Position numbers and translations under genes: made by a program
NCBI RefSeq assembly: GCF_002632585.1
Contig: NZ_NIBV01000001.1
Location: forward strand, 476,595-540,594
Source: Xenorhabdus szentirmaii DSM 16338
GTDB taxonomy: Bacteria > Pseudomonadota > Gammaproteobacteria > Enterobacterales > Enterobacteriaceae
Reading direction: 5' to 3'
DNA length: 64,000 nt
In this document: piece by piece, positions 1 through 64,000 of the stretch
Layout of the letters: each line of letters begins with the position of its first letter
Position numbering within the stretch: position 1 is the first letter of the stretch
Notes under the pieces: model-generated
What the model saw: the letters and a program-made list of their open reading frames with translations, nothing else
What the model was told of the DNA's origin: nothing
The model's database searches: none

Positions 1-264
1 GGCATTGGTCAGTGTCTGTGGATCATTTACCTTCGTGCTATTGTCGGCGGCAGTGGTGATGGTCCCGGCATTGGTCAGTGTCTGTGGGTCATTTACCTTC
101 GCGCTATTGTCGGCGGCGGTAGTGATGGTCCCGGCATTGGTCAGCGTCTGTGGGTCATTTACCTTCGTGCTATTGTCGGCGGCGGTAGTGATGGTCCCGG
201 CATTGGTCAGCGTCTGTGGGTCATTCACTTTCGCAGCATCCGCGGCAGCCTGCTTGACTGTACT
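1..264. repeat. Perfect 66-bp tandem repeat with about 4 copies in the window. Copies start at 1, 67, 133 and 199, and the array continues beyond the window start. It encodes the 22-aa stalk repeat of the adhesin.
   Basis: ggcattggtcagtgtctgtgg recurs with a 66-nt period and the copies differ by only 1-3 nt. Confidence 0.9.
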
Positions 265-1479
265 CGCACTGTCGGCGGCGGCGGTGATCTGAGGAATATT
301 TACCATTGCATCATTGATTTCTTTGGCTGCATCACCTGCGTTCTTGAGAGCTCCCATATCCTTTTTCAATTCAGCAATAACATTATTTTTAACATCTTCC
401 ATACTCTGATCAAGCTGCTTCTTATTAACTGCATCATTGGGGTCCTGACCAGCTGCAATATTCGTCAGATATTTATAGAAAGATTTATTTTCGTCTTCTT
501 TATCTTTATACCCAAATGAAACGGAGTTCTCTTTATCCGTTTTAGCGCCTTTACCGATAGCAGCTGAGTTAGCATGATTAGCAGTCGCCTCTTTTCCCAA
601 AGCAATACCATGCACTTTATACGCAGACGCTTTTCTTCCTATCACAATACTGTGTTCAGCCTTAGAGTAAATCCTCGCCTGCTCGCCAGCAGCGAAAGAA
701 TATGGGCTATCATCCTCAATGGTCGAATAGCTAGCAGCAAAAGATCTGTGACTCCTGCTACCAATTGCCGATAACGCGATCCCAAAAGAGCCATAACTAT
801 CTTCGCCAATTGCCGACCAACCCAAAGCTGAAGATCCGGGACTGCGTTTATTAATTGTCGACCAACCCGCGGCAAAAGAATAATGCGCGTTATCACCAAT
901 AGTTGAGTTACTCAAGGCAGTGGATTGATGAGATTTTTCACCGATTGTCGAGTTACTCAAGGCAGCGGATCGATGAGAGCCTTTACCGATTGTCGATTTA
1001 TTCAAGGCAGTGGAATAAAAAGAGCTTTCACCAATTTTCGAGTCACTCAAGGCAACTGAATGATGAGCTTTATCAGCAATACTAGATTCTCCGATAGCAA
1101 TAGAGTTAGGTACATTTCTACCTAAAGAACCATTGAGTAATGCTATAGAATTTGATGTTCCCCACGAAAAGTCATTGCTAATATACCCCGTATCTATCTC
1201 ACTCTCCTCTGATTTGATGAGATAAAATTCCTTATCTGATGGTGCAGCACTGTGAGAAGAGGATTTATAAATTTTCAAATGTTTTATCAAATCTATAAGA
1301 TCCCTTTCCTCAGGTTGTTCATTAGTAGATAACGTTAGATCCGTTTTCCCGAGTTGATTATTGGTAGTTTCAGCATCAGAATATGACATTAAAACAGTAT
1401 TAACAAGAAACGCCAAACTCGCTCTCTTAAAGATTTTATTTTGCACTATTTCACCATAATATAAAACAGATAAATTCAT
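1..1479 (-). CDS. Trimeric autotransporter adhesin (YadA/Hia-like), N-terminal part. The start codon is at 1479 and the gene runs off the window start. It has a signal peptide, YadA-head-like repeats (NSIAIGxxS / STALSNSTIG) and 22-aa stalk repeats.
   Basis: Manual translation of the minus strand from ATG 1479 gives MNLSVLYYGEIVQNKIFKRASLAFLVNTVLMSYSDA..., followed by repeated SxAxG head motifs and then AKVNDPQTLTNAGTITTAADNS x4. The ORF track does not list it because it runs off the edge. Confidence 0.7.
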   Translation of the reverse strand, partial: MNLSVLYYGEIVQNKIFKRASLAFLVNTVLMSYSDAETTNNQLGKTDLTLSTNEQPEERDLIDLIKHLKIYKSSSHSAAPSDKEFYLIKSEESEIDTGYISNDFSWGTSNSIALLNGSLGRNVPNSIAIGESSIADKAHHSVALSDSKIGESSFYSTALNKSTIGKGSHRSAALSNSTIGEKSHQSTALSNSTIGDNAHYSFAAGWSTINKRSPGSSALGWSAIGEDSYGSFGIALSAIGSRSHRSFAASYSTIEDDSPYSFAAGEQARIYSKAEHSIVIGRKASAYKVHGIALGKEATANHANSAAIGKGAKTDKENSVSFGYKDKEDENKSFYKYLTNIAAGQDPNDAVNKKQLDQSMEDVKNNVIAELKKDMGALKNAGDAAKEINDAMVNIPQITAAADSASTVKQAAADAAKVNDPQTLTNAGTITTAADNSTKVNDPQTLTNAGTITTAADNSAKVNDPQTLTNAGTITTAADNSTKVNDPQTLTNA

Positions 1480-2527
1480 TAATTAATTCATACGAAAAAT
1501 GATATAGGCAGAACACTCTCACAATAATGCTCAATTCTTTTTCGTTGACTTACATCTGGTCCATTGAAATTAATACTCTCTGATCATAATAGCTATGATT
1601 CTACGATGAAGGGTTATTACATTTACTATGAAAGTAATGATACGAAAGAGTTAGCCATTGCAATCTTAATGAATTAAACGGCTATTATTCATGGAGAATA
1701 ATACATCCACACTAAGTTAATTAGTATCACACAAAGATAAGTTTATATAATAACTTCATATTCTCGTTCAAAATAGGATAAAAATTAAACACCACAGAAA
1801 TACAAAAATCAAATTTTTGTCTATTAGATCACATTCAAATACTTGTCTTAAAGTTAACCAATCCGTCATTAAATTCAATAAATACATACAAGGGATTGAT
1901 TCTACTAATAATTTAAAAAAAACATTTAAATCAAATAAAAAAAGAATAAAGTTTACAATTAGGCGATAACTCATCATTATCAGGTTCTAATTGCCTTATT
2001 TATATGGGGGAAGCTCTTTCTTAACAAGCTTGTCACCTCAACTTAATTAAAACTCAATAAATCCATAGTAAAAACTGTACAATAAAAATTAAAAGACCAG
2101 CCTTATTGTTAATTTTAGTGAATCACAATTAACAGAATGATTCCATTCGCCATTAAACACAAATACCTTCCTAAAAACAGACCAGAAATTAACTTTTCGG
2201 CACACTATTTATTAATCCATAATATAAATTATTTTACTTTAACTCATATCTATTAATAATGATTCAGGCATCTATAGAAATAACTTAACCCGCCTATTTT
2301 CTCTTTACATTTAAACAATAATATTATTATTTATCATTCCGATATATTTTCCACATTTATCGATATACACCCTTTCTATATCAAACGGCCGCTTTGTTGG
2401 CCGCGCTGATTCCAAAGTTCTAAGCTATAACTTTATTGTATATAGTATTGCCCTTTTCTTGCCATATCATCATTGAAACAACCCTATAAAAAATAAACAT
2501 ATTTTTAATCTCTATCAGGAAGGTTCT

Positions 2528-3229
2528 ATGACCCCATCATGGCTCAGTTTAGCGCTGGATTCTCTGTGGCCGATGCTTTACGCTGGCCTGACATTCACTA
2601 TTCCCCTCACACTGATTACTTTCGCACTTGGGATATCGTTGGGGTTTGTTGTTGCATTAATCAGGCTGTACGGGCCTAAACCACTGGTCGCTGTCGTTCG
2701 GTTTTATGTCTGGCTGATCCGAGGTACACCACTGCTGGTACAACTGTTTTTGATTTTCTACGCCCTGCCCAGCGTGGGCATTACATTGGAAGCATTCACT
2801 TCCGCCGTTATCGGCTTTACCCTGAATGTGGGCGCCTATACCTCAGAAGTGATCCGTGCTGCCTTGGTTTCCGTCCCCAAAGGGCAATGGGAAGCTTCCC
2901 ACTCCATCGGCATGAGCTGGTGGCAATCACTGCGCCGGATAGTCTTGCCACAGGCCGCGCGGTTTTCTATTCCGCCTTTGTCCAATACATTTATTTCGTT
3001 GGTAAAAGACACTTCTCTGGCTTCCGTCATTACCGTACCAGAGATGTTTCTGGCGGCACAGCGCATCGCTGCTGTCACCTATCAACCGTTAATTCTGTAT
3101 ACCGAAGCCGCTATTCTCTATCTCCTCTTGAGTTCAGTATTGTCAGCCCTGCAAGTCCGGCTGGAAAAGAAATTCACCCAGCAAAGCAGTCATAAGGAAG
3201 CCAAAGATGATTCAGCTAACCAACATTGA
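2528..3229 (+). CDS. Polar amino-acid ABC transporter permease (HisMQ/YecS family).
   Basis: 233 aa, multi-TM, with the EAA-like loop typical of this family. It lies next to an ATPase and a substrate-binding protein. Confidence 0.8.
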   Translation: MTPSWLSLALDSLWPMLYAGLTFTIPLTLITFALGISLGFVVALIRLYGPKPLVAVVRFYVWLIRGTPLLVQLFLIFYALPSVGITLEAFTSAVIGFTLNVGAYTSEVIRAALVSVPKGQWEASHSIGMSWWQSLRRIVLPQAARFSIPPLSNTFISLVKDTSLASVITVPEMFLAAQRIAAVTYQPLILYTEAAILYLLLSSVLSALQVRLEKKFTQQSSHKEAKDDSANQH

Positions 3230-3971
3230 AAAAAGTTTCGACGGGCAAAAGGTGCTGAGAAATATAAGCCTGACAATTAAGGAAGGCAGCCTGACGGCAC
3301 TGATTGGCCCTTCTGGCAGCGGAAAAAGTACCTTGCTGCGCTGCATCAATTTGTTGGAAATTCCGCAGGCTGGCAAGCTGGAGATAAGCAAAGAACAAAT
3401 TACGTTTAATGGCAAAGAGCGACTGCCACACCGGGAAATTCAGCGTTTCAGTCTGCAAACCGGCATGGTATTCCAGAACTTCCAGCTTTTCCCGCATCTG
3501 ACGGTGATTGAAAACATTATGGAAGGACTGATTTGGGTACAGAAATGGCCACATGAACGTGCCAGAAAGCGCGCGCTGGAGCTACTGGAGAAAGTCGGCA
3601 TGTCTCATAAGGCCGATGTCTGGCCAGCCACACTGTCCGGCGGGCAGCAGCAGCGCGTCGCCATCGCCAGGGCCATGGCCCCGTCACCGAAGGTGTTGTT
3701 GTGCGATGAACCAACTTCAGCACTCGATCCCGAATTATCCAAAGAAGTCGTTTCAGTTTTGAAGCAATTGGCAGGGGAAGGCACCACCATGTTAATGGCG
3801 ACGCATGATTTACGATTGGCCGCCAATCTTGCCCATGATGTCATTTTTTTGGAATCCGGTGAAATTGTCGAGTCAGGCCCGGCAAAAACCCTCTTCACCC
3901 GTCCCGATAAGGAGCGTACCGTTAAATTTATCTCAACCCTGACAGAAACTTTACCGGATTGGGAGATATAG
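3207..3971 (+). CDS. Polar amino-acid ABC transporter ATP-binding protein.
   Basis: Walker A GPSGSGKST, signature LSGGQQQRVAIARA, Walker B LLCDEPTSALD. Confidence 0.9.
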   Translation: MIQLTNIEKSFDGQKVLRNISLTIKEGSLTALIGPSGSGKSTLLRCINLLEIPQAGKLEISKEQITFNGKERLPHREIQRFSLQTGMVFQNFQLFPHLTVIENIMEGLIWVQKWPHERARKRALELLEKVGMSHKADVWPATLSGGQQQRVAIARAMAPSPKVLLCDEPTSALDPELSKEVVSVLKQLAGEGTTMLMATHDLRLAANLAHDVIFLESGEIVESGPAKTLFTRPDKERTVKFISTLTETLPDWEI

Positions 3972-4083
3972 CAAGCAGTCACATTTATACCCGTCACCTT
4001 TCAGGTTGCGCCTTTGCCGCCTCGACGAAACTCGGAATTCATGGGGTATGACATCAGCAACATTATTTAACTGGAGAAACGCA

Positions 4084-4857
4084 ATGAAAAAATTTTTGAG
4101 TCTGTTACTGGCGGGTGCGGCTGCCCTTGCTATTTCTGCCCCGGGTTATGCGGGCAAAGATTTGGATGCCATAAAAACCTCTGGTGTCTTTAAGATTGGC
4201 ACAGAAGGCACTTATCCCCCTTTTACTTATCATGATACCAACAACACGCTGACTGGATTTGATGTGGATATCGCACGGGAGATCGCCCGTCGTTTGAATG
4301 TTAAGCCTGAGTTTATGGAAGTAAAATGGGATGGATTAATTGCAGGGTTGGATGCAAAACGTTTTGATGCCGTCATCAACCAAGTGGGTGTTACCCCTGA
4401 GCGGGCGGCAAAATTCAGTTTTTCCATTCCTTACACAACATCTCAGGTGGTGTTGATCACCCGCGACAATAACAACACGATAAAAACTTTTGCGGATATG
4501 AAAGGAAAACGATCAGCCCAGTCTCTGACCAGCAATTACGGGCAATTGGCAACATCTTACGGCGCTAGTTTAGTCAGTACTGACGGTTTTAACCAAGCCA
4601 TTGATTTGGTTGCCACAGGGCGCGCAGATGCAACATTGAATGATCGCCTGTCTTTCCTTGATTTCAAGAAACAACGCCCTAATGCACCGGTGAAAATTGT
4701 TGCCGAACAAGCAGATGCCAGTAAATCCGCGGTGTTGCTGCGCAAAGGCGATCCGGAATTGGCAGAAGCGATTAATAAGGCTCTGCAAGAATTAAAAGAG
4801 GACGGTACCTACGCCCGCATTTCAAAGAAGTATTTTGGCGTGGATATTTCTCAGTAA
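4084..4857 (+). CDS. Periplasmic amino-acid-binding protein (family 3 SBP). The start is at MKKFLSLLLAGAAALA, and the ORF track extends it upstream to 4006.
   Basis: Signal peptide followed by an SBP_bac_3-like sequence. It sits downstream of the permease and ATPase. Confidence 0.8.
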   Translation: MKKFLSLLLAGAAALAISAPGYAGKDLDAIKTSGVFKIGTEGTYPPFTYHDTNNTLTGFDVDIAREIARRLNVKPEFMEVKWDGLIAGLDAKRFDAVINQVGVTPERAAKFSFSIPYTTSQVVLITRDNNNTIKTFADMKGKRSAQSLTSNYGQLATSYGASLVSTDGFNQAIDLVATGRADATLNDRLSFLDFKKQRPNAPVKIVAEQADASKSAVLLRKGDPELAEAINKALQELKEDGTYARISKKYFGVDISQ

Positions 4858-4878
4858 GGGATCTTTTATTTAAATAAT

Positions 4879-4905
4879 TTGGGGCTGCGGCCCCACTTTT
4901 ATTTC
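4879..4905 (+). terminator. Rho-independent terminator of the ABC transporter operon.
   Basis: tggggctgcggcccca hairpin followed by cttttattt. Confidence 0.6.
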
Positions 4906-5151
4906 ACCCCCATTTTCCTTCATCCCATTAAGTAATTCATCACTCGGGTTATAAATAAAAAATTCGCTTTTCATAGGAATTTGGGCATTTCGTTGAACAC
5001 TTGCATATACGATAGTGGCCCATTCACCCAAGATGACGGCTTGCGATACTTGCAATAAAAGTGGCAAGCCGTCAGGTTCAGGATAAAGCAGTACCGATTT
5101 CTGCAAATTGATATTGATTCATCACATCCACCAGCCACTGCGATTCCTCAG

Positions 5152-6117
5152 TCACAAATCCAGCACCAATCGTTTCCCTTTAGCCCGGGAACAACAAATC
5201 AGCATGGATGTCTGGCTCTGCTTTTCCTCATCACTGAGGTATTGATCACGGTGGTCTGCTTCTCCTTCCAAAATCGTGGTTTCACAAGTTCCGCACACTC
5301 CCTCACGGCATAAGCTTTCAACATGGGCGGCGTTATTTCTTTCGATAACCTGAAGAATTGTCGAGTCACTGTCAACGTCCAGCTCAACGCCGGATTTCGC
5401 CAAAACAACAGTAAACGCATCACCGGTTTTATCTTCAACAGCAAACTGTTCGAAATGTAATTGGTGAGCAGGAAATCCGGCATTTTTCGCCGCTTGTTTT
5501 ACCCCATTATTCAATGAACCTGAACCACAGGTATAAATATGGCTTCCTTCTGGCAATCGGGAAATAAGTGTATCAAGTTTAAGGCGATTTCCTTCAGATG
5601 AAATATAACAATAGATTTTATCCTTAAATTCCGCAGTCATTAACTCTTTCGAAAATGCATTCTCATTGGGATAGCGGTAGCAATAATGCAATTCATACTC
5701 ACTATTTTTCTGTCGTAGTTCATGCAGGTAAGACATAAAAGGGGTTATCCCGATCCCACCCGCGATTAATATATGTTTCTTGGCTTCCGGCACTAATGCA
5801 AATAAGTTATTTGGCTCAGAAATAATGAGATTATGACCAACAATCACTTTATCGTGCATAAAGGCAGAACCGCCTCGGGAATTTTCTTCCCGCTTGACTG
5901 CAATTTGGTAGCGATTTTTATCACATGGTGAGTTTAATAAAGAATATGCATTACTATAACGCTTATCTCCATCCTGCATCTGAACAAAGATGTGACTTCC
6001 ACCGGTAAACGCGGGCAATTGCGTGTTTTCAGCCGGTATTAATGTAAATCGTTTAATCTTCGGTGTAATGGCCTCAATATTACTGACAATCACACCCATT
6101 GTTTGATAAGTTGACAT
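5152..6117 (-). CDS. yeaX: Carnitine monooxygenase reductase subunit (PDR/VanB-type FMN/NAD/2Fe-2S oxidoreductase).
   Basis: 321 aa with a flavin reductase domain and a C-terminal plant-type ferredoxin CREGVCGTCET. It clusters with a Rieske oxygenase. Confidence 0.8.
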   Translation of the reverse strand: MSTYQTMGVIVSNIEAITPKIKRFTLIPAENTQLPAFTGGSHIFVQMQDGDKRYSNAYSLLNSPCDKNRYQIAVKREENSRGGSAFMHDKVIVGHNLIISEPNNLFALVPEAKKHILIAGGIGITPFMSYLHELRQKNSEYELHYCYRYPNENAFSKELMTAEFKDKIYCYISSEGNRLKLDTLISRLPEGSHIYTCGSGSLNNGVKQAAKNAGFPAHQLHFEQFAVEDKTGDAFTVVLAKSGVELDVDSDSTILQVIERNNAAHVESLCREGVCGTCETTILEGEADHRDQYLSDEEKQSQTSMLICCSRAKGKRLVLDL

Positions 6118-6209
6118 GCGCCATTCCTGATGATTATACCTTCATCTTTCAATTTGCCCTGTGTTGGCTGTATTTTAAAACCCATGGAATATATATTGGG
6201 TATATCCAG

Positions 6210-7658
6210 TTAAACGCCCTGACAAAGATATTTAAGCTCTAAATAATCCTCAATGCCGTGGGTAGAACCTTCACGCCCCAAACCTGACTGTTTTACTCCA
6301 CCAAATGGAGCAACTTCATTGGAAATAAGTCCGGTATTAATACCTACCATGCCATAATCTAATTTTTCTGAAACACGCCAAATGCGTTGTGGGTTTTCAG
6401 TGTAAAAATAAGCAGCAAGCCCATAAATGGTATTATTGGCAGATTCAATAACACTTTCTTCGTCATCAAAAATCACCAGAGGGGCAATTGGCCCGAATAT
6501 TTCTTCCTCTAATATCAGGCTATTTTTCACAACATTACCGAGTACCGTAGGGATAAAGAAGTTATCACCCAAAACATGACGCTTACCACCATATAATAAA
6601 TCTGCGCCTTTATTTAGTGCATCCTCTAAAAGGAACTGAACCTTATCCGCTGATTTAGCATTAATCAGCGGGCCTATTTGTACTCCTTGTTCAAAACCGT
6701 TACCGACTTGCAGTTTTTGAACTTCTTCGATAAGACGTTGGCTGAATGCCTGATAAATGTCTTTGTGGATATACAAACGATTTGCACAAACGCAAGTCTG
6801 CCCCGCATTGCGGAATTTGGCGGCCATCGCCCCCTCTACCGCTTTTTCAATATCCGCATCTTCAAAAACAATAAAAGGTGCATTTCCCCCTAATTCTAAG
6901 GAGATTTTCTTTATGCTGCCCGAACACTGCCGCATCAATAAACGCCCAACCTCAGTGGAACCCGTAAAACTCAGTTTGCGCACGCGCTCATCATTCGTGA
7001 GTATTTCACCAATAACACGGGAATGGCCAGTGATGATATTGATCACCCCCGCAGGTATTCCCGCCTGAATGGCCAGCTCCACCATTGCCAAGGCTGTAAA
7101 AGGTGTTTCATTCGCCGGTTTTATTATCATGGTACAGCCTGCCGCAAGTGCAGGTGCGGCTTTGCGGGTAATCATCGCTGCCGGAAAATTCCAGGGGGTG
7201 ATGGCCGCACAAACACCAATGCCCTGTTTAATTACCATCAGCCGTTTATCTGCCGCCGGAGAGGGAATGATCTCTCCGTTTGTCCGCTTTCCTTGTTCCG
7301 CAAACCACTCAACAAAAGAAGCGGCATAGGTGATTTCACCCTCCGCTTCCGCCAACGGTTTCCCTTGCTCCAGCGTCATGATTTCTGCCAGCCATTTTTT
7401 ATTTTCACTGATTAGGCGAAACCAGTTCTGTAATAACTGGGCACGTTGATGGCCTGTCAGCGCTTGCCATTCCGGCAATGCATTGTGTGCGGCCTGAATG
7501 GATTTTTTCGTTTCAGTGGCGGCCATATTGGGTATCTGCCCGACAACCTTTCCGGTTGCTGGATCAGATACGATTAATGTCTCTTTATTATCAGCATCAC
7601 ACCATTGCCCATTGATGTGAGCCTGTTGACGAAAAAAAGGATTTTCTGAAATATTCAC
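6210..7658 (-). CDS. NAD(P)-dependent aldehyde dehydrogenase (GabD-like), probably malic semialdehyde dehydrogenase.
   Basis: 482 aa with ALDH family motifs (ELGGNAP, catalytic Cys region VCANRLY). It is inserted between yeaW and yeaX. Confidence 0.75.
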   Translation of the reverse strand: MNISENPFFRQQAHINGQWCDADNKETLIVSDPATGKVVGQIPNMAATETKKSIQAAHNALPEWQALTGHQRAQLLQNWFRLISENKKWLAEIMTLEQGKPLAEAEGEITYAASFVEWFAEQGKRTNGEIIPSPAADKRLMVIKQGIGVCAAITPWNFPAAMITRKAAPALAAGCTMIIKPANETPFTALAMVELAIQAGIPAGVINIITGHSRVIGEILTNDERVRKLSFTGSTEVGRLLMRQCSGSIKKISLELGGNAPFIVFEDADIEKAVEGAMAAKFRNAGQTCVCANRLYIHKDIYQAFSQRLIEEVQKLQVGNGFEQGVQIGPLINAKSADKVQFLLEDALNKGADLLYGGKRHVLGDNFFIPTVLGNVVKNSLILEEEIFGPIAPLVIFDDEESVIESANNTIYGLAAYFYTENPQRIWRVSEKLDYGMVGINTGLISNEVAPFGGVKQSGLGREGSTHGIEDYLELKYLCQGV

Positions 7659-7711
7659 CTAATGACCTCTTTGATTAAGCCGATACTGTCGTTTTCTTAC
7701 CTGATTCCGTC

Positions 7712-8833
7712 TTATTTTTCGTGGTACGTCTGGGCAATAAAATGGTGAAAGTAAGCAATTCCGTGCTCGCTGATCCCACTTCCCGTATTATCTGCCATGA
7801 TGCGCCCCTGACCACGATAACCACGTGATTTCAGCCCCTTCTGAACACTTTCAACCAAGCGCAGATCTTCCGGACGAAAAACATCGCGATACCATTCAAT
7901 CAATGCTTTCTGATCATCAGTCATCTCTTCATTTGTAAAATAAATGTCATAATTTTGCAGTGTGGTTTCAGCATTCACGGGAAATTCATAAATAACAGTC
8001 ATCATGCCCTTGATAGGTGTCACGTTATACATGGTGCAGGGCCATAACCAAAAGCCATGAAATGACGATTCCCCTTCAAATTTGAAAGACTGATCAGAGG
8101 GAATGGCATAACCAAATTGCAGGGACCATCTCTCATGCATGGTATGCCAATAACGATTAACCTGAACGGATTTTGAAAAGCCCGGATGGGCAGGGCCGCA
8201 GTGGTAGCACTCCAGATAATTATCAACAATGCTTTTCCAGTTGGCAGGTGTAGACGTTGTGAAACGTGCCGCCAGTTTTAAGTCATGAACGTCCGGGCAG
8301 GCTTCCAATACTCTGGCACTTAACCCCGGTAACTGCTCTTCAACCGTTCCTGCATTCATGTCCATATTGATGAAAACGAAACCTGCATATTCTTCTACTT
8401 TTACGGGGGTTAATTGCGCCAATTCTTTGTCGAAATTAGCCACATTTTCACAATTACGTGCATGTGCTAAAGAACCATCCAATTTGAATGTCCAGGCATG
8501 GTAGGGGCAAGTGATGACATTTTTCGCTTTTCCTTCCCCTGTTAATAACTGGTGGCCGCGATGAGGACAAACGTTAAAAAACGCACGCAATACTTTGTCC
8601 CGCCCACGAACAATCACAATACTCTCTCCAATAATTTCGCGCGTCACATAATCATTGAGATTGGCAAGCTCACTGCTGTGCGCAACACAAATCCAGCTTC
8701 TGGCAAAAATCGCCTCTTTTTCATAATCAAAGACGTCCTGAGAAGTGTAGAAACGCGCAGGCAAGGTATACGCTTCTGCTGGATTTGCGCAAAAATTTTG
8801 GGGGAGTGTGAAATAAGAATCTTTGATGCTCAT
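7712..8833 (-). CDS. yeaW: Carnitine monooxygenase oxygenase subunit (Rieske non-haem iron oxygenase).
   Basis: Rieske motif CPHRGHQL...CPYHAW and a mononuclear iron domain. It is adjacent to BCCT and the reductase. Confidence 0.85.
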   Translation of the reverse strand: MSIKDSYFTLPQNFCANPAEAYTLPARFYTSQDVFDYEKEAIFARSWICVAHSSELANLNDYVTREIIGESIVIVRGRDKVLRAFFNVCPHRGHQLLTGEGKAKNVITCPYHAWTFKLDGSLAHARNCENVANFDKELAQLTPVKVEEYAGFVFINMDMNAGTVEEQLPGLSARVLEACPDVHDLKLAARFTTSTPANWKSIVDNYLECYHCGPAHPGFSKSVQVNRYWHTMHERWSLQFGYAIPSDQSFKFEGESSFHGFWLWPCTMYNVTPIKGMMTVIYEFPVNAETTLQNYDIYFTNEEMTDDQKALIEWYRDVFRPEDLRLVESVQKGLKSRGYRGQGRIMADNTGSGISEHGIAYFHHFIAQTYHEK

Positions 8834-8850
8834 ATCAATTCCTTAATCAT

Positions 8851-10470
8851 TTAACGAAATGGTGTAGCTGGTGTTGTTGATGAAGTTCTTGGGACTTTTT
8901 TCTCTGTTATTGCCGGTGTGGTGATAGGATCTTGTTGATGTAAACCATCAATAGGATGTGTGGGGGTTTGTGAGTAGTCTTGTTTTATCCAGCGAATGAA
9001 GCCGTACGTCTTGATCAATAAGATCACCAGAAAAGGCAGGGCAGTCAAAACTACTGTTGTTTTCATCGTTTCCAACGACGCTTGCGTAAAGAGAATGGAA
9101 AGCGGGATCAGCGTAATCACGACACACCAGAAAAGACGCAGTTTCCGGCATGGGTCCTGACCTTCCCGCAAGTTATGCGTGCAGGTCGCCGCCATGGTAT
9201 AAGCCACCGCATCCATATGCGAAGCCAGGAAAATAACCATGATAAAGAGATAAGCGGCGAGGAAGAATTGGCCTAATGGCAACGCGCTCAGCAATTGATG
9301 AACGGCAGTTTCACCACCCAATGTATTCAATATTTCCGGTACATTGATGGCGCCGGTAATAAATTGGTGCATGGCGTGGCTTTCCAATACGCCAAAGAAG
9401 AACCAGCAACCAAAAGTACTCCCGAGTAACAATGCCCAAATCACTTCCTTAATTTTACGCCCGTGAGAAACCCGGGTTACAAACATGGCAACACCCGGTG
9501 TATAGGAAACCCACCATAACCAGTAGAATACCGTCCAGCTGCGTGTGAATTGGCCATCTCCCATCGGATCGGTAAATAGGCTCATTTGCAGGAAATTCTG
9601 TGTTGTCAGGCCAACCGCATTAATCATATTGTTAATGGTAAATTCCGTAGGCCCGACGATCAGTACCAGCAATGCAAACCCCAAGGCACCCCATCCCACC
9701 ATTTGGCTTAAACGCTGCATTCCTTTATCAATGCCGATATAAGAACTCAGGGAAAAGATCAGGGCGGCCAATAACGTAATTCCCGCCTGAACGGCAAAAT
9801 TATTAGGCGTACCGATAAGTGAAGAAAGCCCGCCACTCAATGTGGCCGCAGTCACCACCAAAGAAATGGTTAACGCGCCTACCGTCGCGATTAAATACGT
9901 CATATCAATCAAACGCCCCCAGAAACCTTGAGGGTTGATTTTGATAATGGCGGAAATAATGCCTGACAAGCTCAGACCTTTATTTTTCCTGACATGGAAA
10001 TGGTAAGCCATAATCAATGAAGCGAGCGCATAAGTTGCCCAAGCACTTAAGCCCCAGTGAAAGAAAGAATAACTGATGCTGTATTCCAGTGCCTTGGGGG
10101 TATGGGGAGGAATATTCAGGCCCGGCATTTGGTAATAGTATGCCCACTCCATAACTCCCCAATATAAAGTTGAGGACCCCAGCCCTGCACAAATAAACAT
10201 ACACAGCCAGGGTGCTGTAGCATATTTTGGTTTTCCTTCACCCAATCGAATATTGCCGTATTTACTTATTGCTAAATAAATGACAAACATCAAAGCAATA
10301 AGAACCAATATTTGAATTGTAGATCCCAGTAAACGCGTCAGCCCATTAAAAATTGAATTCGCAATAATACTTGTCTCTTTAGGAAATAAGCTAAGTGTTA
10401 TTGCTATCACAACGATAAAAACCAAGCTTATGACTATTAAGGGAATATCTTTCTTGGTATTGCTCAACAT
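8851..10470 (-). CDS. yeaV: BCCT-family (betaine/carnitine/choline) transporter.
   Basis: 539 aa polytopic protein with the BCCT signature [19 protein letters not shown]. Confidence 0.85.
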
Positions 10471-10959
10471 GAACCCTCCGTTTTATCACTTTGCATATAT
10501 CCACTTTTCATATATCCACTTTGCGTTTAATCGATAAAAACAAAATGCTTGTTATTGTTGTTATAAATACGGCAAAAAGAAAAATTCAATAAGTAGAAAC
10601 GATATTTACCGCATCTTTTTATTAACCACTGGAATATAATATTGATATATATTTTAAACAATTGAGAAAAGGGTAAATAGATAAAACACATATCGTAATG
10701 AATGTTTTGTGATGTTCGTCATAATTAGACCGGCATGAATTAAAATGGATATTTAATAGTTTAATTAACCCTGATTTTATTAAAAAAATCACAATAAAAA
10801 TAAAGGGCATAATCTGATTAATTATGCCCTTTATCTGAATCACTAATTTTTGACAAATAATTTATTCAAGCGCCCGGTCTTCTACCCTAAAACTATCCAC
10901 TCGATTAAATTCCTGTGTATTCTGAACAGGCGTAATAATACGTTCTTTTTTTATAGTAC

Positions 10960-11010
10960 ATTGCCCCTTTACCCGATCGTGACTGCTCCCCGCCCTGTCG
11001 GGCAAGGGTT
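10960..11010 (-). mobile_element. Short remnant of an IS605-family right end / TnpB 3' terminus.
   Basis: Shares GTGACTGCTCCCCGCC(C/G)CCTGTCGG with the TnpB fragment end at 26784-26815. It translates to ...AGSSH, matching the TnpB C-terminus. Confidence 0.45.
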
Positions 11011-11068
11011 TACAGCGGATTTTGCTAAAATGTCACCTTCGCTTTGATTAAGGATTTTGGGGCACAAC

Positions 11069-12151
11069 TCACGACAAATGCCGAATAATGGCGTCTCCGA
11101 CCTGCTGTGTTGATGCTTTGCCTTTCATGTCAGGCGTCACTGTGCCTTCCGCTATCACCGCTTCAATGGCAGATAAAATATCATTATGGGCATGTTGGTA
11201 ATGTTCATCATTTTCACCCAAGAACTGGATCATCATGGCACCAGACCAAATCATCGCGATGGGGTTGGCAATATTTTTGCCATAAATATCGGGTGCGGAC
11301 CCATGAACAGGTTCAAACAAGGAAGGGAAATCCCTTTCCGGATTCAGATTGGCAGAAGGTGAAAGCCCGATGGTTCCTGTACATGCCGGGCCAAGATCAG
11401 AAAGGATATCGCCGAATAAGTTGGAAGCGACAACAACATCAAACCGTTCCGGATTCAACACAAACCGTGCACAAAGAATATCAATGTGCTGTTTGTCCCA
11501 TTTAATTTCCGGGTACTGTTTTGCCATCTCCTCAACCCGCTCATCCCAGTAAGGCATACTGATCGCAATACCGTTTGATTTAGTGGCGGATGTCAGCAGC
11601 TTGCGGGGACGACTTTGCGCCAGTTCAAAGGCATATTTCAATATGCGATCAACACCACGGCGGGTAAAAACTGACTCTTGGATCACCACTTCATGTTCCG
11701 TGTCTTCATGCAGTCGTCCACCAATCGCTGAATATTCCCCTTCGGTATTCTCCCTGACGACATAAAAATCGATATCTTCCGGTTTCTTATTGGCTAACGG
11801 GCACGGAACTCCCGGTAAAAGACGGACAGGGCGTAAATTGACATATTGCTGAAATTCACGGCGAAACTTCAGCAATGATCCCCAAAGAGAGATATGGTCA
11901 GGCACTTTGTCAGGCCAACCCACCGCACCAAAATAGATCGCATCAAATGCCGTTAACTGTTTAAACCAATCATCAGGCATCATTGTGCCGTGCTTAAGGT
12001 AATAGTCGCAGCTGGCCCATTCGAAATATTCAAACGATAAATGGAGATCCCATTTTTCGGCTACCGCCTGTAATACCCGAATTCCTTCCGGCAAAACTTC
12101 GTGACCAATCCCATCCCCCGGAATTGCAGCAATCTTGAACAGTTTTTTCAT
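11069..12151 (-). CDS. dmlA: D-malate dehydrogenase (decarboxylating) / tartrate dehydrogenase.
   Basis: 360 aa and nearly collinear with E. coli DmlA (YeaU), e.g. AAIPGDGIG...SLWGSLLKFRREF...ATKSNG...NLFGDILSD. Confidence 0.9.
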   Translation of the reverse strand: MKKLFKIAAIPGDGIGHEVLPEGIRVLQAVAEKWDLHLSFEYFEWASCDYYLKHGTMMPDDWFKQLTAFDAIYFGAVGWPDKVPDHISLWGSLLKFRREFQQYVNLRPVRLLPGVPCPLANKKPEDIDFYVVRENTEGEYSAIGGRLHEDTEHEVVIQESVFTRRGVDRILKYAFELAQSRPRKLLTSATKSNGIAISMPYWDERVEEMAKQYPEIKWDKQHIDILCARFVLNPERFDVVVASNLFGDILSDLGPACTGTIGLSPSANLNPERDFPSLFEPVHGSAPDIYGKNIANPIAMIWSGAMMIQFLGENDEHYQHAHNDILSAIEAVIAEGTVTPDMKGKASTQQVGDAIIRHLS

Positions 12152-12255
12152 CAGACATCTCTCAATTATCAGAATGCAAAATTGACTTTTGCACTATCTT
12201 ATAATTGACTGATTTGTATTCAATCCAAAAAATGTAGAAACATAATTTACGATAT

Positions 12256-13182
12256 ATGAATAATTTGCCTATTTTACAGGATCTGCGTGTTTTCCTTTTA
12301 GTTGCCAAGAGAGCCAGTTTTGCCGCTGCTGCGGAAGAAATGGGCGCATCCCCGGCCTTTATCAGTAAACGCATTGCAATATTGGAAGGGGTATTGAATG
12401 TCACCCTGTTGCACCGAACAACGCGCAGGGTTTCAATTACGGAAGATGGTGAGCGGATATATGAATGGGCGCACCGTATTCTCAATGATGTGAACCAGAT
12501 GCTTGATGAACTCTCTGAACTTCGGCAAGAGCCGCAAGGCACAATCCGGATTGTCAGTAGCTTTGGTTTTGGGCGGCAATTCGTGGCCCCTGCCCTGTCA
12601 GCCCTTATCCAAGCGTATCCGCAATTGGAGATCCGGTTTGATGTGGAAGATCGTCTTGTTGATTTAGTCATGGAAGGCATTGATTTGGACATTCGTGTTG
12701 GTGATGACATCGATAATAATCTTATTGCGCGCAAGCTCGCATCCAACCGCCGGATTCTGTGTGCCGCGCCCTCTTACCTCGCCCGTCACCCGATGCCAAA
12801 ATCACTTAATGATCTCCCTTCTCACTCCTGTCTGGTCATCAAAGAACGGGATCATCCTTTCGGCATCTGGCAATTACAAAGCAATGCAGGTGCCCAATCA
12901 GTAAAAATCACCGGACCGATGTCATCCAATCACGGTGAGATTATTCACCAATGGTGTCTGGATGGGCATGGCATTACGCTGCGCTCTTATTGGGATGTCC
13001 GGGAAAATATCAAATCGGGGGCATTGGTTCATATTCTGCCGGAATATTATCAACCCGCGAATATCTGGGCGGTGTATGTTACTCGTCTGGCCATGTCTGC
13101 CCGCATTCGAGTTACCGTTGAGTTTCTGGAACGTTATTTCCAACTCCATTACTCCGATCAAATTGAAGTTAAATCTGTTTAA
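12256..13182 (+). CDS. dmlR: LysR-family transcriptional regulator, divergent from dmlA.
   Basis: N-terminal HTH LQDLRVFLLVAKRASFAAAAEEMGASPAFISKRIAILE plus a LysR substrate-binding domain. Confidence 0.85.
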   Translation: MNNLPILQDLRVFLLVAKRASFAAAAEEMGASPAFISKRIAILEGVLNVTLLHRTTRRVSITEDGERIYEWAHRILNDVNQMLDELSELRQEPQGTIRIVSSFGFGRQFVAPALSALIQAYPQLEIRFDVEDRLVDLVMEGIDLDIRVGDDIDNNLIARKLASNRRILCAAPSYLARHPMPKSLNDLPSHSCLVIKERDHPFGIWQLQSNAGAQSVKITGPMSSNHGEIIHQWCLDGHGITLRSYWDVRENIKSGALVHILPEYYQPANIWAVYVTRLAMSARIRVTVEFLERYFQLHYSDQIEVKSV

Positions 13183-13306
13183 TTTCAATATTATATAATA
13201 TGAATGCAATTTCACCCCAATACCATTTCACCTTAATAAAATATGATATATTCTGCTTTGTGTTATTACGTCCCTATCAATCAAGAAAAACAATAAAGAG
13301 AAAATA

Positions 13307-13810
13307 ATGACAACCCAAACAACACACAATTACCTTATTCGCCCTATTACCCAACACGATAATACAGGCATTGCCGCTGTTATCCGTGAAGTTTCCGCCG
13401 AGCACGGTTTAACCGCAGACAAGGGCTTTGCGGTTGCTGATCCGATTCTGGATACCCTGTACGAAGTTTACAGCCAGCCGCGCAGCGCCTATTGGGTCGT
13501 CGAAATGGATGGAGAAATTGTTGGCGGGGGCGGTGTTGCTCCGCTGGCAGGGGGTGATGGTGATACCTGTGAATTACAAAAAATGTATCTTTCTTCGGTA
13601 TTGCGGGGAAAAGGCGTTGCCAGGCAAATTGTGAAACTGTCTCTCGAATTTGGTACAGAACAAGGCTTTAAACGCTGCTATCTGGAAACGACGGAAAACT
13701 TAAAAGCGGCCATTGCCTTGTATGAAAAACTGGGCTTCGGTTATCTTGATGAACCCCTTGGCAACACAGGCCACAGTGACTGTGAAGTCAGAATGATCAA
13801 AGCGCTGTAA
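13307..13810 (+). CDS. yjgM: GNAT N-acetyltransferase.
   Basis: 167 aa, closely matching the remembered E. coli YjgM sequence (..[31 protein letters not shown]..). Confidence 0.8.
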
Positions 13811-13835
13811 CCCCGAGCAGCCACGAGCAATAAAT

Positions 13836-13860
13836 CAGCCCCACAGATGAAGTGGGGCAT
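13836..13860. terminator. Bidirectional hairpin terminator between the convergent yjgM and rraB.
   Basis: cagccccacagatgaagtggggcattg. Confidence 0.5.
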
Positions 13861-13904
13861 TGAATTTTAACAGGATTCAGGGAACGCCTTACTTCTGAAA
13901 CATC

Positions 13905-14330
13905 TTAGTGAAGTCTTGGTTCATCTTCTTCTGGCGGGAAGAGATCATCATTGTCATCTTCATCATCCGACGCATTGGGATCTTCAAAATAAGTTCCCCA
14001 ACCATCGTAATTCACACCCATTTTCTCAACGAGATCCATCAGTTGTTCAACTTGTGCGTTAATCAGATCAGCCTCCAGACGACTTTCACTAATCACGTCA
14101 CAACACATCAAAACAACACCATCTTCCGTTTCCAGCTCTTCAGCATCGGTTACTTCATAACCCAGCTTGAATGCTTCCAGGGCGGCCTTCTCCAATAGAT
14201 CAAAATCTTCCGCCGAGAAATGATGCTCAATGATATAAAGCGCATCCGGATCGCTGCCGTCTTCCAATAATTCTTCAATGATCAAGCGAGTTTCTTCGCG
14301 CTGTTCTTCTAAAGCATGTGGGTCTGCCAT
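13905..14330 (-). CDS. rraB: RNase E inhibitor RraB (acidic protein).
   Basis: 141 aa, very acidic, with an Asp/Glu-rich C-terminus. It has the E. coli yjgD position next to argI. Confidence 0.8.
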
Positions 14331-14522
14331 GCAAATCCCCTCCGTCAGTTGGCTGTCCTGTTTTGCATTCTCCCACCTTTTCTTTACAAAGGATATATCT
14401 ATCCCATTTTGTTCGAGGAGAAACGCAAACCGTAAGCGACTGATATATAACCAGTCTTCACATTATTACACTTACAAGCACCTAGCAAGGAACTTGCAAT
14501 GTGATTTTTTATCGATGTATAG

Positions 14523-14540
14523 TGAATATAAATTCAAAAT
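14523..14540 (+). promoter_or_regulatory. ARG box (ArgR operator) upstream of argI.
   Basis: aGTGAATATAAATTCAaa matches the TNTGAATWWWWATTCANW palindrome about 25 nt upstream of the start. Confidence 0.6.
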
Positions 14541-14563
14541 TGCAGTAATGGAGACCATACAAC

Positions 14564-15574
14564 ATGAACCCATTTTTTAAGCGCTCATTCCTAAAATTAC
14601 TCGATTTTACACCTATAGAAATCAATCGTTTTTTAACATTGGCTCATGAATTGAAGGCGAATAAAAAATCAGGTATGGAATCTCCCTTGCTCAAAGGAAA
14701 AAATATCGCCCTTATTTTCGAAAAAGACTCTACACGGACACGCTGTGCATTTGAAGTTGCCGCTCATGATCAAGGCGCCAACGTGACTTATTTAGGTTCA
14801 AATGGCAGCCAGATCGGACACAAAGAGTCCATCAAAGATACGGCAAGGGTACTTGGCCGCTTATATGACGGTATCCAATACCGTGGCTACAGTCAAAATA
14901 TTGTCGAAACGCTCGCGAATTTTTCAGGCATTCCGGTCTGGAATGGCCTGACTGATGAATTCCATCCAACTCAGTTATTGGCTGACTTACTGACAATACA
15001 GGAGCACAGCCAAAAAACACTGTCTGAAATCAAAATTGCCTATCTGGGCGATGCCCGGAATAACATGGGCAATACCCTGCTCGAAGCGGCTGCATTAACG
15101 GGTATGGATCTCCGTTTAGTCGCCCCAAAGATGTTTTGGCCCAATGCAACGTTAGTGACAGAATGCCAAAAACGGGCCGAGGAAACGGGGGGGCAGATCA
15201 CTCTGACAGAAGATATTGCACAAGGTGTAAAAGAAGCCGATTTTTTGTATACCGATGTTTGGGTATCGATGGGAGAGCCTAAATCAGTCTGGCAAGAACG
15301 CATCGCTTTGTTGAAGCCTTATCAGGTCAATATGGCGGTGATTAAACTGACAAAAAACCCAGCAGTTAAATTCCTGCATTGCTTACCGGCTTTTCACGAT
15401 GAAGAAACGATACTCGGCAAACAACTGGCAGAAGAATTTAGCTTATATGGCGGGCTGGAAGTGACCAATGAAGTCTTTGAATCAAAGCACAGCATTGTGT
15501 TTGATCAGGCTGAAAACCGAATGCACACCATTAAGGCCGTGATGGTGGCAACGATGGCGGAAAAGCTGGATTGA
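14564..15574 (+). CDS. argI: Ornithine carbamoyltransferase.
   Basis: STRTRCAFE, the HCLPAFH motif, and an N-terminus like E. coli ArgI (..[10 protein letters not shown]...L..LA..LK). Confidence 0.9.
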
Positions 15575-15785
15575 TGAAAACGAATGGGTTGATATAAGAC
15601 CGCCCAAAAGTTTAGGAATGAATAGAAAAAATGGTCAAAATTATTTAGTGCCAATATAAAACCCGAGTATTACGCATAGCGATTATGTGCAATCAAATAG
15701 CAATATTCGTGTTGATTCATTATGACAATGTTTATATTGCTATCTGTTCACCTTAACGACTAATAGCGCCGAAATCCCACTTATA

Positions 15786-16298
15786 TTACATTCCATCTAT
15801 TTCTTTTAGCATTTCTATTGCAACAGCCATTGGCATAAATAATCTGCCGCTCAATTGAGGAAACTCCTGAAACCCTACATTAATATAAAACTTTTTTGCC
15901 ACATCATTCTTAGCATCAACGATTATCATAGGAGTAGGGATCGATTTTGACGATTCTATCGCTTTTCGAATTGCATCTATAAGCAAAATCTCGCCCAGCC
16001 TTTGCCGCTGAAATTGCTTGCTTACCGCTAATCGGCCAATCAGTGCACAATGTAGTGATGAAAGGTATTTTTTAGATATATTTTCAGGTAATTCATTCAG
16101 CTCTACCGTACATAATGCTAAAGAATAAAACCCTTTAATTTGCGATTCATTTTGGCTACTAACCAGAACAAATGTCCTTGATAAATCCTTTTTATCATGT
16201 TGCCCTGAAATCGCTTTCAGATAGTTATTTAGAGCTGGCTCACCACAATCAAAATGACTCCTAATATGCTGTTTTTTATCAAGACGAACTATCTTCAT
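15786..16298 (-). CDS. GNAT-family acetyltransferase toxin (TacT/AtaT/KacT-like).
   Basis: 170 aa GNAT protein overlapping by 20 nt a DUF1778-type partner upstream. Confidence 0.7.
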   Translation of the reverse strand: MKIVRLDKKQHIRSHFDCGEPALNNYLKAISGQHDKKDLSRTFVLVSSQNESQIKGFYSLALCTVELNELPENISKKYLSSLHCALIGRLAVSKQFQRQRLGEILLIDAIRKAIESSKSIPTPMIIVDAKNDVAKKFYINVGFQEFPQLSGRLFMPMAVAIEMLKEIDGM

Positions 16299-16572
16299 TT
16301 ATTATTGTTTCCTTATGATGGCGAGCAGCTCGAAGGAAGCGTTCATTTGCCTTGATTGGCTCTTCCAATGCATGGACAAATGCCAATGCATCTTCCTGAC
16401 ACAATCGAATACGCATATCTTGTTCAATTAGCCTCTTTGCTTCCGCTACAGCGGCATTTGCAATGAAACTGTTCAAACTTGCATACCCTGATAATGATAA
16501 CGCTCGTTCAAGTAGCTCTTTGATTTCAGGATTCACTCTCGTAGTGATCCTTTCTTGAGCTTCATGTTTCAT
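16279..16572 (-). CDS. DUF1778 (TacA/AtaR-like RHH) antitoxin.
   Basis: 97 aa with ..ERITTRVNPEIKELLERAL..LTERD-like pattern. Its position and overlap with the GNAT gene support the call. Confidence 0.65.
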   Translation of the reverse strand: MKHEAQERITTRVNPEIKELLERALSLSGYASLNSFIANAAVAEAKRLIEQDMRIRLCQEDALAFVHALEEPIKANERFLRAARHHKETIINEDSSS

Positions 16573-16878
16573 ATTATGTTCCTTTGACTTATATATTTGA
16601 TTTATATGAATTTATACCTTTCTTTACTCAGATACCTTTCATCCATTGATGAATTTATCACCAAAATTAACAAGTGTCAATTTATGTGCCAAAATGACAC
16701 ATTCTTGTAAGCTAAATTGTGCAACCTGATCAAACTACCGAGTAAGAAAACCGCCTATCCACATGCAACACAAACAATACCTGAATTAATTTTGATAGGT
16801 TAATCATAATGTTAAACCAATATGAAAAACCTACCCAAAATTTTCAGGAATTTCCTCTTTCAACCATCAGGCTAATGA

Positions 16879-17037
16879 TTAAGGAGTCACATCCGTGTAT
16901 AAGAGTTTTTTGTGATTTAAACCTTCATAATCAGTTTCAAAATGGATAAAACGCTCCTGAACAGGATCAAATGTTGTTCTCTTTGTTTCTGTCTCCATTT
17001 TTTGTTTATACCGTATATTTTTTCCTTGCTTATCCAT
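16879..17037 (-). CDS. Possible 52-aa small protein as the fourth gene of the AT-rich operon.
   Basis: Manual translation gives MDKQGKNIRYKQKMETETKRTTFDPVQERFIHFETDYEGLNHKKLLYTDVTP. It starts 15 nt after the upstream stop and has a weak RBS. Confidence 0.25.
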   Translation of the reverse strand: MDKQGKNIRYKQKMETETKRTTFDPVQERFIHFETDYEGLNHKKLLYTDVTP

Positions 17038-17052
17038 GATGACAGATATTTG

Positions 17053-18003
17053 TCAGTCATATTTGCCATGTTGAACAATTAAATGCTCAACACCAATCTG
17101 TAAGTAATGAAGATCTCTATAGCCTGTTTCTAACAAAATTTCACTTTCTCCATCAAAAGAATACCGACGGAGATCATTCAACCCACGTGACAAATCTTGG
17201 GTTAATAAAAACAGTTCCCCATCCATGCCTTGCACCGCTTCATTAACCCTAAAGGGTAACCATTTTACTTTCAGTACCTTACTCGTTTTATAATTCATTT
17301 TAATTTCTAATGAAGCGCGATTAGAATTCGGGGTTTGCCAAATTAAAACCTCACTGCCTTTTATTGTAAATAAATATTGATCATCATACATACTATCTGC
17401 ATTATGTTTACTCATAACGCTCTTTATATTTAATTTATTCTGCCAGTTTTTCCCACCATCCGGGCTATAATTAACATTATCTTTGTTAACATATATAATA
17501 TCATCTTCCTCTTTTGAGAACATAATCTCCCCAAAAATAAAGGCCGTTATTCTAGAGCGTTCGTTATTGTTCTTTTTCCAAGGCTGTGATGTAATTATGG
17601 GTTGATCAGCCAAGTTAATTTTAACTATGTTTTTATCCATCAATAATACACAACGTATTTCTGAGCATATAGCATTGTTTAACAACCCTGATAACCCCCC
17701 AAGAAAAACAATCTCACCCCGACGGGAATAATAAATATTATATTCATATTTCCTTTTTTCCATAGGTGTATAATCGTATTTTTTCTTATTAATTTCCATG
17801 CCAACAATAACAATTAAACCTTCTTTAACGGGATAAGATTTTATAATATCAACATTGCTTAACGTTGTCTTATTGTTTATATTCTCATTCCACTTCCATG
17901 CAGAGTAATAGTTTTTATCAATAAATAAATACCAACCTAATAAACCAATGGAAAACATGACGGTTATAATAATCAGATGTCTGTTTAAAAATGGATTAAT
18001 CAT
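17053..18003 (-). CDS. Hypothetical protein with an N-terminal signal anchor and a domain of about 280 aa outside the membrane.
   Basis: 316 aa and very AT-rich. Its start overlaps the stop of the upstream gene. Confidence 0.6.
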   Translation of the reverse strand: MINPFLNRHLIIITVMFSIGLLGWYLFIDKNYYSAWKWNENINNKTTLSNVDIIKSYPVKEGLIVIVGMEINKKKYDYTPMEKRKYEYNIYYSRRGEIVFLGGLSGLLNNAICSEIRCVLLMDKNIVKINLADQPIITSQPWKKNNNERSRITAFIFGEIMFSKEEDDIIYVNKDNVNYSPDGGKNWQNKLNIKSVMSKHNADSMYDDQYLFTIKGSEVLIWQTPNSNRASLEIKMNYKTSKVLKVKWLPFRVNEAVQGMDGELFLLTQDLSRGLNDLRRYSFDGESEILLETGYRDLHYLQIGVEHLIVQHGKYD

Positions 18004-18575
18004 TATTTCAACACCACCACATCAGAGTTTTTATTCAATTTATGTCGTTTATTACTTAAGTAATAATAAATTTGATGGCAAATCTTACCATTCCTTGAAA
18101 ACACCTTATAAAGGGTACATGCCATTTCCAAAAAGAAGAAAATACCAAAAAATACAGTGAGTAAAATAAATGAAAATTCAAAAAATGAAGATAAGACATC
18201 TATCCAATCCCAATAATAAAAAACATATCCACTTTCTATAAAATTAGACAATGTCTTTCTTAAAAAAATATCAGTTGTTGTATTTCTTTCAGTATATCTA
18301 TGCCAATCCATGTCTCTGACAGGCATAATTTTTGTGGATAATACCCCTAATTTTTTAAGGATTTCATCATCCATTGATTTGACATAATTATTTGTCTTTT
18401 TTTGTTTAGGATAATAATTCTTAACGCCATCGACATCCAGATAAATTGAATCAGGATTTATATTATACCTTCCTTCCAGTACGCTATTTAATGCTTTTAA
18501 TAATTTTCGTCGGCCAGGATGAAATATAAGTATCGTTTTACGTATTCCTCTAACAATGAAATAGAAAACCAGCAA
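18003..18575 (-). CDS. Hypothetical protein with a C-terminal TM helix.
   Basis: 190 aa, AT-rich and translationally coupled to its neighbours. Confidence 0.55.
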   Translation of the reverse strand: MLVFYFIVRGIRKTILIFHPGRRKLLKALNSVLEGRYNINPDSIYLDVDGVKNYYPKQKKTNNYVKSMDDEILKKLGVLSTKIMPVRDMDWHRYTERNTTTDIFLRKTLSNFIESGYVFYYWDWIDVLSSFFEFSFILLTVFFGIFFFLEMACTLYKVFSRNGKICHQIYYYLSNKRHKLNKNSDVVVLK

Positions 18576-18981
18576 GCATTAAAATAGTAACGAATGCCAT
18601 AAATATTACATCCGAGAAATCATTATTTTTAGAAGAAATATTAAGGTAATGTACCCATACTCCCGAAAATACAACCATCATCCCTATAACAAAAGAGCAA
18701 AGCATAGAGAACTTGAAGACATAATTCTTGTTGGACTCTAAATACCCTTTAGTTGCATGATGTAACCAATGCAGCCAGTACGTTCCATCCTTTAATCGGT
18801 GAGCGCCTATCTTTAATTGATCACCAGATTCAAGTTTCCTCAACACCTGCTGACAGTCAGGAAAATTTTCTTGGCGAAAAAAGAAAACTTCACCAGAGGC
18901 AATTAACCTCACCATATTTTCCAGTATAACGTTTTCATAGTCACACTTTTCCAATGTGACATTAAAAAATTGAGGATTCAT
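18550..18981 (-). CDS. Hypothetical protein with a soluble N-domain and two C-terminal TM helices.
   Basis: 143 aa and the first gene of the AT-rich operon. Confidence 0.55.
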   Translation of the reverse strand: MNPQFFNVTLEKCDYENVILENMVRLIASGEVFFFRQENFPDCQQVLRKLESGDQLKIGAHRLKDGTYWLHWLHHATKGYLESNKNYVFKFSMLCSFVIGMMVVFSGVWVHYLNISSKNNDFSDVIFMAFVTILMLAGFLFHC

Positions 18982-19107
18982 CGAAAAAAATATTCCCCTG
19001 TATTTTGATTATCATAATCATTCCGGTTAACTTTTTTACAGGAGAAAATAGCGACCTTTTTGCTTTTTTTCCAATTCAGTGAAACATTTTTGTTTTCCCT
19101 GACTCAA

Positions 19108-19731
19108 TTATCTCCGGCTACTCAGCGCTAAATTAAACGCAAAAAGTAAAAATACCCCGCCGGTCACTCGATTCATCCACTTAACCACGTTTTCGCGGCG
19201 TAAAATGTGGGAAAGGGGGCGGGTGGCATAAATCAATGATAATGACCAGAATGTGCCAAGCAAGACATGAATAGACACTAAACTAAATGTCCACAAAACG
19301 GGTGAATGCCCTTGAGGAATAAACTGCGGCAAAAATGAAACATAAAATACGCCCATTTTCGGATTGAGAACATTACCCAACATTCCCTTGATAAACCAAT
19401 TTTGATTTTTGGTAGAAGAGGTAATTTCTCCACCAAGATCTTTTTTAGGATGCCACATCATTTGCATGCCCAACCAACATAAATACAGCGCACCACACCA
19501 TTTCAATATGTTGAATGCCAATTCTGATACCGCAATCAAAGTTCCAAGTCCAAAAGCCACCATCGCACCCCAAATAAAGCACCCTGCATTTATGCCAAGC
19601 GCTGCCTGAAAGGCTTTTTTGCCGCTTTCTACGGTTGCGGTCCTAAGAATCAATGCGGTGTCCAAGCCCGGTGTCAATGTGAGCAGGGTTGCGGCAACGG
19701 TAAATGCAAGGAGGGAATCCATCGCGGTCAT
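19108..19731 (-). CDS. LysE/RhtB-family amino-acid exporter.
   Basis: 207 aa, six TM helices, N-terminal LTPGLDTALIL motif. Confidence 0.8.
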   Translation of the reverse strand: MTAMDSLLAFTVAATLLTLTPGLDTALILRTATVESGKKAFQAALGINAGCFIWGAMVAFGLGTLIAVSELAFNILKWCGALYLCWLGMQMMWHPKKDLGGEITSSTKNQNWFIKGMLGNVLNPKMGVFYVSFLPQFIPQGHSPVLWTFSLVSIHVLLGTFWSLSLIYATRPLSHILRRENVVKWMNRVTGGVFLLFAFNLALSSRR

Positions 19732-19750
19732 ACTTTCTCCAAATGTTTTA

Positions 19751-20317
19751 TCAAAGATGCGAAATGATGCTTATATATTTTACGGGTACCGTTTTCGTCA
19801 ACCAAACACCATTATCTGCCTGATGGAATTTAAAACCTTGTTCATTCATCAGCCGGGCGTCAATTTTCAAAATGATAACCTTGCCATGGCGCGCTCCCAC
19901 CTTCGTTGCGGTGGTTTTATCCGCCGATAAATGCACATAGTGCCGCGTTCCCGCCGCCAGCCCCTGTTTGAAAATAGAGTCCAGAAAACGAGTCGCTGTG
20001 CCGTGATACAGAGTGTCAGGCGGCGTTTTTTCCTGATAGCGAATATCTACCCGTTGAGTAGAATGCCCTTGTACTGCCCTGATACGTAGCTGATCCACCG
20101 AAAGAGCAAATCGCTTCTTGTCATTCGTTTCAACAATGTTCTCAATCAGCGCCCAGTTTAATTGCTTGCCGTGTCTGGCTGCACATTTGATTAATACGCC
20201 AATATCCGCCCAGCCTTCACTATCCAGGGTTAAACCTATCGATTCCGGTTGATGGCGCAAGATATAACTTAAAAACTTGCTGGTTTTGGTATCTGCCAGA
20301 TCCCTGTTTTTACCCAT
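19751..20317 (-). CDS. kptA: RNA 2'-phosphotransferase Tpt1/KptA.
   Basis: Collinear with E. coli KptA ([34 protein letters not shown]). Confidence 0.9.
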
Positions 20318-20461
20318 TATTTTTCCTTCCGTTTATTTGAAACGACTTAACTCAGGGTGTTATCCAATCGAGTCTATGCTATTCATTTTTATTGAAGGGG
20401 ACTTTTTATTGATGAATACTAAGCAGGGCCAAAGCCCCGCTGAGTCCATATTCTGACATAA

Positions 20462-21292
20462 TTAGCCGGTCATTACCCAACGTCTTAAATAGCGATCCAG
20501 TAATTCAGTACTGCGTTCGCGCTGATCATTGAGTTCACAGCGCGCCCGTGCTTCATCCAATTCTGATTCAATAAAAGCATGAACCTTCAATTTACGGGAA
20601 CCATATTCTGATTCATTCGCTGCCCGCTTTATCCGCAGCAACTCATCAATATCCATTTTCAATTGTGGGTCATCCACGGTTCCCGCGACCAGCGTTTCAA
20701 AATCTATCGGTGGTGCGCCCTTTCCCATTTCAATCCAGCGAACCGCAAGCAAAGGGCGCAAAACATAAAAATATTTTTTGAGCCGGATTTTTTCACCTTG
20801 CAGGTAGCCCTGAAAGTTCTTTTTCGCCATTGAAAGATAGTGATAGCGCGCTTTTATATCCGAGAAAAAGCACGGTGCCATCGTTTTCAATCCGTTGGTT
20901 GCAGCCGGATCAGCATGATAAATGATGGGTGAATCCAGCCATTCCATTAAAGTCGGGTTGGCCTGTTTCATCAGTTTTAGCGCCTTGCGCAACTCCCAGC
21001 CATTGATATCCAACTCATCGCTGATCGGCAGTTCGATGACATCCCGCCCGTCTTCTACTTTCAGATACCACTCCACGGGATGAACGTAAATAAACCGGAC
21101 ATCGTAATCGCTGTCGGGGGAGGCAACCCCCCACCCACGACTGCCGGATTCACAGGCATACAATATCCGCACACCATATTTTTTTTCTATATCCACCAAT
21201 TCCTGACAGATACGAGCCTTCATCGCCGGACTGACAGCACTGTCTTCTGTATCCAGTTCCATTTCTGTGTCTAGTTCCATTTCTTTTTCCAT
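20462..21292 (-). CDS. Pol-beta-superfamily nucleotidyltransferase (COG3541-like).
   Basis: GSRGWGVASPDSDYDVRFIY nucleotidyltransferase motif. It lies between rtcB and kptA. Confidence 0.65.
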   Translation of the reverse strand: MEKEMELDTEMELDTEDSAVSPAMKARICQELVDIEKKYGVRILYACESGSRGWGVASPDSDYDVRFIYVHPVEWYLKVEDGRDVIELPISDELDINGWELRKALKLMKQANPTLMEWLDSPIIYHADPAATNGLKTMAPCFFSDIKARYHYLSMAKKNFQGYLQGEKIRLKKYFYVLRPLLAVRWIEMGKGAPPIDFETLVAGTVDDPQLKMDIDELLRIKRAANESEYGSRKLKVHAFIESELDEARARCELNDQRERSTELLDRYLRRWVMTG

Positions 21293-21330
21293 CTATTCTT
21301 TTTCCATCTATTCTTTATTTTTTGGGAAAA

Positions 21331-22572
21331 CTAACCTTTTACACACACCACTTGACGCAAGGTATGCACGATTTCCACCAGCGAAGACTGTGCTTGCATC
21401 ACCGCATCGATATCTTTATAAGCCATCGGGATCTCATCGATGACCTCGCTGTCTTTACGGCATTCCACATGTGCTGTTGCGCGTTTTTGGTCGCTGACGG
21501 TAAAACGCTTTTTCGCTTCGGTACGGCTCATCACCCGGCCTGCACCATGACTGCATGAACAAAAACTCTCTTCGTTACCCAACCCACGGACGATATAGCT
21601 TTTCACCCCCATTGATCCCGGAATAATCCCCATCTGGCCTTTTCGGGCAGATACCGCACCTTTGCGTGTCACCAAAACCTCTTCACCATAATGCTGTTCA
21701 CGCTGCACATAGTTATGATGGCAATTCACGGCTTCCTGCTGTGTTGTGAAAGGTTTCGGGATCTCACGTGACAGTGCTTCAAGCACGCGGTGCATCATTA
21801 CCTCACGGTTCTGGCGGGCATAGTCCTGTGCCCAACCCACCGCTTCCATATAGTCGTCAAAATAACGGCTTCCTTCCTCGAAATACGCTAAATCACGATC
21901 CGGCAAGTTAGCCATATGCTGCTGCATGTCTTTCTGTGCCAAGGTGATAAACAAGTTACCAATCGCATTTCCAACGCCACGGGAGCCGCTATGCAACATC
22001 ACCCAGACACGGTCTGCTTCATCAAGGCATAACTCAATAAAATGGTTTCCCGTTCCCAGCGTCCCCAGATGATTGTGGTTATTGGTGTTCAGCAACTTAG
22101 GGTATTTATCGGTAATACGCTTAAACCCCTCCGCCAATGTTCCCCAATGTTGATCCACAATCTCCGGTGCTTTGTTCCAAGACCCTTTATCACGACCGCC
22201 ACGGTTTACGGTACGCCCGTGCGGTACTGCGGCTTCAATGGCATGGCGAATATTCAGCAGGCTGTCCGGCAAATCAGAGGCCACCAGAGAAGTCCGCACA
22301 GCAATCATTCCGCAACCAATATCAACACCAACAGCTGCCGGAATAATGGCGCCGCGTGTTGGGATCACGCTACCGATGGTAGAACCTTTACCGACATGCA
22401 CATCCGGCATTACAGCCAAGTGCTTAAAAACAAACGGCATTTTGGCCGTGTTCTGCAATTGAATGATCGCCTTGGGATCAACGGGAACGCCGTTCGTCCA
22501 CATTTTTACCGGTGCACCATTCTCTTGCTTCAATAAGTGATAAGCGTTGGCTTTCATCTCTGTCGTTGTCAT
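21331..22572 (-). CDS. rtcB: RNA-splicing ligase RtcB.
   Basis: Near-identical blocks to E. coli RtcB (PDVHVGKGSTIGSVIPT, NHNHLGTLGTGNHFIE, CHHNYV, SCSHGAGR). Confidence 0.95.
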   Translation of the reverse strand: MTTTEMKANAYHLLKQENGAPVKMWTNGVPVDPKAIIQLQNTAKMPFVFKHLAVMPDVHVGKGSTIGSVIPTRGAIIPAAVGVDIGCGMIAVRTSLVASDLPDSLLNIRHAIEAAVPHGRTVNRGGRDKGSWNKAPEIVDQHWGTLAEGFKRITDKYPKLLNTNNHNHLGTLGTGNHFIELCLDEADRVWVMLHSGSRGVGNAIGNLFITLAQKDMQQHMANLPDRDLAYFEEGSRYFDDYMEAVGWAQDYARQNREVMMHRVLEALSREIPKPFTTQQEAVNCHHNYVQREQHYGEEVLVTRKGAVSARKGQMGIIPGSMGVKSYIVRGLGNEESFCSCSHGAGRVMSRTEAKKRFTVSDQKRATAHVECRKDSEVIDEIPMAYKDIDAVMQAQSSLVEIVHTLRQVVCVKG

Positions 22573-23711
22573 TTTTGTTCTCCTTTAATGTGTACCAATC
22601 CGTTTAGAACCTGATCTAAACCGCCATATACCGAAATCTGATTAATGCGCTCTGCAATACTTTCCAATGTTTCCAGCTCCTTTAGCCGTAAGGCAATGGG
22701 ATTGTTTTCCATCACCTTCGCGGTATTCAGCAGAGAGCGGGTCGCCGCTGTTTCTTCCCGGCGCCGGATCACATTCGCCTGTGCGGATTTTTCTGCCTCA
22801 ACAACCTGCGATAAAATGGCCTTCATATCGCCGGGCAAAATAATGTCTTTTACCCCCAGAGAGGCCACTTCCAGCCCAAAATTTTGGGTGATTTCCAGAA
22901 GTTGCTGACTGACCAATTCATCAATGACTTGTTTGTTTTCCAACAGCTCATCCAGCGAACGGGTTCCGACCACTTCCCGCAATGCGAATTGCAACTCCCG
23001 ATACAGATAAGCCACAGGCTCACTGAGTTGTCCGTAAGCCATCAATACATCGTGATAACGCCAGTTAGCGGATAAATTGATGCGCAGATTTACTTTGTCA
23101 CGCGTTAAAATTTCTTGCCCGCTCACTTCCAGCGACTGTAAACGGGTATCGATAATTTCTACTGCAACGTCATACCCGACCCGCCAGTAACCTTTTATTC
23201 CCGGCTGCAAGAGTTCCTGCACCGTGCCATCCACTTTTAAAATACCCAGATGCCAAGCTGGGATTTGAGCAATCAAAACACTGTCCCACCCTTTCACGCT
23301 GTGCTTGCGTGACATGGAGGCCGTCAATAGGGAAACCAGCTCTGGTGATACTTCCAGCTCTGAAGTTTTGAACTTCACAATGCGACGCGGATTACCATTT
23401 TTCCAATACAAACGGCGTGTTGCAGGAGGGAGGATCTCCATCAGCAAATCATGTTCATACAACAATCCCAGCTCATCTTCGGCAAGCTGTATATCGTCGC
23501 AATACTGCCCTATCCAAGAGGAATAATACTGACGCAAGTGCTCTGCCCGTTTTGTCTCAATTTCATTTCCATTCAGATCAAAAATCGTCACTTTCAGTTT
23601 GTTAAACCAATCATAGAAGCGGTATTCGCCAGCCACCAAAATCTGTTGGTATTCAGATTTTTTTGCCAATAAACCTATTTGTCCCTGCAATATTTTTATT
23701 TTTTTGATCAT
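22569..23711 (-). CDS. SPFH/band-7 (stomatin/prohibitin-like) domain protein, the first gene of the rtcB operon.
   Basis: 380 aa with an SPFH core. Its stop overlaps the rtcB start by 4 nt. Confidence 0.7.
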   Translation of the reverse strand: MIKKIKILQGQIGLLAKKSEYQQILVAGEYRFYDWFNKLKVTIFDLNGNEIETKRAEHLRQYYSSWIGQYCDDIQLAEDELGLLYEHDLLMEILPPATRRLYWKNGNPRRIVKFKTSELEVSPELVSLLTASMSRKHSVKGWDSVLIAQIPAWHLGILKVDGTVQELLQPGIKGYWRVGYDVAVEIIDTRLQSLEVSGQEILTRDKVNLRINLSANWRYHDVLMAYGQLSEPVAYLYRELQFALREVVGTRSLDELLENKQVIDELVSQQLLEITQNFGLEVASLGVKDIILPGDMKAILSQVVEAEKSAQANVIRRREETAATRSLLNTAKVMENNPIALRLKELETLESIAERINQISVYGGLDQVLNGLVHIKGEQK

Positions 23712-23937
23712 TATTATTTTCCTTCTTATTTTTATCTTCCCTTACATTCTGAAAACTGAGCATCAGGGCGAGGCCAAGGAGGGAATACACAGGTACCCAA
23801 CTGCGGTAGCTCAGTATTCTGCCCTTAGCTCAGCAACATCTGCCGAGCTTTCAAAATGGTGGTTCTCAACAGGCAACCACAGGATTTTATTTCTTTTTTT
23901 TCAATGTGTTTTACTGGGAAAGTAAAAGGTATTTCAT

Positions 23938-23990
23938 GTTTCGAATTTGGGATTCGAACCCAATTAAACCCTGAATGTTATTCGACCATT
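23938..23990 (-). ncRNA. tRNA-like minihelix (T-arm plus acceptor mimic) in the rtcB-operon leader. Candidate Y-RNA/YrlA-like element.
   Basis: The minus strand reads TCGAAT..TTGGG-TTCGAAT-CCCAA-ATTCGA, a canonical T-stem/T-loop flanked by a 6-bp acceptor-like pairing. It lies downstream of the sigma54 promoter. Confidence 0.3.
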
Positions 23991-24093
23991 GTCTATACAC
24001 TGACGGAATACATACGGCGTAATGGCTCATGCCATCACCCATGCACCGGCTGGATTTTGAATCCGTGCTATTTCAGCGTATGACTCCCTAGTT

Positions 24094-24110
24094 ATTGCCA
24101 ATTACGTGCC
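24094..24110 (-). promoter_or_regulatory. Sigma54 (-24/-12) promoter driving the SPFH-rtcB-NTase-kptA operon.
   Basis: Minus strand TGGCACGTAATTGGCAA. GG and GC have the correct spacing, with one mismatch to the TTGCA consensus. Confidence 0.6.
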
Positions 24111-24262
24111 AACTTCGGAAAAAAACAGAAATATTTTTTATCTATTTGAAAAATAATTATTTTTATTTCAGGTTGTTTTTAGTGATGGTTTTTATGGTTA
24201 GATTTCTTTATCTTTCCCTATCGTTGTTTATAAATTCAGATAAATAAAACACAGAGAAGACA

Positions 24263-25840
24263 ATGAAACGCAGAGTGGCCATCGGGATTTTGGGAACTAA
24301 ATTAGACAGGCGCGGCAAGAAAGCCAATCGATGGGCAAAATGGCGGCCAACCGTCGGAATGTGCCAGCAGCCGGAATTACCGGTTGATAGGCTGGAACTG
24401 CTTTACCAATCCAATGATTCTGTTTTGGCGGAGAGGGTTAAAGAGGATATTGAGCAGGTGTCACCACAAACAAAAGTGGTGTTGCATGAAATTCAAATTG
24501 AAAATCCATGGGATTTCGAAGAAGTTTATACGGCATTGCTGGATTTTGCCGTTCGCTACCCTTTCGATATCGAAAATGAAGAATATCTGGTCCATATCAC
24601 CACCGGCACCCACGTTGCCCAAATTTGCTGGTTCTTACTCACGGAAGCCCGTTATTTACCAGCTCAATTGCTTCAAACCGCCCCCAATAATCAGGGTGAT
24701 GAGATCCATCCCGAAGGTGTTTACACAATCATCGATTTAGATCTCAGCCGTTATACGACACTGACCAGCCGCTTTCTGCGGGAACAACAGGAGCAGGTGG
24801 CGTTTCTGAAATCAGGCATCGCAACACGCAATGCTAACTTTAACCATTTGATAGACCAAGTTGAACGCGTCGCCTTGCGCTCTGCTGCCCCCATTTTGCT
24901 GACAGGGCCTACGGGAGCGGGCAAATCTTTCCTCGCACGCCGGATCTACCAGTTGCGGCAATCGCGCCATTTAATCAAAGGGCAGTTTGTCGAGGTGAAT
25001 TGCGCTACCCTGCGGGGTGACAATGCCATGTCTACCCTGTTCGGACACGTCAAAGGGGCATTTACGGGCGCCATTCAGCCACGCGCAGGATTGCTCCGTG
25101 AAGCAGATAACGGCATTCTGTTTCTTGACGAAGTGGCTGAACTCGGATTGGATGAACAAGCGATGTTGCTGAAAGCCATTGAAGAAAAACATTTCCTGCC
25201 TTATGGCTCCGACAAGGCGGTTTACAGTGATTTCCAATTAATTGCCGGTACACATCGTGACTTACAGGATTGGGTCGCTCAAGGGAAATTCCGCGAAGAT
25301 TTATATGCCCGCATCAATATGTGGACATATCAACTGCCCGGTCTGGCACAACGCCGTGAAGATATTGAACCCAACATTGATTATGAACTTGCCCGCTATG
25401 CTCAAATGCAGCAAACACAGGTTCGTTTTGATAAAGAAGCAAGAAAAATTTACCTGCATTTTGCCTGCTCTGAACAGGCGCAATGGCGGGGCAACTTTCG
25501 TGAACTCAGCGCTTCCATCACGCGGATGGCAACATTTGCCGAAAATGGGCGCATCAATCAATCTTTGGCAGAAGAAGAAATCACACGTTTGAAAAAAAGT
25601 TGGCATGGTGGGCGGCACTCCGCTTTATTGCCTGACCACCTGCCCGACATTGATCTGTTCGATCGCCAGCAGCTGGAAACTGTGATTACGATCTGCCGAG
25701 AATCCACCAGCTTATCGGAAGCGGGACGCAAACTTTTCGCCGTTTCCCGCCAACATAAAAAACGGCCCAATGATGCCGATAGACTACGCAAGTATCTTGC
25801 CCGATTCGGTCTGGATTGGGAAAGCCTTCAACATGGTTAG
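24263..25840 (+). CDS. rtcR: Sigma54-dependent regulator RtcR (CARF plus AAA+ plus HTH).
   Basis: Collinear with E. coli RtcR, with a GAFTGA motif. It is divergent from the rtcB operon. Confidence 0.9.
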   Translation: MKRRVAIGILGTKLDRRGKKANRWAKWRPTVGMCQQPELPVDRLELLYQSNDSVLAERVKEDIEQVSPQTKVVLHEIQIENPWDFEEVYTALLDFAVRYPFDIENEEYLVHITTGTHVAQICWFLLTEARYLPAQLLQTAPNNQGDEIHPEGVYTIIDLDLSRYTTLTSRFLREQQEQVAFLKSGIATRNANFNHLIDQVERVALRSAAPILLTGPTGAGKSFLARRIYQLRQSRHLIKGQFVEVNCATLRGDNAMSTLFGHVKGAFTGAIQPRAGLLREADNGILFLDEVAELGLDEQAMLLKAIEEKHFLPYGSDKAVYSDFQLIAGTHRDLQDWVAQGKFREDLYARINMWTYQLPGLAQRREDIEPNIDYELARYAQMQQTQVRFDKEARKIYLHFACSEQAQWRGNFRELSASITRMATFAENGRINQSLAEEEITRLKKSWHGGRHSALLPDHLPDIDLFDRQQLETVITICRESTSLSEAGRKLFAVSRQHKKRPNDADRLRKYLARFGLDWESLQHG

Positions 25841-25866
25841 GATAATCACATTATGGAACTGAAACT

Positions 25867-26787
25867 ATGGAACTGAAATTTTTAGGCACCAGCGCCGGCG
25901 TTCCCACTAAAGAGCGTAACGTCACCAGCCTGATCCTCGATTTGCAGGGCACCCGCAATGCATTGTGGATGTTTGATTGCGGGGAAGGAACACAACATCA
26001 GATCCTCCATTCTTCGGTCAAGATCTCCAAACTGGAGAAAATTTTTATCACTCACCTGCACGGGGATCATATCTTTGGTTTGCCCGGTTTGCTGTGCAGC
26101 CGCTCAATGGGCGGCTCTACCGACCCGCTTACCTTATATGGCCCGACCGGCATACGCCAGTTTGTGGAAACTTCACTGCAACTGAGCAGCTCTTTTCTGA
26201 CCTATCCTCTGGACATTACCGAAGTTCAGGCAGGGCCGTTATTTGATGATGGTGAGCTGAAAGTCACGGCTTACGCTTTAAACCATCGCGTGGAATGTTA
26301 TGGCTATCGCATTGAAGAACATGATAAAGCCGGTGCACTGGATACCCAGAAACTGGATCAGGACGCCATCCCCCGTGGCCCGTGGATGCAGGCATTAAAA
26401 CAAGGCGGCACAATCACCCTGGAAGATGGCCGTACCATTTGTGGTAAAGATTATTTAGGTGTGCCGATCCGGGGTAAATCACTGGCCATTTTCGGGGATA
26501 CTGAACCAACGCCGGAAGCCCTGAAAATGGCGGCCAATGTTGATGTGATGGTACATGAAATCACATTGGAAGATGCCTTTGCCGAAAAAGCCAATGAACG
26601 GGGCCATTCCACCACCAAACAGGCCGCAGCACTGGCCCGTGATGCCAAGGCAAAACACTTTATCGCCACCCATATCAGCGGACGTTATGGCGTTGAAGAT
26701 TGCCCGCGGTTATTGGCGGAATGCCGGGAAATATTCCCCAATACCGATCTGGCTAAAGATTTTGCCGTGTTCCCGGTGAGAACGTGA
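25867..26787 (+). CDS. rbn: RNase BN / RNase Z.
   Basis: 306 aa with HLHGDH. It is near-collinear with E. coli ElaC/Rbn. Confidence 0.9.
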
Positions 26788-26789
26788 CT

Positions 26790-27110
26790 GCTCCCCGCCG
26801 CCTGTAATTCCAGTATGCCCTTCTGTCGGATGTTGAGGGCCGCATTGGTATCACACGCCACATTCGGGACAATGCCATAGACTCTTATTCAGTGGCATTT
26901 CCGCCATTTTGTTTCGCTGGCGTTTCGGCTTCATCATCACAGAGTAGGGAAGCGTAGTATTTTCCTGTCGCGGTTCTGGACAGGGTGACGCTTTATCCCT
27001 TTTTCAATCGCCTTGGTGATCCCAATATGAATTTGTTCAGATAAGGATATTTTTGACAATCGGTCTAACTGTAAATCAAGAGGTTTATCCATTTCGTGGT
27101 ACATCAAAAT
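26790..27110 (-). pseudogene. Frameshifted TnpB (IS605-family OrfB) C-terminal remnant.
   Basis: Translates to ..LWHCPECGV and, in another frame, ..[23 protein letters not shown], which is the canonical TnpB zinc-finger/C-terminus. Confidence 0.55.
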
Positions 27111-27159
27111 TCACCGTTTTTGGGCCTACCGCTTGTACCAAATATAGCGAAAACTCAAC

Positions 27160-27745
27160 AACCACCGACTAAAGTCGGTGGGTTAGTGATTAACGGACTG
27201 AAAGTCCGGATACGCATCGGCTGAACGATGCGTCAATCGTCCATCTTGAAATTATCATTTGGGTTCGGTTCAAAATGGTGGGCAAGATAAGCCTCAATCA
27301 TTTCTTCTGTTAACTGACCCACCGTGGCACAAAAATAGCCTCTGCCCCAAAAATGCTGACCCCAATAGCGTTTTTTCAGATGAGTAAACTCCTCAAACAA
27401 CTTACTCGCTGTCCTCCTTTTCAGCCTCCTCATGATTTCTGAGGGTGCTAATGTCGGCGGACTATTCACCAATATGTGAACATGATCTTGGCTCACGACA
27501 CCACTTAATATTCTGATTTCAAATGCTTCACACGTCTGACGGACTAACTCTCGCACCCGAATACCGACTTCACCCGTCAGCACCTTGTACCTGTATTTTG
27601 TTACCCACACAAAATGATATTCGATATTAAATACCGTGTGGCTGCCATATCTGTAATCCATGTTGCACCTCCCGTGCAACACAGTATCGCAGCTAAAGCT
27701 GACCGACTAAAGTCGGTGGTTTTAACCTTTAATATGGAAGAATAA
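27160..27745 (-). mobile_element. IS200/IS605-family element (a tnpA-only unit with subterminal hairpins).
   Basis: CCACCGACTAAAGTCGGTGG hairpins at both sides (27175 and 27704) flank tnpA. Confidence 0.6.
27233..27661 (-). CDS. tnpA: IS200/IS605 Y1 transposase TnpA.
   Basis: HVHILV HUH motif with a downstream catalytic Tyr region. It is about 142 aa. Confidence 0.85.
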   Translation of the reverse strand: MDYRYGSHTVFNIEYHFVWVTKYRYKVLTGEVGIRVRELVRQTCEAFEIRILSGVVSQDHVHILVNSPPTLAPSEIMRRLKRRTASKLFEEFTHLKKRYWGQHFWGRGYFCATVGQLTEEMIEAYLAHHFEPNPNDNFKMDD

Positions 27746-27848
27746 AAAGCATGAGATTACCGATGACTCCCGAGAATTGTTCCCAAGGATCAGCGGTCAG
27801 CAGTTTTGAAATCCATTGGGTATAAACTGGAAGAGAGGAAGAATAGCC

Positions 27849-28277
27849 ATGAATTACGCACAAGTTTCACCTGAAATCATTCATCCGTTATATAAAAGCT
27901 ATGAAAAAATCCATGCCTCTGAACTGGATCAGGCACTGATTCTGCTGGTGGAAACACGGGTATCCCAAATTAATGCCTGTGCCTATTGTTGTCACCTCCA
28001 TGCTGAAATGCTCCGGCAAAATCATGGTTTGGCACCAGCAAAACTGGATAAACTGCCCGCATGGTTCAATTCCAGTATTTACACGCCAAAAGAAAAACTG
28101 GCGCTGGAATGGGCTGAAGCCCTGACAACAAATCCCAGACAAAATGTGTTGGATGAGATCAAAATCCGCCTTGATGGCGTCTTTACGGAAAAAGAAATTG
28201 TTGATTTAACCGCCGCCATTGCCTTAATGAATGCATTGAACAGAATGGCCATCAGTTTGGGTGACAGAAACGAATAG
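27849..28277 (+). CDS. Carboxymuconolactone decarboxylase / AhpD-like family protein.
   Basis: CAYCCHLH motif and about 143 aa. Confidence 0.6.
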   Translation: MNYAQVSPEIIHPLYKSYEKIHASELDQALILLVETRVSQINACAYCCHLHAEMLRQNHGLAPAKLDKLPAWFNSSIYTPKEKLALEWAEALTTNPRQNVLDEIKIRLDGVFTEKEIVDLTAAIALMNALNRMAISLGDRNE

Positions 28278-28403
28278 AAGCAAATAAAAACGAATAGTTT
28301 CAACCCTTGGGCGATATAACCCGTTAAAACAAAAATTTCTTCCGGCAAACCTTGCGGTGAATGCTATCGTGAGTATAATGCGCGACGATTTGCTGGGAGA
28401 AAA

Positions 28404-28511
28404 CATGAAAGAGTGCGCTGTCAAGGCCGTTACAAAACATCAAGTTAACGAAACACTGTCTGCTGGCAGCGTGGGCGTATTGTTTTTCCCATTGCTTAAC
28501 CAAACATTTAA
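28404..28511 (+). CDS. pyrL: pyrBI leader peptide.
   Basis: The 35-codon ORF MKECAVKAVTKHQVNETLSAGSVGVLFFPLLNPNI ends immediately before the attenuator hairpin. Confidence 0.7.
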
Positions 28512-28542
28512 AAAGCCCCTCAATTGAGGGGCTTTTTTTTGC
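28512..28542 (+). terminator. pyrBI transcription attenuator.
   Basis: aaaagCCCCTCaattGAGGGGcttttttttg. Confidence 0.85.
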
Positions 28543-28584
28543 CCGACCCGTCGAAGGCTCGAGTCATAAAAGAGGAATGTACAC

Positions 28585-29526
28585 ATGGCTAATCCGTTAT
28601 ATCGCAAGCATATCATTTCAATTAATGATCTGAACCGCGCAGATCTGGAATTGGTATTGCAGACGGCAGCTGCATTGAAAGCCAATCCACAGACTGAATT
28701 ACTGAAACACAAGGTGATCGCAAGCTGCTTCTTTGAAGCTTCCACGCGTACCCGCCTCTCTTTTGAAACCGCCATTCAGCGACTCGGCGCTTCTGTTGTT
28801 GGTTTTGCTGACAGCAGCAATACGTCATTGGGCAAAAAGGGAGAAACGTTGGCAGATACCATTTCCATCATCAGCCAATATGCCGATGCGATTGTGATGC
28901 GTCACCCACAAGAAGGGGCGGCACGGCTGGCTTCTGAATTTTCCGGTGATATCCCTGTCATCAACGCCGGCGATGGTGCAAACCAGCATCCAACCCAAAC
29001 GTTGTTGGACCTGTTCACCATTCAGGAAACCCAGGGCCGGCTGGAAAACCTGAAAATTGCCATGGTCGGGGATTTGAAATACGGCCGTACCGTTCACTCC
29101 CTGACTCAGGCACTGGCGAAATTCAATGGCAACCATTTCTGCTTTATCGCGCCGGATGCGCTGGCAATGCCAAGCTATATCCTGCATATGCTGGAAGAGA
29201 AACAAGTCAGTTACAGCCTCCACACTAACTTTGAAGACGTCCTACCAGAGCTGGATATTCTGTACATGACCCGTGTTCAGAAAGAGCGCCTTGATCCTTC
29301 AGAATATGCCAATATCAAAGCGCAATTTGTTCTGCGCGCGGCAGACTTGGCAAACGTCAAAGAGAACCTGAAAGTGCTGCATCCTCTGCCACGTATTGAT
29401 GAGATCACAGTGGATGTTGATAAAACGCCTTATGCTTACTATTTCCAACAAGCAGGTAACGGGATTTTCGCCCGTCAGGCATTATTATCATTGGTCTTGA
29501 ATGAAGAAGTGGTTATGGACAGTTAA
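28585..29526 (+). CDS. pyrB: Aspartate carbamoyltransferase catalytic subunit.
   Basis: STRTR, HPTQ and other ATCase motifs. It matches E. coli PyrB. Confidence 0.95.
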
Positions 29527-29539
29527 TAAAAATAAATAG

Positions 29540-29593
29540 CCATTAATATTATGATTGAGGGTAATTACCCTTGGTCATAATATTATTTAATTC
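29540..29593. repeat. Nested palindrome / long hairpin immediately 3' of pyrB.
   Basis: attaATATTATGAttgAGGGTAAttACCCTtggTCATAATATtatt. Confidence 0.6.
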
Positions 29594-29835
29594 AAAGCAT
29601 GTTTTTATTTTTATAAAAATAAAAATTAACAAGATGAAATAATTAAATTATAAATAGTCAATTTAAAATACATGTGTATTTAAAAGCCCTTTTCTTATTT
29701 TAACCTGCCATAAAATTAAGTTATTATCCTGTGTTTCGATAACGTCAGTTTTTCATCGTTATCTTACTCTGTAATTAAAAGCACCCGCCAAATTGATAAA
29801 CATTACGACGATAAATAAATTGATGATATGCACTT

Positions 29836-30349
29836 ATGCAAAGGAAAAAAAATTGCCATCAACAATATGAACATATTTGGGTAGACGAATTTTCATATAG
29901 CTATCAAGGTTCAGAACAGCAAAAGCCGCGGCATTACTTGGCTCATGCTCTGACTCATGCCCAAAATCAACATCAGGCATTGGTTCAGTTATCGGATCAT
30001 ATATTGCATTCGTTACAGGCTGACGAAGGCCAATATGAGAAAATACTCCCTTTTTACAATATCTGGGTACTTGTCGCCATTTGGAAAAACAATTAATCCT
30101 GAACGTTGAAAAAATCTATGGAGAACAACCGATTATTGTGCTGAATACGCAAGATATCAGTGAACCCTTGCCAATTGATACCGGCTCTCTGGAAATAACC
30201 TCGTATCCCTGCCCGCCTTTTACGGGTGAAAACCCTCTTAATCTAAACGCTTCCCCGCCCTGTTCTTATTCAGGGATAAGAAACCCGCTGATTTTGATGC
30301 GCAACTGGAAAGTATTCTGGCGGAGCTGGATAAACAGAAAAATAAATAA
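29836..30349 (+). pseudogene. Hypothetical gene apparently broken by two frameshifts. The three successive frames read ..IWVLVAIWKNN / EKQLILNVEKIYGE.. / ..KKPADFDAQLESILAELDKQKNK.
   Basis: Three consecutive overlapping frames each give protein-like sequence with no recognisable domain. Confidence 0.25.
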
Positions 30350-30364
30350 GGAAAACACACTGCC

Positions 30365-31900
30365 ATGAATTGGTTTAAAAGATTAAAGATCTCCAAATAT
30401 GCCATTCCGGCCAAACCATTTGTCGATAGAAAAATAGAATTGCTGAAAATACCGTTTGCCAAGTACGATCAGGCAGCATTGAAAGGATTTATTCCACTCA
30501 CCGGCATTGATGATGATGTCTGCTCCATACAACGTGCAGGACAGAGTTTACACTATGAATTCCTCTGCTTTTCTCTCGTTATTTTATCTCTGATTTTTGG
30601 CTTATTTTATTATACGGCCTTTGAAGAACAGCAATTGAATCATTATAAAAAAATTAAAGCTCAAGTGACGCTGGCCAAGAAAAAATACGGAGAACACTAT
30701 TATCTTCTGCCGACTTTACCTGAGAATATGGCGTTTGCACGGTATGTCGACGATGAAAAAACACGTTCTTTCTGGACTGAGCTTCATTATCGCTACAGTT
30801 ACTCTGAACATAAACTGACATACCAGATCCTCAATATTTTGATGTTCCTCCTGCTTCTGATCTGTTTTTCGCTTCCTTTTTATCTCTATTATTTCCATCC
30901 GCTTCCCCCACCACTCTTTATTGATCGAAAACGTCAGATTATTTTTACTTGGCATAAAGGAAACGTTTTTGTTTCCCGTTATTCTCAGGTCAATATGTTT
31001 CAGTATGACTACAAAATAGCAGAAACTAAATTAATCACAGCATTAGGGCTATATACTCAGGATAAAAATCAAAAGTTGCTTCAATATCTGTTTCGCCCCA
31101 ATGTGCTCATCTCACTTAATGAGACAGATATCAGAAAGAAGGCACTGGCTCCCTATATTTTTATGGTTCAATACCTTTGCAACGGCAAAGAGGCTATCGC
31201 CGAGAGTTGTTATGGGTTAATTAAACCTTCTCGTTTTTGGCGCGAAGAAAGAAAACCCGGTGATTTTGATAAACAAATGGCCCGTATTCTTGCCGCGTTA
31301 GATGCAGGAGAAACCGCGCCCTCCCCCTCTCTTGCAACAAAATCCTCATCACTATCCGCATATTTGTCCCATACTTATCTCATTGACGCAGAAAAGGCGT
31401 TATTGGAAATGCCCATGAAACCCAAAAATCGGCGGGAATTAAAGGCATTTGCGCCCTTAAAAAGTATCAATGACAGATATTGTGTTCTGCGCAGCCGCCG
31501 GCCTGTCCTGCGATTTTCGTTATTATTTCTGGCGCTGTTGCTGTGTATTCTCGTTTTTAACCACAATGTTGAGAATTACAACCGAACAAAAGGCTGGGAA
31601 GAGCCAGAGATCCTGAAGGACGTGCAAAGCGTAAGAATAGAGTACGGCGATAATTTTCACTTGCGGGATGACCTTTCCCCTTCACTGGACGGGCTTAAAT
31701 TTATCAATGGCCTGGGGCTGAATGTCGATGATCCCCTTCCTGACTGGGCTTATCTCTATTATCGCTTGCATTATCATTATCTCGGTGAAAATACTTACAC
31801 TGTCTCCGACTATGCAGAAAAATTCGGGATGTTTTTGTTTTTTTATTCCTTTTATTCTCTATTTTGGTTTCTTTTGGCGCGAACATTTAACAGTCATTGA
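30365..31900 (+). CDS. Polytopic membrane protein of unknown family, with a 2-TM unit plus an IDRKRQIIFTW...RYSQV module.
   Basis: 511 aa. Hydrophobic helices at about residues 66-90 and 160-185 are followed by a conserved module shared with the downstream paralog. Confidence 0.55.
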   Translation: MNWFKRLKISKYAIPAKPFVDRKIELLKIPFAKYDQAALKGFIPLTGIDDDVCSIQRAGQSLHYEFLCFSLVILSLIFGLFYYTAFEEQQLNHYKKIKAQVTLAKKKYGEHYYLLPTLPENMAFARYVDDEKTRSFWTELHYRYSYSEHKLTYQILNILMFLLLLICFSLPFYLYYFHPLPPPLFIDRKRQIIFTWHKGNVFVSRYSQVNMFQYDYKIAETKLITALGLYTQDKNQKLLQYLFRPNVLISLNETDIRKKALAPYIFMVQYLCNGKEAIAESCYGLIKPSRFWREERKPGDFDKQMARILAALDAGETAPSPSLATKSSSLSAYLSHTYLIDAEKALLEMPMKPKNRRELKAFAPLKSINDRYCVLRSRRPVLRFSLLFLALLLCILVFNHNVENYNRTKGWEEPEILKDVQSVRIEYGDNFHLRDDLSPSLDGLKFINGLGLNVDDPLPDWAYLYYRLHYHYLGENTYTVSDYAEKFGMFLFFYSFYSLFWFLLARTFNSH

Positions 31901-32315
31901 TCGTGAACGGCAAATCATCTTTACCTGGGGCCTCTTTCAGGTTCATGCAACACGTTATTCACAAGTTAAATTTAATTATTGGAATGAACATTTTCCCCGA
32001 CAAATACCCGTTGGGATCAAACTCTTCAACTGTCATATGTCCCCTAAGGCCCTTCAATGGTATGTCGGTCTATTTCCACAATGGCAATGGAAAAAATGGC
32101 GGTGGAGAAAACGCCCTGCGCAAATTGAAATCTGTTCATTTATCGTTAAGTTCTTAGTGCATGGCAAAGATGCCGTCAGCGAAGTCGATTTCGAACGCCC
32201 TGAAGGATATATCTGGTCACATACCAGACAACCGACAGATACAGAATCCACAATTAAAGATACATTGGAAAAACAGGATAGCCATCTGGCAACGGAAGAG
32301 GCGGATAACTCATAG
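31722..32315 (+). CDS. Shorter paralog with two TM helices plus the IDRERQIIFTW...RYSQV module. It overlaps the upstream gene by 179 nt in another frame.
   Basis: 197 aa. The module is conserved with the upstream gene. Confidence 0.5.
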   Translation: MSMIPFLTGLISIIACIIIISVKILTLSPTMQKNSGCFCFFIPFILYFGFFWREHLTVIDRERQIIFTWGLFQVHATRYSQVKFNYWNEHFPRQIPVGIKLFNCHMSPKALQWYVGLFPQWQWKKWRWRKRPAQIEICSFIVKFLVHGKDAVSEVDFERPEGYIWSHTRQPTDTESTIKDTLEKQDSHLATEEADNS

Positions 32316-32410
32316 AAACCGTTTTAGTGCATTCAGAATGAAAATGGTGTCGCTAATCAGCCCGGCTAAGCCGGGCCAGAATGGGTGTTTTTCTGATTAT
32401 TGATTAACCA

Positions 32411-34729
32411 TTAGATAAGGCGAGAAAATTTAGATTTATCCTGTTCAGTGAGAGACAGTTTCACTGGCACAGATTTTGACGTGGGTGTGCCGGTTCCATC
32501 CCCAATACTTTCCATTGGGACTAAAGGGTTCGTTTCAGGGTAGTAAGCGGCGAGGTTCCCACGGGGAATGGAATAAGGCACTAATTTGAAGCCAAACACT
32601 TTACGCGGGACTCCGTCATTCCATATTGTTTCGATATCCACCAAATCACCGGCCTGATAGCCCGATTGTGCAATATCTTCCGGGTTCATAAATAACACTT
32701 CCCGTTGCCCGTAAACCCCACGGTACCGGTCATCCAAACCATAAATGGTGGTGTTGTACTGGTCATGGGAACGCAAGGTCTGCAATGTGAAAGGAACGTC
32801 TGCAAGTGCAATTTGGGGAAATAAGGTGTTCGGCAGAGCCGCATGGCTGAATTCTGCTTTTTGGCTTGCCGTTGCAAAGCGTAATTCCGCCGCCGCATTC
32901 CCGAGATAAAACCCTCCCGCTTGTTCACATTTTTTATTGAAATCATCAAATCCGGGGATGGTTGCTGCAATATGGTCGCGGATTTTATTGTAATCACCCG
33001 CCAGTTCCAGCCAGTTAATCGTTTCGAGATGACCAACCGTTGCGTCAGCAATACCTGCAATAATTGAGGTTTCAGAACGCTGGGTATCAAACAGCGGTTT
33101 ATTCACGCCTTCTGACGCATGAACCATACTGAAAGAGTCTTCTACTGTCACAAATTGTGGGCCGGTAGCCTGAATATCCCGTTCGGTACGCCCCAACGTT
33201 GGCAGGATAAGCGCCCCTTTTTTGCCCGTAACCAGATGACTCCGGTTTAGTTTTGTACTGATATGCACGGTCAGATCGCAATGTTTCAACGCTTCTTCGG
33301 TGCGCGGGCTATCCGGCGCTGCCGCCGCAAGGTTTCCACCCAATGCAATCAACACCTTAACCTCATCACGCAACATCGCACTCAGGGCTTCCACAACGTT
33401 ATGCCCGTGGGCACGGGGAGGTTCGAATCCAAAATGGGCGGCCAAGCTATCCAAGAAAGGCTTGTTGGGTTGTTCATTAATCCCCATCGTCCGATTGCCC
33501 TGCACATTACTGTGACCGCGCACGGGGCAAAGCCCTGCACCGGGTTTCCCCAACTGACCAAACAACAATTGCAAATTGACTATTTCACGCACGGTCGCCA
33601 AAGAGTGTTTATGTTGAGTGATCCCCATTGCCCAAGTGCAAATCACACGCTCTGCGTTCTGGTAAATCGCCGCCGCTTCCCGCAACTGTGTTTCAGACAA
33701 TCCGGATTGAGCCTCAATAAACGACCATTCTGTCTCAGCGACTTCTTGCAAGTAGGCTTCCACACCTTTGGTATAAGTGTTAATAAACTCCCTATCAAAA
33801 ATGCCCGGTTGACCATCAGCCAGCCGTGCATTATGCGTTTCCAGAAGCGCCTTAACCATTCCCCGCACCGCGGCCATATCACCACCTAATTTAGGTTGGT
33901 AGTAGCGATGGCTAATTTCTCCCGCCCTTGAAGTCACCACTTCAAGGGGTTTTTGTGGATCTGCGAAACGTTCCAAACCTCGTTCACGCAATGTATTGAA
34001 GGTCACAATGCGCGCTCCGTGTTCAGCCGCATGTCTCAGGCTATGCAGCATTCGCGGGTGGTTTGTGCCGGGGTTCTGGCCAAAGACAAAAATGGCATCC
34101 GCATGATCGAAATCTTGCAGCCGGATTGTTCCTTTCCCCACCCCCAAGCTTTGTAACATGCCGAAACCGCTGGCTTCATGGCACATGTTGGAACAATCAG
34201 GGAAGTTATTCGTTCCCAGCACGCGGCCAAACAACTGGTACAGCCATGAGGCTTCATTACTGGCTCGGCCAGAAGTATAGAGCTCAAGCTGATCGGGATT
34301 ATCCATCGCATTGATATGGCAGGCGATCAGCGCAAAAGCGTCATCCCAGCTAATCGGCTCATAGTGATCCGTTTGTGGGTTGTAGCTCAACGGCTCAACA
34401 ACCCGCCCTTGATATTCAAGGAAATAATCACTTTGCTGGTAAAGTTTACTGACGCTGTGAGTTGCAAAAAATGTCCGATCAATATAGCGGTGGGTTGCTT
34501 CCCATGTGACCGCCTTAGCGCCATTTTCACAAAAACTGAACAGGCTTTTATTATCATCTCCCCATGCACATCCCGGACAATCAAAGCCTTTGGGCTTGTT
34601 CATGCGCATCAGGTTAACCATATTTTTCAGGGCTTGTTTGCTATCAAAGACAAAGCGGGTTGTTGCCTCCAGTGATCCCCAACCACCAGCCGCTGAGTGG
34701 TAAGGTTTTATTTTGGATTTGAATTTCAT
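32411..34729 (-). CDS. YdeP/FdhF-like molybdopterin oxidoreductase alpha subunit.
   Basis: 772 aa with an N-terminal Cys cluster DCPGCAWGD and molybdopterin oxidoreductase family architecture. Confidence 0.75.
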   Translation of the reverse strand: MKFKSKIKPYHSAAGGWGSLEATTRFVFDSKQALKNMVNLMRMNKPKGFDCPGCAWGDDNKSLFSFCENGAKAVTWEATHRYIDRTFFATHSVSKLYQQSDYFLEYQGRVVEPLSYNPQTDHYEPISWDDAFALIACHINAMDNPDQLELYTSGRASNEASWLYQLFGRVLGTNNFPDCSNMCHEASGFGMLQSLGVGKGTIRLQDFDHADAIFVFGQNPGTNHPRMLHSLRHAAEHGARIVTFNTLRERGLERFADPQKPLEVVTSRAGEISHRYYQPKLGGDMAAVRGMVKALLETHNARLADGQPGIFDREFINTYTKGVEAYLQEVAETEWSFIEAQSGLSETQLREAAAIYQNAERVICTWAMGITQHKHSLATVREIVNLQLLFGQLGKPGAGLCPVRGHSNVQGNRTMGINEQPNKPFLDSLAAHFGFEPPRAHGHNVVEALSAMLRDEVKVLIALGGNLAAAAPDSPRTEEALKHCDLTVHISTKLNRSHLVTGKKGALILPTLGRTERDIQATGPQFVTVEDSFSMVHASEGVNKPLFDTQRSETSIIAGIADATVGHLETINWLELAGDYNKIRDHIAATIPGFDDFNKKCEQAGGFYLGNAAAELRFATASQKAEFSHAALPNTLFPQIALADVPFTLQTLRSHDQYNTTIYGLDDRYRGVYGQREVLFMNPEDIAQSGYQAGDLVDIETIWNDGVPRKVFGFKLVPYSIPRGNLAAYYPETNPLVPMESIGDGTGTPTSKSVPVKLSLTEQDKSKFSRLI

Positions 34730-35226
34730 GAAAATCTCTATTTTTTTATGTCGTCGTCGACACCAAACTGGTCATTATTTATAAATAAACCAATTGGTTA
34801 CAGAAAAACCAATAACGCCGATTTCATCCATTGGCATTGGCGGATGACCACCGCAGCAATCATAGGGGCGAACCAAGCAGCCATGCTTCGCGATAAAATC
34901 AGAAGCCAAACGATGACCACGTCTTGGTAATCATACTCCTATTCGCTTATTGTGGTAGTTATTCCATTGTTATGATGCGAAAAAACCGAACGTTAAGTGT
35001 AATCGTATTTCTGATTCGATTTATCGACATTTTTTGATATCGTTTAATAGTAAAAAAATAATATTATTAACTTCGTTTATATTTTTATATTAAAAAATAA
35101 TATTTAATGAAAATTGAATAACATGGGTATTTAAATTAAATAATATGCAAAAAATAAAGAACCATCACCTTATCCATAATTTATCCTAAACACCCATTTT
35201 AAAAGGCTCAGAATAGAACCTTGATA

Positions 35227-35586
35227 CTATGGCAGCATATTTTCAAAATAAATAGCTTCCGCTTCATATTCCTTTATCAGGCACCCGTTTTTTTCTGCTA
35301 TTTCCGCATCGGTATTGGCGGATTCAATCGTTTCCAGCAAGCATTTCTTCGCTATCATATTATCCCAGCTCGCTTCCAATTCTTTGATAAGCGCACTATT
35401 TTCCGGATTTAGCGTGATTGCATGTGCCACTGATTTGTCCTTCCTGCTCTGCAGGTTTTTCAGCTTGATTTCACTGTGATGATTGATGATTTCAAGCTGT
35501 TCCGCTTCCTTGCCATTAAAGGCAGCATAACTTGTGGATGCAGAAAGAAACAAAGAACTTAGTAACATGATTTTAATTGGATTCAT
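35227..35586 (-). CDS. Secreted DUF1311 (LprI-like) protein.
   Basis: Signal peptide and a two-Cys pattern of about 100 aa. Confidence 0.45.
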   Translation of the reverse strand: MNPIKIMLLSSLFLSASTSYAAFNGKEAEQLEIINHHSEIKLKNLQSRKDKSVAHAITLNPENSALIKELEASWDNMIAKKCLLETIESANTDAEIAEKNGCLIKEYEAEAIYFENMLP

Positions 35587-35789
35587 AGTGTTAAACTTTT
35601 ATCGTCATGTGCAATTTTTTGATATTATCAGGTGCCGATATATCACTGTTTCCTGCATTACCTTCTGCACTATTTCCAAACTGTTCCTGAATTTCAACCC
35701 ATCAAAATAAATTGCATTCAACCTATTTTATAAATTATTTCCTTCCTGATTTTCCTCAAAGATTATCAAAGAAGAAAATAGCGTTATTA

Positions 35790-37010
35790 TCATCCCCCAT
35801 GACTCACAATAAAATAAACAAATGTGCCCACGTAGTTACCAATCACATACCCCACCGTGCCAATCACCATAATCGGGCCAACCAGATTATTCCAGCCACG
35901 GCTGATAGCCATTGCCGCCGCCGTTGTTGGCCCGCCAATATTGGCGTTGCACGCAAGAATATTTTCTTCAAGGCTGAATTTAAATATTTTCCCTGCCGCA
36001 AAGGTCAGCATCAGGTTTATCATGGCAATGACAAACACAAAGCCAAACAGCAGAGGTGCATGGCTGAGGATGGCATGAACGGATGCCGGTATGCCAATCA
36101 CAACAAAAAACATGTAAATGGCATAAGTTCCCAGCTCTTGTGTGCCATTCAGTTTGCTGAATGTTTCTTTAAATATTGAAACGATAATAAACGTCACCGT
36201 GGTCAGGAGCAGGTATTTATCGGTGATCAGGCTGAAAATTAACTCCTGAAAAAGATTATTGGGTTGCCCCAACAGGGCTTTTGACCATGCTGAGAGATGA
36301 AATGACAACGCCACGATAAAGATTGACCATGCCAACGATGATGCTATGTCTTTCAGGGCGATATTTTTGGGCTGCCAATAGGCAGCTGCCATCGTTTGGG
36401 ATTTATCAAATGCGGGGCTATTTTCAACTTCATCTGTATAGGGACTGCCCCAGATATTTCTCGCCACTTTCCAGCCAGATAAGACTATCAGGATAATAAA
36501 ATAACCTGCCATCATAAAATTATCGGCGACGATGGTGGATACCACCATACCTTGGGATGTGTCCAGCTTGGCTGCCATTGCGACGAAGTTAACACCGCCC
36601 CCTGTGTAGGAAGCAGAAATCATGCCGCTGATTTTATCCAATTCAGGAATGTATGCCCTGAACAGGTGGAAAGCGATGATGGCTCCCGTCATGGTGGCAA
36701 TGGAAGAAATCAAAAACAGGATCAGCAGTCGCCCGCTTTCTCTGATAATGCGTTGTAAGTTGGTTTTAAATAACAGTAAAGGGATCGCCAGTGGCAGGAT
36801 ATATTCCCAGACAACATCATAGGCGGGGGCTTCGGCAGGAATGATATGCAGGTTTGAAGCCACAATTGCAATGATCAGGGCAATCACTGAACCCGGAATT
36901 TTAGATGCCCATTTGAAATGCTGTTCAGACAGAATGGCAGCCGCAACGGTCATCATAATAAAGGCCCAGAGCATCAATGAATTGTCGGCAGTGATAAGGG
37001 TGTTGATCAT
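35790..37010 (-). CDS. DUF819-family polytopic membrane protein.
   Basis: 406 aa with ASYTGGGVNFVA and CNANIGGPTTAAA motifs. Confidence 0.6.
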   Translation of the reverse strand: MINTLITADNSLMLWAFIMMTVAAAILSEQHFKWASKIPGSVIALIIAIVASNLHIIPAEAPAYDVVWEYILPLAIPLLLFKTNLQRIIRESGRLLILFLISSIATMTGAIIAFHLFRAYIPELDKISGMISASYTGGGVNFVAMAAKLDTSQGMVVSTIVADNFMMAGYFIILIVLSGWKVARNIWGSPYTDEVENSPAFDKSQTMAAAYWQPKNIALKDIASSLAWSIFIVALSFHLSAWSKALLGQPNNLFQELIFSLITDKYLLLTTVTFIIVSIFKETFSKLNGTQELGTYAIYMFFVVIGIPASVHAILSHAPLLFGFVFVIAMINLMLTFAAGKIFKFSLEENILACNANIGGPTTAAAMAISRGWNNLVGPIMVIGTVGYVIGNYVGTFVYFIVSHGG

Positions 37011-37052
37011 GGGATCTTGCCTAAGATGTTATTTTATCGATTACGCTATCGT

Positions 37053-37781
37053 CTATCGTGCCATGCTCGAGTCTACCGCACCATAAAGAGCCGTCTGATT
37101 TTTATAAAATGCCCATAAAGAATTGCCGTAATCATAATGCCACCATTCTGTCGGGTAATTGCTAAAGCCTGCTTGCGTCATGGCCTGATACAGTAATCGG
37201 CGATATAAGGTTGCCGGCATATTTTTGTCTGGATCGGCTTCTAATGCGACGGTATAAGAGCGCTCACTCACTTCATCAAATTCAGTCCCCAAGTTCAGGG
37301 CATGGCCCGTTTCCCGATCAAAAAGAGTGACATCAACCGCTCCTCCCGTTAAATGAGGGAGAACTTGATTCGCATCCACGGGGGCCGGAGCGACAAATTT
37401 CTGCAACATCCGTTGCTGTTCTTCAGGGGGCAAGCCGGCAAATTGCGCTGCAATATCTGCCTGCGTTTTCTCCTGCAATGCTTGCTGAACTTCCCGGGAG
37501 CGCCAGCCATCCAATATCAATAACCCTAAATGGTCAGGGAGCAGTTGTGATACCAGAGTCAATTTTTCCGCAACACTTTTCCTTACTAAGCCGTGTTCAA
37601 TCGAGCCTTTTATTCCATCCAGAAAATAGACCGGTTTCTGTTTTAACTTTTCCGTATCAGTAATGAAAACTAAAGGTTCATGGCATTCATGAATAGGGAT
37701 TTTATTAATGAGCGACCAGTCAGCATCTTTTTCCGGCACGATTTTTTCTGCGGGATTTTTATCTGTATCAATCTGCTTCAT
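37053..37781 (-). CDS. ddpX: D-alanyl-D-alanine dipeptidase (VanX/DdpX, M15D).
   Basis: DGWRSREVQ, HLTGGAVDV and EWWHY motifs. Confidence 0.8.
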   Translation of the reverse strand: MKQIDTDKNPAEKIVPEKDADWSLINKIPIHECHEPLVFITDTEKLKQKPVYFLDGIKGSIEHGLVRKSVAEKLTLVSQLLPDHLGLLILDGWRSREVQQALQEKTQADIAAQFAGLPPEEQQRMLQKFVAPAPVDANQVLPHLTGGAVDVTLFDRETGHALNLGTEFDEVSERSYTVALEADPDKNMPATLYRRLLYQAMTQAGFSNYPTEWWHYDYGNSLWAFYKNQTALYGAVDSSMAR

Positions 37782-38050
37782 TTTTCAACCTGCTATTTTG
37801 AGAGGTACGATTTGAAACCTGTGAAATAGGGTATCAATCACTATCCAATTCGTTATCGTTATGTTTGAACACGGTACATTTTAAGAAAGATTTTCACAGA
37901 TTAACAACAAAAGCCGATGCCATTAAATTTTATTTAATCAATAGGTTAAATCATCTTTAAAATTAAAAGGTTAATCAGATGAAATGCCAAATGGTCTGTG
38001 ACAGAATAAGGCGTTTTCCTTGATCCTCCTAATATTTGGAATGACACAAC

Positions 38051-38515
38051 ATGACCCAAGATCATCAACTACAAGTAGAAGCCATTAAATGTGGCACCGT
38101 TATCGACCACATTCCAGCTCATGTCGGCTTTAAGTTATTATCGCTGTTCAAACTGACTGAAACAGACCAGCGCATTACCATCGGCCTGAATCTGCCTTCC
38201 AATCATTTGGGCAGAAAGGATCTGATCAAGATTGAAAATACTTTCCTGACGGAACAGCAGGCAAACCAGCTCGCTATATATGCTCCCCATGCCACAATCA
38301 ATAATATTGAAAACTATGTTGTGGTTAATAAGATGCCAATCAATCTGCCAGAATGCATCGACAGTATTCTTGTTTGCCCAAACAGCAACTGCATCAGTCA
38401 CAATGAGCCGGTCAACAGCAGTTTCCGCGTGCTGAAAGCAAAAAATGATGTTGTACTGCTTTGTAAATATTGTGAAAAAGAATTTGATCGCCAAGCCGTT
38501 ATCAAGAACGACTAA
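38051..38515 (+). CDS. pyrI: Aspartate carbamoyltransferase regulatory subunit.
   Basis: Collinear with E. coli PyrI, including the Zn Cys cluster CPNSNCISH...CKYCE. Confidence 0.95.
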
Positions 38516-38662
38516 TCGTCAGCCTAAACTGCCATGCGCAGCTAATACAGCGATAGCTCAAACCCGTATAGTCAAATCCGGTATCAATTGATACCGGATT
38601 TGAGATCACTATAATGGCGATCTCATCGAATTTTTTACTCAGACGCTAAACAGGAGTTTCTA

Positions 38663-39049
38663 ATGTCACGTTCTATTCATACCGATAATGCCCCAGCGGC
38701 AATTGGCCCTTATGTTCAGGGTGTTGATCTTGGCAGTATGGTGATCACTTCCGGTCAGATCCCTGTCGATCCGAAAACCGGTGCTATCCCTGACGATATT
38801 ACCGCTCAAGCCCGCCAGTCTCTGAAAAATGTGAAAGCGATCATCGAGCAATCTGGCCTGAAAGTCGCTGATATCGTAAAAACCACTGTGTTCGTTAAAG
38901 ATCTGAACGACTTTGCAACAGTAAATGCGGCTTATGAAGCATTCTTTAATGAGCATAATGCGCCATTCCCTGCACGTTCATGTGTTGAAGTGGCCCGTCT
39001 GCCAAAAGATGTGAAAATCGAAATCGAAGCGATGGCTGTCCGCCGCTGA
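38663..39049 (+). CDS. ridA: Enamine/imine deaminase RidA.
   Basis: 128 aa in the YjgF family. It is downstream of pyrI as in E. coli. Confidence 0.9.
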   Translation: MSRSIHTDNAPAAIGPYVQGVDLGSMVITSGQIPVDPKTGAIPDDITAQARQSLKNVKAIIEQSGLKVADIVKTTVFVKDLNDFATVNAAYEAFFNEHNAPFPARSCVEVARLPKDVKIEIEAMAVRR

Positions 39050-39061
39050 TTTCTGTTTTCC

Positions 39062-39098
39062 ACAACCCTGAACATATTTGTGTCAGGGTTGTTATTTC
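39062..39098 (+). terminator. Rho-independent terminator of ridA.
   Basis: ACAACCCTGAacatatttgtgTCAGGGTTGTtatttc. Confidence 0.7.
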
Positions 39099-39288
39099 GG
39101 GCCAGCCATTTTTCTTTTTCCTTCCCTCTTTTCCCTTTTCCTGACAATTTTCCTTTTCTTTGTCTCAGATCAACTTTGTGGGTGGTATATTGGATTAAAA
39201 AATCCATATATTGTGCTTAAATATTTAAACACACCTATATATAGTGTTTATGCACAAGATTATCCACATATAACCAAAACACGCTGTC

Positions 39289-41205
39289 ATGTCATTTTCG
39301 CCTGTGGATAATATATCGAGGAGCTTTACCGTGAATTCACATACATGGCACGATCAGCTAGATCAAGAGATCCGTGGCCTGATCGAACAAAATCATTTTT
39401 CCCTGCTTAATGAAAATGCCAATAAAGACAGTAAAGTCATCCCAACCCAACGCGATTTATTGGCTGGGATCGTCGCCAGACAGTATGCCAAACAGCATAT
39501 GTTGCCCCGTGATGTGGTAATGGCGCATGAAAAGGGAGAAATTCATTATCATGATCTGGATTACGCCCCTTTTTTCCCTATGTTCAACTGCATGCTGATT
39601 GACTTGCAAGGTATGTTAACCCATGGCTTTAAGATGGGTAACGCAGAGATTGAACCGCCCAAATCCATCTCTACTGCGACAGCGGTCACCGCTCAGATCA
39701 TCGCGCAAGTTGCCAGCCATATTTATGGTGGCACAACGATCAATCGCATTGATGAAGTCTTGGCGCCTTTCGTAAAAGCCAGTTATGACAAACATCTGGC
39801 CATTGCCAAAGAGTGGGAAATTGCAGATCAGGCCGCCTACGCAGAAGCCCGAACCGAAAAAGAGTGCTATGACGCTTTTCAGTCTCTGGAATACGAGGTC
39901 AATACACTGCATACCGCCAATGGGCAGACACCATTTGTCACATTTGGCTTCGGGCTGGGCACGTCAAAAGAGTCTCGTCTGATTCAGATTTCTATTCTGC
40001 GCAACCGCATTGCCGGTTTGGGGAAAAACCACAAGACCGCTGTGTTTCCTAAATTGGTTTTCGCCATTCGTGATGGGTTGAATCACCGATTTGGTGATCC
40101 CCACTATGATATTAAATTACTTGCGCTGGAATGTGCCAGTAAGCGGATGTATCCCGATATCCTCAATTATGATCAAGTGGTTAAGGTGACCGGCTCATTT
40201 AAAACGCCAATGGGTTGCCGCAGTTTTCTCGGTGTTTATGAAGAGAATGGTCAGCAATTGCATGAGGGGCGCAATAACTTAGGTGTGATCAGCCTTAATC
40301 TGCCCCGCATTGCGCTCGAAGCCAAAGGTCATGAGGCGAAATTCTGGGCGATTCTGGAGCAGCGTTTGGTGATGGCTAAAAAAGCGCTGATGACAAGAAT
40401 TTCCCGCCTCGAAAAGACGAAGGCTCGTGTTGCACCTATTCTCTATATGGAAGGAGCCTGTGGCGTTCGGCTGAAAGCGGATGACAATATTGCCGGGATT
40501 TTCAAACAGGGCCGTGCCTCTATTTCGTTGGGATATATCGGTATCCATGAAACGATAAATGCGTTATATGGCAACCATCCTCATCTCTTTGATGATGAAC
40601 AACGTCAGCAAAAAGCGCTTTCCATTGTCAAACGGTTACGTGAGGCTGTTGACCAATGGAAACATGAAACCGGCTATGGATTCAGTCTCTACAGTACCCC
40701 AAGTGAAAACTTGTGTGACCGTTTCTGTCGTCTGGATACCGCTGAATTTGGCGTGGTCCAGGGGGTCACGGATAAAGGCTATTACACCAATAGCTTCCAT
40801 TTGGATGTAGAAAAGAAGGTCAATCCCTACGATAAACTGGATTTTGAGGCAAAATATCCGCCACTGGCAAATGGCGGTTTTATCTGTTACGGCGAATACC
40901 CTAATCTGCAACATAATTTAAAAGCATTAGAAGATGTTTGGGATTACAGCTATTCGCGTGTTCCTTACTATGGAACCAATACCCCCATTGATGAGTGTTA
41001 CCAATGTGGTTTTACGGGAGAATTTACTTGTACCAGCAAAGGATTTACCTGCCCTCAATGTGGCAATCATGATCCTGCCCATGTTTCCGTCATCCGCCGT
41101 GTTTGTGGTTACTTGGGCAGCCCTGATGCCCGCCCCTTCAATGCAGGTAAACAGGAAGAAGTAAAACGCCGGGTGAAACATCTCAGGAATGGTCGGATGG
41201 ATTAA
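39289..41205 (+). CDS. nrdD: Anaerobic ribonucleoside-triphosphate reductase (class III) lacking the N-terminal ATP-cone. The real start may be the GTG at 39331.
   Basis: Near-identical to E. coli NrdD from residue about 95 onward, including the Zn ribbon CYQCGF..CPQCG and glycyl radical RVCGYLGSP. No ATP-cone is encoded upstream. Confidence 0.85.
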   Translation: MSFSPVDNISRSFTVNSHTWHDQLDQEIRGLIEQNHFSLLNENANKDSKVIPTQRDLLAGIVARQYAKQHMLPRDVVMAHEKGEIHYHDLDYAPFFPMFNCMLIDLQGMLTHGFKMGNAEIEPPKSISTATAVTAQIIAQVASHIYGGTTINRIDEVLAPFVKASYDKHLAIAKEWEIADQAAYAEARTEKECYDAFQSLEYEVNTLHTANGQTPFVTFGFGLGTSKESRLIQISILRNRIAGLGKNHKTAVFPKLVFAIRDGLNHRFGDPHYDIKLLALECASKRMYPDILNYDQVVKVTGSFKTPMGCRSFLGVYEENGQQLHEGRNNLGVISLNLPRIALEAKGHEAKFWAILEQRLVMAKKALMTRISRLEKTKARVAPILYMEGACGVRLKADDNIAGIFKQGRASISLGYIGIHETINALYGNHPHLFDDEQRQQKALSIVKRLREAVDQWKHETGYGFSLYSTPSENLCDRFCRLDTAEFGVVQGVTDKGYYTNSFHLDVEKKVNPYDKLDFEAKYPPLANGGFICYGEYPNLQHNLKALEDVWDYSYSRVPYYGTNTPIDECYQCGFTGEFTCTSKGFTCPQCGNHDPAHVSVIRRVCGYLGSPDARPFNAGKQEEVKRRVKHLRNGRMD

Positions 41206-41209
41206 TGTC

Positions 41210-41674
41210 ATGAATTATCATCAATATTATCCGGTTGATGTCGTCAATGGCCCGGGAACCCGCTGTACGCTGTTTGTATCAGGCTGTTTGCATCAATGTC
41301 GTGGTTGCTATAACCAAAGCACTTGGCGCGTGGATTCAGGCCAAGCTTTCACACCAGCAACCGAAGAACAGATTATTTCTGATTTGAAAGACCAGCGCAT
41401 AAGGCGGCAAGGATTATCGTTATCCGGAGGTGATCCTCTGCATCCCCATAATATTCCCGCCATACTGAGGCTGGTTAAGCATGTCAGAGAAGAGTGTCCG
41501 GATAAAGATATCTGGCTGTGGACGGGTTATGTCTTCAATGAGTTAAGTGACATCCAGCAAGAAGTCATCCGCTATATTCATGTGCTGGTTGATGGTAAGT
41601 TTGAGCAGGCGTTGTCTGATCCCACACTAATTTGGCGTGGTAGCCGCAATCAGGTCATTCACTATTTACGTTAA
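41210..41674 (+). CDS. nrdG: Class III RNR activating enzyme (radical SAM).
   Basis: [35 protein letters not shown] matches E. coli NrdG. Confidence 0.9.
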
Positions 41675-42108
41675 TTATTTTGGCGTTGCCAATGCAATTT
41701 AGTGCCAAAACCAAGAGTATTATCCACCATTTTTATTTCATTAAGATTAAGTTGCCAAATGGGTGACTTGCTTGCCAGAGCGACAGGAAAATGGTGACAG
41801 TAACGCTTTCTGGCCACAGCTTCCGCCTCACCTGTCAGCGGGATCACTTCACCGCGAAATTGAACACCTTTGATTTCAGCAACGTTATGGATTTGTTCAG
41901 CCACAGTGCCTGCAACAATGGGGTTTTTCTGCATCAGCTGCCCGTGGCGGGTATTGACTTCAGTCATAAACCAGAGTGCCATGCTATCAGCATCAAATAC
42001 ATAAAAGCAGCTTGCGCACCATAAATCCTGACTGGAAGAGGTACAAAGCGTAAATACATGCTGTTCAGCAAGATACTCTCTTATTGTTAAATTATTTTTA
42101 TCTGACAT
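41671..42108 (-). CDS. yhbP: PNPOx-like / YhbP family protein.
   Basis: 145 aa with a pyridoxamine-phosphate-oxidase-like fold signature. Confidence 0.6.
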
Positions 42109-42226
42109 TGCCTAATCCCATATAGTGATTAAATCTACTGATAACACAAAATGACTGGATTTTCATCCAGCCATTTTTACTGCATTTAATCTAACACACC
42201 ATGAGGTTTATATGGAAAACTATAAA

Positions 42227-42478
42227 TTATTTATAGAGTTCCGCTGTTCCATTGAGTTGGTTTTGACCAGAGGCAGAAATAATCCGGAAATATTTTGCGC
42301 CAGCTTCATCAGCTTTTTTGGATAATTCTTTAGTCAGAGCATCCAATGTTTCAGTACCCGCCACTGAAACAACACCGATTTTTTCTCCCTGAGCAACCTG
42401 AACCTCTGTAGCAGCAAATGAACCAAATGAAACAGCACCTAAAGCTAAAACTGCCATAATATTTTTAATAGCTTTCAT
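42227..42478 (-). CDS. DUF1471 (YdgH/BhsA/McbA family) periplasmic stress protein.
   Basis: 83 aa with a signal peptide and the family's C-terminal pattern. Confidence 0.6.
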   Translation of the reverse strand: MKAIKNIMAVLALGAVSFGSFAATEVQVAQGEKIGVVSVAGTETLDALTKELSKKADEAGAKYFRIISASGQNQLNGTAELYK

Positions 42479-42748
42479 CTTCTACTCCTTAGTTCGTTTT
42501 TTAAAAAAGGTTCATCCTTTGTGATGATGTGCATGTTATACGCCTGATAAGAAAATGATAATTAGCAAATGTTGCTATTGTTATTCTAATTTTTTGAACA
42601 ATAAGTACGTCAATCGTTAATATATTTATAATTAATTTAAATTAATTCAATTAATTGCGATAACAAAACAACTCAAATAAACTTATAATTGAATACAAAG
42701 TTAATTTTTATCTGTTATTACGCCTAAAACAATTATTAAAAATAAATA

Positions 42749-43084
42749 ATGAAATCTAAAACACCCAACTGGTATCTCTACCTCATCAGAACACGGGATG
42801 GCACGCTGTATACGGGGATCACAACCGATGTATCCCGTCGGTTTACACAACACACATCAGGCAAGGGCGCAAAGGCATTAAGGGGAAAAGGACCGTTGAC
42901 ATTGGTTTATACAAGTCTGGTCAGGAGCCAAGGCCTTGCATTGAAAGTGGAATACCGTGTCAAAAAACTCAGTAAAAAACAAAAAGAGAGGCTGATTGCC
43001 AATCAGCCTCTCTGTGTCATGACTTATTTAATATCAATGGGTTTACCTGAGAAGTTCTTCACCCATCCAGACCACACTCAATGA
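42749..43084 (+). CDS. yhbQ: GIY-YIG nuclease superfamily protein.
   Basis: [41 protein letters not shown] matches E. coli YhbQ. Confidence 0.85.
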
Positions 43085-43088
43085 TCCA

Positions 43089-43607
43089 TTATCCGGACTG
43101 TGACCACAGATTCTCAAAATAACTGGGATAAGTCACCAAGCCCCGACAATTTTCCACTGAAGTATTAGAGAGGGGGTAGATCAGGAAATAATCTTCACAA
43201 TCAGGCCATTGGCAATACAGCTGGTGCTCATTGGCAAGCTCGAAACCCAAGTGGTGATAATATGTGGGCTCACCCAAGACAACAACGGCACCATACCCAA
43301 ATTCATTCAGGCTATCCAGCCCTTCATTGACCAGATATTCACTTAATTTGTGGTGACGGTATTGTTCCTCCACCGCCAATGCTGCCAGACCCACCCACTG
43401 GTGATCTTCGCCATTGAGATCAACTGGCGTGAAAGCAGCATAACCAATCACATGACCATCATCGTCAGTCGCAACAATGCCCAATGTCAATAAGCCATCT
43501 TCTCTTAATTGATTAATTAATTCAGCTTCTGCCGATGTTTCAAAAGACTGACGCAAAAGAGCATCAATCCCTACCGCATCGACCGGAATTTCTACCCTAA
43601 TTAACAT
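43089..43607 (-). CDS. yhbS: GNAT acetyltransferase.
   Basis: Collinear with E. coli YhbS (MLIRVEIP.D..GIDALLR.SFE...). Confidence 0.85.
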   Translation of the reverse strand: MLIRVEIPVDAVGIDALLRQSFETSAEAELINQLREDGLLTLGIVATDDDGHVIGYAAFTPVDLNGEDHQWVGLAALAVEEQYRHHKLSEYLVNEGLDSLNEFGYGAVVVLGEPTYYHHLGFELANEHQLYCQWPDCEDYFLIYPLSNTSVENCRGLVTYPSYFENLWSQSG

Positions 43608-43915
43608 GATGATAATGCGCGATCGTGCTGATCCACGCCCTCTTTCTGTCCCGCTTTGATAAATTCGGCTAACCGTAATACACCAAAACGGAGGATGGAT
43701 GGCATAGATTCCAGTTCAATAGAATCCATCAGATTTTTCACATGCAGTCCTAATTCTGTGTTTCCTTCAATACGTAAACGGTGCTGAAAAAACAGAGTGT
43801 CGGGATCTTCACGACGAGCAGCAATGAGGACGAAATCATTTAAGTCGCCACTCAAACTGACGTCTTCACTAGCATACTGTCGAACGACCAAATGGGAGTG
43901 GATTTTACTTAGCAC
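43601..43915 (-). CDS. ubiT: SCP2-domain protein corresponding to the C-terminal two thirds of UbiT (YhbT). It is N-terminally truncated relative to E. coli.
   Basis: Aligns to E. coli UbiT residues about 70-174. An in-frame stop lies 15 nt upstream of the GTG start. Confidence 0.5.
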   Translation of the reverse strand: MLSKIHSHLVVRQYASEDVSLSGDLNDFVLIAARREDPDTLFFQHRLRIEGNTELGLHVKNLMDSIELESMPSILRFGVLRLAEFIKAGQKEGVDQHDRALSSC

Positions 43916-44150
43916 AGTTCAGACTCCTTTTAATGCAAAGTGACGCGCTATTCTGCCAAGATCCTGCTGTATTCCCCGATCCTACATCAAGAATCGATAA
44001 TAAATCCCTTGCAGCAAAACGTCTACAGGGGAAACACAAGAAAAGTGAACACAATAATGCTTCAAATCAAAGCATCCCATTGCCCAACTCGCGACAATAC
44101 TCAATGACGACTCAATACCCGGCGGTATCTTACAGATGATATATTCTTTA

Positions 44151-45365
44151 TCAGTCATGAATGAAAAAGCGTTTTATGCGCTGGGTAACGCCCCGCAATT
44201 CCCCATTGCGCAACATGCCGACCAAAATGCCCAGAATCATATATATCACCCCAAGCAACAGCATCATGCCAATATCCTTGAACACACTGTGCAATGGCAA
44301 ACCCATTTGGTTGATGCCTGCGATAGCTTTTGTCGCCCAAGTGGATGGCAATGCCGATGAAATCATCCGTACCCAATCGGGCATCGCCTGAATCGGCCAG
44401 ATTGTCCCCGAAATGTAGAAAATCGGTGTCGTGATAAAAGCCAGTGTCAGGTAGATCATTTCCACACTGCGTAAACATTCCGTCACCAGTTTGCCCAGCC
44501 CCAGTACCGCCAGCAAAAATGGGAATGTCAGTAGCAACAGGAGATAAATCGGTGCATCTTGCCGATATCCCAATACCCACGGCCACAAGACAAAAAAGAT
44601 CACCGACAAAAACAGCCAGATGGGAATTAAGGCAGACAAAGCCCCTAAATAAACGGGCAGCGGTGGCTTACCTTTAGGTGTTCCCCTTATCGCCACACTG
44701 ACACGGATGCTCGCAATCAATAAAGAATGCTGCAAAAGCATCACTAACAAACCGGGAAAAACTATCGCGGCATAGCTGATGCCCGGATTAAATAACCCGA
44801 TTGTTTCTCCACGAATTGGCTGTAGTAAGAGCTTCACCTGTTCTGTGCTGAAACCCGCTTTTAATAGCAGCGCGCCATTAAATTCTGATAAAAGTTGCTG
44901 ATAAGCTAATGCCAGATCCTGTTGTATCTGCCCATTTGCAAGACGGTTAGTTGCATCCCCATAAACAGGAACAGTGACGTTGATTCCGCTCAACAGGTGT
45001 TTTTCAAAATCGACGGGCACGATAATAATGGCAAAAATTTTTCTCAGGAGCATGTCCTGACGCGCATTATCGAGATTGTTATAGCCCTTGACTTCAACTT
45101 TCGCTGTAGAATCAATCCGGCGGATCAATGCCCAGCTCATGTGGCTGTGATCCTGATCGATCACTGCCACCGGCAAATCCCACAAAGAAGGGCGCACATA
45201 CACCAGACTCATGATACACAGCGAGATGATCAAGAGCAGCCAGAGGGGTTTTTCCAGCATCCCGAGAAAGACGTTGCGAAATGTCTGCCAATACAATGTC
45301 CAGTTAACTCGTCCATTATTATCCGCCATCATGCAGCTCCTTCTGATTGAGTAAGACGCACCCAT
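44151..45365 (-). CDS. ABC-2 family transporter permease.
   Basis: 404 aa with TM1, a large periplasmic loop, and five more TM helices. Confidence 0.75.
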   Translation of the reverse strand: MGASYSIRRSCMMADNNGRVNWTLYWQTFRNVFLGMLEKPLWLLLIISLCIMSLVYVRPSLWDLPVAVIDQDHSHMSWALIRRIDSTAKVEVKGYNNLDNARQDMLLRKIFAIIIVPVDFEKHLLSGINVTVPVYGDATNRLANGQIQQDLALAYQQLLSEFNGALLLKAGFSTEQVKLLLQPIRGETIGLFNPGISYAAIVFPGLLVMLLQHSLLIASIRVSVAIRGTPKGKPPLPVYLGALSALIPIWLFLSVIFFVLWPWVLGYRQDAPIYLLLLLTFPFLLAVLGLGKLVTECLRSVEMIYLTLAFITTPIFYISGTIWPIQAMPDWVRMISSALPSTWATKAIAGINQMGLPLHSVFKDIGMMLLLGVIYMILGILVGMLRNGELRGVTQRIKRFFIHD

Positions 45366-46474
45366 AAGCGATTGCGGATCAAGAAACCACAGACCGCAGG
45401 ATAGATTAGCAATACCAGGCAGACATGCAGAATAACGTGTAAAGAGACTTCCCTCAGAAAGATGTCGAACATAGCATTCAACGCATGAGTCAAGGGTTCG
45501 AGGTTAGAAATGATCCTTGCAGGCCATACCATGGAGAGTTCAGGCACAACCATGCCGGAAAAGGCCATTGCAATACTCACCAGCATACCGATTAGGGAGT
45601 AAGCAGTAATGGCGCTGCTGGTAAACGTAAATAACAGCAACCCAATACTTTGTGCCGCAATAACATAGAAAAATCCGACAATTGGCATATACAGGGGATT
45701 GCCTGTCACTTTCGCATCAGAAAAAACAACCAGTGCAGTGATTTCCAAGATTAATAGCAGGGTAAAAATTAAGGTATAGGGCACTAATTTCCCCAACAAT
45801 GCCCCCACGACAGATTTTGTTTTCAAAAGCTGCTTATCTCTGGACATTGTATAAATGGTGCTCGTTACCACAAAAAGCTGCAATAAATGGATGATTGCCG
45901 CAAATTGCTGGTAATAAATATAGCTGCCACTGGCGTTGAACAAGCTGTCATAGGACATCGTGGCCTTGGCTAAAGGAGGCAGTTGTTGACCGATTTCTGA
46001 TGCGATAATTGCACGATATTTTGCATTTGCCTCAGCCATCAATCCGCTGAAGTCCTGAATGGAATAACGCCCGGCACCGTAAAACAGGGCATTGTAATAG
46101 GCGCTTACCGTGGGCTGCCTGCCACTTAACGCATCTTTTTCAAAATTCTCAGGGAAATAAACCAATGCATAATCTTCTGCGCGGCTCAGACGCTCCAGAG
46201 ATTCCGGCAGGTTACTGTCATAAGATTTGATATTCGCATGGGGCGCCGCATTCAAGTCACGGATCAGGGTGCGGGACAACGTACTCTGATCATTATCCAC
46301 AACCGACACTGGCAAGTTGAATAATGTTCCTTCCGAAAAGTTTGCATTGATCAAAATAAACAGCAAAAAAGGAAATAACCAGCTCAGCCAGTGAAATACC
46401 GGATTGTGAAGTGCAGCCTTAAGTTCTCGCGTGAACGCCAGTCCAAAACTGCGCCACGCAAATTTTCTGTTCAT
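45329..46474 (-). CDS. ABC-2 family transporter permease.
   Basis: 381 aa with the same architecture. Confidence 0.75.
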   Translation of the reverse strand: MNRKFAWRSFGLAFTRELKAALHNPVFHWLSWLFPFLLFILINANFSEGTLFNLPVSVVDNDQSTLSRTLIRDLNAAPHANIKSYDSNLPESLERLSRAEDYALVYFPENFEKDALSGRQPTVSAYYNALFYGAGRYSIQDFSGLMAEANAKYRAIIASEIGQQLPPLAKATMSYDSLFNASGSYIYYQQFAAIIHLLQLFVVTSTIYTMSRDKQLLKTKSVVGALLGKLVPYTLIFTLLLILEITALVVFSDAKVTGNPLYMPIVGFFYVIAAQSIGLLLFTFTSSAITAYSLIGMLVSIAMAFSGMVVPELSMVWPARIISNLEPLTHALNAMFDIFLREVSLHVILHVCLVLLIYPAVCGFLIRNRLWVRLTQSEGAA

Positions 46475-46486
46475 CAGGCCACAACC

Positions 46487-47455
46487 TTATTTATCCCAGT
46501 CCCATAATGCACTCATACCCGGACGTAACCCATCAACGGGTTGCAACGGGTATAACCGGATCTCAAAAGTTCTCAGGTCAAAATCCCCTGTCGCACGGGT
46601 GGCGCGTTTTGTCGCATAGTCGCCCATGGGTGCGATATAACGGATTTCGGCTTCAACGTCTTTATCGAGAGCAGGTATACGCAGTGTGATTTTGTCCCCT
46701 TTACGCACTTTCGCCAGAATATCTTCACGCAAGTTATAAACGAAGTAAGCTTGTGGAACGCGAACCAATGTCGCCAACGGGCTATTGGCATTAAAAAGCT
46801 GGCCAACTTCTGCGGGTAATGGCCCGACTTCACCATCAACAGGCGCTTTTACCTGTAGGTCATTACCCTGGATTTTCAATTCACGCAGTTTCTCTTCCGC
46901 TTCATTCACTGCCGCCTGATATTGTTGACGCAATTCAATGCGATCGCCATTTTTCCCTGCATCCAGCTCGGCTTTAGCGCCCAGCATTTTCTGGTAGGCA
47001 ACATCACGTGTATTACGTGCACTATCCAATGCGCTGGCAGAAACATAACCTTTAACTGACACATTGCTCATGCGCTCAAATTCACGCTGTGCATTTTTGT
47101 ATGCGGATTGGGCCTGCGCAAAAATAGACTCTAAGTTACGAATGCTCTCCTCACGGGTACCATGCAGGGAGAGTTCAAGTTTTGCTCTTGCCTGATCACG
47201 GGCAGCTTGTGCTCCGGCAACTTTTGCATCCAGTTCCGGGCTATCCAGACTGACCATCAGTTGCCCCGCCTTAACGTCATCTCCCCGCCCAACATGGAGC
47301 GCAACCACACGACCAGAGGCTTTGGAAGCAATAATGACTTCGGGTGCATCAACTTCGCCCTGCAACAACAAATTCTGGTTGTGAGAACGGAAAAGCACCG
47401 CCATTGCGATCAGGAAAATAATTAATAATATTGTGAAAAGTGTTCTTTTCTTCAT
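46487..47455 (-). CDS. HlyD-family membrane fusion / secretion protein.
   Basis: N-terminal TM, coiled coils and a beta-barrel, and about 322 aa. Confidence 0.8.
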   Translation of the reverse strand: MKKRTLFTILLIIFLIAMAVLFRSHNQNLLLQGEVDAPEVIIASKASGRVVALHVGRGDDVKAGQLMVSLDSPELDAKVAGAQAARDQARAKLELSLHGTREESIRNLESIFAQAQSAYKNAQREFERMSNVSVKGYVSASALDSARNTRDVAYQKMLGAKAELDAGKNGDRIELRQQYQAAVNEAEEKLRELKIQGNDLQVKAPVDGEVGPLPAEVGQLFNANSPLATLVRVPQAYFVYNLREDILAKVRKGDKITLRIPALDKDVEAEIRYIAPMGDYATKRATRATGDFDLRTFEIRLYPLQPVDGLRPGMSALWDWDK

Positions 47456-48404
47456 TATGTTCTGTAAGTCCCAAGCGTACTATCAGGTACTAAGTTCTGT
47501 ACCCAATGGATTTCAAGTTGCAGCGCAACGATAAGGGCGCGGCTCCCAAGAGCCACAGCAAACCGCATGTTGATAAAAACGGTGACTGAGGTGAATGAGC
47601 GTCGCCAGTGAAACGGCAACTTGAAAGACAATGGGTATATGTAAAATTAACAGTGTAGTGTGACACTATTGAGTAACATTCTTTTTAGAAATCCGTGCGC
47701 TTGATCATTGACAAAAATGAAATTCCCATAAAAACACTAAAAATTCACAACTTCACCAAAATGTCAACCTGAAATATGAATTTTAGCATATTTCAATTAA
47801 CACGCCATCATGCAGATGATAGCACCAAGATAATACAAATCATCGAATTAAAATAAAGCAATAAATGAAAATGACAATTATTACCAAGTGTCGATTTATC
47901 AATCACAAAATAACCAACGCATCAGTATGAATAACTTGTAATACAATGTTATTATTTTCTTTATGATAATAATCAAAAAATATAGATTAGCATTAATATC
48001 CATTTACATAAAAAAGAAAGATCGGCAATAAAAAAACCAATAAAATCTAATCGCCGAATAAGGTGATTGAATAGATGCACAGACATACTACAGCTGTACC
48101 GTTATTAAAAGAAACTTTAATATATTTATATCATCACCGGCAGAATAAATGCGCCCAGTTTTGTCTTTTCAAGAATATTATTCAGATATTTCTATCTACA
48201 AAAACTTATTAACCCGACACCAATGCAGAATAAAAAATAAACATCATTTCTGTATCATTAAATTTTTATATTAAATATAAAAATCATAACAGAATATAAT
48301 AATCAAAATAAAATAGTAAACAATAGAAATCTAAACATATCCATACCGTCAATATCATTGCATTTCCATTTTTTTATTATGACGTTCAGATAAATAAGAT
48401 AAAA

Positions 48405-48445
48405 AAAAGGGAGATCACCGTGATCACCCCATTTTTATCTATTAT
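48405..48445. terminator. Bidirectional rho-independent terminator.
   Basis: aaaaaaaaGGGAGATCACCGTGATCACCCCatttttat. Confidence 0.55.
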
Positions 48446-48541
48446 TAGGATATCTACTCTGTTCAAACTATTTAATATGCAATATGTGGTGTTCCCCTAA
48501 GCCTTGACAGTGGTCATTTCAGGTAAAATACAGGCACAGTG

Positions 48542-48626
48542 ATTGAAACTTAGCTATTGAAACTGAGCTATTGAGACTGAGTTATTGAACCTTAGATATT
48601 AGATCCTGATTATTGAACAGATTTTA
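48542..48626. repeat. Degenerate 14-bp tandem repeat (TTGAAACTGAGCTA-like) with about 6 copies, immediately 3' of the recombinase gene.
   Basis: attgaaacttagcta ttgaaactgagcta ttgagactgagtta ttgaaccttagata ttagatcctgatta ttgaacag. Confidence 0.7.
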
Positions 48627-48633
48627 CCAATAA

Positions 48634-49257
48634 TTAAGGCGTGATATATTTACCATGATTAATTTTTAAGTTTTCAGTATGTTGCCATGCTTTTTGAAAA
48701 CGTTCTGGATTGCTGGCGGTATAATGCATGGTATGACGTATATTCCGATGGCCTAAATAATCCTGAATCAGCCGGGTATCCAGCCCCTGATTAGCCAGCT
48801 CAAACCCGCATGAATGCCGTAACTTGTGAGGATGTAATTTGATTGTCAATCCTGCTTGCTCCCCATATCTCCCCATTAATACATATATCCACTGACGCGA
48901 TAACTTTCCTCCTTTACGTGAAGGAAATAACCAGGAAGAAGCCCTGTATATCTTATTGTCATCTCTGACCTGCAACCATTTCAATAGAAGTTTCTGTTCC
49001 GTTGCTGATATAGGGTGCGTTGTCGAGAAACCATTTTTCAATCGCTTTATAAATATGGTTTTTCCTGCAATATCGATATCAGAGATTTTTAATGAAATCA
49101 ACTCACTCACACGTAGGCCATGAATATAAGTCAAGTACAATAAACACTGATCACGCTCTTTATTTACAGAATTAGTTAATACAGAAAAAACACGCTTCCA
49201 TTCGTCCTGTGTGATGTATTTTCTCATGAGATATCTCCAATAAAACGAACCCAGCAC
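48634..49257 (-). CDS. FimB/FimE-family tyrosine site-specific recombinase (phase-variation type).
   Basis: 207 aa. The C-terminal HPHKLRHSCGFELANQGLDTRLIQDYLGHRNIRHTMHYT is nearly identical to the FimB/FimE catalytic region. Confidence 0.85.
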   Translation of the reverse strand: MLGSFYWRYLMRKYITQDEWKRVFSVLTNSVNKERDQCLLYLTYIHGLRVSELISLKISDIDIAGKTIFIKRLKNGFSTTHPISATEQKLLLKWLQVRDDNKIYRASSWLFPSRKGGKLSRQWIYVLMGRYGEQAGLTIKLHPHKLRHSCGFELANQGLDTRLIQDYLGHRNIRHTMHYTASNPERFQKAWQHTENLKINHGKYITP

Positions 49258-50123
49258 AACTCCAACTTCATAATTTAATTCTGAAAAAACACTGGCATAA
49301 TAGGAATATCTTTATGTTTATCATTCTTGCGGCAACAAGCTCCCTCCTGATAAAGAAATATCAGTTAATAATGAATTTAAGATCATTTTTTGATCGACCT
49401 TATTAAAATTTAAACTTCAATAATTATATGACCTGTATGCGATTTTGCAGAATATAAATAATATCTAAATCACAAAAAACAAAATAATAACTAATTGATC
49501 ATAGTTAATCCTGCCTCCAATTTTAAATTAATCGTCCTGATATGCAGTACGATAACTGTACATCAGTTTACTTTCCTATGTTTAGAAAGAGAGGTAAATC
49601 GAAACATACCAAGAAAAATAAACAATTTCGCAACAATTCATATTCTCTTATACTTTATACTGTTTTTATTTTAACCAGACACAGAGTACCTGAGTAATCC
49701 AAAGTAAAATAATAACTATTTGTTTTTGCAAAATTAATCAAATTAAAGGCACTTTTATTATCAAGATAACTTAAAACCAGATCCAACGCCCCTTTTCTTA
49801 TCAACTTCCTTTTTAAACTTCACTAATCAATAAATAAAGTTTTATTGATCGAGAAATGATTTTATGGTGGAATAAAAAACCTGATAATCAGGAAAATGCA
49901 GATCAAAAATCTACTCGTTAATTGCCAAGCAATATTCATTAACCATTTTTTAAAATCTTAGTTCAGGCAATGTCATGTTGTCATTTTTTTAATCCGTAAT
50001 GACGTGATGCTTTCTTCCTGAAAGCCCGACGCATGATTGACGTCAAACAGAAGACAATATTCTAAAACACATGGGTTATTTCTGGCCGTCGCCTGATATT
50101 TTTATTGTTGCAGGTTTATATCT

Positions 50124-53117
50124 ATGAACAAAAAATTCGATAAGCCGTGGCTACCGGATCAGCAATATTTGCTAAAACGTGTAGCTTGGGTAAACATTGT
50201 CACCCAACTTGTATTTCCGGTTGCTTGCGCATTGAATCCTGTTATTGCTAATGCAGAAACACAAACGACTTTTCAAAATGAAATACGCACATTATCAACA
50301 GAGCCGTATATTCTAAAATCAGGGGAAACAGTCAATATTGTTGCCAAGCGGTATGGTTTAACCGTCGACGACTTAAAAAAGATCAATCAACTGCGTACCT
50401 TTGATAAACCTTTTATCGCTCTTGGTGCCGGCAGCGAGATTGATGTCCCTAACCCCCGAACCAATAAATTTTTGCCTTTTAATTATTCGGCACTCAGTCA
50501 GGCTTCCGCTACCGATGAAAAGCCTCGTCGCTTGGCTGAAATAGCTTCCCGGCTGGGGAGTTTATTATCCCATGGGAATATTGAGCATAGTGCAACAAGT
50601 CAGTTGAGTCATCTGGCAATGGGAGAAGCCAATCAACAAATTCAAAATTGGTTAGGGCGCTATGGTACAGCCCGTGTGCAAGCCAATATCGACAATCATG
50701 GTCATTTAAATGGCAGCCAGCTCGATATGCTTTTGCCTTTGCATGATACTCGCTCTCAAATGGCTTTCACCCAATTTGGCCTGCGCCGTATCGATAAACG
50801 CAGTACTTTTAATGTCGGCGTCGGGCAACGCCATTTTTTTGATGACTGGATGCTGGGTTACAATGCTTTTCTTGACCATGACTTAACCGGTGATAATACT
50901 CGTTTTGGCCTTGGTGCAGAATATGCCCGTGATTATCTGAAATTAGGCGTGAACAGTTACTTGCGTTTAAGTCACTGGAAAGAATCCCGCATGTTGACAG
51001 ATTATGATGAGCGCCCTGCCAACGGTTTCGATCTGAGGGCACAAGGCTATGTCCCTTCTTTGCCTCAACTTGGCGGGAAATTAGTGTATGAGCACTATTT
51101 CGGGGATGAAGTCGGATTAATCAATAAAGATCACCGGGGAAAAAATCCGTCTGCTTTTACAGCGGGAATTAATTATACCCCTATTCCTTTACTGACTTTC
51201 GAAATTGACCGCAAGCAAGCGGGATCAGGTCATGGGGAAACACAATTCAATGTGGAACTGAATTATGAAATCGGTACTCCGTGGGCAAAACAGATTGATC
51301 CGGATGCAGTCACACTCAAGCGCACCCTGCAAGGCGGTCGTTACGATTTAGTCGATCGCAATAATCAGATCGTTTTGGAGTACCGTAAACGTGAAGTCAT
51401 CTCCCTGACAATGGATAATTCTCTGATCGGTTATGAGGGAGATACCAAACCTCTTCATATTAGCATCAAGAGCAAATATGGGCTTAAAGAGATCCAGTGG
51501 AATGCCCCAAGGCTATTTGCCAACGGCGGCATAATCAAATCTCAGGATGGAATACATTACTCACTGACTTTGCCTGAATACCAAGCGCAGGGAAACAATA
51601 CCTACACCGTAGACGCGATTGCCTACGATAAAAAAGGAAATGCTTCCAAGCAAGCAGAAATGCAACTGCAAGTATTGAGTGAAGAAGCCAGTGCCACTCA
51701 GTCTAGTTTTACAGCAAAAGATAAAAAATTAATCGCTGATGGGCATTCAAATACGCTTCTCATACTGACACTGAAAAATAAAGAAGGAAATCCTGTCCGC
51801 GGGCAGGCCTCAGATATTACCTTAACCACCAGCGGGTTAGGCGGGGAAGGCAGCGATCCCAAAATCGAAGCGATGAAAGAGTCTCAGCCAGGTATTTACC
51901 AGTCCCAGCTTACTGCAGGCAAAAAGACCGGAATACTGAAAATTACACCACGAGTACACGGTGTGACCATCAAACCGGTTGAAATCGCGTTCGTGCATCC
52001 TAATACCCCCATTGTCAAAAATCTGGCTCTCGTTGGTAAGTTAGAGATGGGGCAAAAATTGAGTGCGATTTATACCTTTGACGCCAATCATGGCGATACG
52101 GTAGATAAATCGCGCTATATATGGGGCAATAAGGGGAATACTGATATCACCAAAGGTCATATCATCTCTGAGTCCGGCAAAATTCCTGACTATACCCTGA
52201 CTCTGGAAGATGCAGGAACAGTAAAAGAGATTGCAGTACAGGCTCAGAATGAGCTTGGGCTCACCGGTAATACGGCAGTCGTTGATACCAGCATGAGTGC
52301 CGGACAAGGTAATCATACTCATGATGGCGGGAAAAACGGCACTGTCAGAGGGCTTGCCGATAAAATGACAGTCACGATGAGTGACACGAAAGTCAAAAGA
52401 GATGAGCCAATTACCCTGAAAATAGAAACATTCAATCACGGGCAGTCAGTCAGAAATGTCTCTGTCAACGTGAAAGCTGTTCAGGCAATGAACCGTCAGA
52501 AGCATGATGAGAAAATCACAATACTGCTCAATGGCAACCTTGGAGAAACACAAGCTTATACCGATGATCAAGGTGTACTTTCTCTTCCCGTGGCAGATCC
52601 GTTCGGGCTTGGAGTAAAAACGACACTGTCAGTCACAGCAGATGGCACGGCACCTTCTGAGACGAGAGATGTCACTTTCACGGTTGCAACCAGCCCTGAT
52701 GTTGATGTGGCAAACTTTTGGGGACATATGGCTGATACGATCACCGTTAATGGTATGACTTTCACACGCCCACTACTGGAAACTGAGATAGTCAAGAATG
52801 GAGATCACAGGCATGAAACTATTATTACTGAGTATGGTGAAATCTGGCCACGCCGCATGAATACAGGCGCCAATTGGTTCTGTAAGAAGGAAACCGATAC
52901 TGTACCGACAAAAGACGAATTACTGAGTCTGTACCAGACCTATCCTGAAAACAGAATTCATGAGCTATTCGGCTGGCCACAACACCGCTCTTATCGTACT
53001 TCAACACCGGCAATTAATGATAAAGGGAAAACTGCCCATTATGCCGTGAACATCAGCGATGGATACGCGCATGTCATTGATGAAGATGTCACTGATTATG
53101 TGACCTGTAAGCAATAA
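50124..53117 (+). CDS. Intimin/invasin-family inverse autotransporter adhesin (LysM, beta-barrel, Big repeats, C-terminal lectin-like domain).
   Basis: 997 aa with a long signal peptide, a LysM block YILKSGETVNIVAKRYGLTVDDLKKINQL, Big-like repeats and a C-terminal Cys pair. Confidence 0.75.
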   Translation: MNKKFDKPWLPDQQYLLKRVAWVNIVTQLVFPVACALNPVIANAETQTTFQNEIRTLSTEPYILKSGETVNIVAKRYGLTVDDLKKINQLRTFDKPFIALGAGSEIDVPNPRTNKFLPFNYSALSQASATDEKPRRLAEIASRLGSLLSHGNIEHSATSQLSHLAMGEANQQIQNWLGRYGTARVQANIDNHGHLNGSQLDMLLPLHDTRSQMAFTQFGLRRIDKRSTFNVGVGQRHFFDDWMLGYNAFLDHDLTGDNTRFGLGAEYARDYLKLGVNSYLRLSHWKESRMLTDYDERPANGFDLRAQGYVPSLPQLGGKLVYEHYFGDEVGLINKDHRGKNPSAFTAGINYTPIPLLTFEIDRKQAGSGHGETQFNVELNYEIGTPWAKQIDPDAVTLKRTLQGGRYDLVDRNNQIVLEYRKREVISLTMDNSLIGYEGDTKPLHISIKSKYGLKEIQWNAPRLFANGGIIKSQDGIHYSLTLPEYQAQGNNTYTVDAIAYDKKGNASKQAEMQLQVLSEEASATQSSFTAKDKKLIADGHSNTLLILTLKNKEGNPVRGQASDITLTTSGLGGEGSDPKIEAMKESQPGIYQSQLTAGKKTGILKITPRVHGVTIKPVEIAFVHPNTPIVKNLALVGKLEMGQKLSAIYTFDANHGDTVDKSRYIWGNKGNTDITKGHIISESGKIPDYTLTLEDAGTVKEIAVQAQNELGLTGNTAVVDTSMSAGQGNHTHDGGKNGTVRGLADKMTVTMSDTKVKRDEPITLKIETFNHGQSVRNVSVNVKAVQAMNRQKHDEKITILLNGNLGETQAYTDDQGVLSLPVADPFGLGVKTTLSVTADGTAPSETRDVTFTVATSPDVDVANFWGHMADTITVNGMTFTRPLLETEIVKNGDHRHETIITEYGEIWPRRMNTGANWFCKKETDTVPTKDELLSLYQTYPENRIHELFGWPQHRSYRTSTPAINDKGKTAHYAVNISDGYAHVIDEDVTDYVTCKQ

Positions 53118-53322
53118 TCTGTTTATTGGCGATTAGCGAAAAAAACTGACGAAAATATCCGCCCTGATCTGGGCGGATCACCTTCCCCACACTGATATTG
53201 GTTGATTTATTACCAATCCCTTGCCAACTTCTGGCACACTCTATCTGCCAATGTCCTATTGACGAGGCTAAATTCCACCTTTGATAATGGCTGATTCAAT
53301 TTATTAATCACTCAATAAAAAT

Positions 53323-55020
53323 ATGTACGAATTTAACCTCGTGTTGTTATTGCTTCAGCAAATGTGTGTCTATCTGGTCATCGCCTGGCTGCTGAGCAAA
53401 ACACCACTATTCATCCCCTTGCTGCAAGTTACTGTACGCTTGCCACACAAGTTGATGTGCTACATTGTTTTTTCCATTTTTTGCATTATGGGCACTTATT
53501 TCGGGCTGAACGTCAATGATTCCATCGCGAATACCCGAGCTATCGGTGCGGTACTGGGAGGCTTTCTCGGCGGCCCAACGGTAGGGGCAATGGTGGGATT
53601 TACCGGAGGGTTGCACCGTTATTCTCTCGGAGGGATGACTGCATTCAGTTGTATGGTATCCACAATTGTGGAAGGCGTGTTGGGTGGCCTGGTACACAGT
53701 TATCTCATGAAGCGGGGGCAGATTAATAAGTTATTGAATCCTTGGACAGCCGCCATTGTGACGTTCTTCGCTGAATGCGCCCAAATGGGCATAATTTTGC
53801 TACTGGCTACCCCTTTCGATGAAGCGCTGAGTTTGGTGAAAGATATCGCGGCTCCCATGATCATCGCTAACAGTATTGGCTCCGCCATGTTTATTCGCAT
53901 TTTGTTGGATAGACGCGCTATTTTCGAAAAATATACCAGTGCTTTTTCTGCTCAGGCGCTGAAAATTGCTGTCTGCACAGAAGGCATACTGCGTAAGGGG
54001 TTCAACGAAGACAACAGTATGCGTGTAGCCAAAGTGATTTATCAGGAGCTGGAAATAGGCGCTGTCGCTATCACTGACAGGGAAAAATTACTGGCATTTA
54101 TCGGCATTGGTTCCGATCACCATTTGCCCGGAACGCCCATAGCTTCGGCGCAATCACGCCAATCCATTGAAAACAATGAAGTCGTATATGCTGATGGTAA
54201 TGAGACTCCTTATTGTTGTTCTCTTGACCCAACTTGTAAACTTGGCTCTGCTCTGGTGATCCCTTTGCGAGGGGAAAATCAGCAAGTGCTCGGCAGCATC
54301 AAACTTTACGAGGCCAAAAATCGTTTATTCAGCTCAATCAACCGAACATTGGGTGAGGGTATTGCCAGTTTGCTTTCTGCCCAAATTCTTGCCGGACAGT
54401 ATGAACGCAATAAGCAATCTTTACTGCAATCAGAAGTGAAGCTGCTTCATGCGCAAGTGAACCCTCACTTTTTATTTAATGCCCTGAATACATTACAGGC
54501 AGTGATCCGACGGGATAAACAGCAAGCGGGCCAATTGGTACAATATCTTTCAACATTTTTCCGTAAAAATTTGAAGCGGCCGGAAGAAATCGCCACACTG
54601 GAGAATGAAATAGAGCATGTAAATGCTTACTTACAAATAGAGAAGGCGCGCTTCTGTGAACACCTTCAAGTCACCATAGAGATACCAGAATTCCTGAGCA
54701 CGGCAAAATTACCTGCATTCTCTCTGCAACCCATGGTAGAGAATGCCATTAAACACGGTACATCACAGTTGCTTGATATAGGAAAGATTACCATCAGAGC
54801 TTATCAGGAAGATAATTTGCTAACAGTAGAGATAGAAGATAATGCGGGGCTTTATTGTCCCAAACATGCAGGAGATGGACTTGGGATGAGTCTGGTAGAT
54901 AAACGTCTACAGCTTCGTTATGGTAAGCAGTATGGCATCAGTGTTCATTGCCAATCAGAAGAATTTACCCGTGTCATTTTACGTTTACCATTGGAAAAAG
55001 AGGCTAAAGAGGCAGCGTAA
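53323..55020 (+). CDS. btsS: LytS-type sensor histidine kinase (5TM-Lyt, GAF, HisKA/HATPase).
   Basis: 565 aa. The partner is a close YehT/BtsR homolog. Confidence 0.8.
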
Positions 55021-55022
55021 AG

Positions 55023-55745
55023 ATGAATATATTGATTGTTGATGATGAGCCGTTGGCTCGTGAGAATCTACGTTGTCTATTGGAAAAAGAAACAGATATT
55101 CAGATCATGGGGGAATGTGCCAACGCCGTAGAAGCCATTGGTGCTATCCATCGCCTGAAACCGGATGTCGTTTTCCTCGATATCCAGATGCCCCGCATTA
55201 CCGGTCTGGAAATGGTAGGAATGCTCGATCCGGAGCATCGCCCTTATATCGTTTTTCTGACGGCTTTTGATGAATATGCAGTGCAAGCCTTTGAAGAACA
55301 TGCGTTCGATTATTTATTGAAGCCGCTGGAAAAAGGGCGGCTGAGCAAAACACTACAACGGCTGCGTTCTGGTTATCAGAAGCAGAATCTGGCGGAATTA
55401 CAACGCGAAGATGAGCAACTGAAATATATTCCTTGCACAGGCCGCAGCCGGATATGGCTGATGCCGCTGGATGATGTTTTGTATGTCACTTCCCGCCTGA
55501 GCGGTGTATATGTGATGAGTGCCAGCGGGCAAGAGGGTTTTACGGAGTTGACTCTGCGTACACTGGAAAGCCGTACGTCACTGATCCGCTGTCACCGGCA
55601 ATATTTGGTCAACATGATTCATTTGCGAGAAATTGTGTTTGGGGAAAGCGGGCAAGCAGAGCTGGTGCTGAGGAATAATGAACAGATCCCGGTTAGCCGT
55701 CGTTATTTGAAACCCCTGAAAGAGGCGTTAGGACTAAATTACTAA
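55023..55745 (+). CDS. btsR: LytTR-family response regulator.
   Basis: Near-collinear with E. coli YehT/BtsR ([14 protein letters not shown]...[35 protein letters not shown]). Confidence 0.85.
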
Positions 55746-55920
55746 GGAACGGAAATTCCTACAATGTTCAGAACTGTTTAACTCACTCGCTGAGTTCCTG
55801 CTTCAACGGGTAGCCTGACTTGCACCGTTCCTCTACAGGCAAGCATGATGTACCGCGCCACCAAGATATTGCGCGCGCCGTTTATAGCAGTGTTTTATGT
55901 ATGACCACAGCCACCCATAG

Positions 55921-55950
55921 CCACATAACCACATAACCACATAACCACAT
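55921..55950. repeat. Octamer tandem repeat (CCACATAA) x3-4.
   Basis: ccacataaccacataaccacataaccacat. Confidence 0.8.
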
Positions 55951-56264
55951 GCACCATAACTACCTGCGCCATAACGACATGCGCTATATGTCACATATTC
56001 GAACCGACTTGTGACTGACGATTTTCTTTTACAGTGAGATTTTCTTTCACAGTGAGGAGATAAACAGTTCACAAAAGATGTTAACAAATAGCCTGGATAT
56101 CCCGGCGGTTATTCACATTGAGCAAAAAGGAAATATGATATAAAGCGCACTGCATTGAAACATGACGTTGAAGCTTGAAGCAATGGTTGGAAAACTTAGC
56201 TGAATTACAGAGTAGCCAACTGGTGGCGATTGTCTCTTTCATATCTGATTTCTAACATAAGATT

Positions 56265-56726
56265 GTGGCAATTTTGCCCCAAAAATTCGGTGTTGATATG
56301 TCATTCAATTCTGACAAGGAAAAACGCTTGATATATTTTTATCTTAAGATAAAGACAAACAGGATGATCCTGAAAAACATTAATACCCAGAAAGAATTTG
56401 AGATTGAAGGAAACTTTAGTTCGTCCCGTTTGCTGATTGGTGAGTTTCATGACGCCCACCGTCAATTAGTCAAATTACTGAGACGGCATCACTTCCGAAA
56501 AGGGCTCAGATGGTTTTTAGATTGGAGAAATCGGATCATTATCCATCCTCTGGAGAAAAGCGAAGGCGGTTTATGTTCTGTGGAACAACGGATATTGACA
56601 GAAGTCGTACACATCAGTTTCCGTGGCTATATCAATGAAGCCGTCATCTATGAAGGTGAACACTTACTTTCAGATGAAGAAGTTAAGGCGCAATTAAATA
56701 AGCGATTCCCTATCAAATGGAGCTAA
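56265..56726 (+). CDS. Hypothetical protein.
   Basis: 153-aa ORF with no recognisable motif. The start is uncertain. Confidence 0.4.
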   Translation: MAILPQKFGVDMSFNSDKEKRLIYFYLKIKTNRMILKNINTQKEFEIEGNFSSSRLLIGEFHDAHRQLVKLLRRHHFRKGLRWFLDWRNRIIIHPLEKSEGGLCSVEQRILTEVVHISFRGYINEAVIYEGEHLLSDEEVKAQLNKRFPIKWS

Positions 56727-56933
56727 ATCAATCCCCTTCCACCCCATAAAACTACATTCATACATAGCTTCATATTCTCTATAAATATCAAACGGAACAC
56801 ATAACAAAAGCCCTTTCCGATGAAAGAAAGGGCTTTATTTCCGGCATTTTTCAAAACCGCAGCTAACCCGGCCACTCAAGCGACGAATACATTATTCGTC
56901 GCTTGGGCTATTGGGTGACTTATTTATGCGTTT

Positions 56934-58874
56934 TTATGCGTTGCTCGCACTATTGCTGTTGCTTTGACGACGGCGTGGAGCACCGCCATTAAAATCATCA
57001 TTGCTGCGGCCACGGAAAGAACCACGCTCACCGCCACCACGACGTTCGTTATTAAAACGACGGCCGCCATTGTTGCCTGCATTATCACGATCACGACGCT
57101 GACCATTGCCACCACCGTTGCGGCCACCACCACTGCGACGCTCACGGCGCTCGAATGGTTGTGCATCACCCATCAACTGCATGTTCAGAGGCTTGTTCAG
57201 AATGCGAGTGCGGGTAAAGTGAGACAATAATTCGCCCGGCATTCCTTTTGGCAGCTCAATCGTGGAGTGAGTCGCGAACAGTTTGATATTGCCAATATAA
57301 CGGCTGCTGATATCGCCTTCGTTAGCAATTGCGCCCACGATATGACGAACTTCAACACCATCATCACGGCCCACTTCAATGCGATACAGTTCCATATCAC
57401 CCACATCACGACGTTCACGACGCGGACGGTCACCTTTGTCACCACGATCACCTCGGTCACCGCGGTCACCTCTGTCACGATCACCGAAACCATTTCCATT
57501 ACGGCGACGGTCATCACGGTCGTTGAATTCACGGCGAGGGCGGCGAACTGGATCTGGTGGCAGGATCAGTGGGCGCTCACCTTGTGCCATTTTCAGCAGG
57601 GCAGCAGCCAGAGTTTCCATATCCAGCTCTTCATCCGTACCCAATTTAGACAACAGTGCACGGTATTGATCCAAATCGCTGCTTTCCAGTTGTTGCTGGA
57701 CATTAGCCGCAAATTTCTCCAGACGACGCTGACCCAGCAGTTCTGCATTTGGCAGTTCAACTTCAGGAATAGTCAGCTTCATGGTGCGTTCGACGTTACG
57801 CAGCAAACGGCGTTCACGGTTTTCAACGAACAGCAGAGCACGACCCGCACGGCCTGCACGGCCTGTACGACCAATGCGGTGTACGTAGGATTCTGCATCC
57901 ATTGGGATGTCATAGTTAACAACCAGACTGATACGCTCAACATCCAGACCACGGGCAGCAACATCAGTTGCAATCAGGATATCTAAACGACCATCTTTCA
58001 AGCGTTCAAGTGTCTGCTCACGCAGGGCCTGGTTCATGTCACCATTCAGTGCCGCAGAGTTGTAACCGTTACGCTCCAGCGTTTCAGCCACTTCCAGCGT
58101 TGCATTTTTGGTACGCACGAAAATGATCGCAGCATCAAAATCTTCTGCTTCAAGGAAACGTACCAGTGCTTCGTTTTTACGCATACCGTAAACAGACCAG
58201 TAGCTCTGGCTGATGTCAGGACGGTTTGTCACGCTGCTCTGAATACGAACTTCCTGTGGATCATTCATGAAACGACGGGTAATGCGGCGAATCGCTTCCG
58301 GCATGGTTGCTGAGAACAGGGCTGTCTGGTGTTCAGCAGGGATCTGGCTCATGATATTTTCAACATCTTCGATGAAGCCCATGCGCAACATTTCGTCAGC
58401 TTCATCCAGAACCAAACCTTTCAGGTTGGACAGATCCAATGTTCCACGCTTCAGGTGGTCCAACAGACGGCCCGGCGTTCCCACAACAACTTGTGGTCCC
58501 TGACGCAGAGCACGTAATTGAACGTCGTAACGCTGTCCACCGTAAAGTGCGACAACATTTACGCTACGCATATGTTTAGAGAAATCTGAACATGCTTCGG
58601 CAACCTGTACCGCCAGTTCACGGGTAGGAGCCAACACAAGAATTTGTGGCGCTTTAAGTTCAGCATCAATGTTATGCAACAACGGCAGACTGAATGCCGC
58701 AGTTTTACCACTACCGGTCTGCGCCATGCCCAGCACGTCGCGGCCGTTCAGCAGGTGAGGAATACATTGTTGTTGAATAGGAGATGGCTTTTCATAGCCC
58801 ATGTCTCCCAGTGCAGAAAGAATAGGTGCCGATAAACCTAAATCAGCAAAAGAGATTTCAGTCTCAGTGGTCAT
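56934..58874 (-). CDS. deaD: Cold-shock DEAD-box RNA helicase DeaD/CsdA.
   Basis: N-terminus [31 protein letters not shown] matches E. coli DeaD. It has DEAD motifs and a C-terminal RGD/RGG-rich tail. The start is at the second in-frame Met of the ORF-track ORF. Confidence 0.9.
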
Positions 58875-59045
58875 GTAATGGTGCCTCATTAATCGTGGCG
58901 GCCAGTCTACATAACACAGTGAAAAGAATTTCTGTCATTTTCATTTAAAATGTGAACTGGCTCAAATTATGTTATTAAACGAACAAACAAGCCCCCATCT
59001 CTTAAGGATGTGGACTTAAAAATCTGTCGTAAAAATGTTCGTCAG

Positions 59046-59930
59046 CTATTGTTGGTTCGATTCCGATAAGTCATCTTGTCTTTGGCCCAATAATGCCAAT
59101 TCCAACAATGCGTAGCGGTGCTCAACAAAGTTATGCACATTGTTAGCTACCGTCAGCTTGAATAACGCAGCTGCGCTATCCTCATCCCCCAGACTTAGGT
59201 AATGTTTACCTAAATAGAAGTCAGTTTCACTGAGATGCTCAGCGAGCGAAGTGTTATCCGCTGAATTCTGTTGCAAACGCACCATCAGTGTTTTTTCACT
59301 GATTTTGCCCAGATAGAATTCAACGATATTCCAGCCCCATAGCCCCCGGTTCGCTTTGTCAAAATGGTACGACAAATTTGTCATTGCAACCTTAGGATCG
59401 ATTTTTTCTTCCACAAGGTACAACCACAACGAACGGAAGGGATCATTTGGATCGTCTTGATAAAACGCCTGCAGATCATCCTGCGCCAATTGATAGCGGC
59501 CACCGTAATACAGTGCAATGCCGCGATTCATTCGCGCGTAGTTGTAAGTTGGATCAAGCTCTAAAACAGAATCAAACGCTTCATAGGCAGAATCAAAATT
59601 ACCTGCCTGCGTAAAATAAATTCCCAGATAATTAAAAATTTCAGGAATATCAGGGCGGATAGACAAAGCTACTGAAAAATCATTCTGTGCCAATGCCCTC
59701 AGCCCGAGGCTATCATACAGTACACCGCGTTCATATAAAAGCTGTGCATACTCATCTTCTGTAAGTGACCGACTCGCAAGTATTTGTTCCATACGAGCCA
59801 GAATAACCTCTTGTTGCAATGTCGGTTGTAATGGAATAGCAATCAGTTCATTTTTACGCCACCCAGTGCTGCCACATCCTACAAGGAAAAAAATAGCCGC
59901 AACATAACACCAGCGCAGAAAAGAATTCAT
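59046..59930 (-). CDS. nlpI: TPR lipoprotein NlpI.
   Basis: Lipobox LVGC and TPR repeats. It sits between deaD and pnp as in E. coli. Confidence 0.9.
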
Positions 59931-60116
59931 TTCCCACTCCCGAAGTCAGACATTAATCAGAATGCCCAGTTACTCCACCCACATTGTATGTTTCAGGCAT
60001 CCTGCCCAAAACGGACTTTTCCCTTCATCTTCCAATTTTAGCTTTTTGGCTCCAATTAGAAAAATATCGGGATAAGCCGGCGCCCTTTTTACAGGACGCC
60101 GCTCTTTACGTCAAAT

Positions 60117-62246
60117 TTATTCTACTGATGACTGTGGTGCTGCATCGGTAGGAGCCACTGCTTCTTTCATGCTCAGACGGATACGACCCTGACGATCGAT
60201 CTCCAATACCTTAACCGGTACTTCCTGACCCATTTGCAGATAATCAGTGACTTTCTCTACACGTTTGTCCGCAATTTGAGAAATATGCACAAGACCTTCT
60301 TTACCGCCACCGATAGCAACGAATGCACCAAAATCAACAATGCGGGTCACTTTACCGTTGTAGATGCGGCCAACTTCAACTTCAGCAGTGATTTCTTCAA
60401 TACGGCTGATAGCATGACGTGCTTTGTCACCGTCAGTTGCGGCGATCTTCACGGTACCGTCATCTTCGATTTCAATGGTGGTGCCGGTTTCTTCGGTCAA
60501 TGCACGGATCACAGAACCACCTTTACCGATCACATCCTTGATCTTGTCCGGATTGATCTTGATGGTGTGAATGCGTGGCGCGAACTCAGAGATATCATTG
60601 CGTGGGCCTTCAATGGCCTGCTCCATCACGCTCAGAATATGCAGACGGGCACCTTTGGCTTGGTTCAGCGCAATCTGCATGATTTCACGGGTGATACCTT
60701 CAATCTTGATATCCATCTGCAATGCACTGATACCATCACGGCTACCCGCCACTTTAAAGTCCATGTCGCCCAGATGATCTTCGTCACCCAGAATATCAGA
60801 CAGAACCACAAAGTTATCCCCTTCTTTCACCAGACCCATTGCGATACCCGCAACAGCAGCCTTAATCGGCACACCTGCGTCCATCAATGCCAGTGATGCA
60901 CCACAAACAGAAGCCATGGAAGAAGAACCGTTGGATTCAGTGATTTCAGATACAACGCGAACGGTATACGGGAATTCGCTGGCGCTTGGCATAACAGCCA
61001 GCACACCGCGTTTCGCCAGACGTCCATGGCCGATTTCGCGACGTTTTGGTGAACCAACCATGCCGGTTTCACCTACAGAGTATGGAGGGAAGTTATAGTG
61101 GAACAGGAAGCGATCGGTACGCTCACCCATCAGTTCATCAATAACCTGAGCATCACGCTCTGTACCCAGAGTAGCAGCAACCAGCGCCTGAGTTTCACCA
61201 CGGGTGAACAGGGCTGAACCGTGAGTACGCGGCAGTACACCAGTACGAACGTCCAGAGCACGTACCATGTCTTTTTCACGGCCATCAATACGGGGTGCTC
61301 CGCTCAGAACACGGCTGCGAACAACGTTTTTCTCCAGACCGGACAGCGCATCAAGCACTTCACCTTCTTCCAGCTCAATACCTTTTTCCGCAGATTCTGC
61401 CAGAATAATTGCAGAAACTTCTTCTTTGATGGTATCAACCTGAGTATAACGCTCTTGCTTCTCGGTAATGCGGTAAGCATCGCCCAGACGGCTTTCAGCC
61501 AGTTCAGCAACACGGTCATTCAGTGACTGGTTGATAGGCTCCGGAGACCAGTCCCATTTTTCTTTGCCTGCTTCAGCAGCCAAAGAATTGATGTTTTCAA
61601 TAACAATCTGTTGTTGGTCGTGACCAAACACAACCGCGCCCAGCATTTGTTCTTCTGTCAGCAATTCTGCTTCAGATTCAACCATCAATACCGCACCTTC
61701 TGTACCCGCAACAACCAGATCCAGACGGCTGTGTTTCAGCTCATCGCTGGTTGGGTTCAGGATGTATTGATCGTTGATGTAACCAACACGCGCAGCACCA
61801 ATTGGGCCGTTGAATGGAATACCGGACAGTGCCAGTGCAGCAGACGCACCAATCATGGCAACGATATCAGGGTTGACCTGTGGGTTAACAGAAACAACGG
61901 TTGCAATGATCTGAACTTCGTTCAGGAAACCTTCCGGGAACAGAGGACGCAAAGGACGGTCGATCAGACGGGCAACTAATGTTTCGCCTTCGCCGGGACG
62001 GCCTTCACGACGGAAGAAACTTCCGGGAATACGGCCCGCAGCGTAAGTACGCTCTTGATAGTTAACGGTCAGTGGGAAGAAATCCTGACCTGGTTTTGCT
62101 TTTTTCTGACCTACAACGGTAACAAATACCGCAGTGTCATCCATATTTACCATAACAGCCGCTGTCGCTTGACGAGCCATCATGCCAGTTTCGATGGTCA
62201 CAGTGTGCTGACCATACTGGAATTTACGAACAATCGGATTCAGCAA
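60117..62246 (-). CDS. pnp: Polynucleotide phosphorylase.
   Basis: 709 aa with RNase PH, KH and S1 domains, collinear with E. coli PNPase. Confidence 0.95.
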
Positions 62247-62408
62247 AATAATTTTCCTTTGATTAGTGTTACCGACTTAGGTTAAGTCTCAGCAACAATG
62301 GACTTTCTCTTCTTGCTACACCCTCACGACTAATGACAGAACTCAGTATTCCTTAAGCACTCTCATTAGCCGCGCGAATCACTGTAGCGGAAGAGATTCA
62401 GGTTTTGG

Positions 62409-62446
62409 AAACGGTATCTAAATTTCTCAATTCCGTTTCCTAGAAG
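62409..62446 (-). promoter_or_regulatory. Stem-loop in the pnp 5' leader (candidate RNase III autoregulatory hairpin).
   Basis: GGAAACGG(n22)CCGTTTCC inverted repeat between rpsO and pnp. Confidence 0.4.
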
Positions 62447-62447
62447 A

Positions 62448-62482
62448 AAAGGGGCCCGATTAGGCCCCTTTCCACTGAAACT
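62448..62482 (-). terminator. rpsO rho-independent terminator.
   Basis: The minus strand reads AAAGGGGCCTAATCGGGCCCCTTTTCTTC. Confidence 0.8.
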
Positions 62483-62488
62483 TATCGA

Positions 62489-62758
62489 TTAGCGACGCAG
62501 ACCCAGACGCTCAATCAGCGTGGTGTAGCGAGCCAAGTCTTTACGCTTCAGGTAGTTCAGCAGTTTACGACGCTGTGCAACTTTTCTCAACAGACCACGA
62601 CGGCTGTGGTGATCTTTCTTGTGCTCAGAGAAGTGACCTTGCAGTTGGTTAATGTCAGCAGTCAGCAGGGCAATCTGAACTTCGCTGGAACCACTGTCGT
62701 TAGCGCCACGGCCAAAATCAACAAGAATCTGCGCTTTTGCAGCAGTACTTAGAGACAT
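62489..62758 (-). CDS. rpsO: 30S ribosomal protein S15.
   Basis: 89 aa with [18 protein letters not shown]... Confidence 0.95.
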
Positions 62759-62952
62759 AGTATAACTCCAAATATGTAGTTTAAAATGACGAGTGCCGAT
62801 CTCTAATTCAGCGACTCATATATAGACGCGGTATTCTACGCTGCAAATAAGTGAAGCGCAAGACAGCACAATTGCCGCCATTCACTGCTTCAACGCAATT
62901 TGTCTGCTCAAAATTCCTTGTCAGTTACTATATTCCTTGTCAGGAACAAGCA

Positions 62953-63906
62953 TTATTCAATTTCAGGTTCAGTTTCAACCACCAGACGACGCGGAGCAAC
63001 CTGCCCATCATCATCAATCACCGCAATGCCAATGAATTTATTTTCATCACTTTCGGTGACCCGCACCCATTCACCGGAAGCCAGATTGTGCCCGCTCCGA
63101 ACGGGTTGCCCTTGTTTAAAATAGGATGCAACCACGGATGGCAAGTGGATCACAGGGAAATGAGCAACAGCGGTATCCATAGGCAACAACAATGGATCAA
63201 GCAGCGTTCCTGCTTCAATTTCTTGATCTTCAGCTTGTTGCTTTAATTCATATAACTGTTCCAGCGTCACCATTCTTTGATTCGGGTAATTGGCAACCTG
63301 CAAACGGCGCAGATAAATCACATGCGCACCACAGCCCAAAAGTTCACCCAAGTCATCCGTAATGGTGCGGATGTAAGTTCCCTTGGAACAATGTATTTCC
63401 AATTCCAGCTCATTCCCTTCCCAACGAATGAACTGTAATTCATAAACGGTGATAGGGCGCGCTTCTCTTTCAACTTCAATACCCTGACGGGCATATTCAT
63501 ACAGCGGCTTTCCTTGGTGTTTCAATGCAGAATACATAGAAGGAACCTGCAAAGTGTCACCACGGAATGTCTCTAAGGCCGCATCAAGCTGAGCCTGAGT
63601 GATTACCACTTCACGTTCACTGATGATCTGCCCATGTGAATCAGAAGTGTCTGTTCGCTGCCCCAGACGGGCAATCACCCGATAGCGCTTATCAGAATCC
63701 AGCAGGAATTGGGAGAATTTGGTCGCTTCACCAAGGCAAATCGGCAACATACCTGTTGCCAGTGGGTCCAGTGCACCCGTATGGCCTGCTTTACAGGCAT
63801 TGAAAATTCGCCTTACTTTCTGTAACGCATCATTGGAGGAAATATCCTGCGGCTTATCCAGCAACAGTACACCGTTTATTGCACGGCCTCTACGACGACG
63901 CCCCAT
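62953..63906 (-). CDS. truB: tRNA pseudouridine-55 synthase.
   Basis: Collinear with E. coli TruB ([44 protein letters not shown]). Confidence 0.95.
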
Positions 63907-64000
63907 TATTTTTCCTCGTTGTGATCCGCAGATGCACGGCGCTGCTCGTCACTTTTCACGACATTGCTGACCAGATTCGACATGCGCATCCCTTCCACCA
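63907..64000 (-). CDS. rbfA: Ribosome-binding factor A, 3' end only (partial at the window edge).
   Basis: The minus-strand frame gives ..[30 protein letters not shown], which is RbfA C-terminus-like. It is adjacent to truB as in the nusA-infB operon. Confidence 0.7.

What the first reader, a model, noticed from the sequence alone, without database searches (positions are those of the whole stretch)
48634..50123. FimB/FimE-type recombinase divergent from an intimin/invasin-family adhesin, pointing to a possible phase-variable invertible switch
The recombinase is near-identical in its catalytic C-terminus to the fim switch recombinases, but no fimbrial genes are nearby. Instead an 866-bp AT-rich, non-coding spacer separates it from a 997-aa LysM/inverse-autotransporter adhesin. 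The spacer contains four CCTGATA cores, each with its own flanking small palindrome, at 49349, 49547, 49879 and 50087 (e.g. ctgataaagaaatatcag, cctgataatcagg). It also has a 9-bp hairpin (atcaataaa taaagt tttattgat, 49826-49849). I could not identify a clean pair of terminal inverted repeats by eye. An invertible promoter controlling a type Ve adhesin would be unusual.
Basis: partly seen in the sequence, partly recalled or inferred. Interest (0 to 1): 0.6.

Follow-up and report, generated by a model that had tools for sequence, protein, structure and literature searches.

The report
Fim-type invertase beside Xenorhabdus adhesin gene
An intact FimB/FimE-type DNA invertase gene sits back to back with an invasin-like adhesin gene in many Xenorhabdus species, but I found no positive sign in any genome that the DNA between them flips, so the proposed on/off switch remains an untested idea.

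Summary
The window is Xenorhabdus szentirmaii. It holds a 197-aa FimB/FimE-family tyrosine invertase (48634-49227, minus strand) with intact catalytic residues and dN/dS of about 0.07. A 997-aa LysM/inverse-autotransporter adhesin (50124-53117) lies divergent from it across an 896-bp spacer of about 29% GC. No fimbrial genes were found among the ORFs scanned.

The invertible switch has no positive support. The spacer is collinear in all 27 recombinase-carrying sequences compared (10 species). A conserved-inverted-repeat scan scored 9.64 of 12, against 9.45 for its mirror control. Three species have lost the recombinase yet keep the adhesin and its upstream blocks in the same orientation.

The idea is not refuted either. 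The E. coli fimS switch shows its minority orientation in only 5.6% of complete genomes. Published transcript maps of this strain show no sense transcript for the recombinase in culture.

My best reading (about 0.5) is two separate modules: a fixed, conserved adhesin control region, and an invertase whose target is unidentified. A cryptic, strongly biased local switch remains possible (about 0.22). Either way this is a new member of a known kind, of modest interest.

The parts
48409..48430 (.). G+C-rich hairpin (gggagatcaccgtgatcacccc) with an A-run before it and a T-run after it. It is the terminator of the recombinase transcription unit and is possibly bidirectional.
   Evidence: The sequence is. 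A homologous hairpin (accggaaagatcac.gtgatct.tccggtttt) is conserved 140-240 nt after the recombinase stop codon in all 10 species. Logan contigs end at 48392 and 48443.
48542..48618 (.). Tandem repeat of a 14-nt unit (ATTGAAACTGAGCT, about 4-5.5 copies), just downstream of the recombinase stop codon.
   Evidence: Found by TRF. Sister strains L002/L003/L005 have one unit fewer. X. mauleonii and X. santafensis have a different repeat of about 16 nt in the same place.
48634..49227 (-). FimB/FimE-family tyrosine DNA invertase, 197 aa, start codon ATG at 49227.
   Evidence: PF00589 E=5e-47. NF007370 221.9 bits against a cut-off of 221. The catalytic R-K-H-R-H-Y residues are invariant. dN/dS is 0.06-0.09 at dS 0.7-1.3. 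GC content is 37%.
49347..49364 (.). Block A: the palindrome CTGATA-AAGAAA-TATCAG, 120-137 bp upstream of the recombinase ATG. It is a possible operator or recombinase core-type site, and is the left arm of inverted-repeat candidate 2.
   Evidence: It is found only in genomes that have the recombinase, and is decayed in X. poinarii, which lost the gene.
49381..49396 (.). GATCATTTTTTGATC, the left arm of inverted-repeat candidate 1. Its partner lies at 49845-49860 inside block E.
   Evidence: (I21). It matches 12/14 here, 13/14 in X. littoralis, 14/14 in X. bovienii and 9-11/14 in the others. It is not above the control.
49417..49485 (-). Block B: about 65 nt conserved in species that carry the recombinase. 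It contains an invariant TATAAT on the minus strand (49428 to 49423). I infer that this is the recombinase promoter.
   Evidence: Alignments. The hexamer is destroyed in recombinase-less X. poinarii. No TSS was mapped here, so the promoter assignment is an inference.
49490..49630 (.). Hypervariable spacer with species-specific insertions and deletions. It is about 100 bp shorter in X. szentirmaii and X. littoralis.
49706..49728 (.). Block D (aaaataATAACTATTTGTTTTT), a conserved adhesin-side element.
   Evidence: 12 of 23 positions are invariant in 14 sequences, including the recombinase-less species.
49835..49881 (.). Block E (AAAGTtaTATTGATC..aAaTGATTTTATGtTGGAATAAAAAaCC), the most conserved non-coding element. 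It contains a GATC and overlaps the 49826-49849 hairpin.
   Evidence: 35 of 47 positions are invariant in 14 sequences from 13 species, three of which lack the recombinase.
49880..49892 (-). Palindrome CCTGATAATCAGG followed, on the minus strand, by a T-run. It is terminator-like, specific to X. szentirmaii, and lies near the 3' end of the antisense transcript.
   Evidence: The published minus-strand transcript_00341 ends at window 49908. The palindrome is not conserved in other species.
49899..49986 (.). Block F (cAGATCAAt, 49899-49907) and block G (aTCAGGCAATg.cgTGTTGTCAt, 49962-49986), conserved adhesin-side elements. F carries a GATC in 11 of the 14 aligned sequences.
50090..50123 (+). Block H: cgCCTGATA-T(5-7)-ATTGTTrCAGGTTTAT, which includes the adhesin ribosome-binding site. 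It is the right arm of inverted-repeat candidate 2.
   Evidence: The CCTGAT part is degenerate in X. nematophila and X. griffiniae, which lack block A and the recombinase.
50124..53117 (+). Type Ve (inverse autotransporter) adhesin, 997 aa: LysM, IAT beta-barrel, Invasin_D3/Big_1, BIg21 and an InvE_AD C-terminal adhesion domain.
53323..55745 (+). LytS-type histidine kinase (565 aa) and LytTR response regulator (240 aa), of the BtsS/BtsR (YehU/YehT) type. They are syntenic with the adhesin in most species.
   Evidence: The RefSeq product name 'response regulator YehT' appears in the published GFF.

Best explanation
The locus is best read as two vertically inherited modules that sit back to back. 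It does not look like a recognisable fim-like invertible promoter.

Module 1 (about 48400-49490) is a functional FimB/FimE-family invertase gene. It has its own terminator, a 5' palindrome (block A) and a promoter-like block B with an invariant TATAAT.

Module 2 (about 49640-53117) is the type Ve adhesin with a fixed upstream control region (blocks C/D to H). That region is kept, in the same orientation, whether or not the invertase is present. A hypervariable stretch separates the two modules.

On this reading the adhesin is controlled conventionally. AT-rich upstream DNA with strongly conserved protein-binding blocks keeps it low in culture and responds to trans-acting regulators. The invertase's recombination substrate is not identifiable in this spacer; it is either elsewhere in the genome or is a very short cryptic site.

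Shown by the data: the identity and integrity of both genes, purifying selection on the invertase, collinearity in every genome compared, block conservation without the recombinase, and low transcription with no mapped TSS in culture.

Inferred: the promoter assignment of block B, regulation by DNA-binding proteins, and the absence of local inversion.
For: 1. Orientation. Recombinase, spacer and adhesin are collinear in 5 szentirmaii-group assemblies, 2 Logan contigs, 8 other species and 12 X. bovienii sequences. The independent NIBV assembly is also collinear, with every checked gene at a constant offset of +476594.

2. Inverted repeats. A position-wise scan over 11 sequences (12-nt arms, with the recombinase CDS and the adhesin 5' end included) gave a best mean of 9.64/12. 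The mirror-repeat control reached 9.45.

3. Striking repeats in this strain are not conserved. This applies to the 30-nt pair flanking the recombinase and to the 9-bp GC-rich pair between the CDS and the ribosome-binding site. The latter shows no compensating change.

4. Species without the recombinase. X. nematophila, X. griffiniae and X. poinarii have full-length adhesin orthologues at the same site but no recombinase (tblastn finds no hit at E<=10). They keep window 49695/49638/49286 through 50123 in the same orientation. Block E has 35 of 47 positions invariant in all 14 sequences, although synonymous sites in the neighbouring gene are near saturation (dS 0.7-1.3).

5. Blocks A and B occur only with the recombinase, and are visibly decayed in X. 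poinarii, which lost it. This ties them to expression of the recombinase.

6. Published data for this strain. Cappable-seq lists no TSS between window 45017 and 51449. The only coverage over the spacer is a low plus-strand transcript, 48457-52976 (bioRxiv 10.1101/2020.08.24.265355).
Against: Every well-studied recombinase of this family (FimB/FimE, FimX, IpuA/IpuB, MrpI) has an invertible element next to its gene (PMC6083910, and general knowledge of the family). An invertase under strong purifying selection (omega about 0.07) must have some substrate. Its position next to this adhesin is kept in at least 10 species.

The nearest relatives outside the genus also sit beside type V adhesin genes.

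Two candidate repeat pairs exist. Candidate 1 is a perfect 14-mer in X. bovienii, and candidate 2 is a perfect 15-mer in X. littoralis. The CCTGAT half of block H is degenerate in exactly the two species that lack block A.

Uniform orientation is weak evidence, since fimS itself is 94.4% in one orientation. In addition, no sense transcript over the recombinase is listed for culture.
Confidence: 0.5

Rival explanations
1. A genuine but cryptic, strongly biased fim-like switch. The invertase flips part of the spacer between short (7-15 bp) inverted repeats, and this turns adhesin transcription on or off.

Candidate 1: ATCATTTtTtGATC (49382-49395) against its complement in block E (49846-49859). 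This gives an element of about 465 bp carrying block B, so the block-B promoter would face the adhesin after inversion.

Candidate 2: block A (CTGATA-N6-TATCAG, 49347-49364) against CTGATATTT... (50093-50107). This gives an element of about 740 bp that would swap the two divergent control regions.

All sequenced cultures would be in the recombinase-silent, adhesin-low orientation.
For: The family membership and intact active site of the recombinase support it, as do strong purifying selection and the conserved divergent pairing in at least 10 species.

The architecture resembles mrpI-mrpA and ipuA/B-ipuS-upaE, whose repeats are 7-21 bp long; one ipuS repeat lies inside the recombinase gene.

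The two candidates were the top (9.64) and a further high-ranking (9.09) hit of the conserved-repeat scan. Candidate 1 is 14/14 in X. bovienii and candidate 2 is 15/15 in X. littoralis. Block A looks like a tyrosine-recombinase core site (6-6-6 palindrome).

No TSS is mapped for the adhesin, and no sense transcript over the recombinase is listed, in culture. fimS itself shows its minority orientation in only 5.6% of genomes.
Against: None of 27 sequences is inverted.

Neither candidate exceeds the mirror control (9.45).

Candidate 1 keeps only 4-6 nt of continuous identity in X. vietnamensis, X. beddingii and PB62.4. Candidate 2 fails in X. mauleonii, X. santafensis, PB62.4 and X. bovienii, and in this strain its 6-nt spacers differ (TTTCTT against TTTTTA).

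The right arm of candidate 1 lies in block E, which is equally conserved in species without the recombinase.

The two best candidates are mutually exclusive. That shows such repeats arise easily in this A/T-run-rich DNA.
Confidence: 0.22
2. The invertase acts in trans on a switch elsewhere in the chromosome, for example a fimbrial or other surface-structure promoter. Its position beside the adhesin is merely inherited synteny.
For: FimB-family enzymes do act on unlinked switches: IpuA, FimX and FimE act at ipuS and fimS. There is no recognisable local repeat pair. The gene has been lost three times without loss of the adhesin or of its control region. The recombinase has a lower GC content (37%) than its neighbours, which suggests separate acquisition.
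Against: No fimbrial or other candidate target was found among the ORFs scanned in the 64-kb window. The rest of the genome could not be searched here. In the known cases, each trans-acting enzyme also has a linked switch of its own.
Confidence: 0.18
3. Any phase variation of the adhesin is epigenetic rather than recombinational. Conserved GATC sites in blocks E, F and G would be protected from Dam methylation by a regulator, as at pap, agn43 or opvAB. The invertase would be irrelevant to this.
For: The GATC in block E (49847) is invariant in all 14 aligned sequences. The one in block F (49901) is present in 11 of 14; both X. bovienii sequences and X. griffiniae lack it. A third, in block G, is present in most species. 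The sites are spaced 54-63 bp apart. Xenorhabdus has Dam, and X. nematophila has 77 unmethylated GATC sites enriched in promoter regions (PMC9570324).
Against: GATC density in the spacer (6 in 896 bp) is not clearly above the window average of 4.3 per kb. The conserved GATCs may be conserved simply because they lie in conserved blocks. The list of unmethylated sites was not available, and that paper mentions no invasin or adhesin.
Confidence: 0.1

Closest known systems
ipuA/ipuB - ipuS - ipuR/upaE of uropathogenic E. coli CFT073 (PMC6083910)
   Same: FimB-like tyrosine invertases lie next to a non-fimbrial, type V secreted adhesin gene rather than a fimbrial operon. The repeats in that system are short (7 bp) and hard to see by eye, and one of them lies inside the recombinase gene. 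The nearest non-Xenorhabdus relatives of this recombinase (about 60% identity) also sit beside autotransporter genes, often as a pair of recombinases.
   Different: There, inversion was shown experimentally and the adhesin is a classical (type Va) autotransporter behind a LuxR-type regulator. Here the adhesin is an inverse (type Ve) autotransporter, there is a single recombinase, it is divergent rather than overlapping the switch, and no inversion or convincing repeat pair has been found.
mrpI - mrpA switch of Proteus mirabilis, and fimB/fimE - fimS - fimA of E. coli
   Same: The recombinase family is the same (51% identity to FimB, with a nearly identical C-terminal catalytic region). As at mrpI-mrpA, the recombinase gene is transcribed divergently from the adhesin gene, with the regulatory DNA between them (geometry recalled from the literature, not tested here).
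   Different: Those systems control chaperone-usher fimbriae through elements of 251-314 bp bounded by 9-21-bp repeats that are conserved between strains. In fimS both orientations are visible in public genomes (5.6% minority orientation). Here the spacer is 896 bp, has no conserved repeat pair and has a single orientation in every genome.
Invasin/intimin-type inverse autotransporters (Yersinia InvA-E and YrIlm, E. coli IatA-D/YeeJ, Salmonella SinH)
   Same: The domain plan is LysM, then the IAT beta-barrel, then Ig-like repeats, then a C-terminal adhesion domain. Full-length relatives at 45-48% identity occur in Yersinia and Raoultella.
   Different: The protein scores below the cut-off of every named NCBIfam subfamily (YrIlm 477 against 750; Ilp, IatC, intimin and SinH are all also below cut-off). 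None of the papers my searches found describes control of a type Ve adhesin by an invertase.

Membership tests
FimB/FimE-family tyrosine DNA invertase | Small (about 180-200 aa) single-domain tyrosine recombinase that matches the curated family model | tested here: met
   The protein is 197 aa. PF00589 covers residues 3-175. NF007370 scores 221.9 bits against a cut-off of 221, so it passes only just. The FimE-type model NF007371 scores 196.5 against 222 and is not met.
FimB/FimE-family tyrosine DNA invertase | Intact catalytic residues (Arg, Lys, His-x-x-Arg, His, Tyr) | tested here: met
   R39, K64, H134, R137, H160 and Y169 are invariant in the alignment with E. coli FimB and eight other homologues. 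dN/dS is 0.06-0.09.
FimB/FimE-family tyrosine DNA invertase | Catalyses inversion of a DNA segment | not testable with these tools
   This needs PCR, read-level analysis or an in vivo inversion assay.
fim-like invertible promoter switch (fimS, hyxS, ipuS, mrp) | A pair of inverted repeats (7-21 bp) bounding a segment of 0.25-1 kb next to the recombinase gene | tested here: inconclusive
   The best conserved pair scores 9.64/12, against 9.45 for the mirror control. Candidates are perfect in single species only (14 bp in X. bovienii, 15 bp in X. littoralis) and degenerate in others. Repeats of 7-9 bp cannot be told from chance in this DNA.
fim-like invertible promoter switch (fimS, hyxS, ipuS, mrp) | Both orientations of the segment are found in populations or genomes | tested here: not met
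   None of 27 recombinase-positive sequences from 10 species is inverted, and the 3 recombinase-less species share the same orientation. As a caveat, fimS shows its minority orientation in only 5.6% of E. coli genomes. Raw reads were not examined.
fim-like invertible promoter switch (fimS, hyxS, ipuS, mrp) | A promoter inside the invertible segment drives the adjacent gene in one orientation | tested here: inconclusive
   Consensus scans found no more promoter-like sites than shuffles did (14 against 16.0). Published Cappable-seq data show no TSS between window 45017 and 51449. The invariant TATAAT in block B (minus strand) is only an inference.
Type Ve (inverse autotransporter) adhesin | N-terminal IAT beta-barrel, with or without LysM, followed by Ig-like passenger domains and a C-terminal adhesion domain | tested here: met
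   IAT_beta E=7e-106 (residues 141-414), LysM E=7e-5, Invasin_D3 E=4e-16, BIg21 E=2e-22 and InvE_AD E=1.5e-42.
Named inverse-autotransporter subfamilies (YrIlm, Ilp, IatC, intimin, SinH) | Score at or above the curated NCBIfam cut-off | tested here: not met
   The scores against cut-offs are 477 vs 750, 454 vs 1125, 444 vs 2400, 390 vs 1400 and 273 vs 999.
Dam/GATC epigenetic phase switch (pap, agn43, opvAB type) | Clustered, conserved GATC sites within regulator-binding sites in the promoter region, and differentially methylated | tested here: inconclusive
   The GATC in block E is invariant in all 14 sequences, the one in block F is present in 11 of 14, and the one in block G is present in most species. 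The methylation state is unknown. GATC density is not clearly elevated.

The most novel reading that the evidence does not exclude
The Xenorhabdus FimB-type invertase flips a cryptic segment of the spacer that is strongly biased towards one orientation. Most likely this would be the ~465-bp piece between 49382-49395 and 49846-49859, which carries the block-B promoter, or else the whole ~740-bp control region between block A and block H. That would make an inverse-autotransporter (type Ve) adhesin phase-variable. I found no described case of an invertible promoter controlling a type Ve adhesin, so it would be the first known to me. It would also be a recombinational on/off switch for a host-colonisation factor in a nematode symbiont and insect pathogen, one that is silent in laboratory culture and therefore invisible in genome assemblies.
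Probability: 0.22. Interest if true: 0.55.

Novelty: new member of a known kind. Interest (0 to 1): 0.3.

Why it matters
Xenorhabdus alternates between a nematode gut and an insect body cavity, and it is known for phenotypic variation. A recombinase-driven on/off switch on a large surface adhesin would offer a concrete, testable mechanism for heterogeneity in host attachment.

It would also extend fim-type invertible promoters from fimbriae and classical autotransporters to inverse autotransporters.

If, as I think more likely, the spacer does not invert, two smaller points remain. First, FimB-family invertase genes can persist under strong selection with no obvious linked switch. Second, adjacency alone is not enough to call an invertible promoter. 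The fimS calibration is a useful caution: only 5.6% of complete E. coli genomes show the minority orientation, so assembly-level comparison misses most switching even at a classic switch.

Tried and rejected
1. The 30-nt, 80% inverted repeat flanking the recombinase (48240-48269 / 49834-49863). It is present only in X. szentirmaii; the other eight species tested score 17-19 of 30, which is background.

2. The 9-bp GC-rich repeat ACCTGCAAC (48968) / GTTGCAGGT (50107), inside the recombinase CDS and just upstream of the adhesin start. Most other species have GTTACAGGT upstream of the adhesin but TTGCAAG or similar in the CDS, so there is no compensating change.

3. A k=7 positional repeat scan recovered only A-run/T-run pairs.

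4. A wider inverted-repeat search over 44000-56500 found nothing that brackets the locus.

5. I looked for a patch of suppressed synonymous change in the recombinase CDS that would betray an embedded site, as in ipuA. The longest invariant run is 11 nt at the start codon, and the high third-position identity at codons 38-50 is matched by several other windows.

6. I looked for natural orientation variants among relatives. Two Budvicia-type contigs (the third carries a deletion) and two metagenome contigs with paired recombinases are collinear. Plasmid-borne homologues (55-60% identity) sit in unrelated contexts.

7. Looking up the 49-aa spacer ORF to find contigs with it inverted returned only the reference contig.

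8. A metagenome scan for block E found no match.

9. Rfam found nothing credible in 47000-50600; the only hit was a sub-threshold MicX match.

10. Literature searches on Xenorhabdus with invertible elements, inverse autotransporters or Dam found nothing on this locus.

11. The direct repeat TCAGGCAAT (downstream of the recombinase, and in block G) could in principle act as an excision site. It is shared by only a few species, and the recombinase-less genomes are not its excision products.
Full report
**What is there**

The window is 100% identical over 47300-50300 to contig CBXF010000083.1 of assembly GCA_000531455.1. All close relatives are Xenorhabdus. It is also collinear with the X. szentirmaii DSM 16338 assembly NZ_NIBV01000001.1 at a constant offset of +476594.

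The ORF 48634-49257 (-) is real. All orthologues begin at the ATG at 49227 (MRKYITQ), which has a GGAG nine bases upstream. The protein is therefore 197 aa and the non-coding spacer is 896 bp.

The protein is a small tyrosine recombinase (PF00589, E=5e-47). It just reaches the NCBIfam cut-off for 'tyrosine-type DNA invertase' of the FimB type (221.9 against 221). In an alignment with E. coli FimB and eight other homologues, the catalytic Arg, Lys, His-x-x-Arg, His and Tyr are invariant. The C-terminal 35 residues are almost identical, and overall identity to FimB is 51%.

The divergent gene 50124-53117 encodes a 997-aa inverse autotransporter with LysM, IAT_beta (E=7e-106), Invasin_D3/Big_1, BIg21 and an InvE_AD adhesion domain. 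It falls below the cut-offs of all named subfamilies.

The neighbours are a HlyD/ABC-2 operon, a LytS/LytTR two-component system, nrdDG, deaD, nlpI, pnp and truB. I found no fimbrial genes among the 15 ORFs scanned, which lie between 30.4 and 63.9 kb. The spacer and the 1.2 kb downstream of the recombinase are 26-29% GC, against 44-49% around them. The recombinase gene itself is 37% GC.

**The motifs**

CCTGATA occurs at 49346, 49536, 49880 and 50092, all on the + strand. Four copies in 896 bp is far more than chance. None of 5000 dinucleotide shuffles reached 4, and this is the only one of 71 equal-sized bins of the window with 3 or more. The heptamer is, however, generally over-represented in the window (26 copies against 6.9 expected).

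Only the first and last copies are shared by about five other species, and three lineages have none. The four-fold pattern is therefore a feature of this species, not a conserved device. All four copies are direct repeats, not inverted ones.

**Is the pairing conserved?**

Yes. The recombinase, a spacer of 0.87-1.0 kb and the adhesin orthologue occur in the same arrangement in these genomes:
- X. littoralis, X. vietnamensis, X. beddingii, X. lircayensis, X. mauleonii, X. santafensis and X. hominickii;
- strain PB62.4;
- 12 X. bovienii sequences;
- 4 further szentirmaii-group assemblies.

The recombinase is under strong purifying selection. dN/dS is 0.06-0.09 while dS is 0.7-1.3, which is close to saturation.

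**Does the spacer invert?**

I compared every recombinase-positive sequence I could obtain: 27 sequences from 10 species. All are collinear across the recombinase, the spacer and the adhesin.

To find out what that is worth, I calibrated on the classic switch. I built a 300-bp query from MG1655 spanning the left junction of fimS, whose TTGGGGCCA repeats I located in the sequence. It matches in full in 4,451 of 4,714 complete E. coli genomes. It is split in the other 263 (5.6%), as expected for the opposite orientation. At that rate, 27 uniform assemblies would occur with probability of about 0.21. The uniformity therefore counts against a switch, but only weakly.

**Inverted repeats**

In this strain the longest pairs are these:
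- a 30-nt, 80% pair flanking the recombinase (48240-69 / 49834-63);
- an 18-nt pair within the spacer (49378-95 / 49847-64);
- a 19-nt pair with a perfect GC-rich 9-mer, between the recombinase CDS (48968) and the adhesin ribosome-binding region (50107).

The 30-nt pair is absent from the eight other species tested. The 9-mer shows no compensating change in other species.

I then scored, for every pair of alignment positions across 11 sequences, the mean complementarity of 12-nt arms. The recombinase CDS and 150 nt of the adhesin gene were included. The best pair (49384 / 49858) reached 9.64. A control that counts mirror repeats instead of complementary ones reached 9.45. Nothing stands out.

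The two best-placed candidates are as follows.

1. ATCATTTTTTGATC, against its complement inside block E. It matches 14/14 in X. bovienii, 13/14 in X. littoralis and 12/14 here. In X. vietnamensis, X. beddingii and PB62.4 it keeps only 4-6 nt of continuous identity.

2. Block A (CTGATA-N6-TATCAG), against CTGATATTT... in front of the adhesin start. It matches 15/15 in X. littoralis and 9 bp here, and it is poor in four lineages. In this strain the two 6-nt central regions differ (TTTCTT against TTTTTA). For a tyrosine recombinase that would be expected to block strand exchange; this last point rests on general knowledge of these enzymes.

The two candidates exclude each other. Together they show how easily such repeats arise in DNA rich in A- and T-runs. 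The ipuS precedent matters here: its repeats are 7 bp long and one lies inside the recombinase gene (PMC6083910). A real site of that size could not be recognised by these methods.

**Species without the recombinase**

X. nematophila, X. griffiniae and X. poinarii have full-length adhesin orthologues at the same chromosomal site but no recombinase gene and no remnant of one (tblastn finds no hit at E<=10). They retain the adhesin-proximal part of the spacer in the same orientation:
- X. nematophila from window position 49695;
- X. griffiniae from 49638;
- X. poinarii additionally 49286-49487.

The conserved blocks D (49706-49728), E (49835-49881), F and G are as well kept there as in recombinase-carrying species. 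Block E has 35 of 47 positions invariant in all 14 sequences. These blocks therefore belong to the adhesin's own control region and are not primarily recombinase sites.

By contrast, block A and block B (49417-49485) occur only with the recombinase. Block B carries an invariant TATAAT on the recombinase strand. Both blocks are decayed in X. poinarii. I infer that they serve recombinase expression.

One detail fits candidate 2. The CCTGAT half of block H is degenerate in exactly the two species that lack block A. With only two cases, this is no more than a hint.

**Expression data**

A preprint on this very strain (bioRxiv 10.1101/2020.08.24.265355) provides a Cappable-seq TSS table and an ANNOgesic transcript annotation. 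After converting coordinates, these show the following:
- No TSS is listed between window 45017 and 51449.
- Two antisense TSSs lie inside the adhesin gene, at 51449 and 51753 on the minus strand.
- A low-coverage plus-strand transcript runs from 48457 to 52976. It is antisense through the whole recombinase gene, then crosses the spacer and covers most of the adhesin gene.
- A minus-strand transcript runs from 53156 down to 49908.
- No minus-strand transcript covers the recombinase.

Both genes are thus weakly expressed, or silent, in culture. That is compatible with silencing of AT-rich DNA and equally with an 'off' phase. It also weakens the argument from uniform assemblies, because an unexpressed invertase cannot flip anything.

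The Logan contigs that end at 48392 and 48443 fit the start of that transcript and the conserved hairpin at 48409-48430. They may therefore be RNA-seq assemblies, but I could not confirm this.

**Relatives elsewhere**

The nearest non-Xenorhabdus recombinases (about 60% identity; Budvicia and uncultured enterobacteria) lie next to classical autotransporter genes, usually with a second recombinase. A Raoultella orthologue of the adhesin has a recombinase 49% identical to this one about 670 bp downstream. An association of this recombinase branch with type V adhesins is thus plausible. None of these loci showed two orientations either.

**Verdict**

I started from a high prior, because recombinases of this family normally have a linked switch. 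I then discounted for three things: the uniform orientation (a factor of about 0.2), the absence of a conserved repeat, and the independence of the adhesin control region from the recombinase. That leaves the probability of a functional local invertible element at about 0.2-0.25.

The most likely description (about 0.5) is two back-to-back modules, with a fixed adhesin control region and an invertase whose substrate is still unknown. Action in trans at a distant switch (about 0.18) and GATC-based epigenetic control (about 0.1) remain open.

If the switch were shown to be real, it would be a new member of a known kind: the first invertible promoter found on a type Ve adhesin. It would not be a new principle.

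Noticed in passing
window 47500-47637: A 138-bp imperfect palindrome (22-nt arms, 86% complementary) lies in the long 5' leader of the HlyD/ABC-2 operon. The published transcript of that operon runs up to window 47859. From memory it resembles an ERIC-type intergenic repeat. A 38-bp piece of it recurs downstream of the adhesin gene in X. littoralis (L008 1997-2034).
   Followed up: partly
window 48542-48618: A 14-nt tandem repeat (ATTGAAACTGAGCT) lies just after the recombinase stop codon, and its copy number differs between closely related strains (L002, L003 and L005 have one unit fewer). X. mauleonii and X. santafensis carry a different repeat of about 16 nt at the same place.
   Followed up: partly
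window 48457-52976 (+) and 48446-48451: The published annotation has a plus-strand transcript that starts 177 nt beyond the recombinase stop codon. It runs antisense through the whole recombinase gene and on into the adhesin gene. Its start lies 6 nt after TAGGAT, which aligns with TAGAAT-like hexamers in other species. An antisense RNA or transcriptional interference may therefore keep the invertase off.
   Followed up: partly
window 47985-48272 (+): ANNOgesic annotated an intergenic sRNA candidate (sRNA_00012, 288 nt) in the 26-29% GC gap between the HlyD operon and the recombinase terminator. This stretch of about 1.2 kb has no ORF of 60 aa or more and is poorly conserved between species.
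   Followed up: no
window 51449 and 51753 (-): Two Cappable-seq TSSs lie inside the adhesin gene on the antisense strand (306 and 234 read starts). A minus-strand transcript covers the whole gene and ends at 49908, next to the terminator-like CCTGATAATCAGG plus T-run.
   Followed up: no
whole window: The heptamer CCTGATA is about 3.8-fold over-represented across the 64-kb window (26 copies against 6.9 expected, and none of 100 shuffles reached 26), not only in the spacer.
   Followed up: no
L039 7642-8196 (Raoultella ornithinolytica); L018-L022: A 989-aa orthologue of the adhesin in Raoultella has a FimB-like recombinase (49% identical to this one) about 670 bp downstream and convergent. The closest recombinase homologues in Budvicia and in metagenomic enterobacteria sit next to classical autotransporter genes, usually as a pair of recombinases. 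This suggests a wider link between this recombinase branch and type V adhesins.
   Followed up: partly
L046 (E. coli K-12 fimE-fimA) and E. coli genomes: Calibration result: 263 of the 4,714 complete E. coli genomes that have the region (5.6%) carry fimS in the orientation opposite to MG1655. Assembly-level comparison therefore rarely reveals even a classic invertible switch.
   Followed up: yes
window 49835-49881: Within block E, three successive 11-nt units start with TGA/TGG (TGATCAATAAA, TGATTTTATGT and TGGAATAAAAA in the consensus), which is one helical turn apart. This may be a multi-site binding region for a regulator. The adjacent LytTR-type response regulator is an untested candidate.
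   Followed up: no
window 49099-49128 (recombinase codons 34-43): Synonymous positions are almost invariant across species in TAT ATT CAT GGC CTA CGT GTG AGT GAG TTG, around the catalytic Arg39. Several other windows of the gene reach similar values, so I did not treat this as an embedded DNA site.
   Followed up: partly
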